Below are positions 1 to 64,000 of a stretch of 64,000 nucleotides of DNA, piece after piece. The stretch lies in the NCBI GenBank assembly GCA_010405405.1, contig MU004236.1, positions 1,618,070-1,682,069 of the forward strand, written 5' to 3'. The stretch comes from Microthyrium microscopicum. Lineage: Eukaryota. The notes under the pieces were generated by a model, which did not search any database, was not told the DNA's origin, and saw only the letters and a program-made list of their open reading frames with translations. Every line of letters starts with the position of its first letter. Position 1 is the stretch's first letter. Both the position numbers and the translations under genes were made by a program.

Positions 1-286
1 GGTCAGTTAAAGGTGCCTCGCAATTGAACGGGTGAACACCAGTTAGGCGAATCAAACGCGGGTCGCGCAGTACGTGGCTATCCGGTGTATCTTTGTCAAC
101 ATCTAAAACTTTGGTGGCTGCGGGTGTAGGAGGCGGAAGTGGAAACTCTGGTTCTGCTGAAGGTGATGAACATCCTGTTCGTGAATCTCCAAGTGTACTG
201 TCGGGGGGTGTAGGTGGAAACTGGTTGCTGTCCTTCAGGACGTCGGTTGACTCGGGTTTGCTAGAGTCTATAGCGGTGGCTTCCAT
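1..286 (-). CDS. niaD: Nitrate reductase (NADPH), 5' end; gene continues beyond the left edge
   Basis: Manual translation from ATG at 286: MEATAIDSSKPEST...PLPPPTPAATKVLDVDKDTPDSHVLRDPRLIRLTGVHPFNCEAPLTD. RDPRLIRLTGVHPFN.EAPL is the conserved motif at the start of the Mo-cofactor domain of fungal nitrate reductases. Not in the ORF track because it has no stop within the window. Confidence 0.93.
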   Translation of the reverse strand, partial: MEATAIDSSKPESTDVLKDSNQFPPTPPDSTLGDSRTGCSSPSAEPEFPLPPPTPAATKVLDVDKDTPDSHVLRDPRLIRLTGVHPFNCEAPLTD

Positions 287-430
287 AACGACGAACAAGA
301 TATATGAAACTAGTTTGTTTTGGGGTATGAAAGGCCAACGGTAAGATGTTGAGCTAAGAGATTGCGAATGGCTAAAATCATGCCTTACATTGCACAATCA
401 ACAGCGCTTCAAGCACACTTGAAAAGAGAA

Positions 431-1189
431 TGATAAACTTTGGACTTGGCAAGTATGAAGACAAGGTATTTCTTTTTCCATTCCAAGTACTCGGAGTTCA
501 CCATGATCGGAATCATCCTGTAGATCGCGTTATCAACAGCCTACCATTGACTCCGGAGAAGCGTACAGCATCATTGAAAGAATAAGCTAGCTGGAGAAAC
601 ACCCGCGGAGGTTCGCTCACCACATACGGTAATGTGGGGAGGGCATATCTTGCAGCAGGCTCGATCAGCATAATGCTTGTAACACCATATTTGAAAATAC
701 AATAAAAAAAAGTCAGAGTGCCATTCTTGAATCTGAACAACGTGTTGCATCAACTGCCAGTTGTTGGTGTTCTTGAATCAGAGAAAGCCTTTGATCGATA
801 AGGACAAAACATCTCCCAGCTACATCGTTACTGAAATCTTTGGTAATGGTGTCCAAACTGCCGAAAGGATCTGATGATGGGGAATTCAGGTTCTGTGTGG
901 TTCGTCGCAAATTCGTTCGCCTCCTGTCTAGAGATCCAGAACCATTCCCAAAAAGGAATGGTGTTATCTTTTCCTTTTCGGCCAATCACAGCCCTTGCTT
1001 TGCAACTTCCATCTCGTGTAACTACGGTACCGCGATATAAACTTCGCCATCTCCGAACCCCATGTGCCTCTGTCGGCGAAGTCACCTCGTTTGAAGCAGA
1101 CCCAGAATAGTCAGAGTTGTAATTCTTGACCTTGGATGGTGGTCGTATTCCCCATCCTCTCACGTATACCGCACCTGGAGAGATTATCA
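431..1189. promoter_or_regulatory. Nitrate-responsive promoter elements: one NirA/NIT4-type site plus several HGATAR (AreA/NIT2) sites
   Basis: CCGCGGAG at 603-610 is CTCCGCGG on the minus strand, matching the NirA consensus CTCCGHGG. A related palindrome CTCCGGAG lies at 551-558. HGATAR sites: 431-436, 530-535 (rc), 796-801, 964-969 (rc), 1184-1189 (rc). All are upstream of the niaD ATG. Confidence 0.6.
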
Positions 1190-2930
1190 AGAAAATATCA
1201 ACAGAATAACCAAGCTACGACTTGCCCAAGCTTCCATGGCCATCCTACGTTTGTTCCAAATTCAATTCCACTGCTCACTCTTTCAACTCGTTCCGAGTGA
1301 TGTTAGGTATTTTGAAGTCGAACTGCCTGACAGTGCGCATTTCTCAAACATTTGGGCCAGCAGGTGTCATTCAACTATTGTCCTATGACATTCCCATACT
1401 GCATTCTGAAGCAGCGGAGTGAACATCTTGAAAGCTGATTTGCAAACAGACCCTTTTTTGGCGATGACAGCTCATCAACGCCCGCCAAAAATGAAGGACC
1501 TTCGACATACAGTATATCATCATCTGGAATCGTCACGTCACTCAATACCATTGATGGCCACTCATAATAATGCTCATTAGCTGTACTAGGTCATGTCCAA
1601 AAATAGTCAGGGTAGTTGCTGGGTCTTTCCCAATCCGTGATGAATATGTCCCAACCAGGACCAAAAGAGCCTGGATAGGCGAAGATTTCGATTTGGGAGA
1701 TGTGCAACTATTGAACCCTACCAGCGGCCCATCCATTGGTAAGGAACCTTCGGCGCCGTGAAAGCTGATCGGGGACATGAAAATACCATCCAAGCTGTAA
1801 GCGTGCAATGTACAACATTACTTCTGCCATCTAGGCTCGGCTATACACCCCCAAATATGGCTGATTATATCAATGATCAATGACCAACTCATGAGGCTGT
1901 TGTGGTCGCCGCTTTATCAAAACAAACACCCCATATTCGGCGCAATTTGGTAGTATTCGAGTGTTGATTCCGTACGTTGTGAGAGCCTTCTATTACGCTT
2001 TCCTTCACCGACTCCCAAATTCGCCTGACCAGAGCAAACAATGCTCCCGAATGCAACTGAGGCTCTGGCTTGATCGAAAGTTCAAACAAAACTCTACTAT
2101 GCGGTGTACAGCAGTGTGTATGCCTTGCCAGGCTTTGTAATGGTAATTGTGCTGTATGTCTTCTTCACCGGTCAATATGTGTTTACTATCCCCGTAGTTG
2201 TCTTTGACTTGACACATTCTGAGTCAGTTCACTTATGCGCCGACAAGCGGAGAAACTTTCTCGCAGATGTAGGGCGCAGCGTTAAAGTCAGGCCAGCGGC
2301 GACAAATGCTTTGGCTAGCAGGCTCTTAAAGAACTTTGGCTAAGCTCAACTCGCTGCTCAATAACCGGTTTAATAACAGTTAATGTGGTTTATCAGCAAC
2401 TGATAGGCTAACATCACCCTAGGGACTTGGACAATACAGTTAGCCTTCGGGATAAATCCAGTTGGGCCGCAACAATTGAGTATAGTTCCCGAGAAACTAA
2501 CCAAACAAAGGTCAGCATGGTAGCAAGCATGACACAATGAGAGATACAACACAGACCGATAGATTAGACTCATGATCGAGTTCCATGCATGGCAGTTGAT
2601 TGTTTTGCTGTACTGTCACTACTGTCGTACCAATTGGCCAAGCTCTCACAGTAATACGACCTTGAGGCCTGTTTGTGCAACTTCGGGCATATACTGCTGC
2701 TATGTTTGCTTGAAATTGAGGAACGCCGATAGAGGTCTTGCATCTGATAGTGTTCCTCTATACGCCAGTGCCGTATAAAGCCTTGCTCATGCTCAGAAGA
2801 TCGAATATCAAATCTTTCATCGATTCGATCATCTCAGGTACTCTCACCCCAACGAATTTCAACTCTCAAAACAAAACTACCTACAATCAACGACTTTGCT
2901 GCTCACACAGCTGGTTTCTCTCACGCTGCT

Positions 2931-4103
2931 ATGCATCCCGTCGATGCAATAGTCCTGGGAAGAAAAGCATTCCCTGGTCTTCCCGGCTTCGCAGAAATGA
3001 TCCTTCCTAATAATGCCATGGCGGACTGGTCTGGTGCTTTCCCTTCCCATGATGTTGGGCAAAGACGGTTTCCAGGACATCATTCCATGAGACCTGGACA
3101 CGACATTCTCTTCAATGTTGGGCTCCCTAATCCCATCCATGTGGATCACAAAGTCCTCAACAAGAACCTTCCACGGTGGCGTGAGGTCTTCCCTCCCTCA
3201 CGTCTTAGAATGATAGACGCTCGGAACCTACGCCGACGTATGCAAGGTCTGATTGGCATGCAATTAGCCTACGGAGGCACTGATATAAACTCCACCCTAA
3301 TCTCAGTCTTGACATCTCTTTCTGGCCATGCTGGACGAACTGAAGGCCCTAGTCTCGATATCATCAGAATCCTTGAGGAGGCTTTTGCACGCGATATTCA
3401 ACATCATCACGGGGCCTCTGTTCAATCGACTTCCATTTACTTTTCTTGTTTGACAGAAATTGCCAACGTATTCCTGTCCAGGCCTATCGCTCGGGCGTTG
3501 CACAATTTTGCCATGCGAAATATCCGAGATATGCTCCAGGCAGACCTGATGTATCTGTTTCATATCTTATTCTATATCATTCACAACTCACTTTCAACCA
3601 TTACGGATATTACTCTTGTCCTCCGAGAAGTTCTTGAAAACAGGCCCACCATTTTTGCTGAACTTCTGGATCCAAGCTCCGACTATTATCAACGCCATCC
3701 GTTTTTCCACCCAGTGTATTCTACACTCATGCAGTTGAGACAAAGACTGGACGATGGGGGCATAGGTATGCCCCCTGCAGGCAGATTTCCTAGACTAAAC
3801 CTTCAACGTGGTCGCCGGGCTCCTCGAAGACTTCCTCGAGTTACGCATCCCTCGTCTTGGGAACGCCAAATGATGGATCCTTGGGCCCTAATGCGGATGC
3901 AAAGGGATCGGGATTTCCAACTCGAACAAGCTGCTGAGATTGGTGGTGACCATGTCAGAAGGCACATGCACTTCCTAATTGAAAAAGCCGGCAGGACTCC
4001 CGGATGGTCAGACGGGGACTTTGAGTCGGACGTGGAGTCATATTTTGACATGGATTTTATGGGGAACAATGGCTTTTTAAGCCCGGGGCACTTGCTGATG
4101 TGA
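2931..4103 (+). CDS. Hypothetical protein (390 aa, apparently intronless)
   Basis: 1173-nt stop-free ORF with ATG start and normal GC content; central helical-looking region; no recognisable motif. Confidence 0.7.
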   Translation: MHPVDAIVLGRKAFPGLPGFAEMILPNNAMADWSGAFPSHDVGQRRFPGHHSMRPGHDILFNVGLPNPIHVDHKVLNKNLPRWREVFPPSRLRMIDARNLRRRMQGLIGMQLAYGGTDINSTLISVLTSLSGHAGRTEGPSLDIIRILEEAFARDIQHHHGASVQSTSIYFSCLTEIANVFLSRPIARALHNFAMRNIRDMLQADLMYLFHILFYIIHNSLSTITDITLVLREVLENRPTIFAELLDPSSDYYQRHPFFHPVYSTLMQLRQRLDDGGIGMPPAGRFPRLNLQRGRRAPRRLPRVTHPSSWERQMMDPWALMRMQRDRDFQLEQAAEIGGDHVRRHMHFLIEKAGRTPGWSDGDFESDVESYFDMDFMGNNGFLSPGHLLM

Positions 4104-4409
4104 CCGGAGTGTGGGAGCGTGTCCCGGGTATCTGTTCAGGCAAAGATCATGGCATAATCTACACGAAGTGCTTGTTCTCAAATTTTTGTATCTTTGATGT
4201 TAGCGCTACTAGTATGCATACGATGTTCTGCAATATCGTTTAGTCGTTTACGAATATATGTTTCGGTTCATCTCGTCATCTGTAACCACTAGTGGACATG
4301 AAGAATAAAAGTGCAGATCAACCGCAATTGTATCCTGCTCAACGTAAACGATAATCTCGTAAGACACATGTATGTTTGACAGGATTGCCTTTGTCTGATA
4401 TGCCCATTG

Positions 4410-4484
4410 TTGAATAATCATTCATTGGGATATTGAATAAACATTCATTGGCATATTGAATAAACATTCGTTGGGATATTGAAT
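4410..4484. repeat. 23-bp tandem repeat, ~3.3 copies
   Basis: TTGAATAA(T/A)CATTC(A/G)TTGG(G/C)ATA at 4410, 4433 and 4456, plus a partial copy at 4479. Confidence 0.9.
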
Positions 4485-4664
4485 GTAGCTCACACTAATG
4501 GCGCATCTTGCGTAGCTCTTTTAAATGTGTACAAGTCGAATTGGAATGAACATACGGCCACCCTCAATAAGAAGGCTCCGTTCCTGGAAACGCCATTACA
4601 TGCTAGTGGAACCTTGCCTGACACCCACAGCGCCATGCAAATTCAGAAGAAGCAGATGAATCCT

Positions 4665-5764
4665 TCACCGTAACCATTTGATGACAAAGTAGCAAAACAA
4701 GAAGAAGATGATCACTCCACCCCAGAATATCCATTTATGCTGTTTTGCCCGTCTCTCCACCATTCGAATCGTATCACCACTAATACCTAGAGTAGTGCCT
4801 ACGCTATACAGCCTTCGTTGTGCATTTTTTAGAGTCTCCCTTTGTTGCCCAAGATTCGACAGCACATCCGAACCGTAGTCCAGAAAGTTGTCTAGTTGCC
4901 GATGTGTATCTTGCATAAAGTTTTGCTCGCGAAAAGCATGTGTTTCTCGGTTGGTGTCGAGGGGTGAAGCACCCAGTGCCGTGGCGCCAAATGGATTACT
5001 ACTAGACGGGCCTGCATTGGCGTATGGGTTTTCGGGAGTTGCGGCGTGATGAGGTCGGCGAGCGAACAAGTCAGTTCGGGCTTGCGTTGCTTGCTGCGTG
5101 AAGATTGAATTAGCGAAACAAGTTGCCAGTAACATAGGGCGAGAGGAAGAAAACAGTGTGACTGGTGTAAATGACTAGAAGGCAGAATCTATTCTGGAAC
5201 TTCAAAGGCAAACAAGTTCAACCTTCAGCGAGCGGGTGCGACCACTGCGTTCAAGATTATTGGTTATGACCTCTTTTAAGGTTACCGGAGTGACTTGGCT
5301 AAGCTCCCCAATTCAATGGAGCGTATGTGCCGCTGATGTAGTCAGATGTGACGGGGTACTCACTCTTTCGGAGGCTTCATTCTTTAAACGGTCCATTCGA
5401 TCACGATAGTCTCCTAATTCAGACTTGAATGTCTTCACTCGCTCGTACGCCTTAGTCTGTTTTTCAGGGACCAGTTCTTGTTTCGCAAGTTTGTTATAAT
5501 CGTCGATGGTACGTGAGAAGGAGGTAAGTGAGGCATTGACCTGACCTATAGTAGTCATTAGTTCTGTCTGTTCGATTCTTTCAAGATGTCCGTAATGGCG
5601 CATTGATTGTCTCGTACCAAGTAGAGCGGAGGACGACTCGCTCCCCGAAGCCAAGGCATCGAGATCTTTCCGTATCGCGGCACCTTGCCGTAAGGCGTTA
5701 TTATAGAGAGAATTCTATGTACAAATTAGTCGAGTAAGGCGCACCAGACATAAGATCGTACCAT
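4665..5764 (-). CDS. bos1: ER-Golgi Qb-SNARE Bos1/membrin (spliced, 4 exons)
   Basis: ATG-only first exon (5764-5762), intron 5761-5715 (GTACGA..CTAAT..TAG), then NSLYNNALRQGAAIRKDLD..., QVNASLTSFSRTIDDYNKLAKQELVPEKQ..., and RRPHHAATPENPY...SNARE coil (LGQQRETLKNAQRRLYSVGTTLGISGDTIRMVERRAKQHKWIF) with a C-terminal TM anchor. Joins ORFs 5313-5654 and 4665-5135. Confidence 0.9.
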
Positions 5765-6205
5765 CGCGGAGCTGAAAGGAGGAAGATGTTTGATGGTTTG
5801 CGCCGGAAGTCGGGAAGTTGAGTACTGGTAATGGCGCGTTTGTTTTGGGATACTGTGTACTTCCGTGATAGATACTACAGTAGGCCTAGCTGTGATTGGT
5901 ATCGTAGAATGGAGAGGAAGAGAAGATAGCAATTAGACACTTCATCGTTAACTTTTGGCGATGTGGACATTCCATTTTCAGATGCGTGTGGCTGAAGCTT
6001 TTCACTGCGCCACATCAAAGTGGCATTCTGTACTTTTTTCCATTTGAGTTTATGTGCAATCTGGAGATTGGGGCTCCATAGATATTTCATTAAGTTTCTT
6101 ATATTGACTTTAAGATATCAGATTTTGAAGAACAACTACTGCTTCTACCATGGTCTTTCACTTTCGTTTCGCCTCAACGCTACTTCAAGTGTCGTCGAGG
6201 ACACA

Positions 6206-7636
6206 ATGTTGTTACTTCACCTCTTATCAGCCATGACTTTAATATGCGCTGTACTGGCTGGCAACGCATCTCAATTTATATTTCCATCACCTGAAGCAGA
6301 ATGGCCTCGATTTCCCGAAGAAACGAAGCTTGTTGCTCATGCGCCAGACGCAGAGCTTCGCGATATGCTCTCTCAAATAGATCCAGCGCGAGTAAAGCAG
6401 ATTATCACTAAACTGGTCTCCTTTGGCACGCGGCACACGCTTTCGACTCAAGATGATCCAAATCGGGGAATTGGAGCTGCTCGCGACTGGATCGCATCTG
6501 AAATGCGCACTTTTGCCAAAAAGTCCAGTGGCAAAATGACCGTCACGGTTCCAGGATATACTCAGCAAGTAGCATCGCGCATCACTTTTCCCGTCCAAAT
6601 TAGCAACGTTGTTGCTAGACTGGAAGGCTCCGTTGATCCCAGTCGTGTCTATGTCATCTCTGGGCACTATGATAGCATGAACTCTGACATAATCAATCAT
6701 GAGGATGATGCTCCCGGAGCCAACGATGATGCGTCCGGTGTAGCCGTGGTGATGGAGCTTGCAAGAATCATGTCAGACAAGAAGCCTCATGCTACGATAC
6801 TGTTTGCTGCTGTCGCCGGGGAGGAGCAAGGACTCTACGGATCTGCATTTATGGCTCGAACGCTAAAAAGCGAGGGTGTAAACGTGGAGGCTATGCTGAA
6901 CAACGACATTGTTGGAAGTTCTACTGGCGCCAAAGATCAGAAGGAACCATACGTTATCCGCATGTTCGCCCAAGGACTACCTACCACACTGAGCTCAGCG
7001 CAAACGCAGCAAATTCTTAGGATTGGTGGTGAGAATGACTCACCGACCAGGCAGCTCGCGCGTTTCATTCAGGACGTTGCTACAAACGACGCAACAGGCA
7101 TGAATGTACAGATTGTTTATCGCCTCGATAGGTATGGTCGCGGAGGAGACCACTCTAGCTTCCTTCAACAAGGCTATCCGGCTGTACGTTTTACAGAACC
7201 AAACGAGAACTTTGCTCATCAGCATCAAACTGTACGGAAGCAAGGCAATCTACAGTATGGCGATTTGCCCGAGTTTTGCGATTTCAACTTCATTTCCCGC
7301 GTTGCAAAGGTCAATATGGCAGCTCTATGGAGCCTTGCAAACAGCCCTGGCCTGGTACCCATTGTGAAGCTCAACACGGCGGGCATGATCAATGATAGCA
7401 ACTTGTCTTGGAATGCTGTCAAGTCAAGCGATGTAGCAGGATACGAAATCGTTTGGAGGCAAACACTGTCTTCTTATTGGACTAATGTAAAAGCCGTTGG
7501 GAATGCACTCTCTACCACCATGTCCATCAGCCCCGACAACGTGATTTTTGGTGTGAGAGCGGTGGGAAAGAATGGTTATCGTGGTCCTGTTACTCCTGCT
7601 GGCCATCCCTCATATCCTTATTTCAAGCAAGGCTGA
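6206..7636 (+). CDS. Secreted M28-family zinc exopeptidase with C-terminal FN3-like beta domain
   Basis: Signal peptide MLLLHLLSAMTLICAVLA from ATG 6206; M28 Zn-ligand motifs SGHYDS, GANDDASG, GEEQGL, NNDIVG, GGDHSSF, HQH; C-terminal LSW..VAGYEIVWR..FGVRAV. Intronless. Confidence 0.9.
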   Translation: MLLLHLLSAMTLICAVLAGNASQFIFPSPEAEWPRFPEETKLVAHAPDAELRDMLSQIDPARVKQIITKLVSFGTRHTLSTQDDPNRGIGAARDWIASEMRTFAKKSSGKMTVTVPGYTQQVASRITFPVQISNVVARLEGSVDPSRVYVISGHYDSMNSDIINHEDDAPGANDDASGVAVVMELARIMSDKKPHATILFAAVAGEEQGLYGSAFMARTLKSEGVNVEAMLNNDIVGSSTGAKDQKEPYVIRMFAQGLPTTLSSAQTQQILRIGGENDSPTRQLARFIQDVATNDATGMNVQIVYRLDRYGRGGDHSSFLQQGYPAVRFTEPNENFAHQHQTVRKQGNLQYGDLPEFCDFNFISRVAKVNMAALWSLANSPGLVPIVKLNTAGMINDSNLSWNAVKSSDVAGYEIVWRQTLSSYWTNVKAVGNALSTTMSISPDNVIFGVRAVGKNGYRGPVTPAGHPSYPYFKQG

Positions 7637-7673
7637 AATGTAATGAACTGCTAGCTCAGAATTCGTCATTACT

Positions 7674-8099
7674 TCATGAAATCAGTCTTCTAGGTTTGAG
7701 ACCAGTTGATGGAGTTTTATCATACCCCTGTTGGCCGGCATTTCCACCACTTTCGGAGGTCATTTGATATACACTCCATAAATTCTGGCCTCCACACATT
7801 TGGAAAGGATATCCAGCGCAAGGATTGTTGCAAGAAGCTCCATCAACTAGAGCATCGTTTGGAGGCAGTGAGTCGCCACAGTAGCAGTCGGTTCCATTGA
7901 CTAGACCCATTGTGATGTGCTCAAGCTGAAAGCATGTATTTCGGCAGTACCCAACAGATTGATAGATGTCAGACCGCTGAAAATGCATAGGGACGTAGTT
8001 GTAGCATCCAACGTAAGCTGAAGTCTCCTGGGCTGTTGAAGGAGCGCCGAGAAAGGCTAACGCCGTGGTGGCAAGATATGCCAACCATGGGAAATGCAT
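7674..8099 (-). CDS. Small secreted WSC-domain protein
   Basis: Signal peptide MHFPWLAYLATTALAFLG.. followed by WSC pattern YVGCY...QSVGYCRNTC...GLVNGTDCYCGD...CNNPCAGYPFQMCGG..LWSVY. No TM or GPI tail evident. Confidence 0.88.
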   Translation of the reverse strand: MHFPWLAYLATTALAFLGAPSTAQETSAYVGCYNYVPMHFQRSDIYQSVGYCRNTCFQLEHITMGLVNGTDCYCGDSLPPNDALVDGASCNNPCAGYPFQMCGGQNLWSVYQMTSESGGNAGQQGYDKTPSTGLKPRRLIS

Positions 8100-8676
8100 G
8101 TTTGAGTATTTGAGAACAAAATCTGTCTATGCAGGTGTTTAGGGAATGTGAAATCGTCAATATAGACGGAGGACAGTTATGACGGTATTGTGAACGCCTT
8201 TTTACCCCTTTCAAATTGTGGTGGCAGTGCAACATGCCATCTGATTGGTGGAGGCTTAACAGCCTACGGGTTCAGCCTTATAGGTGCAGAAGGCTGAATA
8301 TTCACTATTCACCCATCATTTACTTGATCTTCTAACTTCCAGCAGTTTCTTTCTGTCAGACGAATTATCTCCCAGTGGCGCGTCATTGCAACTTTTCAGC
8401 TCTCATAAGGTCGCACCAGTTTTTATCTTCTCCATTATATCGACAGTTTTCCTGACGAATTGCAGTTCATAAAAAGTAGGAGGTGAAACGCCTGCTCGCC
8501 AGTACATTCGTGGATATAAGTATACGAGGGAGATGTGGGCGGTCCTCTTATTTTTTGCTGCTGTCAGTGGCCACTTATACGTTATGAAAGGATTCCAAAG
8601 TCACAGACAAGGCGTCATTGGTCTTTCAGTCGACTCAGCCTCGACATTTCTCTTTTAAGCCATTTACAGGGATCAC

Positions 8677-9096
8677 GCGGGCTTTGCTGAAGAGCCACTC
8701 CAGAGCCTTATGGAAGCCTATTTCAATTTGGATAACATAATAGCTGACATCGAAGGTGTCGATCGGGTTTTGAAGTTGAGGAAGCCCAGGAATGGGGAAG
8801 AGTGAAGGTGAGCTTTGTCGACAACACAGGCCATTCTGCAATACCTGGGCTGCTGACATTGCACTAGTAAACATTCCAAACCGCTTTTGGGACGTTGATC
8901 GGCAGGTCCCAACCTTGATAACAACTGGAAGCGTTCATCTCTCTCAAGAGCAGCCAAAGACGTCCATGCGTTGAGCGTGACAGTTCTGGCTGAGGACAAA
9001 AGAGTCAAATGGAATCACAAGAACTCCAATGAATAAAAGAAGATCCTGAGCTTACAGAAGTGGAAATGCAGATGCATTCAGACGCTGATCAAGTAA
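8677..9096 (+). pseudogene. Probable decayed gene fragment of unknown family
   Basis: One reading frame (AGFAEEPLQSLMEAYFNLDNIIADIEGVDRVLKLRKPRNGEE*...AAKDVHALSVTVLAEDKRVKWNHKNSNE*KKILSLQKWK) spans a canonical 60-nt intron at 8808-8867 (GTGAGC..GCTGAC..TAG). Exonic stops are TGA, TGA and TAA. Confidence 0.4.
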
Positions 9097-9132
9097 GCTA
9101 TGTGCCACCTTTAAGTGCGAATCCGCATCGAT

Positions 9133-9251
9133 TGCGATATCTACCACCAAGTGTGATATCTACCACCAAGTGCGATATCTACCACCAAGTGCGTTATCTA
9201 CCATCAACTGCTATACCTACCATCAGCTGCGATATCTACCATCAACTGCGA
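9133..9251. repeat. 19-bp minisatellite, 6 copies plus a partial
   Basis: Unit TGCGATATCTACCACCAAG at 9133, 9152, 9171, with drifted variants (..CCATCAAC / ..CCATCAGC) at 9190, 9209, 9228. No spacers. Confidence 0.92.
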
Positions 9252-9938
9252 CGGTTATGATCATCCTTTGTGCTAACAAATGCCGTTTCTTCTGATAACA
9301 GACAACATGAATTAACATTACGTATATCGATACTTAAGAGCACCCAACAAGGCAACAGAGAATCTATGTGATGTCTGCCTCATTTAGCATCTGAAATGTA
9401 CGGGGCTGTGTCAGTAAACCTGAAAAAGGAGGCGGCTTTGGAGGCTGAGCAGCCACTGCAGCTTCAGACGCACTGCACGTTGATGGGCGTACGAGACATA
9501 GCCTGACGAGATCAAGATTCTTTGCTAACAAAGTTCCTCTGGTTTTCATGAGAATTTCAGATTCGATATTTTTGCAACTTGTCGTTGCGCACTGCACGTG
9601 AAACCTTCAACGATCATCTCAACAAGCATATTATATCTCATAGAAGGAAGCATCCTGCTCAGGTGTACTTACCATCCGGTTTATCCTCGACACCACCACT
9701 TGCATATTGCCCCGCACCACTATCTTCACCGCAAGGAACCAGAGCCTTATTGCATATCATTTGGGCAATTACCACAGAGCCCATTTGTTCATGGCCAAGT
9801 CGAGATGACTTCAAGCATCAAGCCAAACTTCGATTAGGTCAGAGTAAGCCATGTTAGCCCAGCCTGACGGGTAAACACACTTTCACTCGCGAGTTGCGAT
9901 CAAGCCAAGCTCGACGATATAGAGTCCATCGTCTTGCA

Positions 9939-12900
9939 ATGGATCCTCTGTCAATAACGGCGGCTGTTGTTGGTCTGCTCACCGGATGTGGCAAGATTGG
10001 ATTTGCCTTGAAGGAATTCCATGATGGCTCTAACCATGCCTCCACCGCTGTCAACGGCCTCATCCTTGACGTGGAAGGTTTTGTCAAAGTCTTGGAGCTC
10101 ATGAAAGCCACGATTGAGCAGCCAAGCATCCAGACATCACTGCACAGTACTGGCCATATCGGCAATCACTGGAGCAACATCACAAAGCTCATCAATAATG
10201 CCCAGCAAACCCTTGCTAGGCTGAGCGACATGCTCGAAAAGGTCAACAAGAGCGTCAAGTTTCTTGATGGAGCGAGAAAACATCTTCGACTGAAGTCTGC
10301 ATCTGAAGAAATTGCTACTTTCCACCTTGAGATGAAATCTTACAAAGATACGTTACAGCTCTCGATACAAACTGTGATATCGTAGGTGTTTGAAACCTTC
10401 AAAAAAAAAATGCAGGCTTACTAAACGTGCCTAGGTGGAATCAAGTCAACTTTCAGGAGTCCACAAGTCAAATCTTACCTAGCTTGGAAGACTTGAGTTT
10501 AGAGGTTAGACGGATTGCCTCAGTTCTTCGGGAGCGAATGATTCAACTGCAAAGCACTGGAGACTCGACCATAGAACAGCATCAGCTTATAACTGCTGAT
10601 AATTTGACAAACTGTGTCCGCTCCGCTGCCTCAGTAGTTTCATCTGCGTCGACCATTCTTGGAATCTCTCCTGAAAATAATGTCCCGGGTGCTCAATCAT
10701 CAGAATTCGGAGACTGTTTTCCGATCGAACACAACGAGACCATGCAAAGATGGTTATCCTCCGTTAGTGTGTACAGATCAGGTCCTTCTCGGGTGCCGGA
10801 CGACACAAGAAGCGCCATATGGCCCGCTGAAGACAACGAAGTTCACCATTCAGATTCTGACGATGACCTGGAGCAAGAGATCGTTCAAACACTTCTCGAA
10901 AAAGGAAAAGAGAAACTCACTTCAGACGACATAGTTGCTGCTGAGCGTCTATTTCTTAACTGCCTTGCGCGGAGCTACCAAGTCAGATCTTTGAGGCTGA
11001 CTTTCGAGCAACCAGTTCTTAACCTTTTGAAGGAGATATATTACTCTCAGGAAGACTGGAGCCAGCTTCAGGGTATATTGATAAAGCAAGTGGCACTACA
11101 ATCACGAATTGCTACCAGAGGTGGCGATGACGGGCATACTCTGCTTCTTGAGCTCTCTGATGCGCTTCTGAAGCTCAAGAATTATACTGAAGCTCGTCTG
11201 TACGGTAGAAGAGCTCTCAAAACAGCCCGCAAGCGTCAAGCATCATCCAGAGTGGAGGCTACTCGAGCTTCTCTAGATATGCTAATTAGCATTTGCCAAG
11301 CTGATAATGATTTGGATGGGCAAGAAGCCTATCAGCTGATATTGACTGATCTAATTCAGAAGACCAAGTTGCAATCGACTGGGTCCACACTGCCATCTTC
11401 TCCTTCTGAAGTGCAGAATAAGATTCTGACTGAAAATTCCACAGCAAATGCGTCTCATCTCAAATCCGCGTCTGCAGGCCTTGTTGGCTTAGAAACTGAG
11501 CATGAGCGTCGAGAAACACGAGAAGAGCTACAACCAAGTGATGGAGAACAAGGTTCATCGCAGCCGCAATCCACAAGCATAGCCCAACCTATTGAGGCTT
11601 CACCTATTGGCGATTCAAGACCAGTGCAATCCTCAGAGATAGCATTGAATGCTGCAAGGTAAACGCGACATGTGAGCAGAGAAAAAGTTGCTAATGGTTA
11701 ATAGTTCGAAATCACTCGAAATATCGAGGCCAGAAGCAGAGATTTCAAGAATGGTTGATCATGCGTCTGTTATGCCAGGAAAACACAGCACGGAAGGCCA
11801 AACCTATAACGAGTCGAACCCAAAATCTCGACACTATATACATTCCGAATACGATCCCTTCAGAATTTCAAGCTCATTAAGTCTGGAACTTCGACCCTCC
11901 TCAGTAATTCTTCATGCTAGCCCTGTGCGTGATGTCGCTGTAAGCCTGGTTTCTCTAGAGCAACAGATCGTTTGTGATGGCGAAGCTACCATATCTTCTT
12001 CCTCTAATTTGTCTCTTGCAAGTACTGGCGGAAGACGAGAGAGGCAACTGCTAAATTCAATGAATGTGGAACAAGCACATACTGACAATACTCTGCCATT
12101 TCCAAGTGCTGAGTCTTCCAATTCGGAAGACTCAAAATCCATTTCTGCAATACAACTTGCTGGTGTCCAAATCTGGGCCGTGACGAGTGAATCCAAGAAA
12201 GAAACAATAACTTTGGCGACAGGTTTAAAGTTGATGGACACGCAAACCGTTATGACTGTTAACGCCTCTGAAAGGCTCGCTTTCAAGCTGGCTCTGGAGA
12301 AACATTTAAGAAATTTCACATATAACGCAATGCCCGTTATCGGAAATGGCGCGTGTCTTGAAAACGTGGTCCTACTCATCAACGGCAGCTATCACGATCT
12401 ACCTTTAGAAGAGAGAAACGTAGAACTGCTTCTGCAGGTGGCTCGAAAATGTAAAGCCATCATCTTTTATCAACTCTCACCTGATCGAAACAGGGATATA
12501 CTGAGTCTAATACGACAATACAAGGGTCAAAAACAATCCAGAAAGGCCATTCTGCTCTCCATTGCCAACACTAGACCTCAGATCTCAATACTCGAAACCT
12601 CTAGAATATTCGCTGAAGGATTGACTCAATCTCGTTTTACAGCAAGACAAGCCAACCAAGCCATTTCTAACATTCCAAGACTCTTTCTGTCACCGCTTGA
12701 TAGCCTGCGATGCGATGCTCGGAGAAAAGTTGTAGTTGTAGGAGACCCCATCCAGGGAAAGACGGCTCTCATGATGTAATCCTTCTGTATAGTCCTTCAT
12801 TGGGATACTTGTGCTAACATCTCCTGCTCTAGCCGATTTGCGCGGGGCGAAATGATTGAGGTAAGAACAGATCCTATTGATGTCTCTGATGGTCGTAGCT

Positions 12901-13564
12901 TGCTAAGATCCATAATCCAGGTTAACAGGGCAACGGTGGGTCTTGACCAGTACGTTGGCTGGGGTTATTGTGTGGATCAAAAAGTCGAGCTGTCTATTTG
13001 GGATACACCAGGAATCGAAGATTATGACAGATTACGCCCACTATCGTATCCTGATAGTCATGCTATCCTGATATGTTTCGGTATTGATGCTCCGGACTCA
13101 CTCGATAATGTACAGGAAAAGGTTTGTGTGTCTATGCTTTCTAGTAGATGTCGCTTTTGGTATCGTGCTAACACAAGAGAATAGTGGATACCTGAGGTGC
13201 TCCATTTCTGCAGTGGACTGCCCATAATTCTTGTAGGCCTAAAAAAAGAACAGCGCACCAATTCAAGTACAATCGAAGACTTGCATAAAACGGGCCAAGT
13301 GCCTGTTACTATGGATCAAGTAAGACGATGTTTTGGGTACAAGTACCATAACTTGCAACCAGCTAATTGATCTTGTAGGGAGAAGATGTTGCAAAGAGGA
13401 TAGGCGCTGTAGCGTATTTAGAGTGTTCAGCTTTTACAGGCGAAGGCGTCACTGAAGTATTTGATCATGTTGCAATGGTAACTACCCAGTCTGTTGCAGT
13501 CAAGACGACGACGAAAAGCCTTCGCACGCGACTAGGTATACGAAAGAGTCAAATCAGAGAATGA
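9939..13564 (+). CDS. Chimeric protein (~1095 aa): HeLo-like N-terminal domain / TPR-like helices / degenerate P4-ATPase P-domain fragment / degenerate Rho1-like GTPase
   Basis: Exons 9939-10381, 10435-11658, 11705-12775, 12833-12860, 12921-13121, 13185-13319, 13379-13564. All six introns are GT..AG, 46-63 nt, with CTAA-type branch sites, and keep frame (3288 nt total). N-terminus [20 protein letters not shown] is typical of HeLo-like fungal STAND N-terminal domains. C-terminus contains [55 protein letters not shown], which is Rho1-like. Confidence 0.82.
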
Positions 13565-14152
13565 TCTCACAAATTCAACCGGATGTCGAAGCTCCAGATC
13601 TCGACTAGCGTTATGGACTACATACTTAGGTTTAAAGGACGGATATAATTTTGATTCGATGCAGAGATATCTTAGGTACCTACCTAAGTTACCCAAGGCC
13701 AAGAGTGCAGACGGGTACTCTGGTTGTTCCGCAAATATGATATGATGCTAGGGTGTTCATGCACGCGGTATATCAGGCACTCAAACATTGCCATCTGGTG
13801 AACGATGGGTATCTCTAATGCAACTCTGAGCATGCTCTGATATCGGCGATGCGATGTAGTTGGACAGCGATGAAGTCAACACTGGGCCCTGGCAAAGACT
13901 TGCAATGACGAAGGGACCCAGTCGCGTGCCGTGGACACTAAACAAGACTAACACTGAAATCGACTAGACGCTGATCTTGCTGGGCCTCGGGACGCTCGCA
14001 GCGTGGCAATGGACACGCGAGTGACGCGACAAAATGATATCCATAAGAACCAAGGTTTCGCCTGTGGTCTATACCATATCGTTAGTACATAGCCGTGCAT
14101 AGGGGAGTGGTAAACACGCTCCTGACACGCTGCCACGGTGCTGTCACGGAGC

Positions 14153-14458
14153 TGTCACAGACTAGGAGCAAGGTAGAGTATTCTAATTGGTTGATAATTA
14201 TTAATAAGAAAGAATATTAATAAATCTAGGAGCTATCGGAGTTAAGGGAGTAAGTAGTAAGGATAAGGGTCGTGCAGTATATATTCAGTTTATGAGTAAA
14301 TTTATTTTTAGATCTCGTATTATCCTTATAGAAACTAAGCCGTAATTCTATACATAATAATGTAATAGCCTAGCCGCTTATAGCTTAGCCTAAGCCGTAA
14401 ACTAGCAAACTCTCTTTAAGCTAACCACCAGCCAACCACTAGTTCAATTCTCGCAACA
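14153..14458. mobile_element. Probable RIP-mutated solo LTR (306 bp)
   Basis: AT-rich, TpA-rich island bounded by TGTCAC...GCAACA; flanks GGAGC and GTAGC give a 4/5 TSD match. Confidence 0.5.
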
Positions 14459-15200
14459 GTAGCAAAAATAAACAAGTTCAAAATTAAGTAGGAAAAATAG
14501 AAGAAAATAGAACTCAGCCAAAATTGGCTAATTTCTTTTTTTGTGATTTTTGGTTGCTGACTAAGCATTTTCAACCAATCAAAAGATTTAGAGATATCGC
14601 TAACATAGCCTTAACACGCTAACACGCCTAACACCATGTCAAGATCTGTCACAGTGTCAAATTCTGTCACAGTGTATACACCCAACCCAGCATTGACATA
14701 TGTCAATTAATTAAATTCGTGTCTAGACCGTGAATTACCTGTGAACGCCCTCCCCTTAGGCCCGGCCATGTAGTATTCGATTGGAAGTTTAGGTAAACAC
14801 AAATGAAAGAAAAAGATGACCTCAACTGAGGCAACAAAAGCAAGCAATTCTGGCGGTTGTAACTTGTAAGTTGAGAACTTGAGCCGCGCCGTAAATTTTC
14901 CTAATCGATAAGCGGAAAGGAGACAAGTGCCAACAAGAGACGGAAGCACTTAGCAGGCAAGGGGGCCAAACGTCATGATGTTTCTTCCTTCACTTTTGTT
15001 TGGTCCGCCAACTTCCGCTGCATATGCAACAGAGGCAATGCCGGCCAATATATCCTCTCACCTAACTCTTTGCTCGCGTGCCAACTGCCCAAAATTAAAG
15101 GACATCCTAGCCCTTTTTCTTCACCTCCTAATTTTTCCTCTGTTTTTGCCATTTTCCGCCTGCAACTCTCTACCATCCACCTATATCGCTATACCTAACC

Positions 15201-16894
15201 ATGCTCTTTGCTCCCACATTTCCTGCCTATACAGGGCCTCATACAGTCGGCAGCTGCGATGTGGAAGTCCCTGTCTTCCAGCTGGATTCCCCAGTCGACG
15301 CTCCAGATGCTTCCCTAGGAACCGTGGCCTTCCGCATATTCTATCCATGCGAACCAGAAAGCAAACCAAGACCCGTCAAGTGGCTGCCTTCTCCACAATC
15401 AGAATATGTGAGCGCATATTGTCGATTCGCTGGCGCATCGCCGAGGCTGGCCGGATTTCTATCGTAAGAATGTCCCAGATCACTACTCAATGGCAATCAT
15501 TTAATGAGCCCAGCTATTTCCCTCAATTCCTATACATGACCTCCATTCCCGTACAACGAAACGCCAAACTTGCTCAAGCAACCACAGATACAGGGCGTTG
15601 GCCAGTCCTAGTCTTCTCCCATGGCCTCGGTGGCTCACGAAATGCCTACTCTCACATCTGCGGCTCCCTCGCATCCTACGGCATCATCGTGATAGCCCCC
15701 GACCATCGCGACACGAGCTCACCCATCTCCTTTGTTCGCGCTACCGAGACCACCGAAGCAAAGATAGTGGGCTACAATAAATTTTCCCACACTCCCTCTC
15801 CCGAAGTCTACCAGGGTCGTGATAACCAACTGCGCATCCGCCTCTGGGAACTCGGCTGCATCCACGACGCCATGGTCCGTATAGATCTCGGCACCTGTCC
15901 CGCAAACTTAGACGACAACAAGTCTTCCAAAGGCGCCCGCACCGAAGTCCTCGATATGTTTCGCTCGAAAATGAACCTACACGCTCCTGGCTCAATCGCC
16001 TGGGCCGGCCACTCTTTCGGCGCAACGACAATGGTCCAGCTCCTGAAATCAAGCTACTACAGCGCGCCCACTGAATCCGAAAAGACCGAATTAACTTCCA
16101 CCCTCTTCCTACCATCCCGCGATTCGCCAATAGTCCAGCAAATCACGCCCGCCAGCGTATCCCTCCTTCTCGACATGTGGTGTCTCCCCCTCCGCTCAAA
16201 AGCAACCCGCTGGCTCTGGAACAAACCCATGCCCGCATACTCTCAGTCCCACGCAACCGTACCACCCGCAGGCGGTTCAGCGCTACTCAGCGTGCTATCA
16301 GAATCATTCGCCATCTGGGATGGCAATCTAAACGACACCAAACGCGCGCTTGCACCAACAACTGCACCACCAAATGGGAATATCAAATGGACACCGCATT
16401 TCTTCTACCCCGAAGCATCAGCGCATCTAAGCCAAAGCGACTTCGGCCTCGTCTTCCCCTGGCTAACAGCACGCGTCCTCAAAACCAAAGAACCAGACCG
16501 TCTCCTCCGCCTGAATGCGCGCGCAATGCTACAAGTCCTCCGCGAAAATGGCTTTGCGGTCGCAGGACCAACAGCCGCAGATCTCGAGACATCCAAGAAC
16601 ACCAAAATGTCTGAAAAGCCACTGGACGACGCGGCAATTCTAAAAGCAGATGGCGGTGTGCGAGGCTGGAAGGCCGTCGAAATGAAATCCTTCAAAATCA
16701 AGCAAGAGACCGTTGCTAGCGATGACGCGAGCGCGAGTTCTGGTTCGGGTGTACATGTGGAAGATGACTATCAGCAGGAGCAGGCGGGTGAGGTCGATGG
16801 AGCAGATATTGTCGCGCCAGCCGAGGAAGGTGAGAATTTGGCGATGCGGCCGACGGCTAGTCGGAGAAAGAGTAGTGCGATTGCTGTGCATTGA
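15201..16894 (+). CDS. Platelet-activating-factor acetylhydrolase family alpha/beta hydrolase (2 exons)
   Basis: Exon 1 15201-15463 (FPAYTGPHTVGSCDVEVP..FRIFYPC), intron 15464-15513, exon 2 15514-16894 with WPVLVFSHGLGGSRNAYSHICGSLASYG, nucleophile motif GHSFG, LLDMW and AHLSQSDF. Confidence 0.9.
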
Positions 16895-17099
16895 GCGGTA
16901 CAGTCTTTGAAGACGTTTGTATAAATAGTGTTTGCGATGGCATGATCTTTGGGCATTTTTATAAGCGGCATTGGTAGCGATTTGCGATTATACCAAAGGC
17001 ATGGATTATGGATTTGATGATGAGCATGAATATAGAGATGATAGACAGTACACATACCATAGCGTGGTAGGGGGGGTAATAGAAATCATTGCCAGTGAT

Positions 17100-17362
17100 G
17101 TTTTAGAAGACCGTGAAGTTATTATAGAAATATTATAATAGGGTCGTTTTCCTATTTTAGTATTATGTTACCTTATGTATAGTCTAAGTCTATCTTCTTC
17201 TACTTTAAGCATTTTTAGCTAAAGGGGGAGAAGTTACGATAGGACTTTTAGAAGGAGTAAATACGATAGCCGCCAAGGCTTCATCGTACCTGCTATATAT
17301 TCACATTCAAGGTAAATTCAATTAGTAAATCACGATCGTAGTAGAACCGTAGATCCGTAACT
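17100..17362 (+). mobile_element. Degenerate LTR-retrotransposon 3' remnant (PPT plus short LTR-like segment)
   Basis: TpA-rich sequence, then polypurine tract AAAGGGGGAGA (17221-17231), then a 131-bp segment bounded by inverted termini AGTTACG (17232) and CGTAACT (17362). Confidence 0.45.
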
Positions 17363-17412
17363 CTCATTGTATTGTAATACCGTGCTAGCCTAAGTCGTAG
17401 TTCGAATGTAAG

Positions 17413-17436
17413 AAAAAAAAAAAAAAAAAAAAAAAA
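17413..17436. repeat. Poly(A) tract, 24 nt
   Basis: Direct reading of the sequence. Confidence 0.95.
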
Positions 17437-18395
17437 GGGAAGCCAGTTTTGGCTCATTGTGCCCCTTTTTTTGGTGTTGTAAAGAGCATTACTTTAAAAA
17501 GGCCATTTTTACGCTAAAAATAGCACTTCCGAAGAAAATACTATTCCTAAACTAATCTACAATTTCTCTCCCTGTCCCAAGAAGTGCTATGTTTCTGCTA
17601 AAGATTACTGGAAATCATGAAAACATCCTCGTAACACTATTTCCATTACCCCCCGTCGCGCGCTATGGTACATAGCGATTAGCAATAGATTGACTTCCCT
17701 AGATCAAGTTTGGAAATGTACCGTGATTTCACAATTGTGGAGACCGATTATTAAAGTGCAAAAGAGCATAGATTGACTAATTCCTAAATTTTCAAATCCC
17801 GATAATGCAAACAATGAAAGGCAAAAAAGCTATCATTCGTGGTGTGGCGACCCAGTTCCAAGCAACCCAATAGTTCTACTAACCATCAAAGGAATGCTCC
17901 TGTTCCATGGCGTTCGAAGAGACCCATCAATCCAATAGCATACATACTTTACACAAATTTCCAAAGCAAAGACGTGCCACATCATCCAGTAAAGTTCAAT
18001 CAATAGCAGCCAGCGAGAGAGTATGATCACGATCATGATGTGGAGTCAGGTGCAATGATGCAGACCAAGAAGACGATCTCAGAAAATGTTCAAGGCGAGC
18101 CAGACGAAGTCATCGTTCAACGTCAAGTGTTGTCAAGAGGAAACCGGCTTACGAGCATCCCAAGCACCACATGCGTAACGATCGTTCAACGCAGGAGTGA
18201 AAACAGAAAGACAACCGAGACTCCAGAAATATTTTTTCAGGGGTATCATGTCGAGAGAGCAAACGATCCAAAGCAATCCGCAAATCCGGGTAATGGATTG
18301 CCAACACGGTCGAAAAGTGCAGATAGTTGATTGCAAAGCATGTCAAAAACATCAGTGTAAAATCACAGATCAGGTCGGACAGAGTGACGCCTCTT

Positions 18396-20273
18396 CTACG
18401 AGGTTGGTGCTGGTTGATTTTGGCCGGGTTGGAGAGCTGCGGCATACCACATAGCCATGTAGTTGGCGTAGCCGCCGTAGGCAGCATATGGGTCAGCTGC
18501 AGTATCGGCACTATCGGCACCATTAGAGCCACCTTGCTGGCCTTGGTTGTATCCGTTGGACTGCTGGTTGTAGGAGTTGTTGCCGCCATTTCGACCACCG
18601 CCATACTGTTGATTTTGCGAATAACGGTCACCACCATTGTTATCATGACGATTATTGGCACGTTGATTACCCTTTTCACGCTGAATGGCGTTAGTTGACG
18701 AGTTAAATGCAGAGGATATTTGACGACTTACCACCATGTCGACCTTTTCCCATACAGCTGCCTTTGCAGCAGCTATAGCTTGGGCGGTGCCAACGAGTCC
18801 AATTTCACGCTCAATATCGGCACCCGATGCCTGGGAGACATTGATCTTACACTGGGAGGTTGCCTGCATTTCGCGGATCGTTTCACCACCTTTTCCAATA
18901 ATCATACCCACAGATTCCGATGGCACCATGATCGTTTCAGAGATCTTTCCTGGAGGAGGGGCATGATTGTCATTATTCCGAGTCTGTGGTGCATAGTTTT
19001 GAGCAGGAGCATTGTCAGTTTGACCGGAATTGCCACGGGTGTCACTCTCAACGATTTCCATGATCAGATCCTTGGCTTTTTGCGACGCTTCAGGTGTGCC
19101 AATCAGGTTCACTGGACGAAGGCCATTCAACGACTTGTTGGGGCCAACAATATTAATATGGCATTCGCTCCGCTCTTGAAGGTCACGAATGGTTTCACCA
19201 CCACGTCCTATGATTAGGCCTACGGTCCGATCAGGTACCATAATCTGCACGGCATTTTCACCTTCACGAAGGGCAGGTTGTTGCGAAGGAGATCTACCAT
19301 GTGAGGACTGCTGTTGTTGTTGCATCATTGGTGGTTGCTGGGGTCGATAGCCGCCATCACGATTGTCGTTGCGAGGTCCGCGAGAATCGCGGCCTTGATT
19401 AGCCTTGTTTTCAGCAATAGTGCGATCAATCTCGCGCTTGGCAGCTTCACGAGCTCGGGGAGGACCAGAGATGCGACACGAGCGAGTAGGTCCAGGATGA
19501 TCAGGCGATGTGATGAATTGGATGCGAGCAGAGGTCTCAGATTCAATGCGGCGCATGTTTTCGCCTTGACGACCAATAACCAGTCCAACAAGGTTAGAAT
19601 CAATTTCGATCAAGTCAGAATCGTCATTGTCACGGCGAGGAGGTGATCTATCACGGCCATATCCACGGCCATTCGGGGGCGAAAATCGTTGGCCACGAGC
19701 GGGAGAGCGAGAGCGATCTCGAAAGCCACCACGTCTAGCATCATCACGACGGTCATCACGATATGGATTGGCATTGTAGTTGTCGCGGCGAGGAGAACGC
19801 GAGCGGGAGCGGGAACGTTGGTAAGGTCCACCTCTACGAGCATCTGAGGAGTAATTAGAGATTGCACGGCGAGTGGAAAGTTCAAAGCAATTACCAGCAG
19901 AATTACGACCACTATCATAAGCAATGCCCTTTTCAGCAGCGAAGCTTCTCGCTTTGGCGATTGCATCATTTATGTTGACAGACCCGCTGTTGACTGGGTT
20001 GACAGCAGAAAGATCAATGTGTCCGGAATTGGTCGGTTGAGGAAGGCCATAGGGAGGCATCTGCGCATGTCCGGGTGGAGCAAGACCTAGAGCTTGTAGA
20101 TTTAGAGGAGCTCCTAGTGGTTGACCGGATTGTTGCTGTGCTTGCGGTTGTGCTTGGTTAGCTGGAGCTTGCGCTGCTAGATCACGAAAGTTAGGATTAT
20201 TCATAATTCTTTGTGAGAGGTTGGTCGTACCCAAAGCGGCCAGGATGGCTTGAAGATCTGGTGGTTGTGCCAT
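18396..20273 (-). CDS. KH-domain RNA-binding protein, FUBP/KSRP-like (3 KH domains, RS-rich region)
   Basis: Start MAQPPDLQAILAAL at 20273. Three KH motifs: VGLVIGRQGENMR, VGLIIGRGGETIR, VGMIIGKGGETIR. RSRSRSRSP region; C-terminal DPYAAYGGYANYMAMW. Likely introns 20230-20177, 19894-19844, 18731-18681. Confidence 0.9.
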   Translation of the reverse strand: MAQPPDLQAILAALGTTNLSQRIMNNPNFRDLAAQAPANQAQPQAQQQSGQPLGAPLNLQALGLAPPGHAQMPPYGLPQPTNSGHIDLSAVNPVNSGSVNINDAIAKARSFAAEKGIAYDSGRNSAGNCFELSTRRAISNYSSDARRGGPYQRSRSRSRSPRRDNYNANPYRDDRRDDARRGGFRDRSRSPARGQRFSPPNGRGYGRDRSPPRRDNDDSDLIEIDSNLVGLVIGRQGENMRRIESETSARIQFITSPDHPGPTRSCRISGPPRAREAAKREIDRTIAENKANQGRDSRGPRNDNRDGGYRPQQPPMMQQQQQSSHGRSPSQQPALREGENAVQIMVPDRTVGLIIGRGGETIRDLQERSECHINIVGPNKSLNGLRPVNLIGTPEASQKAKDLIMEIVESDTRGNSGQTDNAPAQNYAPQTRNNDNHAPPPGKISETIMVPSESVGMIIGKGGETIREMQATSQCKINVSQASGADIEREIGLVGTAQAIAAAKAAVWEKVDMVVSRQISSAFNSSTNAIQREKGNQRANNRHDNNGGDRYSQNQQYGGGRNGGNNSYNQQSNGYNQGQQGGSNGADSADTAADPYAAYGGYANYMAMWYAAALQPGQNQPAPTS

Positions 20274-23200
20274 GATTGATTGATCAAATGATGTGTAAAG
20301 CGGGTAAGTGAGATTTGTAGTTGTTTGGGTGTAGCGAAAGAGCCAGCTCTTGATGGAAGATGGAAAATTAGGCGGAAGAGAGAGGTGGAAAGGTGTTGTT
20401 AAAGAAGGCAAATGGATCTGAGGTTGGAAACGGAAAAGGTCACACTAGCGCTGGGTAAACCTCGGAATCTCGGCGTTTCGCGAAGGTATGTTGTGATGAA
20501 GAACATGCCAAGGGATTAGATAATCGCAGGACCTAATTAGGGATAACATAATCCCCTAATTAGCGTATCCTAAAAACTATATTAGGCCCTTAGACTCCTA
20601 TAGTAATTAACTACGCTTTATTTCTTATATTCTTATAATATCTAGTAGTAATAATTTAATTTAATTAAGACCTCTAGATAATAAACCTCTTATAAAAATT
20701 CTTAGATTTACCTTATTATTAATAATTACTTAGGATTAATATTTAGTAGAATATACTCTAAGAATACTATTCCCTAATTAGCTAGCTTTATTATAGCCTA
20801 ATACCTAATAACTATATATTAAGAAATAATTCTTAGAATTTATATATAATAATATTCTTTACTACTATATATCCTAAAAATATCTTAAATTATCTTTAAT
20901 TTAAACTACTACTTTAAGGATTATTAAATATATTATAAGAATTATCTCTTCTATAATAATACTCTCTTTATTCTTATTAACTTTTATTACGTTAATTACG
21001 TAGTTATTAAATAAAATATAGAAACTTCTTTTTAGAAAATCTCTTAGGATAATATTATAAGAACTTTATTATATAGATTAAAGCTAATAAATAATAATAT
21101 AAACTCTTAGCCTTAGGTTATCTTAAGAAATTAAATTAAGATCTTATTTATACTAAGGAAGTATAAAAATCTACCTTAGAATAATCTTTTAACTCTAGAT
21201 TCTATTTAACTAACTTTAATATAAGAACTTTTAGACCTTAAGATTCTTTCTCTACTTTATTAAGATTATACTCTTTATTAAAACTATTACTCTCTTTTAC
21301 TAAAATAAATAACTAGCATAATAATATTATAGCTTAAGCTATAAGATAAGATACTTAGTAAGCATAATACTAAGCCTAGGTTACTAACTTAAGTTCTTAA
21401 GATAAGTAACTTACTCTTATATTACTAAATAACCTTTTTAGCGTACTAAATCTTAGTTCTAACCTTATAACTTAGATTACTAATATTTAGTAATTAGAGC
21501 CTTAAGTCTTAAACTATCTTATTAGCGTATATTAAATTAATCTCTAGATTATTAACTATCCTTTTATTAAACTATAAACTCTCTTCTAAGCTTAGAACTA
21601 TACTCCTAGGAAACTTAACTACATTCTTTAAGCCTATAACTAAATTTTTTAACGTAATAATAATAAAAATTAGTAGTTTATAAATAAGCTTATTCTTCTT
21701 TAAAGAGCGTTATTTTACTCTATTATTAATAAGCAAATTAAATAAGATTATAGCTCTAAACTTATAAAGGACATCTAATATACTTAGTAATAAAAAATAG
21801 TAAATTATATTACTAAATTAACCTCTTACCTTAATATAAGTAAGTTTACTCTATATACTTAAGATTATTAAGTAGATAAAATTAAGACTTATATCTAAAC
21901 TTAGGCTTTAACTTAAAAAACTTTATAAATAGGTATTACTTATTTAGACTTTATAAGAAAGCTAAGTAAAAAGTTAGATAAAACTATTAAATTACTCTTC
22001 TAAACTTTTAGTTCCTAAAAACTTATTAAGATAATAAAAGATATTCCTTAGGAATAGAAATAATATTTAATTAAGTTTAAGATACTTCTTAATAGTTTAT
22101 TCTTTAAGAAACTAAGTAAGTATAATACCTAAGCTAAGAACCTCCTTTATACCTTTAAGGCTAGTAAGGATATTCTTTTATTAAATTCTACTTTACTTAA
22201 GTAATAGAAAATTACTAAGGTTAGAAAATATCTCTCTATTAAGTAACGTCTCCTATAAGCTAACTTAGCCTAATAATAAGCTATAGAGGAGTTTAAGATA
22301 CTTAAAAGTTTATTTTACTTCTTTACTTACTTTTAATCTATATTTAGTATTAAAAAAGATATACTTAAGGTTAGTATCTAGTAAGATTATATATTATAAG
22401 TTTTATCTACTAAGGAATTTATTTATTATCTTTATATTCTATAGACTTAAATAAATCCTATACTTACTAATTATAAAATAAGTATCTAAATCTAAGAAGG
22501 CTTTAAAGAATAAGTTACTCTTAAAGCTAAGTATAAATATAGTACTATTCTTAACTCTATAGTTAATATTTTAGCCTTTAAATAAGAGATTATTAAATAT
22601 AATATAAACTTCTATAGAAATACGTATAATACTTATAACGCTTATAGGCTAGGGTAGCTTAATAAAATCTCTTTTAGTTTTAAGAAAGATAAAAAGCCTA
22701 TCCTAAATACTAGTTCTAAGGAATATTTTAAAGAAGTTAATAATAAAAACTATACTAATAATAAGCTTAAGTTAGATAATAAAAATTTAGGATAGCTTAA
22801 TACTATAAATAGTTATAGTTATTATCTTAAAGAATAATATAATACTTAATACTCTAAGAAATTTAACTTTAATAAAAAGTTATATCTCTCTTATAAAAAG
22901 GACTCTAAAAGTAGGAAAGCTCTTATAAATAACTCTAAACTTAAGTACTAAAATTATAGTAAACTTAGCTACTATGCTATAAATTATAAAAAGTTTAACT
23001 AATAATAATAAGGTTTAAAAAATTACTATTATTAAGAAATAAATAAGAATCTTCTAGCTTAGAACTAGAATACCCTACTTATTTATATAATAACTAATAA
23101 GCTTTTCTTAACTATATAAGCAAATATAGTAATACTCTTTTATATCTACCTATTTACTTATATTATAAAAATTATTCTATTAAGACTATAGCTTTCTTAG

Positions 23201-25028
23201 ACTTAAGAGCTAATTCTATTTATATTAGTTAAAAGATTATTAAGAAACTTAAAGCTTCTATAATACCTATCTTAAAGAAAGAAGTTACTTTTATAAATAG
23301 CTATATAGTTATAACTTTCTTTAGGATTTACTTACCTTATTATATTAAGACTTTTTATAGCTACTTTAAGGCTTATATTCTAAATATTTCTAATCTTAAT
23401 ATTATTTTTAGACTCTTATAGTTCTAGTTATATAATTTATAGATTAATTAAATAATAGAGTAAATTAAGCTTATAGAGTAACGCTTAGAAAGCTTATATA
23501 CTTATAAGCTTACTATAAAACGCTAGGTAGAGCCTTTTTAGAATAAAGAGAGCTACTTAAAATAAATAGAGTAGTTTATAGCTAGCTCTCTTTACGTAAT
23601 CTTTTAAGTACTTTAAAATAGAGTAAAAAGAGTAAAAGATAAAGTTAAGAGCGTTCTTTAGCTAATTTAAGGAATATAGAAATAGCCTAATATCTTCTTA
23701 ATAACTAATAACCTTAATATTAATAAACTTACTTTAGAAAATAAAGATATATAGAAACTTTTAAATAATTACTATAGGTTCTTTTATTATATTCTTCCTA
23801 AACTCTTACTATACTTTAAGTTTAATTATAAAATCTTTATAAAGAATGCTCTTTCTTATAACTAAGCTTATTATTAGATATCTAACTTATAACTAAAAGA
23901 GTAAAAAAAGTAGATTTAAGAACTACTTACTAAAGAATTTATTAAAGTCTTAAGAAGTCCTTAGAGTTTCTTTATCCTATTTATACTAAAGCTAAGAAGA
24001 AAATAAAGAATATATATTAACTATTATCTACTTAATATAGTTACGTATAAGGATACTTATTCCTTACTATAAATTAATAAGTATCTTAATACTATTAATA
24101 AAGTAAGATTCTTCTTTAAGCTTAACCTCCTATTAGGCTATTAGTAAGTCTATATAGTAAAAAAAGATATTAAGAAAATAGCCTTTAATACTAGGTTTAA
24201 GAAGTATAAGTTCTTTATTATACCTTTTAGATTAATAAATATACTATTATTCTTTTAGCGTATAATAAATACTCTTCTTTAGCTTTTCTTATTAACCTAT
24301 ATAGTTATTTACCTAAATAATATTATTATTTACTTAGATACTATAAAGAAATATTATAAGTATATTACCTAAGTTTTAAAGATTCTTTAGAATAATAAGC
24401 TCTATACTTATCTTAATAAATATATCTTTAAAGTTAAAAAGATTAAATTCTATAGCTATAAAGTAAGAGATTAGTTGTTAGAGATTAAGGTTATAGAGTA
24501 GGTAAAAAGGTTATAAGATACTTAATAAATTAGGCATATAGAAATAAGGATAAAAGTAATTACTAAGGAACTATAAGAGGATTCCTTAGCCTTTATTTTA
24601 TTACCTAAGAACCTCTAAGGTTCCTCTCTAAGTTAGAGTAGTCTATCTATAAGCTAAGGTACCTTAGAGGTATGCTTAGCTACTAATTATAATAGTTAAG
24701 AACCTATTAGTTCTCTTAACTATAGAATATACTAAAGCTAAAGAAGTAGCTCTACTAGCTTCTAATAGCTATTAGGCTAAGGCACTTAGGCTATAATACC
24801 TATCTAGAAGAGTCTATTAGGTTTAATTCCTAATATTATCCTTCTAATAAAAACCTAAATATTCTTATAGGTCTCTAAAGAGTTAACTACATTCTAATAG
24901 TACTAATATACTTTAGGATATATTATATTATAATAGTATAAACTACTTAGCTACTATCTAGCTAGCTAGATAATAATCTTAGTAAATCCTAATAAACCTA
25001 TTATTAGTTTTAAACGTTACTTAAAAGA

Positions 25029-28000
25029 TGTAAGGAGCTATTAGGCACGATTAGGCAAGCAGAATGTAGCTAGTATTGTAGGATCTACATATAGAGAGAG
25101 GAGATCTAGAGATAGAGCTATAGATATAAAGATATAGGGCCTAGGGAATCCTTAGATATACTAACCCTAAACGGAATAAAGAGATCTTATCTATAGGATT
25201 AGATCTCTAAATCTAACACTAAAATACCAAACCTATAAGGATTCCTTACATAACTCCCCCTTTCTAAAACAGACCTCCTAGGCTATTCTAATTTATTCTA
25301 TTCTAGGCTAGGCTAGGCTAGTCTAGTCTGGTCTAGTCTAGTCTATATAAATACTAAACTCCTTTATATATATTACTACTAAGAGATATATAATACGTTA
25401 TCTACTAACCTTAGCAACTATTAAAACCTATTAATAAAGGTAAGGATGTCTATTTAAAATAGTCTATAGTGTCTAATAGTTTTAATAGTAGCGTTATTAA
25501 AATAAACTAAAAATAAGGGGTATAAAACTATAAAAACAAAACGTTTTTATATTACGTAATCTTAATCTATAGGCAAACTGTTAATATCGTAATCTTCTTC
25601 TTAGTTAGGCTTTAGCAGCTTTTAAGAGGAATATAGACTTAGTTTATTAAGATATAGATAATAAAACTCTAAAATAGCATTAGGCGCGTTAAGCACGTTC
25701 TACTATAGTTACTAACTCTTATTATAATAACTATTTTACTTAATTCTATATTTTAGGACCTTGCCTTTACTACAGCCTTCCTATTTACTATTAGTAATAG
25801 TGTCTATAAGCTATTCCTCTTCTTTACTTTTAACTTTGCTAATAATAGTTAGTAGAGGGTTAACTTCTTTAAGAAGCTTAGCCTTATTGTTAATAGGGTA
25901 TAATAACTAAGTATAAAATACTAGATATATTTTTATTAACTTAGATAGGTCTAATTTATAAGTAATATTATTAATCTTATAGAGGACTTTAAATAGTCTT
26001 ATACTCTTATTATTTAGCGTTTTTAAAGGGCGTATTATATTATAGTTACGAACGTTAAGATAAACCTAATCTCTTAGATAAAGATTAGGTGCTAGACGTT
26101 AGTACTTATTAGCATAGAGCTTTTATTATAATTATGCCTATATTAATTGTTTCTTTAAGAATTAGTATAATTTCTCTTTACTATCCTAGATATAGTTTAC
26201 TAAGGCAACTTCCTTATAAGTTGCTATAGATTTATATAAAGCTTTAGGTAGTAGATAATAAGCTAATTCTAATCCTAATTTTAGTAGGAAATTATTTTAG
26301 GCCTTAAATAGTATAAAGCCTATAGTAGCGCTTACTGCTAAGTTAACTATAAACTTAGTAAAGGGTAATAATAAGGCCTAATTGTCTTAGTCTTAGTTAA
26401 TAAATGAGCGTAGGTACTATTTAAGTATAGTAATTAAAATTTCTATAATTTTATCTATCTTAGGATGCTAAGCTATACTTAGCCTTAGAGTAACGCTAAT
26501 ACGCTTATAAAGGTAGCCTTAAAATGCTAACGTGAACTAGGTCTTTCTATCTAATAGGATAGAATCTAGCTAACTATAAAGCTTCTAGATGTAGTTAATA
26601 AACGCTATAACTATTATTTTAACTAATAGGTTAGGAAGGGTAATAAATCTCTAAGACTATATAAGGTAATTAACTATAACTATAATATAGTAGTAGATAA
26701 TTCTTTAGTATATATATCTTAGCAAGGAGATAGTAAAGTTAATAAAAATATTTAACTAAGTATAATCTAATAGTAAGAAGGATTTTAATAAATCTTGCTT
26801 CTTTTAATGTATAGGTTTAGTAAAGACATAGTAATAGCCCTTAATAAAAGTCTTTATTAACTCTAATATGCGTAGCTACTAGTAGTCTTGCTATAAATAG
26901 TAGTATATTGTTATAACTCCTTTATGTCTTATAACCTTATATTAATAAGCCTACTTTATAGCTTTATAGCGTAAGTAGGCAGTAGGAATAAAGAGCTTTT
27001 ACTAGTAAAGCACTATACTATTTAGCATAGCTTTATAATCTATTAACTTAATATACTTTTAGTTAGGGATATTAAAAAGTAGGAAGTAGTCTTTTTATAC
27101 TTTAGCTAGCTAAATTATAATTAATAGCTCGTTAACCTTACTTGCTTTTATTACCTCTTTTAAGAACTATTCTAGGGTAAAGTTTAGGGATTCCTTATTA
27201 ACTAGTAGAGAATTATCTAAACTAACTAGAGCCTTATTTTAAAGGCTCTTTATAATAGGTTCTAAATATAACTCCCCTATTATAGTAGTATCTAACTTAT
27301 TCGCTATAATTATAGCTACTTATAAAAGGGATAAGGTAATAAGATTAATAAGAATTATAGTAAGTTTAATTACTTTTTCTATACTAAACTAGTAAAGGAA
27401 TAAAAGTAGTTAATACTACTAAGTAATTTATAGATTATTATTACTTTAAGGAAGATCTTAGGAACGTCTTGTAAGAGCGTTAGCTTTATTATTAGCTATT
27501 CCTAGGCAATATTTAATAAGGAAGTAGAACTATAATAGGAATTTAGCCTATTGTATTTAATAGTAAGTAAGCTTCTTTGTTTTTATAAATATTTAGAGGT
27601 TTTAATAATTTGAGAAGACCTTAATAACGTCTTCTATATTAAAGAGTTTAGGTTCTTATTCTTTAAAAGCTTAGATAATAGCTAATAGTTTCTTATTATA
27701 GATGTCGTAATTGTATTTTATAGGTGTTATCTTTTTAGATAGGAACGTAATAAGTTTAAGATCTTTGTTAGCATCCTTTTATAATAATACTACTATATAT
27801 ACCTAATCTAAGGCATTTATTTCTACCTAAGTTTCCTTATTATAGTCAAAGTAGATAAGAATAGGGGTAGAAGTAAAAGCTTCTTTAAGAGCTTTAAACG
27901 CTCTCTTTTTTAGCCCTTCTAGATTCTATGGAAAGACTATAATAGCGTCTTTTCTTATAAGATTAGTTAATAGCGCCGCTATAGCTAAGTAGCTAAATAT

Positions 28001-31000
28001 AAAGTAATAGTAGAAATTAGTAAATCTAAGGAATGCCTAAACGTCTTTTAAGTACGCTAGTTATTCTTATTCTAATACTATCTAAACCTTAGTAAGATCT
28101 ATTTTAATGCCCTTAGTAGTAATAATTAGACTAAGGTATTTAACTTCTTAGACGTAGAATTTAGACTTCTTAATATTTAGGAATAAACTTGCACGTTCTA
28201 ATATATTTAAGATAAGATAGATATATATATTATATTCCTCTAACGTTTTACTAAAGATTAAGATATTATTAAGGTAGATAGTAATAAAATTATTAAGAAA
28301 TTATATTAACGCGTAATTAACGTAAGATTAAAACGTTCTTAGCCCTTCTATAAGACTAAAGAGGAGGACGTTAAATTCAAAGAGGCTATATTAGGTAAGA
28401 AAGGCTGTTTTATACTTATCTCTAGGTTTAATCTAAATCTATTTAAATACTATAATAATATTAAATTTTAAGTAGAACTTTACGCGTATTAAACGTATAA
28501 GTATTTCATTAATAAAAGGAGGAATATTATTATTCTTAATAGTAATTTTATTAAGTCTATAATAATTAATATAAACTCTAATACCTTTACCTAGCTTACT
28601 AACGTAAAGTATTAATGTAGCATATTAAGACTTAGAAGGCCTTATAAACCTGCGTGCTAATAATTACTCTATATACTACTTTATTACTAATGCTTACTTT
28701 AAGGATATTAAGATAGGATAATGTTTTAGTATTTTTGTATTTAGGATAAGGTTAATAGCATAATTAAATTTACCTTAATATAGTATAAAAGTATTAGCTT
28801 ATTTTAGGTTAAAAACCTTAAAGTATCGTTAGAACTCCTTTAGAATAAGCTTTAGTATTTCTTCTTATAATATATATAGGCTGTCCTATTTATTTTGCTA
28901 TTTAATATAATTCTCTTTAGAGATAGCGTAAGCAAAGAGATTTATTGCTTCTTTATTATTATCGTCCTTATTTATTATTCTATTATCTTTTATCTTTTTA
29001 AAATCTTCTAGCTAAAAGGCGTTAATAATAGCGTCTTTACGTTTTAAAAGCTTCTTAAATACTATAATAAATATAAACGTAATGTTTATATTATTAGGAA
29101 GAGGAAGGTTAATTATATATCCTTTTAGATCTATAGATATTAGGCAACGTAATATAATATAATTAGTAATATATTATATGCTACTAAAGGTTAAGATTCT
29201 TAATCCTTTATAGAGATTAACTTTATATTAGTCTATCTAAGGCGCTCCTAATATTAGGTTATATAAGGCAACTTTTATAACGAAATAACTAAGTTATTTA
29301 ATATAGTAGCTAATATAAATATTAATAAGGGCAGCCTTATTAACTATAGAAATAGACTTGCTATTAGCAAGCTTAATAATTTAAGGTTAAGTAAGGTTAA
29401 ATATTAGTATACTATATTATCTTAAGTAGTAGAAATTAACAATACCTATAGCGTTACTACCTATATTAATTAGGATACCTATATTAGAATACGCTTTACT
29501 ATGTAAAATATAAACTTGCTCTACTATAGTCTACTAAGATCTAATAATAGGGTCTTTCTTTTTAATATCCTTTAGCTATACCGTAGGTATAATAGAAGCT
29601 AGTAATATGTAAATAGCTTAAGAGTATACTAGTATAACGTAGCTTTTATAGACTACTTCTTTATATTTAAGGCGCTTAATATAATAATATAGATATTTAA
29701 TAATAACCTCTTTATTCTTGCAAAAGGTCTTCTTAGCTTTTTACTTATTAGTTTTAATATTAGGTAGTTAGGCATTAGGTTGGTTATCCTAACGTTTTTT
29801 TTGTTTATTTTATGCTTTATTCTTATTTAGCTCCTTCTTATGGCTTAGTAAAGAAGTATCTAGTTTAATAGATAGTAGTTATCTTTATCTTAAGCTTCCT
29901 TAATGAAGGGCTATTAACCTTAATGCACGCGCGTAAATACTATAGCTAGTTAAGTAACCTTAGCTTTAATCTTTTAATTAGATAATAGCTCTTAACCCTT
30001 ATAAGGTAGGTTTTTAGCGTTAGCATAATGTCCTTTTTTGCTATAATAAATATAATGTTTCTTAGCCTTTAGTACTTAGAATATATTTAGGGATTAAGAA
30101 ATATTATTATTTTTAGCGTTAGTGTTATTTCCTTAATTAGAAGATTAATTATTTCTTTAACGTAAGTTATTCTAATATAGGTTACTATTATTTAGATTTG
30201 TATTAATATTTAGTTTATAGTTAATATAATAACTAACGTTATAGAGTTAAGTATAGAAGGTAGTAAAGTCTTTAATATTATAAGCTACTAAGGGATTTAT
30301 AAACTTTTTTAGGATTAGATCTTTGAGTTTAATAATCTTCTTACGTTTATTAAGTTCTATATTTATAGAGTTAGCTTTAAATCGTCCTAAGAACCTTTAA
30401 AGAGTCTTAGAATCTTTTATCTTAGCTTTAGGTGACTTTAACTAAGCTTTAGCATCCTTAAAATCGTTTTTAGAATAGAAGTAGCTATCTAGATTAGTTT
30501 ATATCTTGTTTATATACTTATATAGGTTCTTTAATTTTCTACCTCCTTAAATAATAGCAAGGTTATAGGTAGTACTAGTAAGGCGTTAATAAATAAACTT
30601 AATCTTTTTCTTTTCTATTAAGACGTATAAATACGCCTCGTTATTAAGTAGGATATTAAGTATCTTCTTTTTTTATATCTTATACTTAGTTATATTAATT
30701 CTAGTAAAGTTACTAGGTTCCTTAAAATAAAGGTAACTACTTATTACGCTTATAGTAGTTAATAATAGGGTTAAATATTATATGCCTATAGGTTAGATAT
30801 TACTTAATACTACTAGACGTATAGAATTTAACGTATAATAACTTAGAATAGCGTTATCTTCTAAATCTTTATAATTAATATAAGAAGGTAGTACTATAAT
30901 TAATGCTACTTATAGCTATCCTTCTAGTTTAGTAATTTTAGTACGTAGTAAGCTAACTAATTCTTAATATTAAAGGTTAGTAGCTTATTTAGTCTCTAGC

Positions 31001-32685
31001 TTTATAATAGCCTATTATTTAGATTAGCATGCTATATTTAATTTAATAGTATAATTGCGTTATAACTAGTTAATATAGGCTTAAACGTCCTTTATTAAAC
31101 GTTACTAATCTATAGCTTTATCCTATAAGGTTTTAAATGACTTCTTAAGATGAGCTATATTAAAGTTTAATTTTAGGAGATTCTTTATAATAGTATCCTA
31201 TACTAATCTTAAAGACTAATAGTAAAGAGTTATAGTCTATAATATTGCTAGCGTAATATAAAGTTATTTAAAGAAATCTTTAGAGTAGCTAGACTTAATA
31301 TAATAATATAAGAAATTCCCTCCTTTAATAGTAAGGTATTAATCCTATACTAGGTTTAATAGGTTTACTTCGTCTTAGTGAATTATTAATACTTATTTTC
31401 CCTATTTTAGTCTAATTCTATATAAGGCTTATATAAATAAAGGCTTATTTGTTATTAATAGAGTAATATTATAGTTTAAGTCTATAGGTATAATAGGTAA
31501 ATAGGAAAGGAATCCTAGAGGGACGTTTAAAGGGTTAAGTTAATTAAGTAGTAAATCTAACTAGAGTTATATATCTTTTAGAAAACGTACTTCACTATTA
31601 TTTAACGCTTCTACTATACGTTCTTTTCCTTTAATTACTTTTATTATAAAAGGGCTAGTAATCTAGGTAGCACTAGAGGTTAATACCTCTTCCTTTAATC
31701 CTAGTTCTTTTATTAACGTTGCGATAAGTGCTACTCTAGAAGCTTTCTCTACTTCTTAGATATTTATAGCGTTCTAACGTAGGAATTTAGCGTCTTTATT
31801 ATTAAAGAGTCTTTTATCTTTTTTAAGTATTAGAGGAAGTTTAATAGTATCTTAAACCCTAAGTAGTTCGTATTAAAGGGTTAACTATAAAATTAATATC
31901 TAATTAGCTTTTGTATCTAATACAACTAACGTAGCCTTTAAGAAGCGTCTATATAAGTCGTAGAGAGGTAGGGAACGCTTTAGTAAATAAGATTGTAAGC
32001 GCTTGTATTTAAGGTAGAAAGGATAAGGTAGTATGCTATAATTAGTGCGCTAGTTATTCTTATAATTTATAATAATATTATTTCTATTATTGTTAAAACT
32101 AATCTAATAGAATAATAAATATTTTAGACAAGAGATAGGGTATATATAAGTAGATAATAAGTAGAGAGGATATAGAATGTTTTTATAGATCGTTAGTAGA
32201 AGAATACAGTAGGGTAAACGCTTTGACCGCTTTATACTCTTTGTTCTAGTAAATAATACTAAAAAGGCGCTTATTTAATTAAGTGTTTGTAGCTTTGCTA
32301 GTACCTTTTATAAGGATCTAAATAGCGCTAATCCTAACTAAGGGTAGTACTACTAATTTGTTATTATTATTTAGCGAATTTAAGTACAACTTTAGCTAGT
32401 AGTAATCTAGTAATACGTAATAAATATATAGAGTTATTTTTTAGTATAGAGGTACGTAGATTATATAAGGAGCTATTAGGCATAATTAGGCAAGTAGAAT
32501 ATAGCTAGTATTATAGGATCTACGTATAGAGAAAGAAGATCTAGAGATAGAGCTATGGATGCAAAGATATAGGGCCTAGGAGATCCTTAGATACACTAAC
32601 CCTAAACGGAATAAAGAGATCTTATTTGTAGGATTAGATCTCTAGATCCAACACTAAAACACTAAACCTATAAGGATTCCTTATA
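25029..32685 (-). mobile_element. Ty3/Gypsy element C (7657 bp), nested in the 3' region of B
   Basis: 222-bp LTRs at 25029-25250 (TGTAAGG..CCTTACA) and 32464-32685; perfect TSD AAAGA; reverse PPT TAACTCCCCCTTTC at 25251; minus-strand RT motif at ~28262-28280. Confidence 0.93.
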
Positions 32686-35600
32686 AAAGAGTACCTTTTA
32701 AATAATAATTTATAAAGCTAAACGTTACTATTAGGTACCTATTTAAGTTTATCTAGATTTATTAAAAACTTAGGCATTTTTAAGTTTCCTTAGGCTATTA
32801 CCTTAAGCCTACCTAATCTATAGATTATTACCTACTAAAAGCAACTTTTCTCTTTAGAATTTTTACTTATAGTAAGGATTAATATTAAAGCTTTTCTTAA
32901 TAGAAAGTACTTAATAAAGTAAATATTTACTCTCTACTAACCTAATTAGGTAGAAAAGTATTAAATAAGGCATATTTAATCTTATAATTACGTACTTCTT
33001 CTAATTTTTCTTTATTCTACTTTTATAGAATTAAAGTATATACCTAAGTAAACCCTAGCTAACTAAGTAAAGCTAACCTTTATAAATAAAGCTATAGTAT
33101 AAGAATAAGTCCTAGCTAGTAGTCCTAATATTTTATTAGTAGCTTTTTTATAAATCTACTTAGTATATTTTATACCCTTTTATACTTATTCTTTCTAATA
33201 GCTACTATAAAAGACAAAGTAAGAGCTAATAAGGCTCTAAATAAACCTAGTCTATCTTTATTTAATGCCTCTAAAGTCTCTAAGAATACTTCTAAGGTCT
33301 CTAAAGATACTATTACTTTATTAAAGACTTTAATTACTAGTATTATAAAACTAGCTAATTCTACTAATACTAATACTACTAAAAAGGTAACTAATAAAGT
33401 TAAATTTATTAATAGTACTTAAATTAATACTAATAATAACTATATTAAACTATTAAGTTTAGGCTACTTCTCTTTAAAGCCTTCTAAATCTAAGGAGATT
33501 AAAAAGGATACTACCTAAACTAAGAAGAAGAGAAAGGCTTTTAAGTATAACTATAATAGTAAATCTAAACTTTCTTAGCCTAATATAAAGTAAATACGTA
33601 ATAATAATATTATATATACTAATAAGGCTTAGGCTTAGTTTAAATTATACTAGACTTCCTTTATCTATAACGTATTAATTAATTATAGTTAGTTAAGTAG
33701 TAAATATCTTCTATATAACTCTAATAATAATAAGATAAAACTATTTAATATAAATAAGTCTATTCTATATAAGAATAAAGCTAAGTTAATTATTAAATAG
33801 TTTCTTATACTTAATCTATATTAACAATATACTAAAGTATATACTAAGACTTTCCTATATATTAATCTAAAAAATTAGTGCTATATAGCTTCTAAGGACT
33901 ATATATTAGCCTTTAAGGTTTAAGATAGTTATTACTATATAACTTATAAGACTACTAAGTCCTATTAGTAGTACCTTAAGGTAAGTTATTCTTAATTAAT
34001 TTAATTTAAATCTAATTATTACTAATTATTTCCTAAGTTATTCCTTATAAAAAGAGTATTACTAAGGACCTCCTTTAAAAGCGTTATAACGTAATAAAAG
34101 TCTACGTACTTTATTAGTAAATCTATAATAATAATCTAAGTAAGTATAATATAGGTTAGCTTCTTCATACTAAAAAGGCAATTTACGTTATTAATAAGGA
34201 CGTTATAGAGGCTATCTAGACGTAAGTAAACCCTTTTATTATACTTAGATTTAAACTAATATAAATAGGTATATCTATATTAACGCTATAAATAATACTT
34301 TTCTTCTACATTCTAGTATTACTAAAGATAAATATAATAGTATTTATATAATACTAGTATATTATAAAAATAACAAAAAGGTTCTTATAACTAAGAAGGC
34401 TACCTATTACTCTAAAGTAGCTCTACTTAAAGCTATTATTAATACTACTTATATTAAGCATTATAATAACCTCTATACTTATTATTATAGATTTAAACTA
34501 CTTATAAATAGTAGCTAAGAGGATATAAGTATTTTAATTATATTACTTAGATTCTAATTAACTCTATTCTAAATTATAGGTACTTTATTACGTTAAATTA
34601 GTAATCTTACTAACATTATAAAAATACTTACTTCTTAATAGGCTAATAATACTAAAAAAAAAGAGAAAGCTTCTAATATAAGTTAGTTTATAACCCTTTA
34701 GAGCTAGATTAATAAGTACGAGCTTAGAATAAATAAGTAAGTAGTTCTTTATTACTATCTAGTTATAATAGGTTAAATTAATTTTAAGGATAATAATTTA
34801 GAGTCTAAAGAGTCTAAAGAGTCTAAAGAGTAGATATAGTATCTAGTAGATATATCTAGTATTAAGTTAATATATCTAGTATCTAATAAATAAGATTAGT
34901 TATATTTTAGGTTTATTATAAGCTATTTATTAGTACTTAGTAGCTATTAGGTTCTATTTAAACTAATTTATATAAATAGTATAAGATAGTTTCTTCTAAT
35001 AAAATACTTTCTTAAATTTCTAAGTCCTCTCTTATAAACCTAAATAGTACTTAAGAGTATATCTCTATAAACCTAAAATTATTATTTTAAAGTATTTAAA
35101 GGGTACCCCTTTAAGAGTTAATAAGTAAAGCTAAAGCAATACTAATAGTTTTAGGTTTAGGTTTAAAATTAGTTCTATATCTAGTTTTAAATTTTCTTTA
35201 AGTCTTTTTTATTTAGACTATATTTATATATATATCTATAAGAACCTATTCGTTCTAAGGTATTATAATAGTACTATCTAAGTACTATTTAGTTTTATCT
35301 AAATAAGCTTATCTTAATTATAAGTAAGGTAAATTATTATTATACGTCTATATACGCTATAAGGTAACTATACTTTTATACTTATCCTTCTTATAAAAAG
35401 AGGCTTATCCTAAGTCTTATTATAACTATTTTAGTCTACCTAGCCCTTTCTTAGCTAGTATAGGTTTAGTAAGTACTAAAAGCTTCTTTAAACGTCTCCT
35501 TAGCTTCTTAGGCTTTAAATAGGGTTTATCTAAGTTAAGTTATTCTAATTTATATTTAGTTACTTCTATTAGAGCTAATTTAGCTAGAGAGATATCCTTT

Positions 35601-38600
35601 TTTTTTAACTTCTCTTAGTAGCGCTTTAACATAACTAAAGAGAGGTTACTAGTAAGTTTCTAGCTTACTTTAGACATAAGGTAGTTTTTTTACTTTACTT
35701 TATAATAATAGGTACTATCTTTATTAACTTTATATCTAATTATGCCTTTAACCTTATAGTAATTAATCTCTTTAAGGTCTAAGGTTTCCTAAGATAAGAC
35801 TATTTACTATAAGAAGCATATATTAGGTATATATTATTATAATAAGGAAATATAGAAAACGTTATAAACTAGAGCGCCCTTAAGTAAATTAATATAATAT
35901 ATATTATAATTAATAACCTTTATTACTTTAAAAGAGCTTATATACTTAATATCTAATTTCTTTTTAGACTTAGCTATTCTAATATTCTTTATATTAAATA
36001 GAACTTAGTTATTTACCTTTAAGGTAACGTCCTTATAACCTTTATTATAGTATTTAGCTTATAAGGTTTAAACATTCTCTAAATAAGCCTAAAGAGCTCT
36101 CTAAAGAGATAAAATATATTCTACTAGTTCCTTTACGTTAGGAGTAATACCTATTAGGTACTCTTTAAGTACTTTTAATATATATAAATATCTACTTATA
36201 TATACTATAAATAAAATAATACTAGTTAAGCTATATATACTATTATTATATATAAACTTAGTAAAATTAAGCTTTTTAGCCTAATTGTCCTACTCTTAGC
36301 TATAGTAGATACGTAAATAGTACTTAATCTCTTAGTTTTAATGCTCTATTTACCTATTTATTTAGGGTTAAAACGTAGTAGATAGCTTCTATTAAATTCC
36401 TAAGTAGTAGAGGAATATATTCTAAAACTTAGAAATAAATATAGAGCCTCTATTAGACATAATTATATTTAGTACGCTATAAAGTTATACTACCTTATAT
36501 AAAAAGAACTTAGTAAGATTATTTACGTCTATATCTTTATAATAAGGCACGTAATAAGCTATTTTAGTTAGTTTATAAATAACTACTATAATAGAGTTAT
36601 ATAGCTACCCTTAGAAGACGCTTAGAAGTAAGTTAGTAATAAAATTAACTATAATATCTTTTTAAGAAGCTATTAGTACTAGTAAGAGTAAAAGAAGCCT
36701 ATTTTAGCCTTATTTAATAGATATATTTTATTTATACTCTAAATAAGCTATATAGTACTCTTAGATATCTTTATTAATATTATCCTAAGTATAATAGTAT
36801 TAAATCTTCTCTAACGTCTTACGTTAGCCTTTATAGCCTCTTTCTAGGAAATTATTATAGAAACATTAAAAGACTTAAACTTTACTATCCTCTATAGTAA
36901 CCTCTATTTATAGATAGGTCTATTTATCTTCTATTAGCTTAGTAAGAAAGCTATTAAATACGTCTAACGTAGTAATAATATCTACTTCTTAAGAATTATT
37001 TCTTAAGTACTATAATAAGGTACTAATAGATATAACTAAGGTATTAATAAACCTAATTAGGTCTTTATTAAGCTTAGGGGCCTTAGATAGTTATAATTTA
37101 TCTTAGATAAAGTTTAATAAGGTATCTATAGTTCTTTTCTATTTTATATTACTTAAGAAGATATAGTTTAGTCTCTATAAGGATTTATTTATAGGGTTTA
37201 TCTTCCCTAGATAGTATTTAATATTAAACTTAAACTTAGTAAGGAAATCTACCTATCTTATATATATAGTAAAGATATTTTAGGATATATTAAGTAAATA
37301 AAAGTTTATATAATTTATTAGGACTAAGAACTTTAGAATACTATATAGGTACTTATAAAAGATCCTTATAGAGTTAATAATAGCTAGAAACTCCTACTAT
37401 AGAGTCTTATAGTAACTCTTAAGTCCTAATAGCTTCCTTAAGTAAAACGCTATAAGTTGCTATTAGCCTTCTTAGCCTAGCTTAGTTTATTTTTAGCTTA
37501 AAATACTATAGATTACTTACTTAGAGGCATCTATCTTTAGATAAGTCTTTAATATAGGATTATAGTAAGTAAGAATTAATATACGCATAAAGGTAGCCTT
37601 TAAGTTATTAAAAGATTAAATAGCTTTAAGAGGAAGATTAATAGAAACTAATTTCTTATTATATAACTATTAGCTTTTTAGGGCCTACCTTAAAAGCTTC
37701 TTAGTTAAAAAGTTTAATAGGGAAGTAATATAAGAGAAGTTAGTAATAAAACGTTAATAATAGTTTATAAAGCTAATAAACTCTCTTACTTAGTATATAT
37801 TATATAGCATTAGCTAATTTATAACTATTATAATCTATTCTAGTTCTACTATAATATTATCTAAGATTATAATATACTTAAAGTACTTAGTTTAGTCTAT
37901 ATAGAAGCTATACTTTAATAGCTTAGTATATAACTTAAACTTAATAAGTCTTTTAAGTACCTTCTTTATATATTTAATATAATCTTCTTTATTCTTAGAA
38001 AAAATAAAGATATTATTAAGATAAATAATATAAGTTACGTTAATAAAGCTATATAAGGCTTAGTTAATATACGCTTAGAAGGTAGTAGAAGCGTTAATAA
38101 GCCTAAAGAGTATTACTTAGTACTTAAAGGACCTATATTTAGTTTAGAATACTATCTTCTACTTATTACTAATATAAATATAAATATAATAGTATACTTT
38201 ATAAAGGTCTAGGCTTATAAAGAGTTTAGCTCTTAATAGTTAGTTTAGTAACTCTTTAATTAGTAATAAAGCATAATAGTCCTTAATTATAATATTATTT
38301 AGGCCTCTATAGTCTATATATAGATATAAGGTACTATTCTTCTTCTTTATAAAGATAATTAAAGCTCTAGTAAGAAACTAAGATTTATAAATAAATCCCC
38401 TCTTAAGATCTCTCTTAAAGTATTTACGCAAAACGACTAGTTTTACTTCTAATAAGCTATAAATAAGCTAATAAAGTATAGTTATACCTAGCTTAAAGTT
38501 AATAACTAAGTCCTATAAACTATATTTTACTAAATCCTATACTTTATCCTTACTAAAAGCCTCTATAAGCTCTTTATAGTAATATAATAAGTCTTATAGG

Positions 38601-41492
38601 CTAATGTAGTCTAATAAACCTACTAGATACTTAAAGAGCTAAGTAGATCTATTTTAACCTAATTAGAATAGTTCCTCTAAAGAGATAAAGCTAATCTTAC
38701 TATAGTAGTTATCTTCTAAATAAATAAAAAACAAAGTCTTAGCTTTAAAGTCTAGTAAGAGGTTCTAGTCCTTAAGCTAGGGCATCTTTATAATAATTAT
38801 ATAGTATAGTAAGTCTATAATATAAAATAATACCTTATTAGTCTTTAGAATCTTATTAAAGTTAACTACTATTACTTTAGTAGTTACTACCCTATAGATA
38901 GCTATAAGTATACTATTTAGGTACTTAGCTAACTTCTCTAAGAGATAATATATCTCTAATTAAAGCTTCTTAGCTAAGGCATAGTCTATAATATTAAAAT
39001 AGGCTCTACTATCTATTATTATACTCTATAGCATATAATCTTAGCCTACTTAATTCTAAGTAGTCCTTTATAGGACAATTTAGTACAATTTCTTTAATTA
39101 GTATACCTCCTTATTTAGAATCTTCTTATTCCTTACTACTTCTAGGACCTAAGTAATAACAACTTTATAAAAGTTACTAAGGAGGTTAAAGACTAGATTA
39201 TTCATAATAAAAGCTACAAGATTCTAATTAACTATCTTATAGCTTAGTCTTTTCTCTTAATTCCCTTTAGCTTTAAGTTAAAATACTTATAAGCTATATA
39301 GCCTACCTTATTATAGTTCTAGTACTTACCTTTACTAAGGTCGCTAAGGAATAGCTATTTAACTCTAGGCGTTATATTACTCTTTAGTTTATCTAGCTTT
39401 AAAGCCCTATTAAGAAAGCTTAGTCTAGACTTCTTTAACTTATTCCTCTAAGAACCTTATTAAGTCTTATCTTCTAAATCTATAAATATTAAACGCTATT
39501 TAGAGGATTTACTATCTCTAGTATCTTTCTTAGAAGTAGTTAGTATCTTTTAGTTACTAATAAGTCTTAAATACTTTAAAATATATTAAGATAAGGCTTC
39601 TTTAGCTATCTTAACTATATAGTCTAGGTTAAAGATTATATTATTTCTAAGGCAAGTAGATAGTCTATTACTAAAGAATAATAAGCAAATTAATACGTTA
39701 TTAATCTTATACTTATAAAAAAGAGGCATAAGCTTATTAAAATATTCTTAGAGAGTCTTTTCCTCTATTATAGTAGTTAGGAAGCTCTAAAAGGCCTTAT
39801 AACGCCTCTTAATAAGTAGACTAAGGAGTTTAAGGGCCTATTATTCTATAAGGGCCTATATAGGTTTATATTAGTCTAGTTTAGCTAACTAGGTCTAGAA
39901 ATTAACGTAATTATCCTAAGTAGGTTATACAACCTTCTTATTAAGGTAATTATAAGCTTAAAGAACTACTAAGTATAGGTCCTCTTTATATTTCTTTATA
40001 GTAAGTATATTAGTTATATTAAAGACCTAATCTTTATACTCTTATAGACTTTTAGCTTTATATATCTATAATTTATTACTACTATAAGCTAATTTAGAGC
40101 TATTATATTTAATATAGGCCAAAATAGCTAGGCTAGCATTATATTAACCCTATTTATTAATCTATTTAACTAAGCAAAGTTCTCTACGTTTATAAGCTAC
40201 TTTTATTACTTTAAGTTATTTAATCTTAAGTATATTACGTATTTACTATATTTTAACTTATAGCTATTCTAGCGTCTCTTTTATATTTACTACTAGTTTT
40301 AGATAAGCTTATTCTATATTAGTAAGATTACCTATAGAGCTACTTAGTCCTACTAGTATTAGTATAGCTATATCTAGTATAACTAGATTTAGTTTAGCTA
40401 GTTTCACTCTAGGGGCCTTACTCTTAAGTTTCGTTAGTTTATTACTTATAACTAATTATAGTATTTTAAAGAAAAAGCTTTATAGGCACTCTATATTATA
40501 GATCCTCTCCATTGAGATCTCTTTATAAGATCTTTAGCATCCCCGTTACGTAATACTAAGGGCTTAGCGCCCAAGGTTTAGCTAGCATAGAGCTTATCTC
40601 CTACTAGTCCTAATCCCTCTTCTAGATTCTCTATCTTAGTTTTCTTAAATTATATTTATATTTAGATTACACCCTTATATCTATAGCTCCCTAATATAAA
40701 ACTAAGACTACTCTAATATTTAAAAACCTATTTTTAAAACGCGCCTACTAATATCACAAGATTTAATAGTTTACGTATTTAAATTTTATTATTCTATATA
40801 AAAATAAGTCTCTAGACCTACGAGAATAATAACCCTACTAGCGTAAAGATTTACGTATAAGGACTAAATAGCTCTATAAGCATAGACTAATTAATAATTA
40901 AGGAAAAGATCTTAGCGTCTTCTACCCTATATTTACTAGACCTATAGTAATAGCTTTATCTTATATTTATATCTCCTTCTATATACCTAAATTAATAGTA
41001 ATAAACCTAAACTAAGAATTACTCTTAATTAAAGCGCCTAAACCCTATCCTAAACTAGCTACTCTAACGAAGCAAATTATTTAAAAGGCATTAGCTAATC
41101 CTTACGTATTAGCGCTACCTACTTAATACTATTTAATATTACCTCTTTAGACTATATTTAGTAAACTTTCTACTAATTACTAATTAGAGACACGCATATA
41201 ATCTAAGATTTAATAATTCTAAGAAACTACTTAGTCTATAATATAATAGTTAACCCTAAAAATTTTTAATAGTAATAATAATATAGCTAAACTACCTCGT
41301 AGCTATAGTTAGTATTATCTTTCTATTTACTCTTACTATCCTTTTTTAGCCTAAGCTCTAATCCTATTAGATATTATTAAATAACCTAAAAGTAGCACTT
41401 AAAACTTATTTAAGAAGGATAAAGGTAAGAAAGTAGTATATTATAACGTATAGTTATATCTATTAGACTAAGATTAGATTAATTAGATTACC

Positions 41493-44400
41493 TATTATAG
41501 GTTAGATAACAAAGAGACAAGTTATATTATAAGCCTACTAAACAGAAAGGTAACTTAGAGAGAAAGAAGAGTCAAGAGACTCTTTAATCAAGGTGTTTAT
41601 ATATAATAGGGATAGCCTAAACGGGCATAGCTTTAGAGGGTTCAACCCTCAACATTACCCCCCTCGTCTAAAAAATTCTAGCTAAAACACTAAGTTAATC
41701 GTAAGATCCTAATCTTATCTAGCTATATCTAACGCTTACTATTCTTATAGTTCACGACGGAGTTTCTATTTATAACGCATAGATCTATACGTTCACTTTT
41801 AGGTATAAAATATAAAGCTTAAGTCATTAACTATTAGTTCTATACTAGTGTTTTGCCTATTTTAGACTAAATTCTAGGTATAAGGCCCCTTTCTTAGTAT
41901 ATAATATTAGTTCTTTTTAGTCATAATCCTATAAAGGCTACTTAATTAGCAAGTCGTCTTATTTATATTTAGTTAGAGCTTTATTACAATATTAAGAGAT
42001 AAGATTAGAAGAACGTAACTATGATTAAGTTATTATGCTTCTACTTATACATTTAGAGAGTATAAAGTAATATCGTTCTACAGAGTTAACTATTCTTCCT
42101 TTATTATACTTTAAACAAGCTTCTTCTCTTTTAATTAGTCCTTATTAAGTTTCTTCTTCCTTACTTAATTAATTAATTAATTAATTAATTAATTAATTAA
42201 TTAATCTATTAATTAATTAATTAATTAGGTAAGTCATTCGTCATAATAGCTATAGCCTTACTAATCGTATAGAGATAGCTACTCTAATTATTAACGCTTT
42301 TAACAATACTATTAGCTTTAATAGTTATATCCTTATTACCATTACTCCTCCTTATATACACGTTGCTAACTATAATACTCCTTAACCTTATCCGCCTACT
42401 ACGCATAAGGTAGCTATATATAAGGCTTACTAGAACGACGTAAATAAGGGCTTTTATACTCTTACCTAAGTCTTACTTCGTTATTAAAATAATATTATTT
42501 ATAACCTAAGTCCTTATCTACTAACTACTCTCATCTACTAAAAGATATACGTAGTTATTAACTACTATAATCTATAAAACTATACTTTATTTAAGGTACT
42601 TTATATTAACTAGACTATACATATTTCCTTTATTTTTCTTAGTTTATACTAACGTATTTATAGAATAAAGCTATTTATATTATAGCTAACTATCCTCCTA
42701 ATTCCTCTAACAACTATCTTAACTTATTAAACGCCTCCTCTAAGGGGTTTACTAATAGTTCATAGCCTAACGTTTATAGCATTATAATTTATTAGGATAC
42801 TTTTACTACGATTTAGTTAACTAGTAGCTAGGCTAGTTATCTTAAGGCCTTAGATATTTATTATATAAGTATCCTACAACTTAAAGGAACTAAGGTTTAT
42901 AAGGAGTAGCGTTATACTTACTACATTAACTATTCTAATTCTAAGAATTAGCTATAGTATATTAGTTATATTTAGCTTCTAGGATTTTATAATAATATAT
43001 ATTTAAACTATATCTATAATAACAATATTAGCTTAGATAAGAAATATCCTTATAATAATAAGGAGGAGGTTACTAAGGAGGATAAGAATCCTTTACTATT
43101 AACTATCTACTTTAGTCCTCCTATACCCTAAGACACTACTTAAGTTTATCTTCCTTAGTAGTAAGGATTTATTAGGCATATCTTATTTCTTTAGTTTTCT
43201 TATATTTTATAATTTTTTTAGTTTTATTTAGTAAGAAAGAAAGTCTTAGTATAGATAAAAGAAAAGTATTTTTATACGTAGGTTATAAATAGCACCTCTA
43301 ATTATATCTCTATAGAGTTAATTACTATAATAGAAGAGCTAGTTTTTAATCTTAGTTATACTTAAAGAATAGACTAGTTTAGTATTAATCTTTTATAATT
43401 ATCTTATACGTGCTTTATCTTCTCTATCTACTTTACGTAGGCTTCTAACTATTTAATAAAGTTAATTAATTCTTTCGTTATATCTAGATAACCTACCTAT
43501 TTAATAATATAGACTATATAGAGTTTACTCTTTATTATCTTCTTATATTTTTTAGCTATAATTTCCTTTACTAGCTACTCTTCTTATTCTTCTTTATCTA
43601 AGTCCTTAACTAAGATTAATAGTAGATAAGAATTATTAGCGTCTTAACTTAAGAATAAGTTATCTATTACTAGTCTAAGTAGATTAATATAGAATTTCTT
43701 AGTTCTCTATAGCGTATTTAGTATAATTATATATAAGCTTACTATCTTTATAACTTAGAACTTAGAGTAATAATAATTAAACTTCTTCTTTACTTATTTA
43801 GTCTTAGTATTCTTTAGGTCTAGCTAGACCTAATTACTAACTTTATACTTAGGCATTTAGATTCTTATTTAGTTAACTTATTCCTATATCCTTTCTTAAG
43901 TAAAGGTTATAATATCTTAAGCTTATTTCGTAGCTTTTAAAATTATATAAGTAGCTTCTTCCTCTTTCTCTTTTAAAGTATCCTTCTATTTAGATAAGGA
44001 AGCTTACTTAAGAAAGTCTAGGAAGGTAGAGTTTTTAAAGCTATAGGATAGAAAGAAGGATAAGAGTTCTATTATAGATAAGCATTATAAGTTAAGCATA
44101 AGTTAAAGTATTAGTATTAGTAAGAACTAGTTTAATTATATATAATTTATATATATTTATACTTTAGCTTTAATATCTAAGTTCTATCATTCTATAGAGC
44201 TATCTATCTAGAGGTAAAATATAGTTAATAGCCATAGCTCTATCCATAATAGTATATAAAACTTTATCTAAAAGTCTCCTATAAATACTAGGTCACGATT
44301 ATAGATAATTACGTTAAGAATACTATAGAAGGAATAAACGTATTATAAGAAAATAGCTATAACATCTTTAGCTTCTCTTTAAGCAAAGGAGATTAAAATT

Positions 44401-47400
44401 ACTCCTTTACTTAGCTAATTAGTAATAACTATTAAGATTATATATCCATTTAATAGAGGAAGGTTTATTATAAAATCTATAGATAGTTCTTACTATTATT
44501 AGCTTAGGATAGATAAAAGCTTTAAGAAGCCTCTTTTCTACTTACGACTAACTTTTAATTAGCTATATATACCACAATTTCTTATAAAACGCCTTATATT
44601 AGCTACAATTCCAGGCTAGAAGAAGTATAGCTATAAAGCTTAGTAAATGCCTTTATGGCTAGGATAGCCTTAAGTTAAGAACGTATAAGTTACTTATAGT
44701 ATTACTATCTATAGAAGTTCTAGATTCAAGATTTATAATCATCTTCTCTAGTAAAGACAATCCTTACTATTAATTAAGCAGTTAAGAACAAAGATCTTAA
44801 TACCTATAATTAATAGAAGAAACTTTTATCTACTAGCTCTAATTATCTAATAGGCTACTTAATAGATATTATTAGCCTACACTACCTTATTCTACTAAGT
44901 TACTAATAGTTTAAGGACATTTAGTATTAGTAGTAGTAAACTAAGAATTAAAGCTTTATTAGCTAGTAGAGTCTCTATTAATTTATCTTTAACCACTATA
45001 GGAAGAGTAGTAATATAGATAGGCAAGGCTTATAGTAGTTTAAGTAATTAATCTCCTTAGATACAAAGTAGTTAGAAAGTTCTAGCTTAGATTCTCTTAT
45101 TAGCTACGTCCTAGAGCATATCTTATTTATAATAAAAGAGACTATCTACTATGCTATTTTGTAGGCCTAGTTAGTACTTAATTATTATATTATACTTTAT
45201 AAGTTTAATAGACTATTAGACGTACTTTTCTATAAGCTTCTATAGTTTTATAAAATACTCTAGGTTCTTATAATTAAATATTACTTTAAACTTCTTTACT
45301 ACTTATAGCTCTAAGTCCTATTCTTCTAGAGCAAGCATAATTATAAGTATCTCTTTATTATAAATTAGGTAGTTATTTTAAGCAAAGTTATACTTTTTAA
45401 AGAAATAGGCTACTAATTAAAACTTACTTATCTTATTCTTTTATACTAGTATAGCTCTTAAAGAGTAACTAAAGGAGTTAATATAGATAAGAGTCTTTCT
45501 ATTATAGTTAAATAAGGCTAGTATTTAGTTAGTAGTAAAGAGCTATTTTAGCTCCTTAAACGTAGCTCTCTCTAGGTCTTTAAATAAGAAGGGAACGTCC
45601 TTCTAGGTAAGTTAAATAAGAGGTTTTATAATTATTTAAAAGTTTAGTATAAACCTATAATAGAAGTTAGCAAAGCTAAGGAAAGCTTAAACTCTACAAA
45701 CGTTCTTAGGAGCCTTCTATTCTTAGATTGCTTTAACTTTAGCTAAGTCTATTAAGATTCCTTATCTAGCCTTAATAATATAGCCTAGGTATATTATCTA
45801 AGTAGTTATAAATTTATACTTCTAAATATTAAGGTAGAGTCTTACTTTTTATAGCTACTTAAAGACTTTATAGACGTAGACCTTATATTACTTCCTAGTA
45901 CTTAAGCTAAAAATTAAGACGTTATCTAAGTATATAGAAACGTAGTTATCTAAGATATCCTAAAGGATAAAGTTAATAAACCTTTAAAAGGTACTTAGAG
46001 TATTTAATAACCTAAACAATATTACTATTTATTTAAATAAGCTATATTATATCTAAAAGGTTATCTTTTACTTATTACTTTTATATATCTAAATCTTATA
46101 AAATGCTTAAAATACGTTTAGCTTAGTAAACTATTATACCTTTCCTAAGGTATTTAGTATTTTATAGATAAGTAATAAGAGGTAATAGTCCTTTATAATT
46201 AACTTATTTAACGCGTAGTAGTTATAATAAAACTAAATTAATTTATCTACTTTATAAATAAAGAGAACTAATACTCTAGTAGGCAAGTTACTTACTTAAA
46301 TAAACTTACTTTCTAGTAGATTATTAAGGATTCTTCTAAGAGCTAGTAATTTATCTTAATTTATAAGGTATAATACCTACTAAGATAACTAAGGTTTCTT
46401 TTTATTAGCGTCTAGGATTAGGTTAATCTTATAGTCTATAAAAAGGCCTTAGATAGATAGCTATTTATTAGCTAGCTCTCTTTAAAAGAGGTTAAGGTAA
46501 TCTAAATACTATTTAGGAAGCTTCCTATAAGGATTAATATACTTCTTTAGAGTAAGAGCTTTTTATAAGTCATAAAGACTTATAGTAAAGACTTATACGA
46601 TTAATATTAAGCCTTCTTAAGACTATCTTATCTACTTTCTAGCTTATTAGGTAAGTATCTTAAATACTATAGCCTTAATTACTATATAGTTATACTTCTT
46701 TTAAGGAGTCTTTAGACTTATAACTATATAACCTATTTTATTAAAGACTAGCTTCTTAGGTTTTATATAGAGAATAATATCCTATTTTTTTATCTAAGGT
46801 AGGCTAAGGATTATATTATAGCCTAAGGTCTCTTTTACTATAAAGGCTTAAATAGTTTCTTTATAGCCTTTAATATTAATCTTTATAATTACTATTTTAT
46901 AGATTTCTTTAACCTTACTATTTATCTTTTTAATAGGAATTACCTAAGATAGCAATATACGTTCAAGTTTACGTCTTTAAGTAAAGTAGAGATTTATAAA
47001 GAAATAGGTTAAGTAGCTACTATTAATAAAGCCTATATACAAAGAAAGTTAATTTACTATTAAAAGTATTAAAAAGGGCTTTATAACTATATCCTAAATA
47101 AAGAACTTCTAACGCTATCCTAAAATAATATTTTTATAATTTTCTAGCTTAGTATTACGTCTTTAATCTAAGCTTGCTAGTTTTCTAATTCTACGTTAGT
47201 AACATTATATAGATTATTATAAAGGTTATTATTTCTTAACTAAGTAATAGTAGCCCTTACTAGCTAGCTACTCTAGGGGACGTTTAGAGTATTAACAACA
47301 CTAGCCTAGAATCTACTAGTATTATCCCATAGGCATCTACCTCTAATAGTACCTCCTCTACCTTATCCTTATCTATAGCTAGCCTAGCTATAAAAGGAAT

Positions 47401-49079
47401 TCTAACTTCTAAATAACGCTTAGGGCGCCTATTTATAATCCTAAATCCTATAATTAGCTAAGCCATAGCAAAAATAAAGGTTATTTTGCTTATAATAGTT
47501 ACGCTAGGCTTAGCTAGCTCTAACCTAAACGCCTTCTATTACGTCTAAGTCCTAATTCCTAAATAGTTAACTCTACTAAGCACTTATTTTAGCGCTTAGG
47601 CCTCTTAAACTACAATAGCTTATATAGGCTTAAACTATTTAATCCTAGGTCTCTAAAGCTTCTTAGGTAAAGGTATCTAAATTATTAAGCTAGGAGTAAG
47701 TAATTAGGACTATCCTAAGACTAAAATCTATAGCGTTTTTTAAGAACTATATCTAAATAAGGGCAGCCTAAAATTATACTCTAGTATAGACAAGATACTA
47801 TTAAAACTTAGCCTAAAAGATTCTCTATTCTTTACCTCCTTACTAGATCCCTTAGAGGTTTACTAAAGCTCTTATTTCTTTATATAGATTATAAAAGAAA
47901 AAGTTTATCTATTCTATAAACTTACTAAAACTTATAATACTATAGCTAGTAGGATTCTAAATCTAGGGAAGAACTCATTAAGTAGCATCTTCTATAAGCT
48001 AGCTAAATATATAGTAGATTTAGGCATAGTCATCTATATAAATCTATTTATTAATATACAATTTCGCTTTAATCATTTAGTAAAAACTAGGATAAAGAGT
48101 TAGGTCCTTATATAAATATCGTTCTAAGTTTAGGAAAGCTAGTCAAAGGTTTTATAGTAGTAATTAAAGTAGCTTATATTAAGCAGCTAGAAAATTTATT
48201 AAAAGAGGTAAAAGAAGAGCTACTAATTTAGCTATCATAATTAGAGTCTAAAGAAGATTAGCTTATAAAATTAGAGAAGAGTAATAGCTATAGTTAGAGG
48301 TTTCTTTAGCAAAGGGTACAACTAGTATTAAAGAAAGAGTTATACTAGGCATTATAGATTTCCTTTAGAGTTATTCCTATTCTTACTACTACTACTAGGT
48401 TAGCATCTTATAAGTAGTATTATTTACTTATTATACAAGGATCTTACTACTAGTACAAATATTAGTAAGCTATTCATTCTAGCTATTAACTTAGGCCTAG
48501 AGTTTAGTATAAACTACTACAATTTATTATACATTCTTATTTAATTATATACAAATTTTACTAGTTAACTTATTTAGTTATTATAAGGCTTATCTATAAC
48601 TAGTAGTAGTTATACATAATTATAAAATAGATAAATTAAGCGTATCATTAAGTAGTAAAATACTATTTATTACTTATTACAAGTTATTATTAGTTACCTT
48701 CTAAGATACGTCTAAGTAGTTCTATAGCTCTATCTATTATTAGTTAATATACGTAAAGTACGCTTCTACGTTCTTACAAGTAAAGCCCTTAAAGGACGTT
48801 TCTCCATCTTATCTAGCAGTCATTAGGTAAGAGGAATCTTAGTCTACCATTCTAGCTATTTATTAATAGACGAAGAGGAAGTAGGTAAAAAGAAAAGTTA
48901 GTTTTAAAGTTACCTAATATTATAGGTTAGATAACAAAGAGATAAATTATATTATAAGCCTACTAAATAGGAAGGTAACTTAGAGAGAAAGAAGAATTAA
49001 AAGACTCTTCAATTAAGGTATTTATATACAATAGAGGTAGCCCAAACGGGCATAGCTTCAGGGGGTTTAACCCCCAACA
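41493..49079 (-). mobile_element. Ty3/Gypsy element E (7587 bp), nested in the 5' leader of D
   Basis: 162-bp LTRs at 41493-41654 and 48918-49079 (both end CAACA); perfect TSD TTACC; reverse PPT TTACCCCCCTC at 41655; minus-strand RT YLDNV (=YLDDV) at ~45919-45933. Confidence 0.93.
42165..42227. repeat. (TTAA)n microsatellite inside element E
   Basis: About 15 TTAA units with one AATCTATT interruption. Confidence 0.9.
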
Positions 49080-52000
49080 TTACCTTTAAAGGCTAATACC
49101 TATAGTACTTTATAATATATATTAGTATTACTCTAAAAGATTAAACCCGTATTATCTCTACGTACTTAATATAAAATTAAGTAATATTTTAAGTATAAGA
49201 GTCTTTAAACTTAGAAGGAAAGATTAGACCTATACTTATTAATTTTATTATACTCTACTATATTTAAGGCAAAGTAGAACTAGAAGTTATTAAGGATAGA
49301 ATAGGCTTCACTCGTAACGTTAGCTTTTATACTAACGTCTAGTTTAAGTAGCTCTATAATTATATTAAATCTACCTAAGTAGTAAGCGTCACATTTAAAG
49401 CTATATGTATCAACTTAGTAAACCTATTAAAAGAATATTAGTATAATAAGGACCTCTCTACTATATACGACAACGCTATAGCATAAAATTTCCTCTTATA
49501 ATAACGTATTTATACTTTAGAAAGTAAAGCCACCTAAGCTACGAGCAAAGCTTATTAGTTAATTAAGCAATAGCTTTACTTTAAAGAATAGGATATAATT
49601 TACTACTACGAGGTAACTAAAGCTATAAATATTATTAAGCGTTTATATAACTCTTATACTAAAAAGCATAACTAGATTATATTCTTAAAAGAAAAAGTCT
49701 AAAACCTTAAAGATTAACTAAGTAACTTAGCCTATAAGACTAAAGAATTAGCGTACTAAATAGACTCTAATAAAAAAGTAGACGTAATACTACTCCTTTA
49801 GAGCTACCTACGCCTAAATCTCTATCTTAATACTAAGAGCGCTACGCCTACCTTAAAAGTATTAGTAAGCTCTAAAACTAACTCTACGTAAGAATAATAA
49901 AATTTTAGTATTTATAATAATAAGAAATAAGACTCGTACCCTTAGTAAAAGCTTAAAGTAAAAAATTACTTTTATTATAAAGCACGTACCTTTCTTAATA
50001 AGTTATCTTAAGCTATTTAAGTTTATAGTAAATATAAAAACCTTACTCTTAGCTTCATTATTAATTACGTTTAATATAACGTACTTAATCTATATACTTT
50101 TATAGCAAAGTTTTAAAACAATCTTAATTACTATTTTAAAGGTACTAATAAGCGTAAAGCTACCCTTCTTTAGCTATAAAATCTATTTAATAAGATAAAG
50201 AAGACTAATAACTTAAGCTCTTACTTAGTTAAGTTTACTAGTAAAACTAATAAGGCCTACTTATTTAATATTAATAAACTAACTTATATACGTAATATAA
50301 TTACTAAAGAGCTAACAAGCTATCTCTACGCTAGTAAGGTAATTATAAGCACTAAGTTTATAATAGAATTATAATAAGTTAACTACCTCTTAGATTATAA
50401 AAAGTTTAATAATAAAAATAAGGATAAGGATAAGAATAAGGATAAGAATACCTAGAAGATAATTCTATATTATAGCAATGCCCTATTCCTACGCCTTAAG
50501 AAAGAAGAACGTTACCTATAATATAGTAATAAAAGCTACAATCTATAATCTAAAACCATACCCTACTAAGGTAAAGATACTATATTTAATAATAATATCT
50601 AAACTAAATTAGCTTTAATCTATACTTCTTAGTTATACTATACTTTAAGTATAGAAAATAACAAAAATATACCCCTAACCTATAGCTAATACTAAGAAAA
50701 CGCGTAGCTCCTTTATACTAACGCACAGACGAGCTAAACTCTAATAAAGCGTAAAATAAATAAAAAAAACGTTAAATAAAAGCTATTTAAGCTTACCTAA
50801 GCAAATTTAAATCTAAGGAAGAACCTTATTATAGTATAGTAGTAGTTTACATATCTGCTACCTATCTACTAATTAATTAATTACTAGAAACTAATACTAT
50901 CCTAAAAGTAGGATAATAGTAGAGTACTATAGAGAGTATCTTTCTCTTAAATAGCTCTTATACTAAAGTAAAAATCCTTATTAATATAGGTAGTAGCGTA
51001 TTTAGCATTATCAACCCTTATTACCTCTAACTTTATAGCCTTAAATTTATTAAAATATTAAGATCTTATTAAGCTAAGATAGCTAATAGTTACGCCATTA
51101 TTACTATAACTTATATAGCATTCATTACCTTACATATTAGTATTTATCTTAAATAAGCCTTATGCTTTATTATAGAAATTACTAACTATAATATTATCCT
51201 TAAAGACCCTTAGGTTAACAAGTATAAAGTTATACTCTAAGGAGGCTAGTAGATACTAGGCTTCTACTCTAAGCACTATCTCTAAAGCTATATAGCTTTA
51301 TACCACTCTATTATAGTTAATTATAGAGGCCAAGTAGTTATAGAAAAGAAAGATAAGAATACTCTTAATATTTACGTAGTTTTTCCTTAAGTATTTATAA
51401 CTCTAATATAGCAAGAGAAAAACTAATTCTCTATATTATATAAAGAAGATTTTAACGCGTTAAAAGAAGAAAAAGATTTAGATCCTATTCCTTAGCACAA
51501 TATTACTAGTATTATAGTAATCTTAATAAAAGACTATACTAAATAGTAAAAGAAGCTTAAATAAGATCTATTAATATAAAAAGAATTACTTAGCCTAATT
51601 CCTAAAGAATTTTACTAACATATCTACCTCTTTAACTTAATACAAGCCAATAAATTACTACCTTATTACCTTAGATTTAACTACTCTATCCTAATAGATC
51701 TATAAGCTAAAGTACTTATATAAAAGTCTTATAGGATATCACGCTAATAAGCTTAAGTTATTAAAGAGTATATTAAAAATATGCTTAGAAAAAGCTTTAT
51801 CTATAAAAGCACTTTTTAATACGCTTTACTAGTTCTTTATATTAATAAACTAGGTAGAGGCATTTAGGTTTATATAGATTACTATAGATTAAACAAAATT
51901 ACCTTAAAGAATTAGAACATTCCACTACTTTTTACTAAAACCCTTATAAAGATCTATAAAGTTAGATTCTTCTCTAAATTTAATATTATTACTACCTTTA

Positions 52001-55000
52001 ATAATATTTATATTTATAAAGGCAATAAGTACAAAACTACCTTTCTTACCTATTATAGCTTATTTAAGTTCTTTATTATACTATTTAGTATAACTAGCTC
52101 CCTTAGAATATTCTAAGCTTTTATTAATAGCACTATTTAAGAATACTTAGACGATTTTATTATTATATACCTAAATAACATTCTTATTTAGAGCGAAACT
52201 AAAGAAAAATATATTACTTACGTCTACCTAATCCTTAATAAGCTTAAGAAGGTTAGCCTTTACCTTAATATTACTAAGTTAGAATTCATAACTAAGAGCA
52301 TTAAATACCTTAGTATTATTATTATACCTAACAAAATCCTTATAGATAAAAAGAAAGTAGAAGCAGTACTAAAATAGTAACACCCCTTATTACTTAAAGA
52401 CGTCTAGATATTTTTAGGCTTTACAAACTTCTACTACTAATTTATTAAAGAATATTCAAAAATTATAGTATTAATAATAGCACTTATTAAAAAGGACGTT
52501 CCTTAACAATATCTTTAGAACTTAGACGGCCTTAAAAAGGCTACTTTTAAAGCCTTAAAGAAAGCTTTTACTATAGTACCAATCTTACAACATTTTAATC
52601 TTAATAAAGAGACCTAGCTTAAAATTAATACCTCTAACTAGGTCACTATAGTAGTCCTTTTATAGAAGAATAACAACAAAGAACTTTACCTAATTACCTT
52701 CCTATTTAAAAAGATAATATTAATAGAGTATAACTATAATATTTACAATAAAGAACTACTTATAATTATCTATATATTTAAAGAATAGGAACTAGAGTTA
52801 TTCTTTATTAATAATCCTATTAAAGTCTATATAGACTATCTTAACTTAAGGTTATTTATATTTATAAAAAAGCTCTCCCACTATTAAGCGCGTTAGGCAA
52901 AGTTCCTATTATAATTCTAATTCAAAATCAAATACTATAATAGACTATTAAACACTAAAGCTAATGCCTTTACCTAATAGTCTTAAGACTTATTATAATC
53001 TAATAACGACTTATAAGTTACATAATAAGTACATCTTATACTATTCTCCTATTATTTCGCTAATACTTATAGCATATACTATATATTTAATATAATTATT
53101 TATAATACACGCCAAGCTATTAAGGTAGTAACTATATTAGTTTAGGGTAAACACCCTTTAATAATTAAGTTAGTTATAATTATTATTAATAAAGTCAATA
53201 TGTTTACTATAGAAGGAGAGTCAATTAGTAATCTAACTACAAGGAGTCATTCTAAGGATACTCCAACTTTAGGGGAATTAACTAGTTATTTTAAAGTAGA
53301 GAATATACCTACTAACTTAGAAACGTTATAGAAGGATATTATTAAAGCAAGTAAAAAGGATAAGCTTATTTAAGCTATCCACGATTATAAAGTAGCGTAG
53401 TATTACTACTTATTTTATAGTATACTAAAACGCAAATTTATTAAGTTTAGAAACTATTAAGTCCTTATAGATAGAACCATTTAATATCGCTAGCGCCTAC
53501 TAGTCCCTTATAAAAAACTTTACTATTATATAATATAATATACATACGATTATAAGATTATAGGATATAGAGATACTACTACAACTTATTAATATTTATC
53601 CTAATTCTACTATTAGTCTTACATAGTAGAAGACGTTAAGTAATATATAAAATAATGCCATTACGCTTTCTCTAAGCTAGTAATATAAAAGAAACAAGGC
53701 CTACTATAGTTATTCCTTTTACTAGACCACACGTAAGCTAATATCTTAATCAACTTTGCTATTACGTTACTATTATGTATTTACTTAAGAGTTATTTATT
53801 GCTATACTATAATAATAGTTAATAGACTTACTTGCACTCACTGTTTTATATCCTTAGCTAACCTTAACGTCTAGACAATAGTATTAGTATTCCTTAACTA
53901 GATCTAGAAGCATATTAGCTAGCTAGACTCTATCTTATCTAATTATAGATCCTAATTCACTTCAGCCTTCTAGCGCCGTTTATATAAGCAAGTAGGAGTA
54001 ATAATCCGTCTTACTACCATTTAGTACCTACAATCTAATAGTATTACTAAGATCGTAATATAAGCCCTAAAGGCTTACTTATAATGCTTTGTTAATTACT
54101 AATAAAATAATTAAGTAAGACTCCTACTATTCGTTAAGTTTAAGGCCAACTATGCTATCTACGCTATAACTAAAATAAGCCTATTTAAAGCGCTTAATAG
54201 CTTATTGCCACGCTCTAGCTTAGAACTAAATATACTAGGTAAAGTATTTATAGGCTCTAAGTTAGTACAAAGTAAATAACGCTCTATAGACGTATTTTTT
54301 AAAGATAGATAAGACTTACGTAATTATCTTCGTAAATAAATTTTATAGTCTTAGGCGCTAATAAATAAGCAAGTTAACTAATACTACTATCTAATACCTA
54401 ACCTTAAACTAGGCGACTAAGTATATTTAAATATATATTACTATAAAACCCTTCGCCCTTCTAAATTACTTAATAATAAATCTACTAGTTTATTTAAAAT
54501 CTTAAAAAAGATTAATATACTTACTTATAAGCTTAATCTCCCTAAGAAGATAAAAATATACCCTATTTTCTATACTTAGCTTTTATACCCTATCCTTAAA
54601 GGCGCTACTATACTATAAGAACCTAATAACCCCTTAGCTATTACTAATCTAAAAGGAAATAACAATAAGTAGGAATAATTAGTTAATTACGTTATTAATA
54701 GCTATTAGCATAACTAGCAAGGAAAAGGTAAAAAGAAGATACTCTAATATAAAGTTAAATTTACTAAATAGAATAATTAGAATTATAACCTAGATTAGCA
54801 ACTATAAATAGATCTTAAATTATACCTAGAGCTTATCATAGAGTTTTATAACTATAATCCTATAAAACTAGGCCCTTACAAGTTATTTATTAATCCTTAG
54901 AAAAAGAAGAATAAAAAATATAACTTTAATAGCATTCTTCCTAATTAGTAAGATTATTATTATTATTATAGCAGTATCTTAATACTTCTATAAACTAGAG

Positions 55001-58000
55001 TATTTTAAAAACATCTTATAGTTTATTAATACTACTTAACAGTTGCTTTAGTAGGCTAAAGGATAGTAAGGAATAAACACTCATAGTATTATATATAGAA
55101 GGATATTAAACTCTTTACTTTCATTATTATAGTTACAATACGTTTTATACCTATTATAGCGTTATCCTATATAGTTAGATTAGCTTAAGAGCACTAATAT
55201 TAAAAAGGAAAGTATTATTATAGATCCTCTCTATTAAGATCTCTTTATAAGATCTTTAGTATTCCTATTACATAATACTAAGGGCTTAGCGCCTAAGGTT
55301 TAGCTAACATAAAGCTTATCTCCTACTAGCCCTAATCCCTCTTCTAGATTCTTTATCTTAGTTTTCTTAAATTATATCTACATCTAGATTACACCCTTAT
55401 ATTTATAGCTCCCTAACACTCTATTAGTAAAAAGTAATTATAATATTAGAGATTAGGGTTATAAAGTAGGTAAAAAGGTTATAAGACACTTAATAGATTA
55501 AGTATATAGAAATAAGGATAAGAGTAATCGCTAAGGAACTATAAAAAGATTCCTTAGCCTCTATCTTATTACCTAAAAACCTTTAAGGTTCCTCTCTAAG
55601 TTAAAGTAGTCTATCTATAAGCTAAGGTACCTTAGAGGTATACTTAGCTACTAATTATAATAGTTAGGAACCTATTAGTTCTCTTAACTATAGAATATAC
55701 TAAAGCTAAAGAAGTAGCTCCGCTAGCTTCTAATAGCTATTAGGCTAAGGCACTTAGGCTATAATGCCTATCTAGAAGAGTCTATTAGGTTTAATTCCTA
55801 ACATTAGTAAATCTAATCCTTATATAAAAAGACTATTTTAATTAAGTCCTAGCCTATACTTAAGAACGTATATAAAGTATATTAATTCTTTAGTCTTACC
55901 TTATACTATTAGTAGTATATTAAGAACTTTACTAAGATTACTACCTTTATCTTTAACTTTCTAAAGAAAACTAATCTAGATATTAAGAAAAAGAAGTACT
56001 ACTCTATTACTTAGACTTATTAATATACTATAGCCTTTAATAGAATTAAGACTCTATTAACCTTATTACTTATCTTAATAGTATATAATTTATAAAAGCC
56101 TATAAAGCTCTAAATAAATACTTTAGATTATATAATTAGTTATAAGCTAGTATAAGAGAATAATTAAAGTAAATAGTACCTAGTTACTTTTAATAGCTAT
56201 AAGCTAAGTAAAGCTAAACTTAATTATTTAGTATATAAGAAAGAGCTTCTTATAATTAAGGATATAATTAAGAAATACTAATACTACTTCCTAAGGAAGA
56301 CTACTAAAGTAATTATAAATTATAATAGCTTATAGTATATAAATATAATTAAGAATAATACTTAACGTATTACTTAATAAATTAAAGAGTTCTAAGAATT
56401 TAATCTTATTTTTATATATTATAAAGGTTTTTAAGTAGTAGTTCCTAATATTCTTAATTATTACCTAAACTTTTAAGAAAAATAGATTAATACTATTTAA
56501 GAAATAGAGCCTAAAGATAATAATAATAACTTATCTTTTAAAGTATAAACTACCTTATTAAAATTCTTATAAAAGTAAAAAGAATAAGAAGCCCTTTATA
56601 TATAGAGCTTATAAAAAGTATTAAAAAAGAAAGATTATACTATTTCTACTAATATATAAAAGAGGCTCTAGAAAAGTATTCTTAATTATTTTTAAATTAA
56701 CTTTAATAGAAATATTAAGAAAAAATATAGGTATCTATTCTTAAAGAAAGATTTTACTAAAGCTAAGATACTTACTAGTTTACTCTATATTTATTTTCTT
56801 TATTACTAAGACTTTATTAAGAAAGTATATAATTAGTATAAGTATTTATTATATATAAGCCTTACTAATATTCTTAAACTAGAAGGTTAATAGCTAAGGA
56901 TAAAGAATAACTTCTAAAAATTTACTTAGTTCTATTCTATATATTAAGTTTAATAAATAAATTAAAGTAGGCCTAAGTATAAGTCTTACTATTAAGTATA
57001 AAACCTATAGCTATTTAAAGCTTAGAGAATTAACCTAATTAGTAAACTTCTATAGAGTCTTCTTAAGAACTAATATATTATCTATATAATTAACTATACT
57101 ATAAGATAGCCTATTATAAAAGTAGTACTAAATATTATTACTTTTATAGTTATAAAATTTATTTATAAAAAAATTATCTTAGAATATAATTCTTCTTAAT
57201 TATTAATTTTAGATAATAGACCTTAGTTTATCTTAAACGTAATTTTATTCTTATTATAATAAATAAAGACTAAGTATTACTTAATAGTTCTATATAATCT
57301 TTAGTCTAATAAGAAGGTTAAGAGATTTAATAGCCTATTAAGTATATTCCTAACTAAGTTCTTAGAAGAAAAACTTATAGCTAGTTAGAATCTATATCTA
57401 GATTAAGTAGTTTATACTACTAAAGTATAAGCTTATACTATATTAGGAATATTTCTCTTCTTCTTTATTTATAAAAAAGATCCTAAGGACTTTAAAATAA
57501 GCTAAGTAAAGAAAGATAAATAAGCTAAATTAACTAGTATTATACTTCTTATCTATATAATTATTAAAGATTACCTAGAGAAGGTTAGAACTACTAAGTA
57601 AGTCTATTATAACGCTTTATTAAAATAAGCTATAGCCTTAAACCTTATTAATAGTAATATAATTTTAAAAGAAGACTTTATTATTAAATTCTTTATAGGT
57701 TCTTATATATTCCTTAAAAACTTAAATAAAACTAAATTCTAAGTAGTATAGTTTAGCTCTTATAAAGTTTTAAAGGCTTACTTCTTAAGAATATATATTC
57801 TTAAGATACTTAATAGAAAAGTATTTAGAAACTTTATCTATAAGAATTACTTTATATAAGCATATATATAAAAAGAAAATAAATATTATTACTAAAACTA
57901 GCTATATCTTAAGTATAAATAACTAAGTAAAAACAACTTTAAAAGCGTCTTAAATAAAGAGTATAGAAGTAAGATAAATATATTTACTATAACTAAAAAA

Positions 58001-61000
58001 AACTAGCTTAATAAATTAAGAAACCTTTTAGTAAAGTTAATTAATATTAAGAAGTCTAGTACTAGGAAATATTACTTAAGTCTACTTACTATTCTTCTTA
58101 ACCTTATAAGAAAAGTTTAAGAAGCTAAAGTAAGTATTTATAAATAAGAAAAGAAACATTTTATAGTAACTATTTATAACCTAAGTAGTAACTTAGAGAC
58201 TTCTATAGCGTTAGAATATATTTTTCCTAACCTAATTCTAGCTTTAGTATAAAGTAATTTAGAGTAGATAAAGTAAATTATATAGAAGATAAAATATTCT
58301 ATAGTACTATAAGATTTAGTAAAAAAGAAGAATAATAATATTTCTACTTTTCTAAATTAAAGCTTAGTAAAGAAGGAAATCCTCCTAGCTATAGTAGAAT
58401 AAGAATTAATTTTTATATTATTAAAATAATAAAAGTAGGAAGATAAATTATTAAAGCTAAGGAGCTATAATAGAATTACTACCCTAATTACTTATATATC
58501 TATACTAGAAGTAATAAATCTATATAAATAAGTATTTAATTCTAGAGAAGACTATTAAGGTATTAACCTTTTATTACTAAATACTATAAAAGTAGAGGTT
58601 CTTTCTATAGATTACTTTAAACCTAGTTTATTATAAGAAATAAATATAACTAAAGAATTTTTATAAGATACTAATATATTTAGGCTAACTATAATACTTA
58701 GTAGTTTTATATGCCTTAGTATTAGCTTATAATATTTAGGATTAGGATAGAGATAATAAAAGGCTACTCCTAAATAAGAAATTATTTTACGTATAGATAT
58801 AGATAAGGTGCCTATAAGAAAGAAAAGAAAAATTAACCTTTTATTATCTCTTTTATAACCTTTCTTAATTATATTTATTTAAGGAAACTATTTATAAGAA
58901 ATTACTTTTATTTATTATTAATTTAAGTAAATTATTATAAGTAATAATAATTAAAATTAAACTTTTAAATCTTTCTAATAATTCTTAGAACTATTACTAA
59001 GGTTATTTAAATATAATAAGCTATCTCTAGATCTCTTTAGTAATCTTTAAGATTATTACTAAAAGCCTTCTTATAAAATATTTAATAGTAAGAAATAAGA
59101 AACTTAAATAACTTAAATTCCTAAGCTAACTTACTACTTTTTAGTCTTAAAGTAATATAAGCTTAATATTATTTTTCTCTATTCCTTAAAAGATAACTAA
59201 CTCTAAGAATTTAGTCCTATTTCTTTCTCTATATAAGTAAGCTAATATACTTCTTTCTTACTAAAATTAAATATAGTTAATAAAGCTTCTAGATAACTTA
59301 AAGATAGTATAAATAATAAGCTACTAGTAGGGCTATAAATAAAAATAATAAGTAGTCTAGTAACTATCTATATTAATTATATAGTATTTATACTTACTTC
59401 TTTTATTATAAATAAGTAATTTTATTTACTATTTAAGGTATAATTTATATAAGCCTTATTAAATATAAAATTACTCTTTATATCTTAAAAAACTATATAA
59501 TTATACTAAGTAATAACTTTTTTATCTAAAAGCTTAAGTATATAATAGTATTTATATTTATTATAATACTAATTAGGTTAGTAACTCTAAATATAAGCTA
59601 TAGCTACTTATAGTTTATTACTACTAGATAATAAGTTAGTTATTACTATAGTAGCTAGCTTAGTCTAAGTAAGACTATGCTTAATATAGTACTTAAGTAA
59701 TACTAAGATTTCTTAAGAAATTTTAACTCTTTAATTTTAAAAATCTTATAAGACCTAGATAAGCTTATTCTAAGTCTTCTTCTTATATATCTATAGTTAG
59801 TAGTTTAAATAGATTAATTAACTACTTACTATAGTATAAGCTATATTATTAGGTAAATACTTATAAGTTTACTTATTAAGCTTCTTTAAAAGAGTTAAAT
59901 AATAATCTAAACTAAGCTTTATCTTAATTTAAAGCTTAGATAAAGTCTTACGCATACTACTTTACTTCTTTATAAGCTAATATAATAATATTTTTATTTT
60001 CTTCTTACTTAAAGACTTAATATATTCTAATTTATTTTTAGAAATATTTAAGAAGCTAGTCTTATTAACTATATGCTTATATATTTATAAAATACTATAA
60101 GTTTACTCTAGCTTAAGTATTATATAATAGTAGTAGCCCTAGCTATACTCTTAGTTAATAATCTAGTATAAGGTTATTTTAGAATATACTAAGCTATTCT
60201 AAATATATTAAAGTATATTTTCTATTACTTAAATCTAGAAATATATTATATCTTATTCTACGTATATCTATATAGAATTAAGTAGTATAGTATTTAAGAA
60301 GTTATAGTCTAAATTAAAGATATTAGTAATATAAGTACTAAATATTATAAATAGCTTAATCTTATTTTAATTTAGAAGACTTATTTTCTAAAGCTATTAA
60401 AGTATTACCTATATTAGAGTATTCTCCTTAGTAGAACTTACCTTTTATTTAGGCATTTCTTAAGTAGCTTACTTATAAGCTAACTTCTATTAGTAAAAGA
60501 ACTTACTCTTTAGGACTAGAGAATATTATCTAAATATAAGTAATTATTTATAAGATTATCTTATCTTAGAATTAATATTATAGTAGCCTATAAAAGCTTA
60601 CTAGTAAGCTTCCTTAAGAGAAGAATTTAGATAATTAATACTCTATTAATAACTAAATTTAGCTAGAAGAGGTAAAAAGTAGTTATTATTATTCTTTATA
60701 CTTAAGAATCTTAATATACTATCTTATTAGCTATAAGCTTTAGCTAGAGAAGATAAACGTATAGGTATATTTATAAATAATTATAGACGTTCCTTAGAAT
60801 AAGGTTAAGTAACTAGACTTAGAGACTAAGTAATAAGACTTAGAGCCTACTATAAAGATTTAGCTTAATTATACTAAGCTTAAGAAACCTAAAAATAAGT
60901 ACTATACTTTCTAGGTAACTTTAAAGGCAATATAGTTAGCTTAGTATAAGGAGTTATTTTAAAGAGCTTTTATAATTAAAAGCTTAAGAAGAATTAAGAA

Positions 61001-62188
61001 TTAAAAAAGAGAAATATATAGAGCTACTTATACTTAATAATATTAGAAGTATAAGAGAAAATTTACTTCTACTAGCTTAAAGTATTATAGAAGTATAATA
61101 AAGAAAAAGAAGAGAAGATAATAGATTATAAAGCTTTATAAATATAGGATTAGGCCCTTATCTTATATTTATTTAGACTAGTAATTACTACTTAGTTCTT
61201 TATTACTATCTATATATTACTTCTTATAAACTTTACTCTTTAAGGCCTTAAAGTATAGGTTATATATATTCTTTATTAGATTAAGTAGCCTTAGTATATT
61301 TATATAAATTCTTTATAATTCCTTAATTTACTACTATTAATAGCCTCTATATAAATAAACTTTCCTAAAAAGATTAAAAACTATAAACGCCTAAGTACTA
61401 TTTATAATAGTTTAACCTAAATCTTAAGGAAGATCTTAGAAAGATAACTTCTTAGAGATTACTTTATAATATAGCTAGAGTAATAGTTTTAGATCTTAAG
61501 TAAAAGTTCCTTATTAATTATTATAATATTCTTTTTATTTTACTTATTTATTAAAGCTATAACTATAGAATTTATAATCTTAAGAAAATTTATACTAGTA
61601 AGGAAGAATATTATAATAAAGAATATACTAAAGGATTAGATAATTATAGGACCTAATTAAGGATAATATAATCCCCTAATTAGCATATCCTAAAAACTAT
61701 ATTAGGCCCTTAGACTCCCATAGTAATCAACCACGCTTTATTTCTCATATTCTTGCAATAAGGTGCAGGTGAACAGAGCCACGTGATCGGAATTTCACTC
61801 AACATTCCATTGAACTGAAACAAGGTAAAGACTTAAATAAGTAAGCCCTAAGAAAGAATGGAGATAATTCAAATTGTGAGATTCAAGAGGTATATTGCGC
61901 CAATACTATACTGACTACAAATTGCTTTGCTTTGCATGGTGGTACGTACCAAGACCCACCATGCGCCAAGGCTTGACTTTCCCAATTGGGACTTTCGCGA
62001 TGCTCCCTCCATTGGCGTTTGTAAGAACCCCGACTCGTCCCAACCTCACCCTCTTCAGCATGAAACCCGATTTGGGCCTGGAGACAATGATGAGGGAATA
62101 CTTTGACTAATTTGTTTCATTTTGTCTCTCTTCCGAATTCACCACGATCCTTGCTTCCCCTTTCCTTGTCCTGATCCTTGTATTCATT

Positions 62189-64000: not shown

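Follow-up and report, generated by a model that had tools for sequence, protein, structure and literature searches.

A HeLo-like, TPR and Rho1-like domain protein of Microthyrium microscopicum, a putative divergent member of a previously undescribed fungal family

HeLo-like domains are presumed to carry out regulated cell death in fungi; to our knowledge they have so far been discussed only alone with amyloid motifs or on receptors carrying NACHT or NB-ARC. Among Rho proteins, Rnd3/RhoE, RhoH and RhoBTB have the catalytic Gln substituted and are controlled by their partners rather than cycled as GTPases, and in animals Rho GTPases are guarded by pyrin. The profile PF17111, formerly Helo_like_N and now PigL_N, is recognised at the N-terminus of fungal NLRs, and it has been aligned with the executioner domain of MLKL (PMC9815663); for NLRs of Sordariales, putative decoys have been proposed (PMC12258605). 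The accessible text of a 56-genome survey of fungal small GTPases makes no mention of an atypical Rho class such as the one considered here (PMC8146680).

In the present work we have analysed a gene located on the forward strand at 9939-13564 of a 64,000-nt stretch of Microthyrium microscopicum DNA (GCA_010405405.1, contig MU004236.1, positions 1,618,070 to 1,682,069), called the window throughout; all coordinates refer to it. An initial annotation, made from the sequence of the window, had read this gene as a candidate immune or cell-death receptor, an interpretation that is partly supported by the results below. The explanation which we find best as a whole, with a probability of about 0.55, is that of one expressed gene from an undescribed family, in which a HeLo-like output would be placed under TPR and Rho-like control.

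Like the PF17111/SesA-type domains of fungal NLRs and HELLP-type proteins, the N-terminus is a predicted helical bundle with a hydrophobic first helix; unlike in those proteins, it is followed by a TPR domain and a Rho-type GTPase domain, with neither NACHT/NB-ARC nor an amyloid motif. The C-terminal domain shares with fungal Rho1 and animal RhoA the P-loop, DxxG and the stretch from switch II to helix 3, and differs from them in having no CAAX, Ile at the Gln site, LKKE and SAF, and in being attached C-terminally to a protein of 900 aa. The present domain shares with the atypical Rho proteins a substitution at the catalytic Gln and its position within a larger protein, but would represent an independent, fungal, Rho1-derived lineage. 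The exon 3 product aligns to the second half of the P-domain of Drs2p and other P4-ATPases, of which it is a fragment only. The TPR part has the eight-helix fold of KLC and LGN/Pins at 9-18% identity, a level which does not imply shared function. A constant chassis with copied housekeeping pieces that appear to have lost catalytic residues resembles the integrated decoys of plant NLRs; unlike plant and Sordariales NLRs, the protein has no nucleotide-binding oligomerisation domain, and its modules would be pathogen targets by analogy only.

Gene structure, transcript and surroundings

The initial annotation had joined seven exons through six canonical introns into one frame of about 1095 aa. 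This gene model is borne out, since the joined exons (3288 nt) form a single stop-free frame of 1095 codons plus a terminal stop. All six introns are 46-63 nt long, of the GT..AG type, with branch sites resembling CTAAC/CTAAT. The features of the gene are as follows.

9939-10381, + strand: exon 1; start codon, aa 1-147 plus 2 nt; first four long helices of the HeLo-like (PF17111) domain
10382-10434, + strand: intron 1, 53 nt, GTAGGT..TAG; absent from the X1 contig
10435-11658, + strand: exon 2; end of the HeLo-like domain, acidic linker, TPR domain, Ser/Pro/Gln-rich linker
10435-10665, + strand: last two helices of the HeLo-like bundle (to about aa 225), with the family-invariant CVRSAAS..SSAST stretch
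10666-10858, + strand: conserved motif, then the acidic SDSDDDLE linker (about aa 226-289); family consensus SDFGDCFP and SDSDxDLE
10859-11347, + strand: TPR domain, eight helices (about aa 290-452)
11348-11658, + strand: Ser/Pro/Gln-rich linker by composition, end of exon 2; no relative aligns past about aa 580
11659-11704, + strand: intron 2, 46 nt, GTAAAC..TAG; absent from the X1 contig
11705-12775, + strand: exon 3; low-complexity linker, flippase-like piece, Rho P-loop
11705-12056, + strand: low-complexity linker continued, first part of exon 3; pLDDT about 30, no homologues found
12057-12665 (core 12135-12665), + strand: degenerate Drs2-type P4-ATPase P-domain fragment (about aa 674-876)
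12720-12775, + strand: Rho-like first strand and P-loop GDPIQGKT (12741-12764), end of exon 3, from alignment with the family Rho domains
12776-12832, + strand: intron 3, 57 nt, immediately 3' of the P-loop; absent from the X1 contig
12833-12860, + strand: exon 4, 9 codons; helix 1 and the beginning of switch I of the Rho-like domain
12921-13121, + strand: exon 5; switch I Thr, DTPGIE, switch II, helix 3; Pfam Ras 1.9e-13
13185-13319, + strand: exon 6; LKKE (13239-13250) at the NKxD site, Rho insert region
13379-13564, + strand: exon 7; SAF (13427-13435) at the SAK site, last helix, basic tail, stop; Pfam Ras E 2.4e-3

Transcript evidence comes from one 5375-nt contig (Logan contigs, one public run, X1), which matches 9800-13700 with no other letters and lacks 53, 46, 57, 60, 63 and 59 nt at precisely the six predicted introns, the run type being recorded as 'RNA?' (a guess) and Logan contigs being able in principle to bridge overlapping transcripts. 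The junctions 10381/10435, 11658/11705 and 12775/12833, singled out earlier for verification, are all spliced as predicted without a mismatch, and a single transcript form loses all introns, including those between the Rho exons. The flippase-like piece and the Rho P-loop lie in one exon and are therefore joined without splicing. The locus is confirmed as one real, expressed and spliced fungal gene, and the original observation holds in nearly every detail.

The immediate neighbours encode an M28 peptidase, a v-SNARE, a PAF acetylhydrolase and a KH protein, a WSC-domain ORF is also present, and no NLR or HET cluster was found in the gene neighbourhood. A RIP-like AT-rich block of 42 kb (TpA/ApT 1.74; 0.16) lies 6.5 kb away from the gene.

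The family of relatives and the domains of the protein

Successive database searches returned 7 and 45 proteins (E values as low as 0), giving 47 family proteins in all; most of them are ORF fragments, and counts on C-termini were limited to the full-length ones. All members that carry a name come from Dothideomycete fungi. HeLo-like/Rho fusions, suspected by the initial annotation to exist unremarked in databases, do so under such entries as 'GTP-binding protein Rho1 [Elasticomyces elasticus]'. Residues 2-450 of the model align to at least 30 relatives at 30-40% identity and residues 895-1064 to their Ras domains at 36-56%; the full Pfam Ras domain is present in 15/47 members, and 8 more stop 11-48 residues past the P-loop. 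The same HeLo-like and TPR chassis was expected to occur in other fungi with other downstream modules, and SH3, WW, PBD/CRIB, a second Rho (Ras) domain and, in a member that could be a fused gene model, Eisosome1 plus Rho_GDI were indeed found in the linkers. No further Pfam domains were detected in the linkers of 12 relatives at E <= 0.05.

We read the gene as a divergent member of a previously undescribed family, whose plan appears to be a HeLo-like six-helix bundle, a conserved motif with an acidic linker, a four-repeat TPR domain, a variable linker and a C-terminal Rho1-derived GTPase domain. The linker is long, fast-changing and mostly disordered, and holds different small modules in different members. 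Peculiar to this copy would be the captured flippase P-domain piece of ~200 aa and a Rho-like domain more degenerate than those of its relatives. In a quick tree of the chassis of family members the branch leading to the gene is long (1.81, the median being 0.34), and searches of two very large protein libraries returned nothing closely related to this copy. Within the accessible main text of the literature searched, no published description of the HeLo-like, TPR and Rho architecture was found. Big Ras GTPases (TBRG-1 family) were considered and rejected, being described in the survey as proteins of Sordariomycetes whose annotation is of the AAA/IMAP type and whose G5 motif differs (PMC8146680).

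The Pfam scan was carried out on six exon translations separately at E <= 1, exon 4 (9 aa) being too short to scan. The HeLo-like identity proposed for exon 1 was supported by a PF17111 match (E 1.2e-5, 25.3 bits, profile positions 1-135 of 209), which falls under the Pfam cut-off of 27.2 bits because the domain was scanned exon by exon, and by PF17111 matches in 36/47 relatives at E <= 0.01, 18/47 of them reaching at least 27.2 bits with a maximum of 48.3 bits. The hydrophobic N-terminal helix aligns at the N-terminus with those of the relatives (blastp of model aa 2-474 against relative P0016, 9e-90), columns C206, V207, A211 and S215 are near-invariant in the family alignment, and the AF2 model of homologue P0024 places helices at 163-186 and 191-224. 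In the ESM Atlas the N-domain of relative P0046 has PF17111, SesA, NACHT-N-terminal and Rx_N-like clusters as neighbours, with TM 0.82 to the PF17111 cluster and values near 0.5 to the SesA and NACHT-associated ones. A PDB sequence-profile search with the family N-domain alignment returned no MLKL or HET-s chain; its best match was a fibronectin-binding protein (4e-5), followed by keratins and chemoreceptors, which is coiled-coil noise. Foldseek and VIA-align with the 452-residue chassis model gave TPR matches only, the lists being filled by the TPR part so that the bundle was barely probed.

The acidic linker corresponds to low pLDDT at 228-288 of the P0024 model. The block beyond it consists of four repeats of the KLC/LGN type according to structure searches of the chassis model; these fold matches, together with weak Pfam TPR matches in exon 2, agree with its earlier identification as TPR-like, as does the composition of the end of exon 2 with a Ser-rich linker. 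The TPR array is short, located mid-protein and conserved rather than expanded, and there is no C-terminal ANK/TPR/WD40 sensor array. A predicted complex of the TPR (300-472) and Rho (966-1170) parts of relative P0021 with GTP and Mg scored 0.00, which makes no call either way.

The Rho1-like identity of the C-terminal domain proved correct. Besides the Pfam Ras match in exon 5 (1.9e-13), the best solved matches are the fungal Rho1 chains 5zvp, 6jik and 8etd (E about 1e-22), with 3a58 as a further one; the order runs from fungal Rho1 through RhoA/B/C to Rnd and Rac, Rnd3 being lower. By a hand count on the alignment 39/50 residues are identical to 5zvp. The G1 GDPIQGKT and G3 DTPG motifs are kept, and in DTPGIE (13002-13019) Ile954 occupies the position of the catalytic Gln (Gln63 of RhoA), which is substituted in 18/20 database domains of the family as well as in this gene. 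Two further motifs depart here from the relatives: NKxD reads LKKE, with Glu in place of an Asp invariant in 14/14 full-length relatives, and SAK reads SAF. The protein ends in ..GIRKSQIRE with no CAAX, which is found in 0/15 full-length family C-termini; a basic tail is common to the family and follows the pattern K/R-x-S-L-R-x-x-F. Relatives P0006, P0007, P0015 and P0042 end in ..GDGxCGKTSLxQ, at the site of intron 3, and such ORF ends, comprising the P-loop break-offs and read-through of intron 5, suggest that intron sites are shared with the relatives.

The initial annotation had treated the Rho1 part as a special 'dead copy' in this gene. This did not hold, as the domain is instead a conserved C-terminal module of the whole family and hence not a one-off decoy. 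With Rho-bearing members across the major clades of the quick chassis tree, the module is probably ancestral and switch-like, and with GxxxxGKT and DxxG kept it looks more like a switch deficient in hydrolysis than a dead remnant.

A degenerate P4-ATPase-like fragment had also been predicted and was found: exon 3 residues 144-320 match yeast Drs2p 819-987, in the second half of the P-domain, with E 6.5e-5. A phmmer search of exon 3 against 1.84 billion representatives gave only 3 matches (5.3e-7, 3.5e-5, 4.8e-4), all P4-ATPase fragments by Pfam, and a word-index search of exon 3 against long proteins gave no match. Homology to P4-ATPases begins at the LLGATAIEDKLQ region and reaches 25-27% identity; the alignment to Drs2p is collinear, with small gaps only and the hydrophobic core positions kept. 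TGD has become TSE (12183-12191) and GDGAND has become ANTRPQ (12564-12581), and no DKTGT segment, N- or A-domain or membrane helices are present. As a fragment without DKTGT, TGD, GDGxND and membrane helices it cannot be a pump. In the ESM Atlas it falls near HAD/PhoLip clusters at 0.76-0.82, a lead only, and AlphaFold2 modelling of exon 3 with the three P4-ATPase fragments as alignment gave a mean pLDDT of 41.5, exceeding 65 only at about 180-275. RIP as a source of the divergence was rejected, the indices of the piece being ordinary (TpA/ApT 0.65; 1.33) compared with the AT-rich block. Residues 580-890 of the model have no match in any of the 47 family proteins. The flippase piece alone appears specific to this gene and behaves like a lineage-specific integration.

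Proposed function and alternative readings

By analogy with HET-S, HELLP and MLKL-type proteins, the HeLo-like domain would be the membrane-acting output, and the TPR and hydrolysis-deficient Rho-like domains would form a regulatory or partner-binding part. Control would be exerted by binding partners and not by a GTPase cycle, resembling the atypical Rho proteins Rnd, RhoH and RhoBTB. Connection to the cortical Rho/polarity network would come from the variable linker modules. The flippase piece might provide a binding surface gained recently, or it might be an insertion that is tolerated; its frame would stay open on account of the conserved Rho domain downstream of it. This copy has lost two motif positions conserved in relatives and has a long branch, so that its nucleotide binding may be poor or selection on it relaxed.

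The earlier proposal of an NLR-like sensor lacking NACHT/NB-ARC is not supported as worded. The N-terminal domain is of an NLR-associated type, and no NACHT or NB-ARC was found in the six exon translations at E <= 1; in the relatives, other P-loop matches are at chance level and overlie the Ras P-loop. Without these domains the protein is not an NLR, and 'NLR-like' is an analogy only. An immune or decoy reading may nonetheless be allowed by the evidence. We consider it unlikely that the protein acts as a guard, sensing danger for immunity or cell death, in which a Rho1 mimic and captured housekeeping fragments bait toxins or effectors hitting Rho1 signalling or the cortex, and the HeLo-like domain, set free when a bait is engaged, damages the membrane. 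Such a sensor would suit a constant chassis with varying downstream modules, several of them from the Rho/cortex network (Rho_GDI, PBD, SH3, Eisosome1, second Rho), a flippase piece unique to the gene with core positions kept and catalytic motifs lost, the 42-kb RIP-like block at 6.5 kb, and the guarding of Rho GTPases by pyrin in animals. It is also consistent with PF17111 on fungal NLRs and its alignment with the MLKL executioner (PMC9815663) and with the putative integrated decoys proposed for fungal NLRs (PMC12258605). The missing NACHT or NB-ARC domain argues against it, as do a Rho module that is probably ancestral to the family rather than recently integrated, ordinary neighbouring genes with no NLR or HET cluster, and the fact that SH3, WW and CRIB are equally typical of scaffolds.

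A more specific form, which we hold to be decidedly doubtful, is a NOD-less fungal guard, with a CAAX-less GTP-locked Rho1 mimic and dead cortical fragments as baits whose engagement would free a TPR-restrained HeLo-like domain to permeabilise the membrane. Candidate bait fragments would be the flippase P-domain here and RhoGDI, Eis1 and PAK-type CRIB in relatives. If true, this would be the fungal counterpart of pyrin-type Rho guarding and of plant integrated decoys.

Rather unlikely, too, is a scaffold at the cortex with no immune role, acting in Rho1, cell-wall-integrity or polarity signalling, with an N-domain that only binds membrane, a TPR domain that binds cargo and a CAAX-less Rho-like domain that competes for or titrates Rho1 partners. 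SH3, WW, PBD/CRIB and Rho_GDI are classic components of polarity and scaffold systems, the TPR domain is of the KLC/LGN cargo-binding type, the near-identity to Rho1 between switch II and helix 3 would fit an interaction with Rho1 partners, and the neighbourhood is a housekeeping one that includes the WSC-domain ORF. The N-domain, however, groups with PF17111 and SesA domains of fungal NACHT proteins and not with known polarity proteins, and a restriction of all named members to Dothideomycetes would be odd for a core polarity factor.

Very improbable is a decaying or relaxed paralogue, still transcribed and spliced, with the flippase piece as neutral filler and a Rho-like domain that is losing nucleotide binding. 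The terminal branch (1.81 against 0.34), Glu at the Asp invariant in 14/14 relatives, SAF for SAK, the low identity (25-27%) and mean pLDDT (41.5) of the flippase piece and the lack of a close relative in the two libraries point that way; they are opposed by 1095 stop-free codons with six correctly spliced introns and by the collinear Drs2p alignment with small gaps and a kept hydrophobic core, and a distant host lineage could by itself account for the long branch. A model wrongly joined from two or more neighbouring genes, a HeLo-like/TPR gene and a Rho gene, is in effect already refuted, for although Logan contigs can in principle bridge overlapping transcripts, exon 3 encodes the Rho P-loop in frame with 340 codons upstream, all six introns are removed in one contig, and the identical fusion occurs in the database gene models of 15/47 relatives.

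Significance for fungal Rho proteins and HeLo-like domains

If the favoured reading of a HeLo-like output under TPR and Rho-like control is correct, a family coupling a HeLo-like domain to a TPR domain and a hydrolysis-deficient, Rho1-derived GTPase would represent a different mode of control, and fungi would have in this family an atypical Rho class of their own. The changing linker modules make the fungal decoy idea testable, with chassis, candidate baits and putative output domain on one polypeptide.

Gene structure and transcript

The gene is composed of seven exons on the forward strand, which join into one reading frame of 3288 nt (1095 codons and one terminal stop). Six introns of 46-63 nt, each bounded by GT..AG and equipped with a CTAAC- or CTAAT-like branch site, separate the exons. 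An open frame of 1095 codons is far longer than chance would produce.

Exons of the gene, in coordinates of the window
9939-10381, + strand, exon 1
10435-11658, + strand, exon 2
11705-12775, + strand, exon 3
12833-12860, + strand, exon 4
12921-13121, + strand, exon 5
13185-13319, + strand, exon 6
13379-13564, + strand, exon 7

The sole public sequencing run containing the stretch (X1, searched as Logan contigs; that it is an RNA run is a guess) includes a 5375-nt contig matching 9800-13700 with no differing letter. The predicted introns are absent from it, 53, 46, 57, 60, 63 and 59 nt being skipped at the exact junctions, all GT..AG. The contig is an assembly and not a single molecule, and so gives strong, though not conclusive, proof that the whole gene yields one mRNA. 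The P-loop of the Rho-like domain (GDPIQGKT, 12741-12764) shares an exon with the preceding 340 codons, hence the C-terminal module cannot be an independent gene. A wrongly joined gene model is practically ruled out. The gene is real, with identified parts and a family of relatives. The contig is also longer than the aligned region, by approximately 1339 nt upstream (about 8461-9800) and by 473 nt past 13700 (to 14173), which means that the untranslated regions are long or that adjacent transcripts overlap with this one.

Domain composition of the protein

The four-part order proposed in the initial annotation (HeLo-like, TPR, flippase, Rho) has been confirmed by Pfam matches to PF17111, TPR and Ras and by matches to P4-ATPases (phmmer), Drs2p and Rho1. 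Exon 1 matches PF17111 (formerly Helo_like_N, now PigL_N) with E 1.2e-5 and 25.3 bits against a cut-off of 27.2, only 135 of the 209 profile positions lying in the exon; the TPR matches (Pfam, residues 195-266 of exon 2) are weak. The HeLo-like and TPR part, common to the family (chassis), was modelled with AlphaFold2 on P0024, a chassis-only relative with 35% identity to the studied protein over aa 2-437, using a 40-row alignment that included exons 1 and 2 of the studied gene. The model comprises six long helices (4-224), a disordered acidic stretch (228-288) and eight short helices (289-451, pLDDT about 90). In the ESM Atlas, P0046, a member with the N-domain only, is placed by features with PF17111 clusters (0.95-0.96) and by structure with a PF17111 cluster (TM 0.82), SesA and NACHT-associated N-domains scoring about 0.5 and plant Rx_N domains 0.44-0.48. 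Passages of PMC9815663 identify PF17111 as the HeLo-like domain found in NLR systems of fungi, alignable with the executioner domain of MLKL.

The segment 10607-10858 (family alignments A1, A2 and A5) encodes a CVRSAAS..SSAST motif, invariant in the family, and an SDFGDCFP..RW motif, which is separated from the KLC-type TPR by an acidic SDSDxDLE run. In kinesin light chains an acidic LFP motif binds the protein's own TPR and causes autoinhibition. By analogy, the SDSDxDLE run could act as an intramolecular latch.

Exon 3 gave no match in the Pfam scan. An exhaustive phmmer search of 1.84 billion representatives returned exactly three matches (5.3e-7, 3.5e-5 and 4.8e-4), all fragments of P4-type ATPases by Pfam (Hydrolase, Cation_ATPase, PhoLip_ATPase_C). 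Among solved structures, residues 144-320 of exon 3 match yeast Drs2p 819-987 (E 6.5e-5), followed by ATP11C at E 0.11. The four-way alignment is collinear, and judged from it the piece is homologous to the second half of the flippase P-domain; TSE replaces TGD and ANTRPQ replaces GDGAND, so the piece cannot be catalytic. The ESM Atlas returned HAD/PhoLip clusters only (0.76-0.82), a lead and nothing firmer. When the spliced model was compared with the family by blast, no member matched aa 580-890, which makes the flippase piece specific to the studied gene among the sampled members. Dinucleotide indices revealed no RIP signature in the piece. With the conserved Rho domain encoded further downstream, its frame has to stay open in any case.

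The Rho1-like domain is recognized by Pfam Ras in exon 5 (1.9e-13) and exon 7 (2.4e-3). Its top solved relatives are the fungal Rho1 chains 5zvp, 6jik, 8etd and 3a58, with RhoA/B/C, Rnd and Rac ranking lower; identity to 5zvp is 39 of 50 aligned residues, counted from the alignment. In an alignment of 20 database domains and the studied protein the P-loop GxxxxGK[ST] is kept throughout and DxxG in most, and 18 of the 20 have V, I, A, L, M, F or E at the position of the catalytic Gln, where the studied protein has Ile954. The family domains resemble in this respect the hydrolysis-deficient atypical Rho proteins (Rnd, RhoH, RhoBTB), which have lost the catalytic Gln and kept the nucleotide-binding motifs. 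A C-terminal CAAX box is missing from all 15 full-length members; a basic tail, K/R-x-S-L-R-x-x-F, is common to them and present in the studied protein too. These shared derived features argue that a copy of Rho1 was joined to the chassis once, long ago. The Asp of NKxD, present in all 14 full-length relatives compared, is Glu in the studied protein, and SAK is replaced by SAF, which leaves nucleotide binding by this copy in doubt.

The family and its variation

A search with exon 2 returned seven long relatives, including Elasticomyces elasticus proteins entitled 'GTP-binding protein Rho1' (1262-1291 aa), and a profile search gave 45 matches, making 47 family proteins in total with the first set. 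The records that carry an organism name are from Elasticomyces, Cladosporium allicinum, Saxophila tyrrhenica, Cryoendolithus antarcticus, Extremus antarcticus, Pseudocercospora fijiensis, Lophiotrema nucula and Paraphoma chrysanthemicola; one record is labelled Quercus suber. The spliced model matches the family at 30-40% identity over aa 2-450, and the family Ras domains at 36-56% over aa 895-1064. PF17111 is found in 36 of the 47 at E <= 0.01 (18 at or above the gathering score, maximum 48.3 bits). The Rho module is an ancestral part of the family rather than a late addition. A full C-terminal Pfam Ras domain occurs in 15 of the 47, and Rho-bearing members are found in the major clades of a quick chassis tree (maximum likelihood). 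Eight further members stop 11-48 residues past a GxxxxGK[ST] motif; one ends in ..VGDGCGKTALAK, and a degenerate version of that stretch ends two others. These truncated relatives end where intron 3 falls in the studied gene, as would be expected from a gene caller unable to splice.

The linkers of the Elasticomyces members carry SH3, in one case also WW, and a second Ras domain is present. In P0002, P0003, P0004 and P0012, all from this genus, the second Ras domain has a 20-residue insert (VC.P...) directly after ..NITEK. The insert site corresponds to the position of intron 5 of the studied gene, which starts GTTTGT; probably this intron is shared and was left unspliced in the database models. 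P0035 (660 aa) has a PBD/CRIB motif at 612-634 within the linker (Pfam, 34.1 bits), a Cdc42/Rac-binding motif on the family chassis. P0030 (871 aa), sister to Rho-bearing members in the tree, lacks a Rho domain and continues after the chassis with an Eisosome1 fragment (622-718, 94.9 bits) and Rho_GDI (723-870, 144.3 bits); this reflects either a genuine exchange, with a Rho-binding module taking the place of the Rho module, or an erroneous fusion in the gene model.

In twelve further members Pfam recognizes nothing additional at E <= 0.05. By eye, and with no Pfam match at that threshold, CxxC..CxxC zinc-ribbon-like and UIM-like motifs are seen in the linkers of P0029 (about 1123-1145) and P0036 (about 1108-1120 and 1185-1196), with three ..ALARRLQ.. 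stretches, and the end of P0005 looks UBA-like. In one clade (P0021, P0022, P0028, P0031) a conserved, seemingly ordered region lies between TPR and Rho domain (e.g. P0022 about 720-860, ..LKYLNGIIA..DWA..A.LVHLGRSE..).

Genomic context and proposed role

The neighbours encode an M28 peptidase, a v-SNARE, a WSC-domain ORF, a PAF acetylhydrolase and a KH-domain protein, with no NLR or HET genes among them. The WSC-domain ORF (7674-8126, - strand, Pfam E 3.7e-15) lies on the other strand, 1.8 kb upstream of the gene. In yeast, Rho1 receives signals from WSC sensors, and the position of this ORF beside a Rho1-derived gene may or may not be a coincidence. A 42-kb block (20000-62000) of 19-28% G+C with strongly RIP-like indices (TpA/ApT 1.74; (CpA+TpG)/(ApC+GpT) 0.16) begins downstream, some 6.5 kb past the gene; at 62-64 kb the G+C content is back to 48%.

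Database entries with the same architecture exist under the names 'Rho1' and 'small GTP-binding protein' or as hypothetical proteins. No published description of a fungal fusion of HeLo-like domain and Rho GTPase was found, supplements aside, nor any in the HeLo-like and GTPase literature as far as listings and passages show. The words HeLo, TPR and multidomain are absent from the accessible text of a small-GTPase survey of 56 fungal genomes (PMC8146680), whose 'Big Ras GTPases' are, from that text, a different family.

The initial annotation regarded the protein as an NLR-like immune sensor with dead Rho1 and flippase copies as baits or as an alternative switch. The bait model may still hold and gains appeal from the pattern of variable Rho-network modules; against it, this protein is no NLR and its Rho domain was not newly integrated. 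Further alternatives are a non-immune cortical scaffold and, for the studied copy, whose branch in the chassis tree is 1.81 against a median of 0.34 and joins another long branch at a position that is not exactly sure, a relaxed, decaying copy. The kinds involved, HeLo-like cell-death-type proteins and atypical Rho GTPases, are known, and the function is wholly inferred. Output at the membrane would come from the HeLo-like domain; the TPR, together with the hydrolysis-deficient Rho-like domain, would regulate this output or bind partners, and the linker modules would tie the protein to the cortical Rho network.

Follow-up and report, generated by a model that had tools for sequence, protein, structure and literature searches.

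A Rho1-derived domain with altered catalytic motifs closes a 1095-residue multidomain protein in Microthyrium microscopicum

Gene structure and domain layout

The window analysed here, a 64,000-nucleotide stretch of Microthyrium microscopicum DNA, carries on its forward strand a seven-exon gene (Table 1) whose exons, spliced by coordinates, yield an intact reading frame of 1095 codons plus stop. The six introns measure 53, 46, 57, 60, 63, and 59 nt, with GT..AG at all six joints. All six are absent from one 5375-nt contig of run X5 (0 other letters differ) and are retained in the X1 DNA contig. We rely on X5 for its spliced contig only, since the RNA status of that run is presumed and the contig by itself is not proof of a single transcript; run X6 contributed one 151-nt piece. 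Eight homologues with the same initial residues establish the start codon.

An earlier note on this DNA had described a Rho1-derived domain at 12720..13564. No gene and no exon starts at 12720, which falls inside the exon that begins at 11705; the P-loop codons belong to an open reading frame, 11676-12779, that continues without a stop through the 338 codons preceding the Rho1-like part (12720 back to 11706). This part is not a free-standing small GTPase but the C-terminal domain of a protein that also has a HeLo-like head and a flippase-derived module, and this embedding changes the range of roles open to it. The only public model (P0002, 196 aa) is listed by NCBI, UniRef, and nr under the name “ras-domain-containing protein [Microthyrium microscopicum]” and agrees with the window at 100% identity over the query; if right, it would be a free-standing Ras-domain protein starting at a Met inside the mini-exon. 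It lacks beta1 and the P-loop, however, and 20 of its residues come from intron 4, which the X5 contig has spliced out; the same contig splices the P-loop exon onto the mini-exon. Because of this splicing and the translated intron we reject the stand-alone model, which we consider scarcely credible, and the public entry is corrected to a fragment of the 1095-residue protein. The architecture of head, TPR-like region, linker, flippase piece, and Rho1-like domain, taken jointly with the origin proposed for it below, we hold with high confidence.

Table 1. Features of the gene, in window positions
Feature	Position	Strand	Details
Coding region	9939..13564	+	exons 9939-10381, 10435-11658, 11705-12775, 12833-12860, 12921-13121, 13185-13319, 13379-13564
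Exon 1, probable HeLo-like / PigL_N (PF17111) helical domain, hydrophobic first helix	9939..10381	+	PF17111 profile match, homologues, structure model
Exon 2, remainder of conserved family region, weak TPR-like matches, then start of low-complexity linker	10435..11658	+	local blastp and Pfam
Ser-rich linker, first part of exon 3	11705..12134	+	without detectable relatives
Degenerate C-terminal half of Drs2-type P4-ATPase P domain, residues about 700-885	12135..12692	+	sequence and fold matches
Rho1-derived G domain, residues 895-1095, split by introns 3-6, basic tail, no CAAX	12720..13564	+	alignment, Pfam, PDB
G1/P-loop GDPIQGKT	12741..12764	+	GxxxxGKT frame kept; three inner residues differ from GDGACGKT
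Intron 3, 57 nt, phase 2, inside Ile codon after P-loop helix start	12776..12832	+	X5 joint
Intron 4, 60 nt, phase 0, open in frame	12861..12920	+	X5 joint
Switch I (11 protein letters not shown)	12924..12953	+	rewritten, one-residue insertion, Thr kept
G3 DTPGI	13002..13016	+	Asp and Gly kept; Ala to Pro; catalytic Gln to Ile (13014-13016)
Intron 5, 63 nt, phase 0, after ..NVQEK	13122..13184	+	X5 joint
G4 LKKE	13239..13250	+	fungal Rho1 has CK[KV]D
Intron 6, 59 nt, phase 0, before GEDV...	13320..13378	+	X5 joint
G5 SAF	13427..13435	+	fungal Rho1 has SA[KR]

The head and the flippase-derived piece

Sequence comparison places the first 470-515 residues in a conserved family of ascomycetes, with a probable HeLo-like/PigL_N helical head followed by a TPR-like region. 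Exon 1 matches PF17111 with E 1.2e-5 and 25.3 bits, below the 27.2 cut-off, over profile positions 1-135 of 209, the submitted stretch being ended by the intron; eight fungal homologues of this exon (45-58% identity, E 2e-44 to 4e-33) include six that score above that cut-off. By local blastp, residues 1 to 314-515 align with P0124-P0131 at 35-49% identity, and a Protein Atlas search with P0124 gives, as a lead, one ascomycete PF17111 cluster (81 members, score 0.93). TPR_12, TPR_16, and TPR_2 match exon 2 in Pfam with E 0.005-0.009, all below cut-off. The head model is a helical bundle of five helices (pLDDT 80.2). Foldseek matched it to unspecific helical bundles (best E 0.013, none at 0.001 or better), and VIA returned IncA (Z 14.4), Rx-CC (13.0), NRG1 CC-R (9.7), and AtMLKL3 (8.0) amid many unrelated bundles. 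One study (PMC9815663) treats PF17111 as a pore-forming, MLKL-like HeLo-like domain and, for basidiomycete homologues, aligns its profile to the executioner domain of MLKL.

With HeLo-like proteins, including fungal NLRs with HeLo-like heads, the gene product would have in common the N-terminal domain family and a TPR-like region behind it. It differs from such NLRs in that Pfam searches of the six exon translations (E up to 0.1) returned no match to NACHT or NB-ARC, and in a C-terminus made of enzyme-derived modules; we reject membership in the fungal NLR / STAND proteins on the absence of a NOD domain from these Pfam searches. PDB searches of exon 2 and the linker gave nothing usable, and the linker, which lies outside the three flippase matches of exon 3 described next, had no Pfam match.

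Behind the linker, sequence and fold matches identify a worn-down copy of a Drs2-type P domain whose catalytic motifs are gone: TGD has become TSE (within 12180-12206), CRVSPLQK has become YQLSPDRN (12468-12491), and GDGAND has become ANTRPQ (within 12558-12581). Exon 3 gave three matches among 1.84 billion representatives, all of them pieces of P4-ATPases (E 5.3e-7 to 4.8e-4); the piece aligns with Drs2p 820-986 at E 3.4e-5, and BLASTP finds 50 of 192 residues identical (E 5e-15). All Foldseek ranks from 1 to 33 are P4-ATPases (best E 5e-6) for a model of this piece with pLDDT 59.5 that was built from an alignment containing flippases and is biased to that extent. Compared with a Drs2p-type P4-ATPase, whose P domain the model matches, only half of one cytosolic domain is present here: neither the DKTGT segment nor the membrane helices were found, and the part upstream of the Drs2p 820-986 equivalent had no match. 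A comparison of exon 3 with long proteins yielded 7357 candidates and none that was significant. With no long relative of exon 3 and only three weak flippase matches, the module may be young and functionless.

One relative is a hypothetical protein of Coniochaeta ligniaria (P0127, 1120 aa), whose head is 37% identical over residues 1-473 and which also ends in a Drs2-derived cytosolic piece (residues 750-1092 matching Drs2p 602-943, E 9e-33). That piece is longer than the one in Microthyrium, comprising the N domain and part of the P domain, and is much better kept, and the annotated protein ends without a Rho-like domain. As a lead, Protein Atlas clusters found with the P0127 tail consist only of P-type ATPase fragments. 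The two pieces are both closest to Drs2, have a few derived residues in common, and are each nearer to canonical flippases than to each other. We lean toward a single origin of the flippase piece in the two proteins rather than independent capture.

The Rho1-derived domain and its introns

The last domain aligns with seven canonical fungal Rho1 proteins, chosen among the best 120 of 815 matches, with 101-109 identical residues of 193-194 aligned (∼56%). Pfam places Ras (PF00071) on 12834-13121 with E 3.5e-13, and a search of solved structures with P0002 as query puts fungal Rho1 first (6jik_A, E 8e-59; RhoA about 1e-47; Rac1 about 1e-40). As judged from sequence, this likeness is far beyond chance, and it bears out the Rho1 derivation proposed in the earlier note. 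The core strands align without gaps, as does the region of the Rho insert, which is present. Of the features that mark the Rho family, we find the Ras-type G domain with its Rho insert and the GxxxxGK[ST] frame, and miss the catalytic Gln of DxxGQ, the guanine-recognition motifs of G4 and G5, and the CAAX box.

The deviant motifs that the note had listed are indeed encoded, the exact residues being recovered by splicing the DNA by coordinates: this holds for the Ile codon, at the position given there, in place of the catalytic Gln, for the change of G5 from SAK to SAF, and for the missing CAAX box, since no Cys occurs among the last 45 residues before the stop codon at 13562-13564. We dropped the idea that the CAAX Cys had turned into Ser with a read-through stop, as two alignments place the tail differently. 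For G4 the note was right about LKKE and wrong about the canonical form, given as xKKD; the alignments have CK[KV]D in fungi, so the decisive change is D to E, at an Asp that is at least 95% invariant across 54 canonical Rho1 proteins.

Replacements are concentrated in the nucleotide pocket and in switch I; switch II to beta5 is kept. Counting positions at least 95% invariant in the same 54 proteins, 44 of 50 are retained from switch II onward, in agreement with the “almost intact” of the earlier reading, as against 24 of 47 from the P-loop to beta3 (Fisher p 1.2e-4). Instead of selection, gene conversion by the host rho1 could have kept the middle conserved. In summary of the comparison with Rho1/RhoA small GTPases, the fold family and the Rho insert are common to both and switch II-beta5 is nearly unchanged, but here the Gln, the Asp of G4, and the basic residue of G5 have given way to others, the P-loop has three changes, switch I is rewritten with one inserted residue, the CAAX box is gone, and the whole forms the last domain of a much larger protein.

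All four introns of the Rho1-like part lie at places used by rho1 genes of other fungi, as the earlier note had suggested. Intron 4 has a GT..AG counterpart at the same codon boundary in one scanned locus (L043), and introns 5 and 6 have counterparts at their boundaries in another (L082); breaks fall at these places in 33, 47, and 7, respectively, of 118 gene calls. The place of intron 3 is implied by two of the 118, the read-through calls P0112 and P0078. The scanned loci come from a metagenome scan with a canonical Rho1 (P0053), from which 80 loci were kept of 503 relatives, and from a prokaryote-genome scan that added two; each of the 82 loci is represented by one HSP, and all except L043 and L082 look like cDNA or intronless genes. 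Exon lengths in the Rho1-like part are canonical save for three extra bases. The shared intron places favour copying of rho1 as DNA over retroposition. The copy, of nearly the whole Rho1 coding region, lies directly behind the flippase piece. A second genome with the Rho-like module was not found among the best 120 of 815 matches, where the 119 rows after P0002 are ordinary Rho proteins, fragments, or repeats.

Possible history and roles

The explanation that we favour as a whole, at slightly better than even confidence, is that a fused family protein acquired a DNA-copied rho1 that acts as a regulatory pseudo-GTPase. The flippase piece would have joined the head family first; in the relative from Coniochaeta it is longer and better kept, and no Rho part is annotated there. 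A duplicated genomic copy of rho1 would have fused behind it at a later time, in the lineage to which this genome belongs. The G domain probably still folds, having kept its core strands, Rho insert, GxxxxGKT frame, switch I Thr, and the Asp and Gly of DxxG. It would be unable to serve as a Rho switch, given the Gln-to-Ile, G4 Asp-to-Glu, and G5 basic-to-Phe replacements, the rewritten switch I, and the lack of a lipid anchor. Loss of Rho switching with retention of the fold points to a pseudo-GTPase role, and at the level of sequence the domain resembles one: a GTPase fold, with catalytic motifs lost, within a larger protein. It may be a fixed-state protein-binding module that shows the conserved switch II / alpha3 / beta5 face.

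MLKL consists of a four-helix-bundle executioner and a pseudokinase domain that controls the bundle. By analogy, the G domain and the dead flippase piece probably control or aim the N-terminal helical bundle here. The likeness, which we offer as analogy only, lies in a putative membrane-acting N-terminal bundle joined to dead-enzyme modules that could restrain it; the regulatory modules differ, a pseudokinase in MLKL and a pseudo-GTPase with a pseudo-ATPase piece here, and in fold the head matches AtMLKL3 weakly (Z 8.0). Our best reading of the non-prenylated pseudo-GTPase is as a regulatory or sensor module of a putative membrane-acting protein, and the regulatory mechanism itself we put forward tentatively, at somewhat less than even confidence.

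A working nucleotide switch of unusual chemistry, in which the domain binds GTP or another nucleotide, a partner supplies catalytic groups, and the protein is regulated by a true switch, would make sense of the retained GxxxxGKT frame, switch I Thr, and DxxG Asp and Gly. We think it very improbable, since Ile stands in place of the catalytic Gln, Glu in place of the G4 Asp, and Phe in place of the G5 Lys/Arg, and changes of these residues in the Ras family weaken hydrolysis and guanine recognition. The P-loop Pro, in contrast, is compatible with such a switch, H-RAS G12P being described as catalytically competent and non-transforming (PMC6662853). The earlier claim that substitutions of G14 and Q63 block hydrolysis is too general for a Pro at the former position, which leaves the Gln-to-Ile change as the main argument for dead hydrolysis. 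Rather unlikely, in our view, is a young functionless chimera, in which a segmental duplication put rho1 behind an existing gene, the copied introns still splice, and the Rho part is drifting. The restriction of the Rho-like module to one genome (among the matches considered above) and the heavy mutation of the pocket and switch I fit this account, as does the position of the gene ∼6.5 kb from a 42-kb AT-rich block, such blocks being settings where rearrangements are frequent. It has to contend with 201 intact codons and four intact introns, with core strands and a Rho insert free of gaps, and with the uneven spread of replacements, which is unlike neutral decay and which gene conversion could mimic.

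The two modules could alternatively be integrated baits, a dead Rho1 and a dead flippase that mimic host targets of antagonists' toxins or effectors, so that binding or modification of the bait releases the head and leads to membrane damage and cell death; we judge this unlikely. Rho1 and the Drs2 flippase are central to cell-wall and membrane homeostasis. In favour, the G domain has kept its interaction face and the switch I Thr and has lost its chemistry; on the other side stand the absence of a NACHT or NB-ARC domain, the single genome known to have the Rho-like module, and the change of most residues that known Rho-modifying toxins target, at the positions of RhoA Y34, N41, Q63, and the CAAX Cys. 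Of what defines an integrated decoy, only the fused copy of a host protein is seen here. The arrangement itself is suggestive, with two unrelated essential-gene fragments, stripped of catalytic residues, behind a domain whose family has been called pore-forming (PMC9815663). In NLRs of Sordariales, a CHK-2-derived kinase is among the domains put forward as putative integrated decoys (bioRxiv 10.1101/2024.11.26.625400); like these and the integrated decoys of plant NLRs, the Microthyrium protein would have duplicated host-protein pieces, with dispensable catalysis, fused to an immune-type protein, the differences being a non-NLR carrier here and a bait role that we purely infer. Carried further, and quite doubtful, is the idea of a single-chain “bait plus executioner” fungal immune protein without an NLR core, in which engagement of the dead Rho1 and Drs2 baits would free the head to permeabilise the membrane, the baits having been acquired one after the other, with the flippase piece in place before two ascomycete classes diverged and Rho1 added afterwards.

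Atypical Rho proteins such as Rnd and RhoH are GTPase folds with replaced catalytic positions that act as fixed modules, as the G domain here would. What differs from these and from other pseudo-GTPase domains is that derivation from Rho1 is here recent and recognisable, with introns at the same places. The pseudo-GTPase domains of p190RhoGAP, as described in PMC5593906, likewise have replaced catalytic positions and form a fixed module within a large multidomain protein, their partner being a RhoGAP domain where ours would be the HeLo-like head and the flippase piece. Pseudo-GTPases and HeLo-like cell-death domains are each already known; in the literature searched, we found neither a HeLo-like protein ending in two dead copies of housekeeping enzymes nor a HeLo-like domain together with a P-type ATPase. 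If the head is under the control of the C-terminal modules, the protein would offer a compact example, open to experiment, of how pseudoenzymes regulate a membrane-acting bundle in fungi, and would also test whether bait-type sensing exists outside NLRs. The Rho1-like part, a copied gene that has retained all its introns, further appears to be a clean example of exon-level accretion.

Gene structure and the Rho1-derived domain

The Rho1-like stretch is part of a larger gene, not a separate gene. The reading frame containing the P-loop is open from 11676 through 12779, and seven exons assembled with canonical GT..AG introns give a protein of 1095 residues. Contigs of three public sequencing runs were aligned to 9500-13900; in run X5, whose RNA label is a guess, one 5375-nt contig, which is not strict proof of one molecule, spans this region without a single mismatch and omits all six predicted introns and nothing else (53, 46, 57, 60, 63 and 59 nt, all GT..AG), thereby joining the P-loop exon to the mini-exon. 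The contig of the DNA run X1 retains all six introns. The intron-free form of the X5 contig is that expected of spliced RNA.

The sole public protein identical to the window, P0002 (196 aa; "ras-domain-containing protein [Microthyrium microscopicum]" according to its sources), starts at a Met within the mini-exon and so has neither beta1 nor the P-loop, and 20 of its residues are translated from intron 4. Since in the X5 contig intron 4 is spliced out and the P-loop exon is joined upstream, we reject this stand-alone model, which is almost certainly wrong. No longer protein from the locus was found in a 5.8-billion-protein collection with exon 3 as query, and the exon 1 query gave no identical match. 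The X5 contig also reaches ∼1.04 kb past 9500 and 273 nt past 13900 (by arithmetic, ∼8461-9938 and 13565-14173), which implies a leader of ∼1.5 kb or an overlapping neighbour transcript; it stops where an AT-rich relic starts (∼14160). Upstream of the start codon lies a tandem repeat (9133-9251) with 6.3 copies of a 19-nt unit.

On sequence comparison, descent of the C-terminal domain from Rho1 is beyond doubt, in agreement with the earlier note: 101-109 of 193-194 aligned residues are identical to each of seven canonical fungal Rho1 proteins (seven among the best 120 matches listed), with the Rho insert region ungapped, and a search of solved structures with P0002 as query ranks fungal Rho1 (E 8e-59) before yeast RHO1, RhoA (∼1e-47) and Rac1 (∼1e-40). 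The deviant motifs named in that note were all reproduced by reading and splicing 12000-14400, with the Ile codon at 13014-13016 as given there, and the basic tail indeed has no CAAX box, there being no Cys among the last 45 residues. Its reading of the G4 change needs amending: LKKE is present, but the canonical motif in these fungi is CK[KV]D and not xKKD, so that the telling change is Asp to Glu.

Coordinates of exons, motifs and conservation segments (window positions unless residues are stated)
Feature	Position	Strand	Basis or invariant positions kept
Exon 1	9939-10381	+	splicing by coordinates
Exon 2	10435-11658	+	splicing by coordinates
Exon 3	11705-12775	+	splicing by coordinates
Exon 4	12833-12860	+	splicing by coordinates
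Exon 5	12921-13121	+	splicing by coordinates
Exon 6	13185-13319	+	splicing by coordinates
Exon 7	13379-13564	+	splicing by coordinates
P-loop GDPIQGKT	12741-12764	+	coordinate check
Switch I [11 protein letters not shown]	12924-12953	+	coordinate check
DTPGI (Ile codon 13014-13016)	13002-13016	+	coordinate check
LKKE	13239-13250	+	coordinate check
SAF	13427-13435	+	coordinate check
P-loop, switch I, beta2-beta3	residues 893-951		24/47
Switch II, alpha3, beta5	residues 952-1011		44/50
Remainder	residues 1012-1070		15/21

Intron positions and the origin of the Rho part

The earlier note had placed the four introns of the domain at rho1 positions, and had read this as a sign of DNA-level capture rather than retroposition. 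For an indirect comparison we used 118 of the best 120 listed Rho matches (P0001 and P0002 were left out), many of them ORF-style calls on genomic contigs that read from exon into intron. Rho1 similarity begins exactly at the V of VYVPTV, after unrelated residues of which the last is Q or K, in 33 of the 118 gene calls; it ends after NVQEK in 47 and after PVTxx[E/Q] in seven, continuing with V in both cases; and in two calls (P0112 and P0078) the break falls within the Ile codon that follows TCLL (phase 2). Introns are present in two of 82 fetched Rho loci: L043 has a GTAAGT..TAG intron between TFPE and VYVP, and in L082 two phase 0 introns, each GT..AG, follow VQEK and precede GEE. The sites and phases of these breaks and introns match window introns 4, 5, 6 and 3, and exon lengths are also equal (28, 198+3 and 135 nt). 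In other fungi intron 3 is missing or is replaced by one after GACGK (P0051, P0075 and P0055), so the intron pattern is lineage-variable. The matches in sites, phases and exon lengths thus bear out that placement for rho1 genes of other fungi, favour capture at the DNA level, and support a Rho part that would be a duplicate of genomic rho1 and not a retroposed copy. Rho1 similarity starts at about residue 5 of Rho1, about a dozen residues past the end of the flippase similarity; nearly the whole Rho1 coding region was appended behind the flippase piece.

Two of the loci, L081 and L082, are eukaryotic Rho fragments on short contigs of assemblies titled Microbacterium arborescens and Pedobacter sp., most likely through contamination; L082, with its two introns, is genomic DNA of fungal type. 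P0001 (1088 residues, annotated from the tick Dermacentor albipictus) carries about a dozen tandem copies of RhoA switch II-beta5 between a RhoA-like start and end. In P0005, called on an ENA contig of 699 nt, a Rab6/Ypt6-like start is followed by the Rho1 switch II exon; the contig or the gene call is probably chimeric.

The HeLo-like head and the flippase-derived piece

Exon 1 matches PF17111 (PigL_N, formerly Helo_like_N) with E 1.2e-5 and 25.3 bits, against a cut-off of 27.2, over profile positions 1-135 only, the exon end being the limit. It retrieves eight fungal proteins (E 2e-44 to 4e-33, 45-58% identity) from Tricladium, Stipitochalara, Halenospora, Coniochaeta and four other contigs. 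By local blastp the spliced protein is similar to these over residues 1 to 314-515 (35-49% identity); six of the eight pass the PF17111 cut-off, and several have TPR matches. A model of exon 1 built from nine sequences shows a five-helix bundle (pLDDT 80.2), for which fold searches return only unspecific helical bundles, plant CC domains and AtMLKL3 among them. PF17111 is described as a pore-forming HeLo-like domain, related to MLKL, at the head of fungal NLRs and of their partner proteins (PMC9815663), and is counted among heterokaryon-incompatibility-type domains (PMC7082219). A Pfam search of the exon translations found no NACHT or NB-ARC domain, and we therefore reject an NLR identity for the protein.

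Searched against 1.84 billion representatives, exon 3 gives three matches (E 5.3e-7 to 4.8e-4, query residues 136-321), all pieces of P4-type ATPases. Among solved structures, residues 7-181 of the translation of 12120-12719 match Drs2p 820-986 best (E 3.4e-5), followed by ATP11C and ATP8A1; BLASTP with P0121 gives 50/192 identical residues (E 5e-15), and a local profile places flippase similarity at residues 700-851, with nothing upstream. With a model of the piece from five sequences (pLDDT 59.5), the first 33 Foldseek matches are P4-ATPases (best E 5e-6), a result biased toward P4-ATPases by the flippases in its alignment. The flippase motifs are degenerate: TGD has become TSE, GDGAND has become ANTRPQ, and the counterpart of CRVSPLQK is YQLSPDRN.

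The Coniochaeta ligniaria relative P0127 (1120 aa) likewise ends in a flippase piece, a longer and far clearer one, residues 750-1092 matching Drs2p 602-943 (E 9e-33); this comprises the N domain and some of the P domain but neither the DKTGT segment nor membrane helices. Both pieces are closest to Drs2 and have a few derived residues in common, while canonical flippases resemble each piece more than the two resemble one another. We lean toward a single old flippase fusion followed by fast divergence; two independent captures are possible. In the P0127 linker (residues ∼505-650) a segment of some 70 residues is directly duplicated. The final residues of P0127 give a loose alignment to the segment immediately preceding the Rho-like domain of the window protein; the P0127 gene model might be short, with Rho-like exons downstream.

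Conservation, proposed function and genomic setting

The domain retains the GxxxxGKT frame, the Thr of switch I, the DxxG Asp and Gly, the core strands and the insert. It has lost its lipid anchor and most of switch I, and replacements affect three residues of the P-loop, the catalytic Gln, the Asp of G4 and the basic residue of G5. From what is established for Ras-family motifs, we predict an intact fold without normal hydrolysis or membrane anchoring of its own, and with weakened or altered base recognition. The earlier note held that the G14 and Q63 changes block hydrolysis; Gln to Ile is confirmed as present, but the G14 part is too broad for Pro, which at the Ras G12 position is reported not to be disabling in itself (PMC6662853). 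As a reference for conservation we kept 54 full-length canonical Rho1 proteins of the 118 (185-215 aa, canonical G1/G3 motifs, CAAX end; 64 dropped). At least 95% invariance is seen at 119 positions, 83 of which are kept in the window domain, and the first two segments in the table differ (Fisher p 1.2e-4), switch II onward being almost intact, as had been claimed.

To the observed architecture, splicing and module descent we add a proposal: the C-terminal domain would be a pseudo-GTPase offering its conserved switch II/alpha3 face to a partner or to the same chain, and together with the dead flippase piece would regulate or aim the HeLo-like head. MLKL, whose pseudokinase domain controls a four-helix bundle, offers the closest analogy for such a mechanism. 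The parts are of known kinds and their combination is new, a search of an open-access library having yielded no paper on a HeLo-like protein with a Rho- or flippase-derived module.

The domain could instead be an integrated bait for antagonists' toxins, which is unlikely; for NLRs of Sordariales, bioRxiv 10.1101/2024.11.26.625400 proposes putative integrated decoys. A young chimera without function, in line with the finding of the Rho module in one genome only, is also unlikely; the uneven residue loss argues against plain decay, gene conversion of the domain's middle by the host rho1 being a possible alternative source of that unevenness. Very unlikely is a true nucleotide switch with odd chemistry.

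The window is eukaryotic, fungal-type DNA. Its gene-bearing 1-20 kb (45-50% G+C) adjoins a RIP-like, repeat-derived isochore at 20001-62000, 42 kb of 19-28% G+C between 45-50% flanks and ∼6.5 kb from the gene. Neighbouring genes are ordinary (SNARE, M28 peptidase, WSC-domain, PAF-acetylhydrolase-like and KH-domain proteins). Directly upstream and divergent, an ORF at 7674-8126 on the minus strand encodes a WSC domain (PF01822, E 3.7e-15) and begins like a signal peptide. Since WSC sensors of yeast act on Rho1, its position next to a Rho1-derived module is of note, but may be due to chance.
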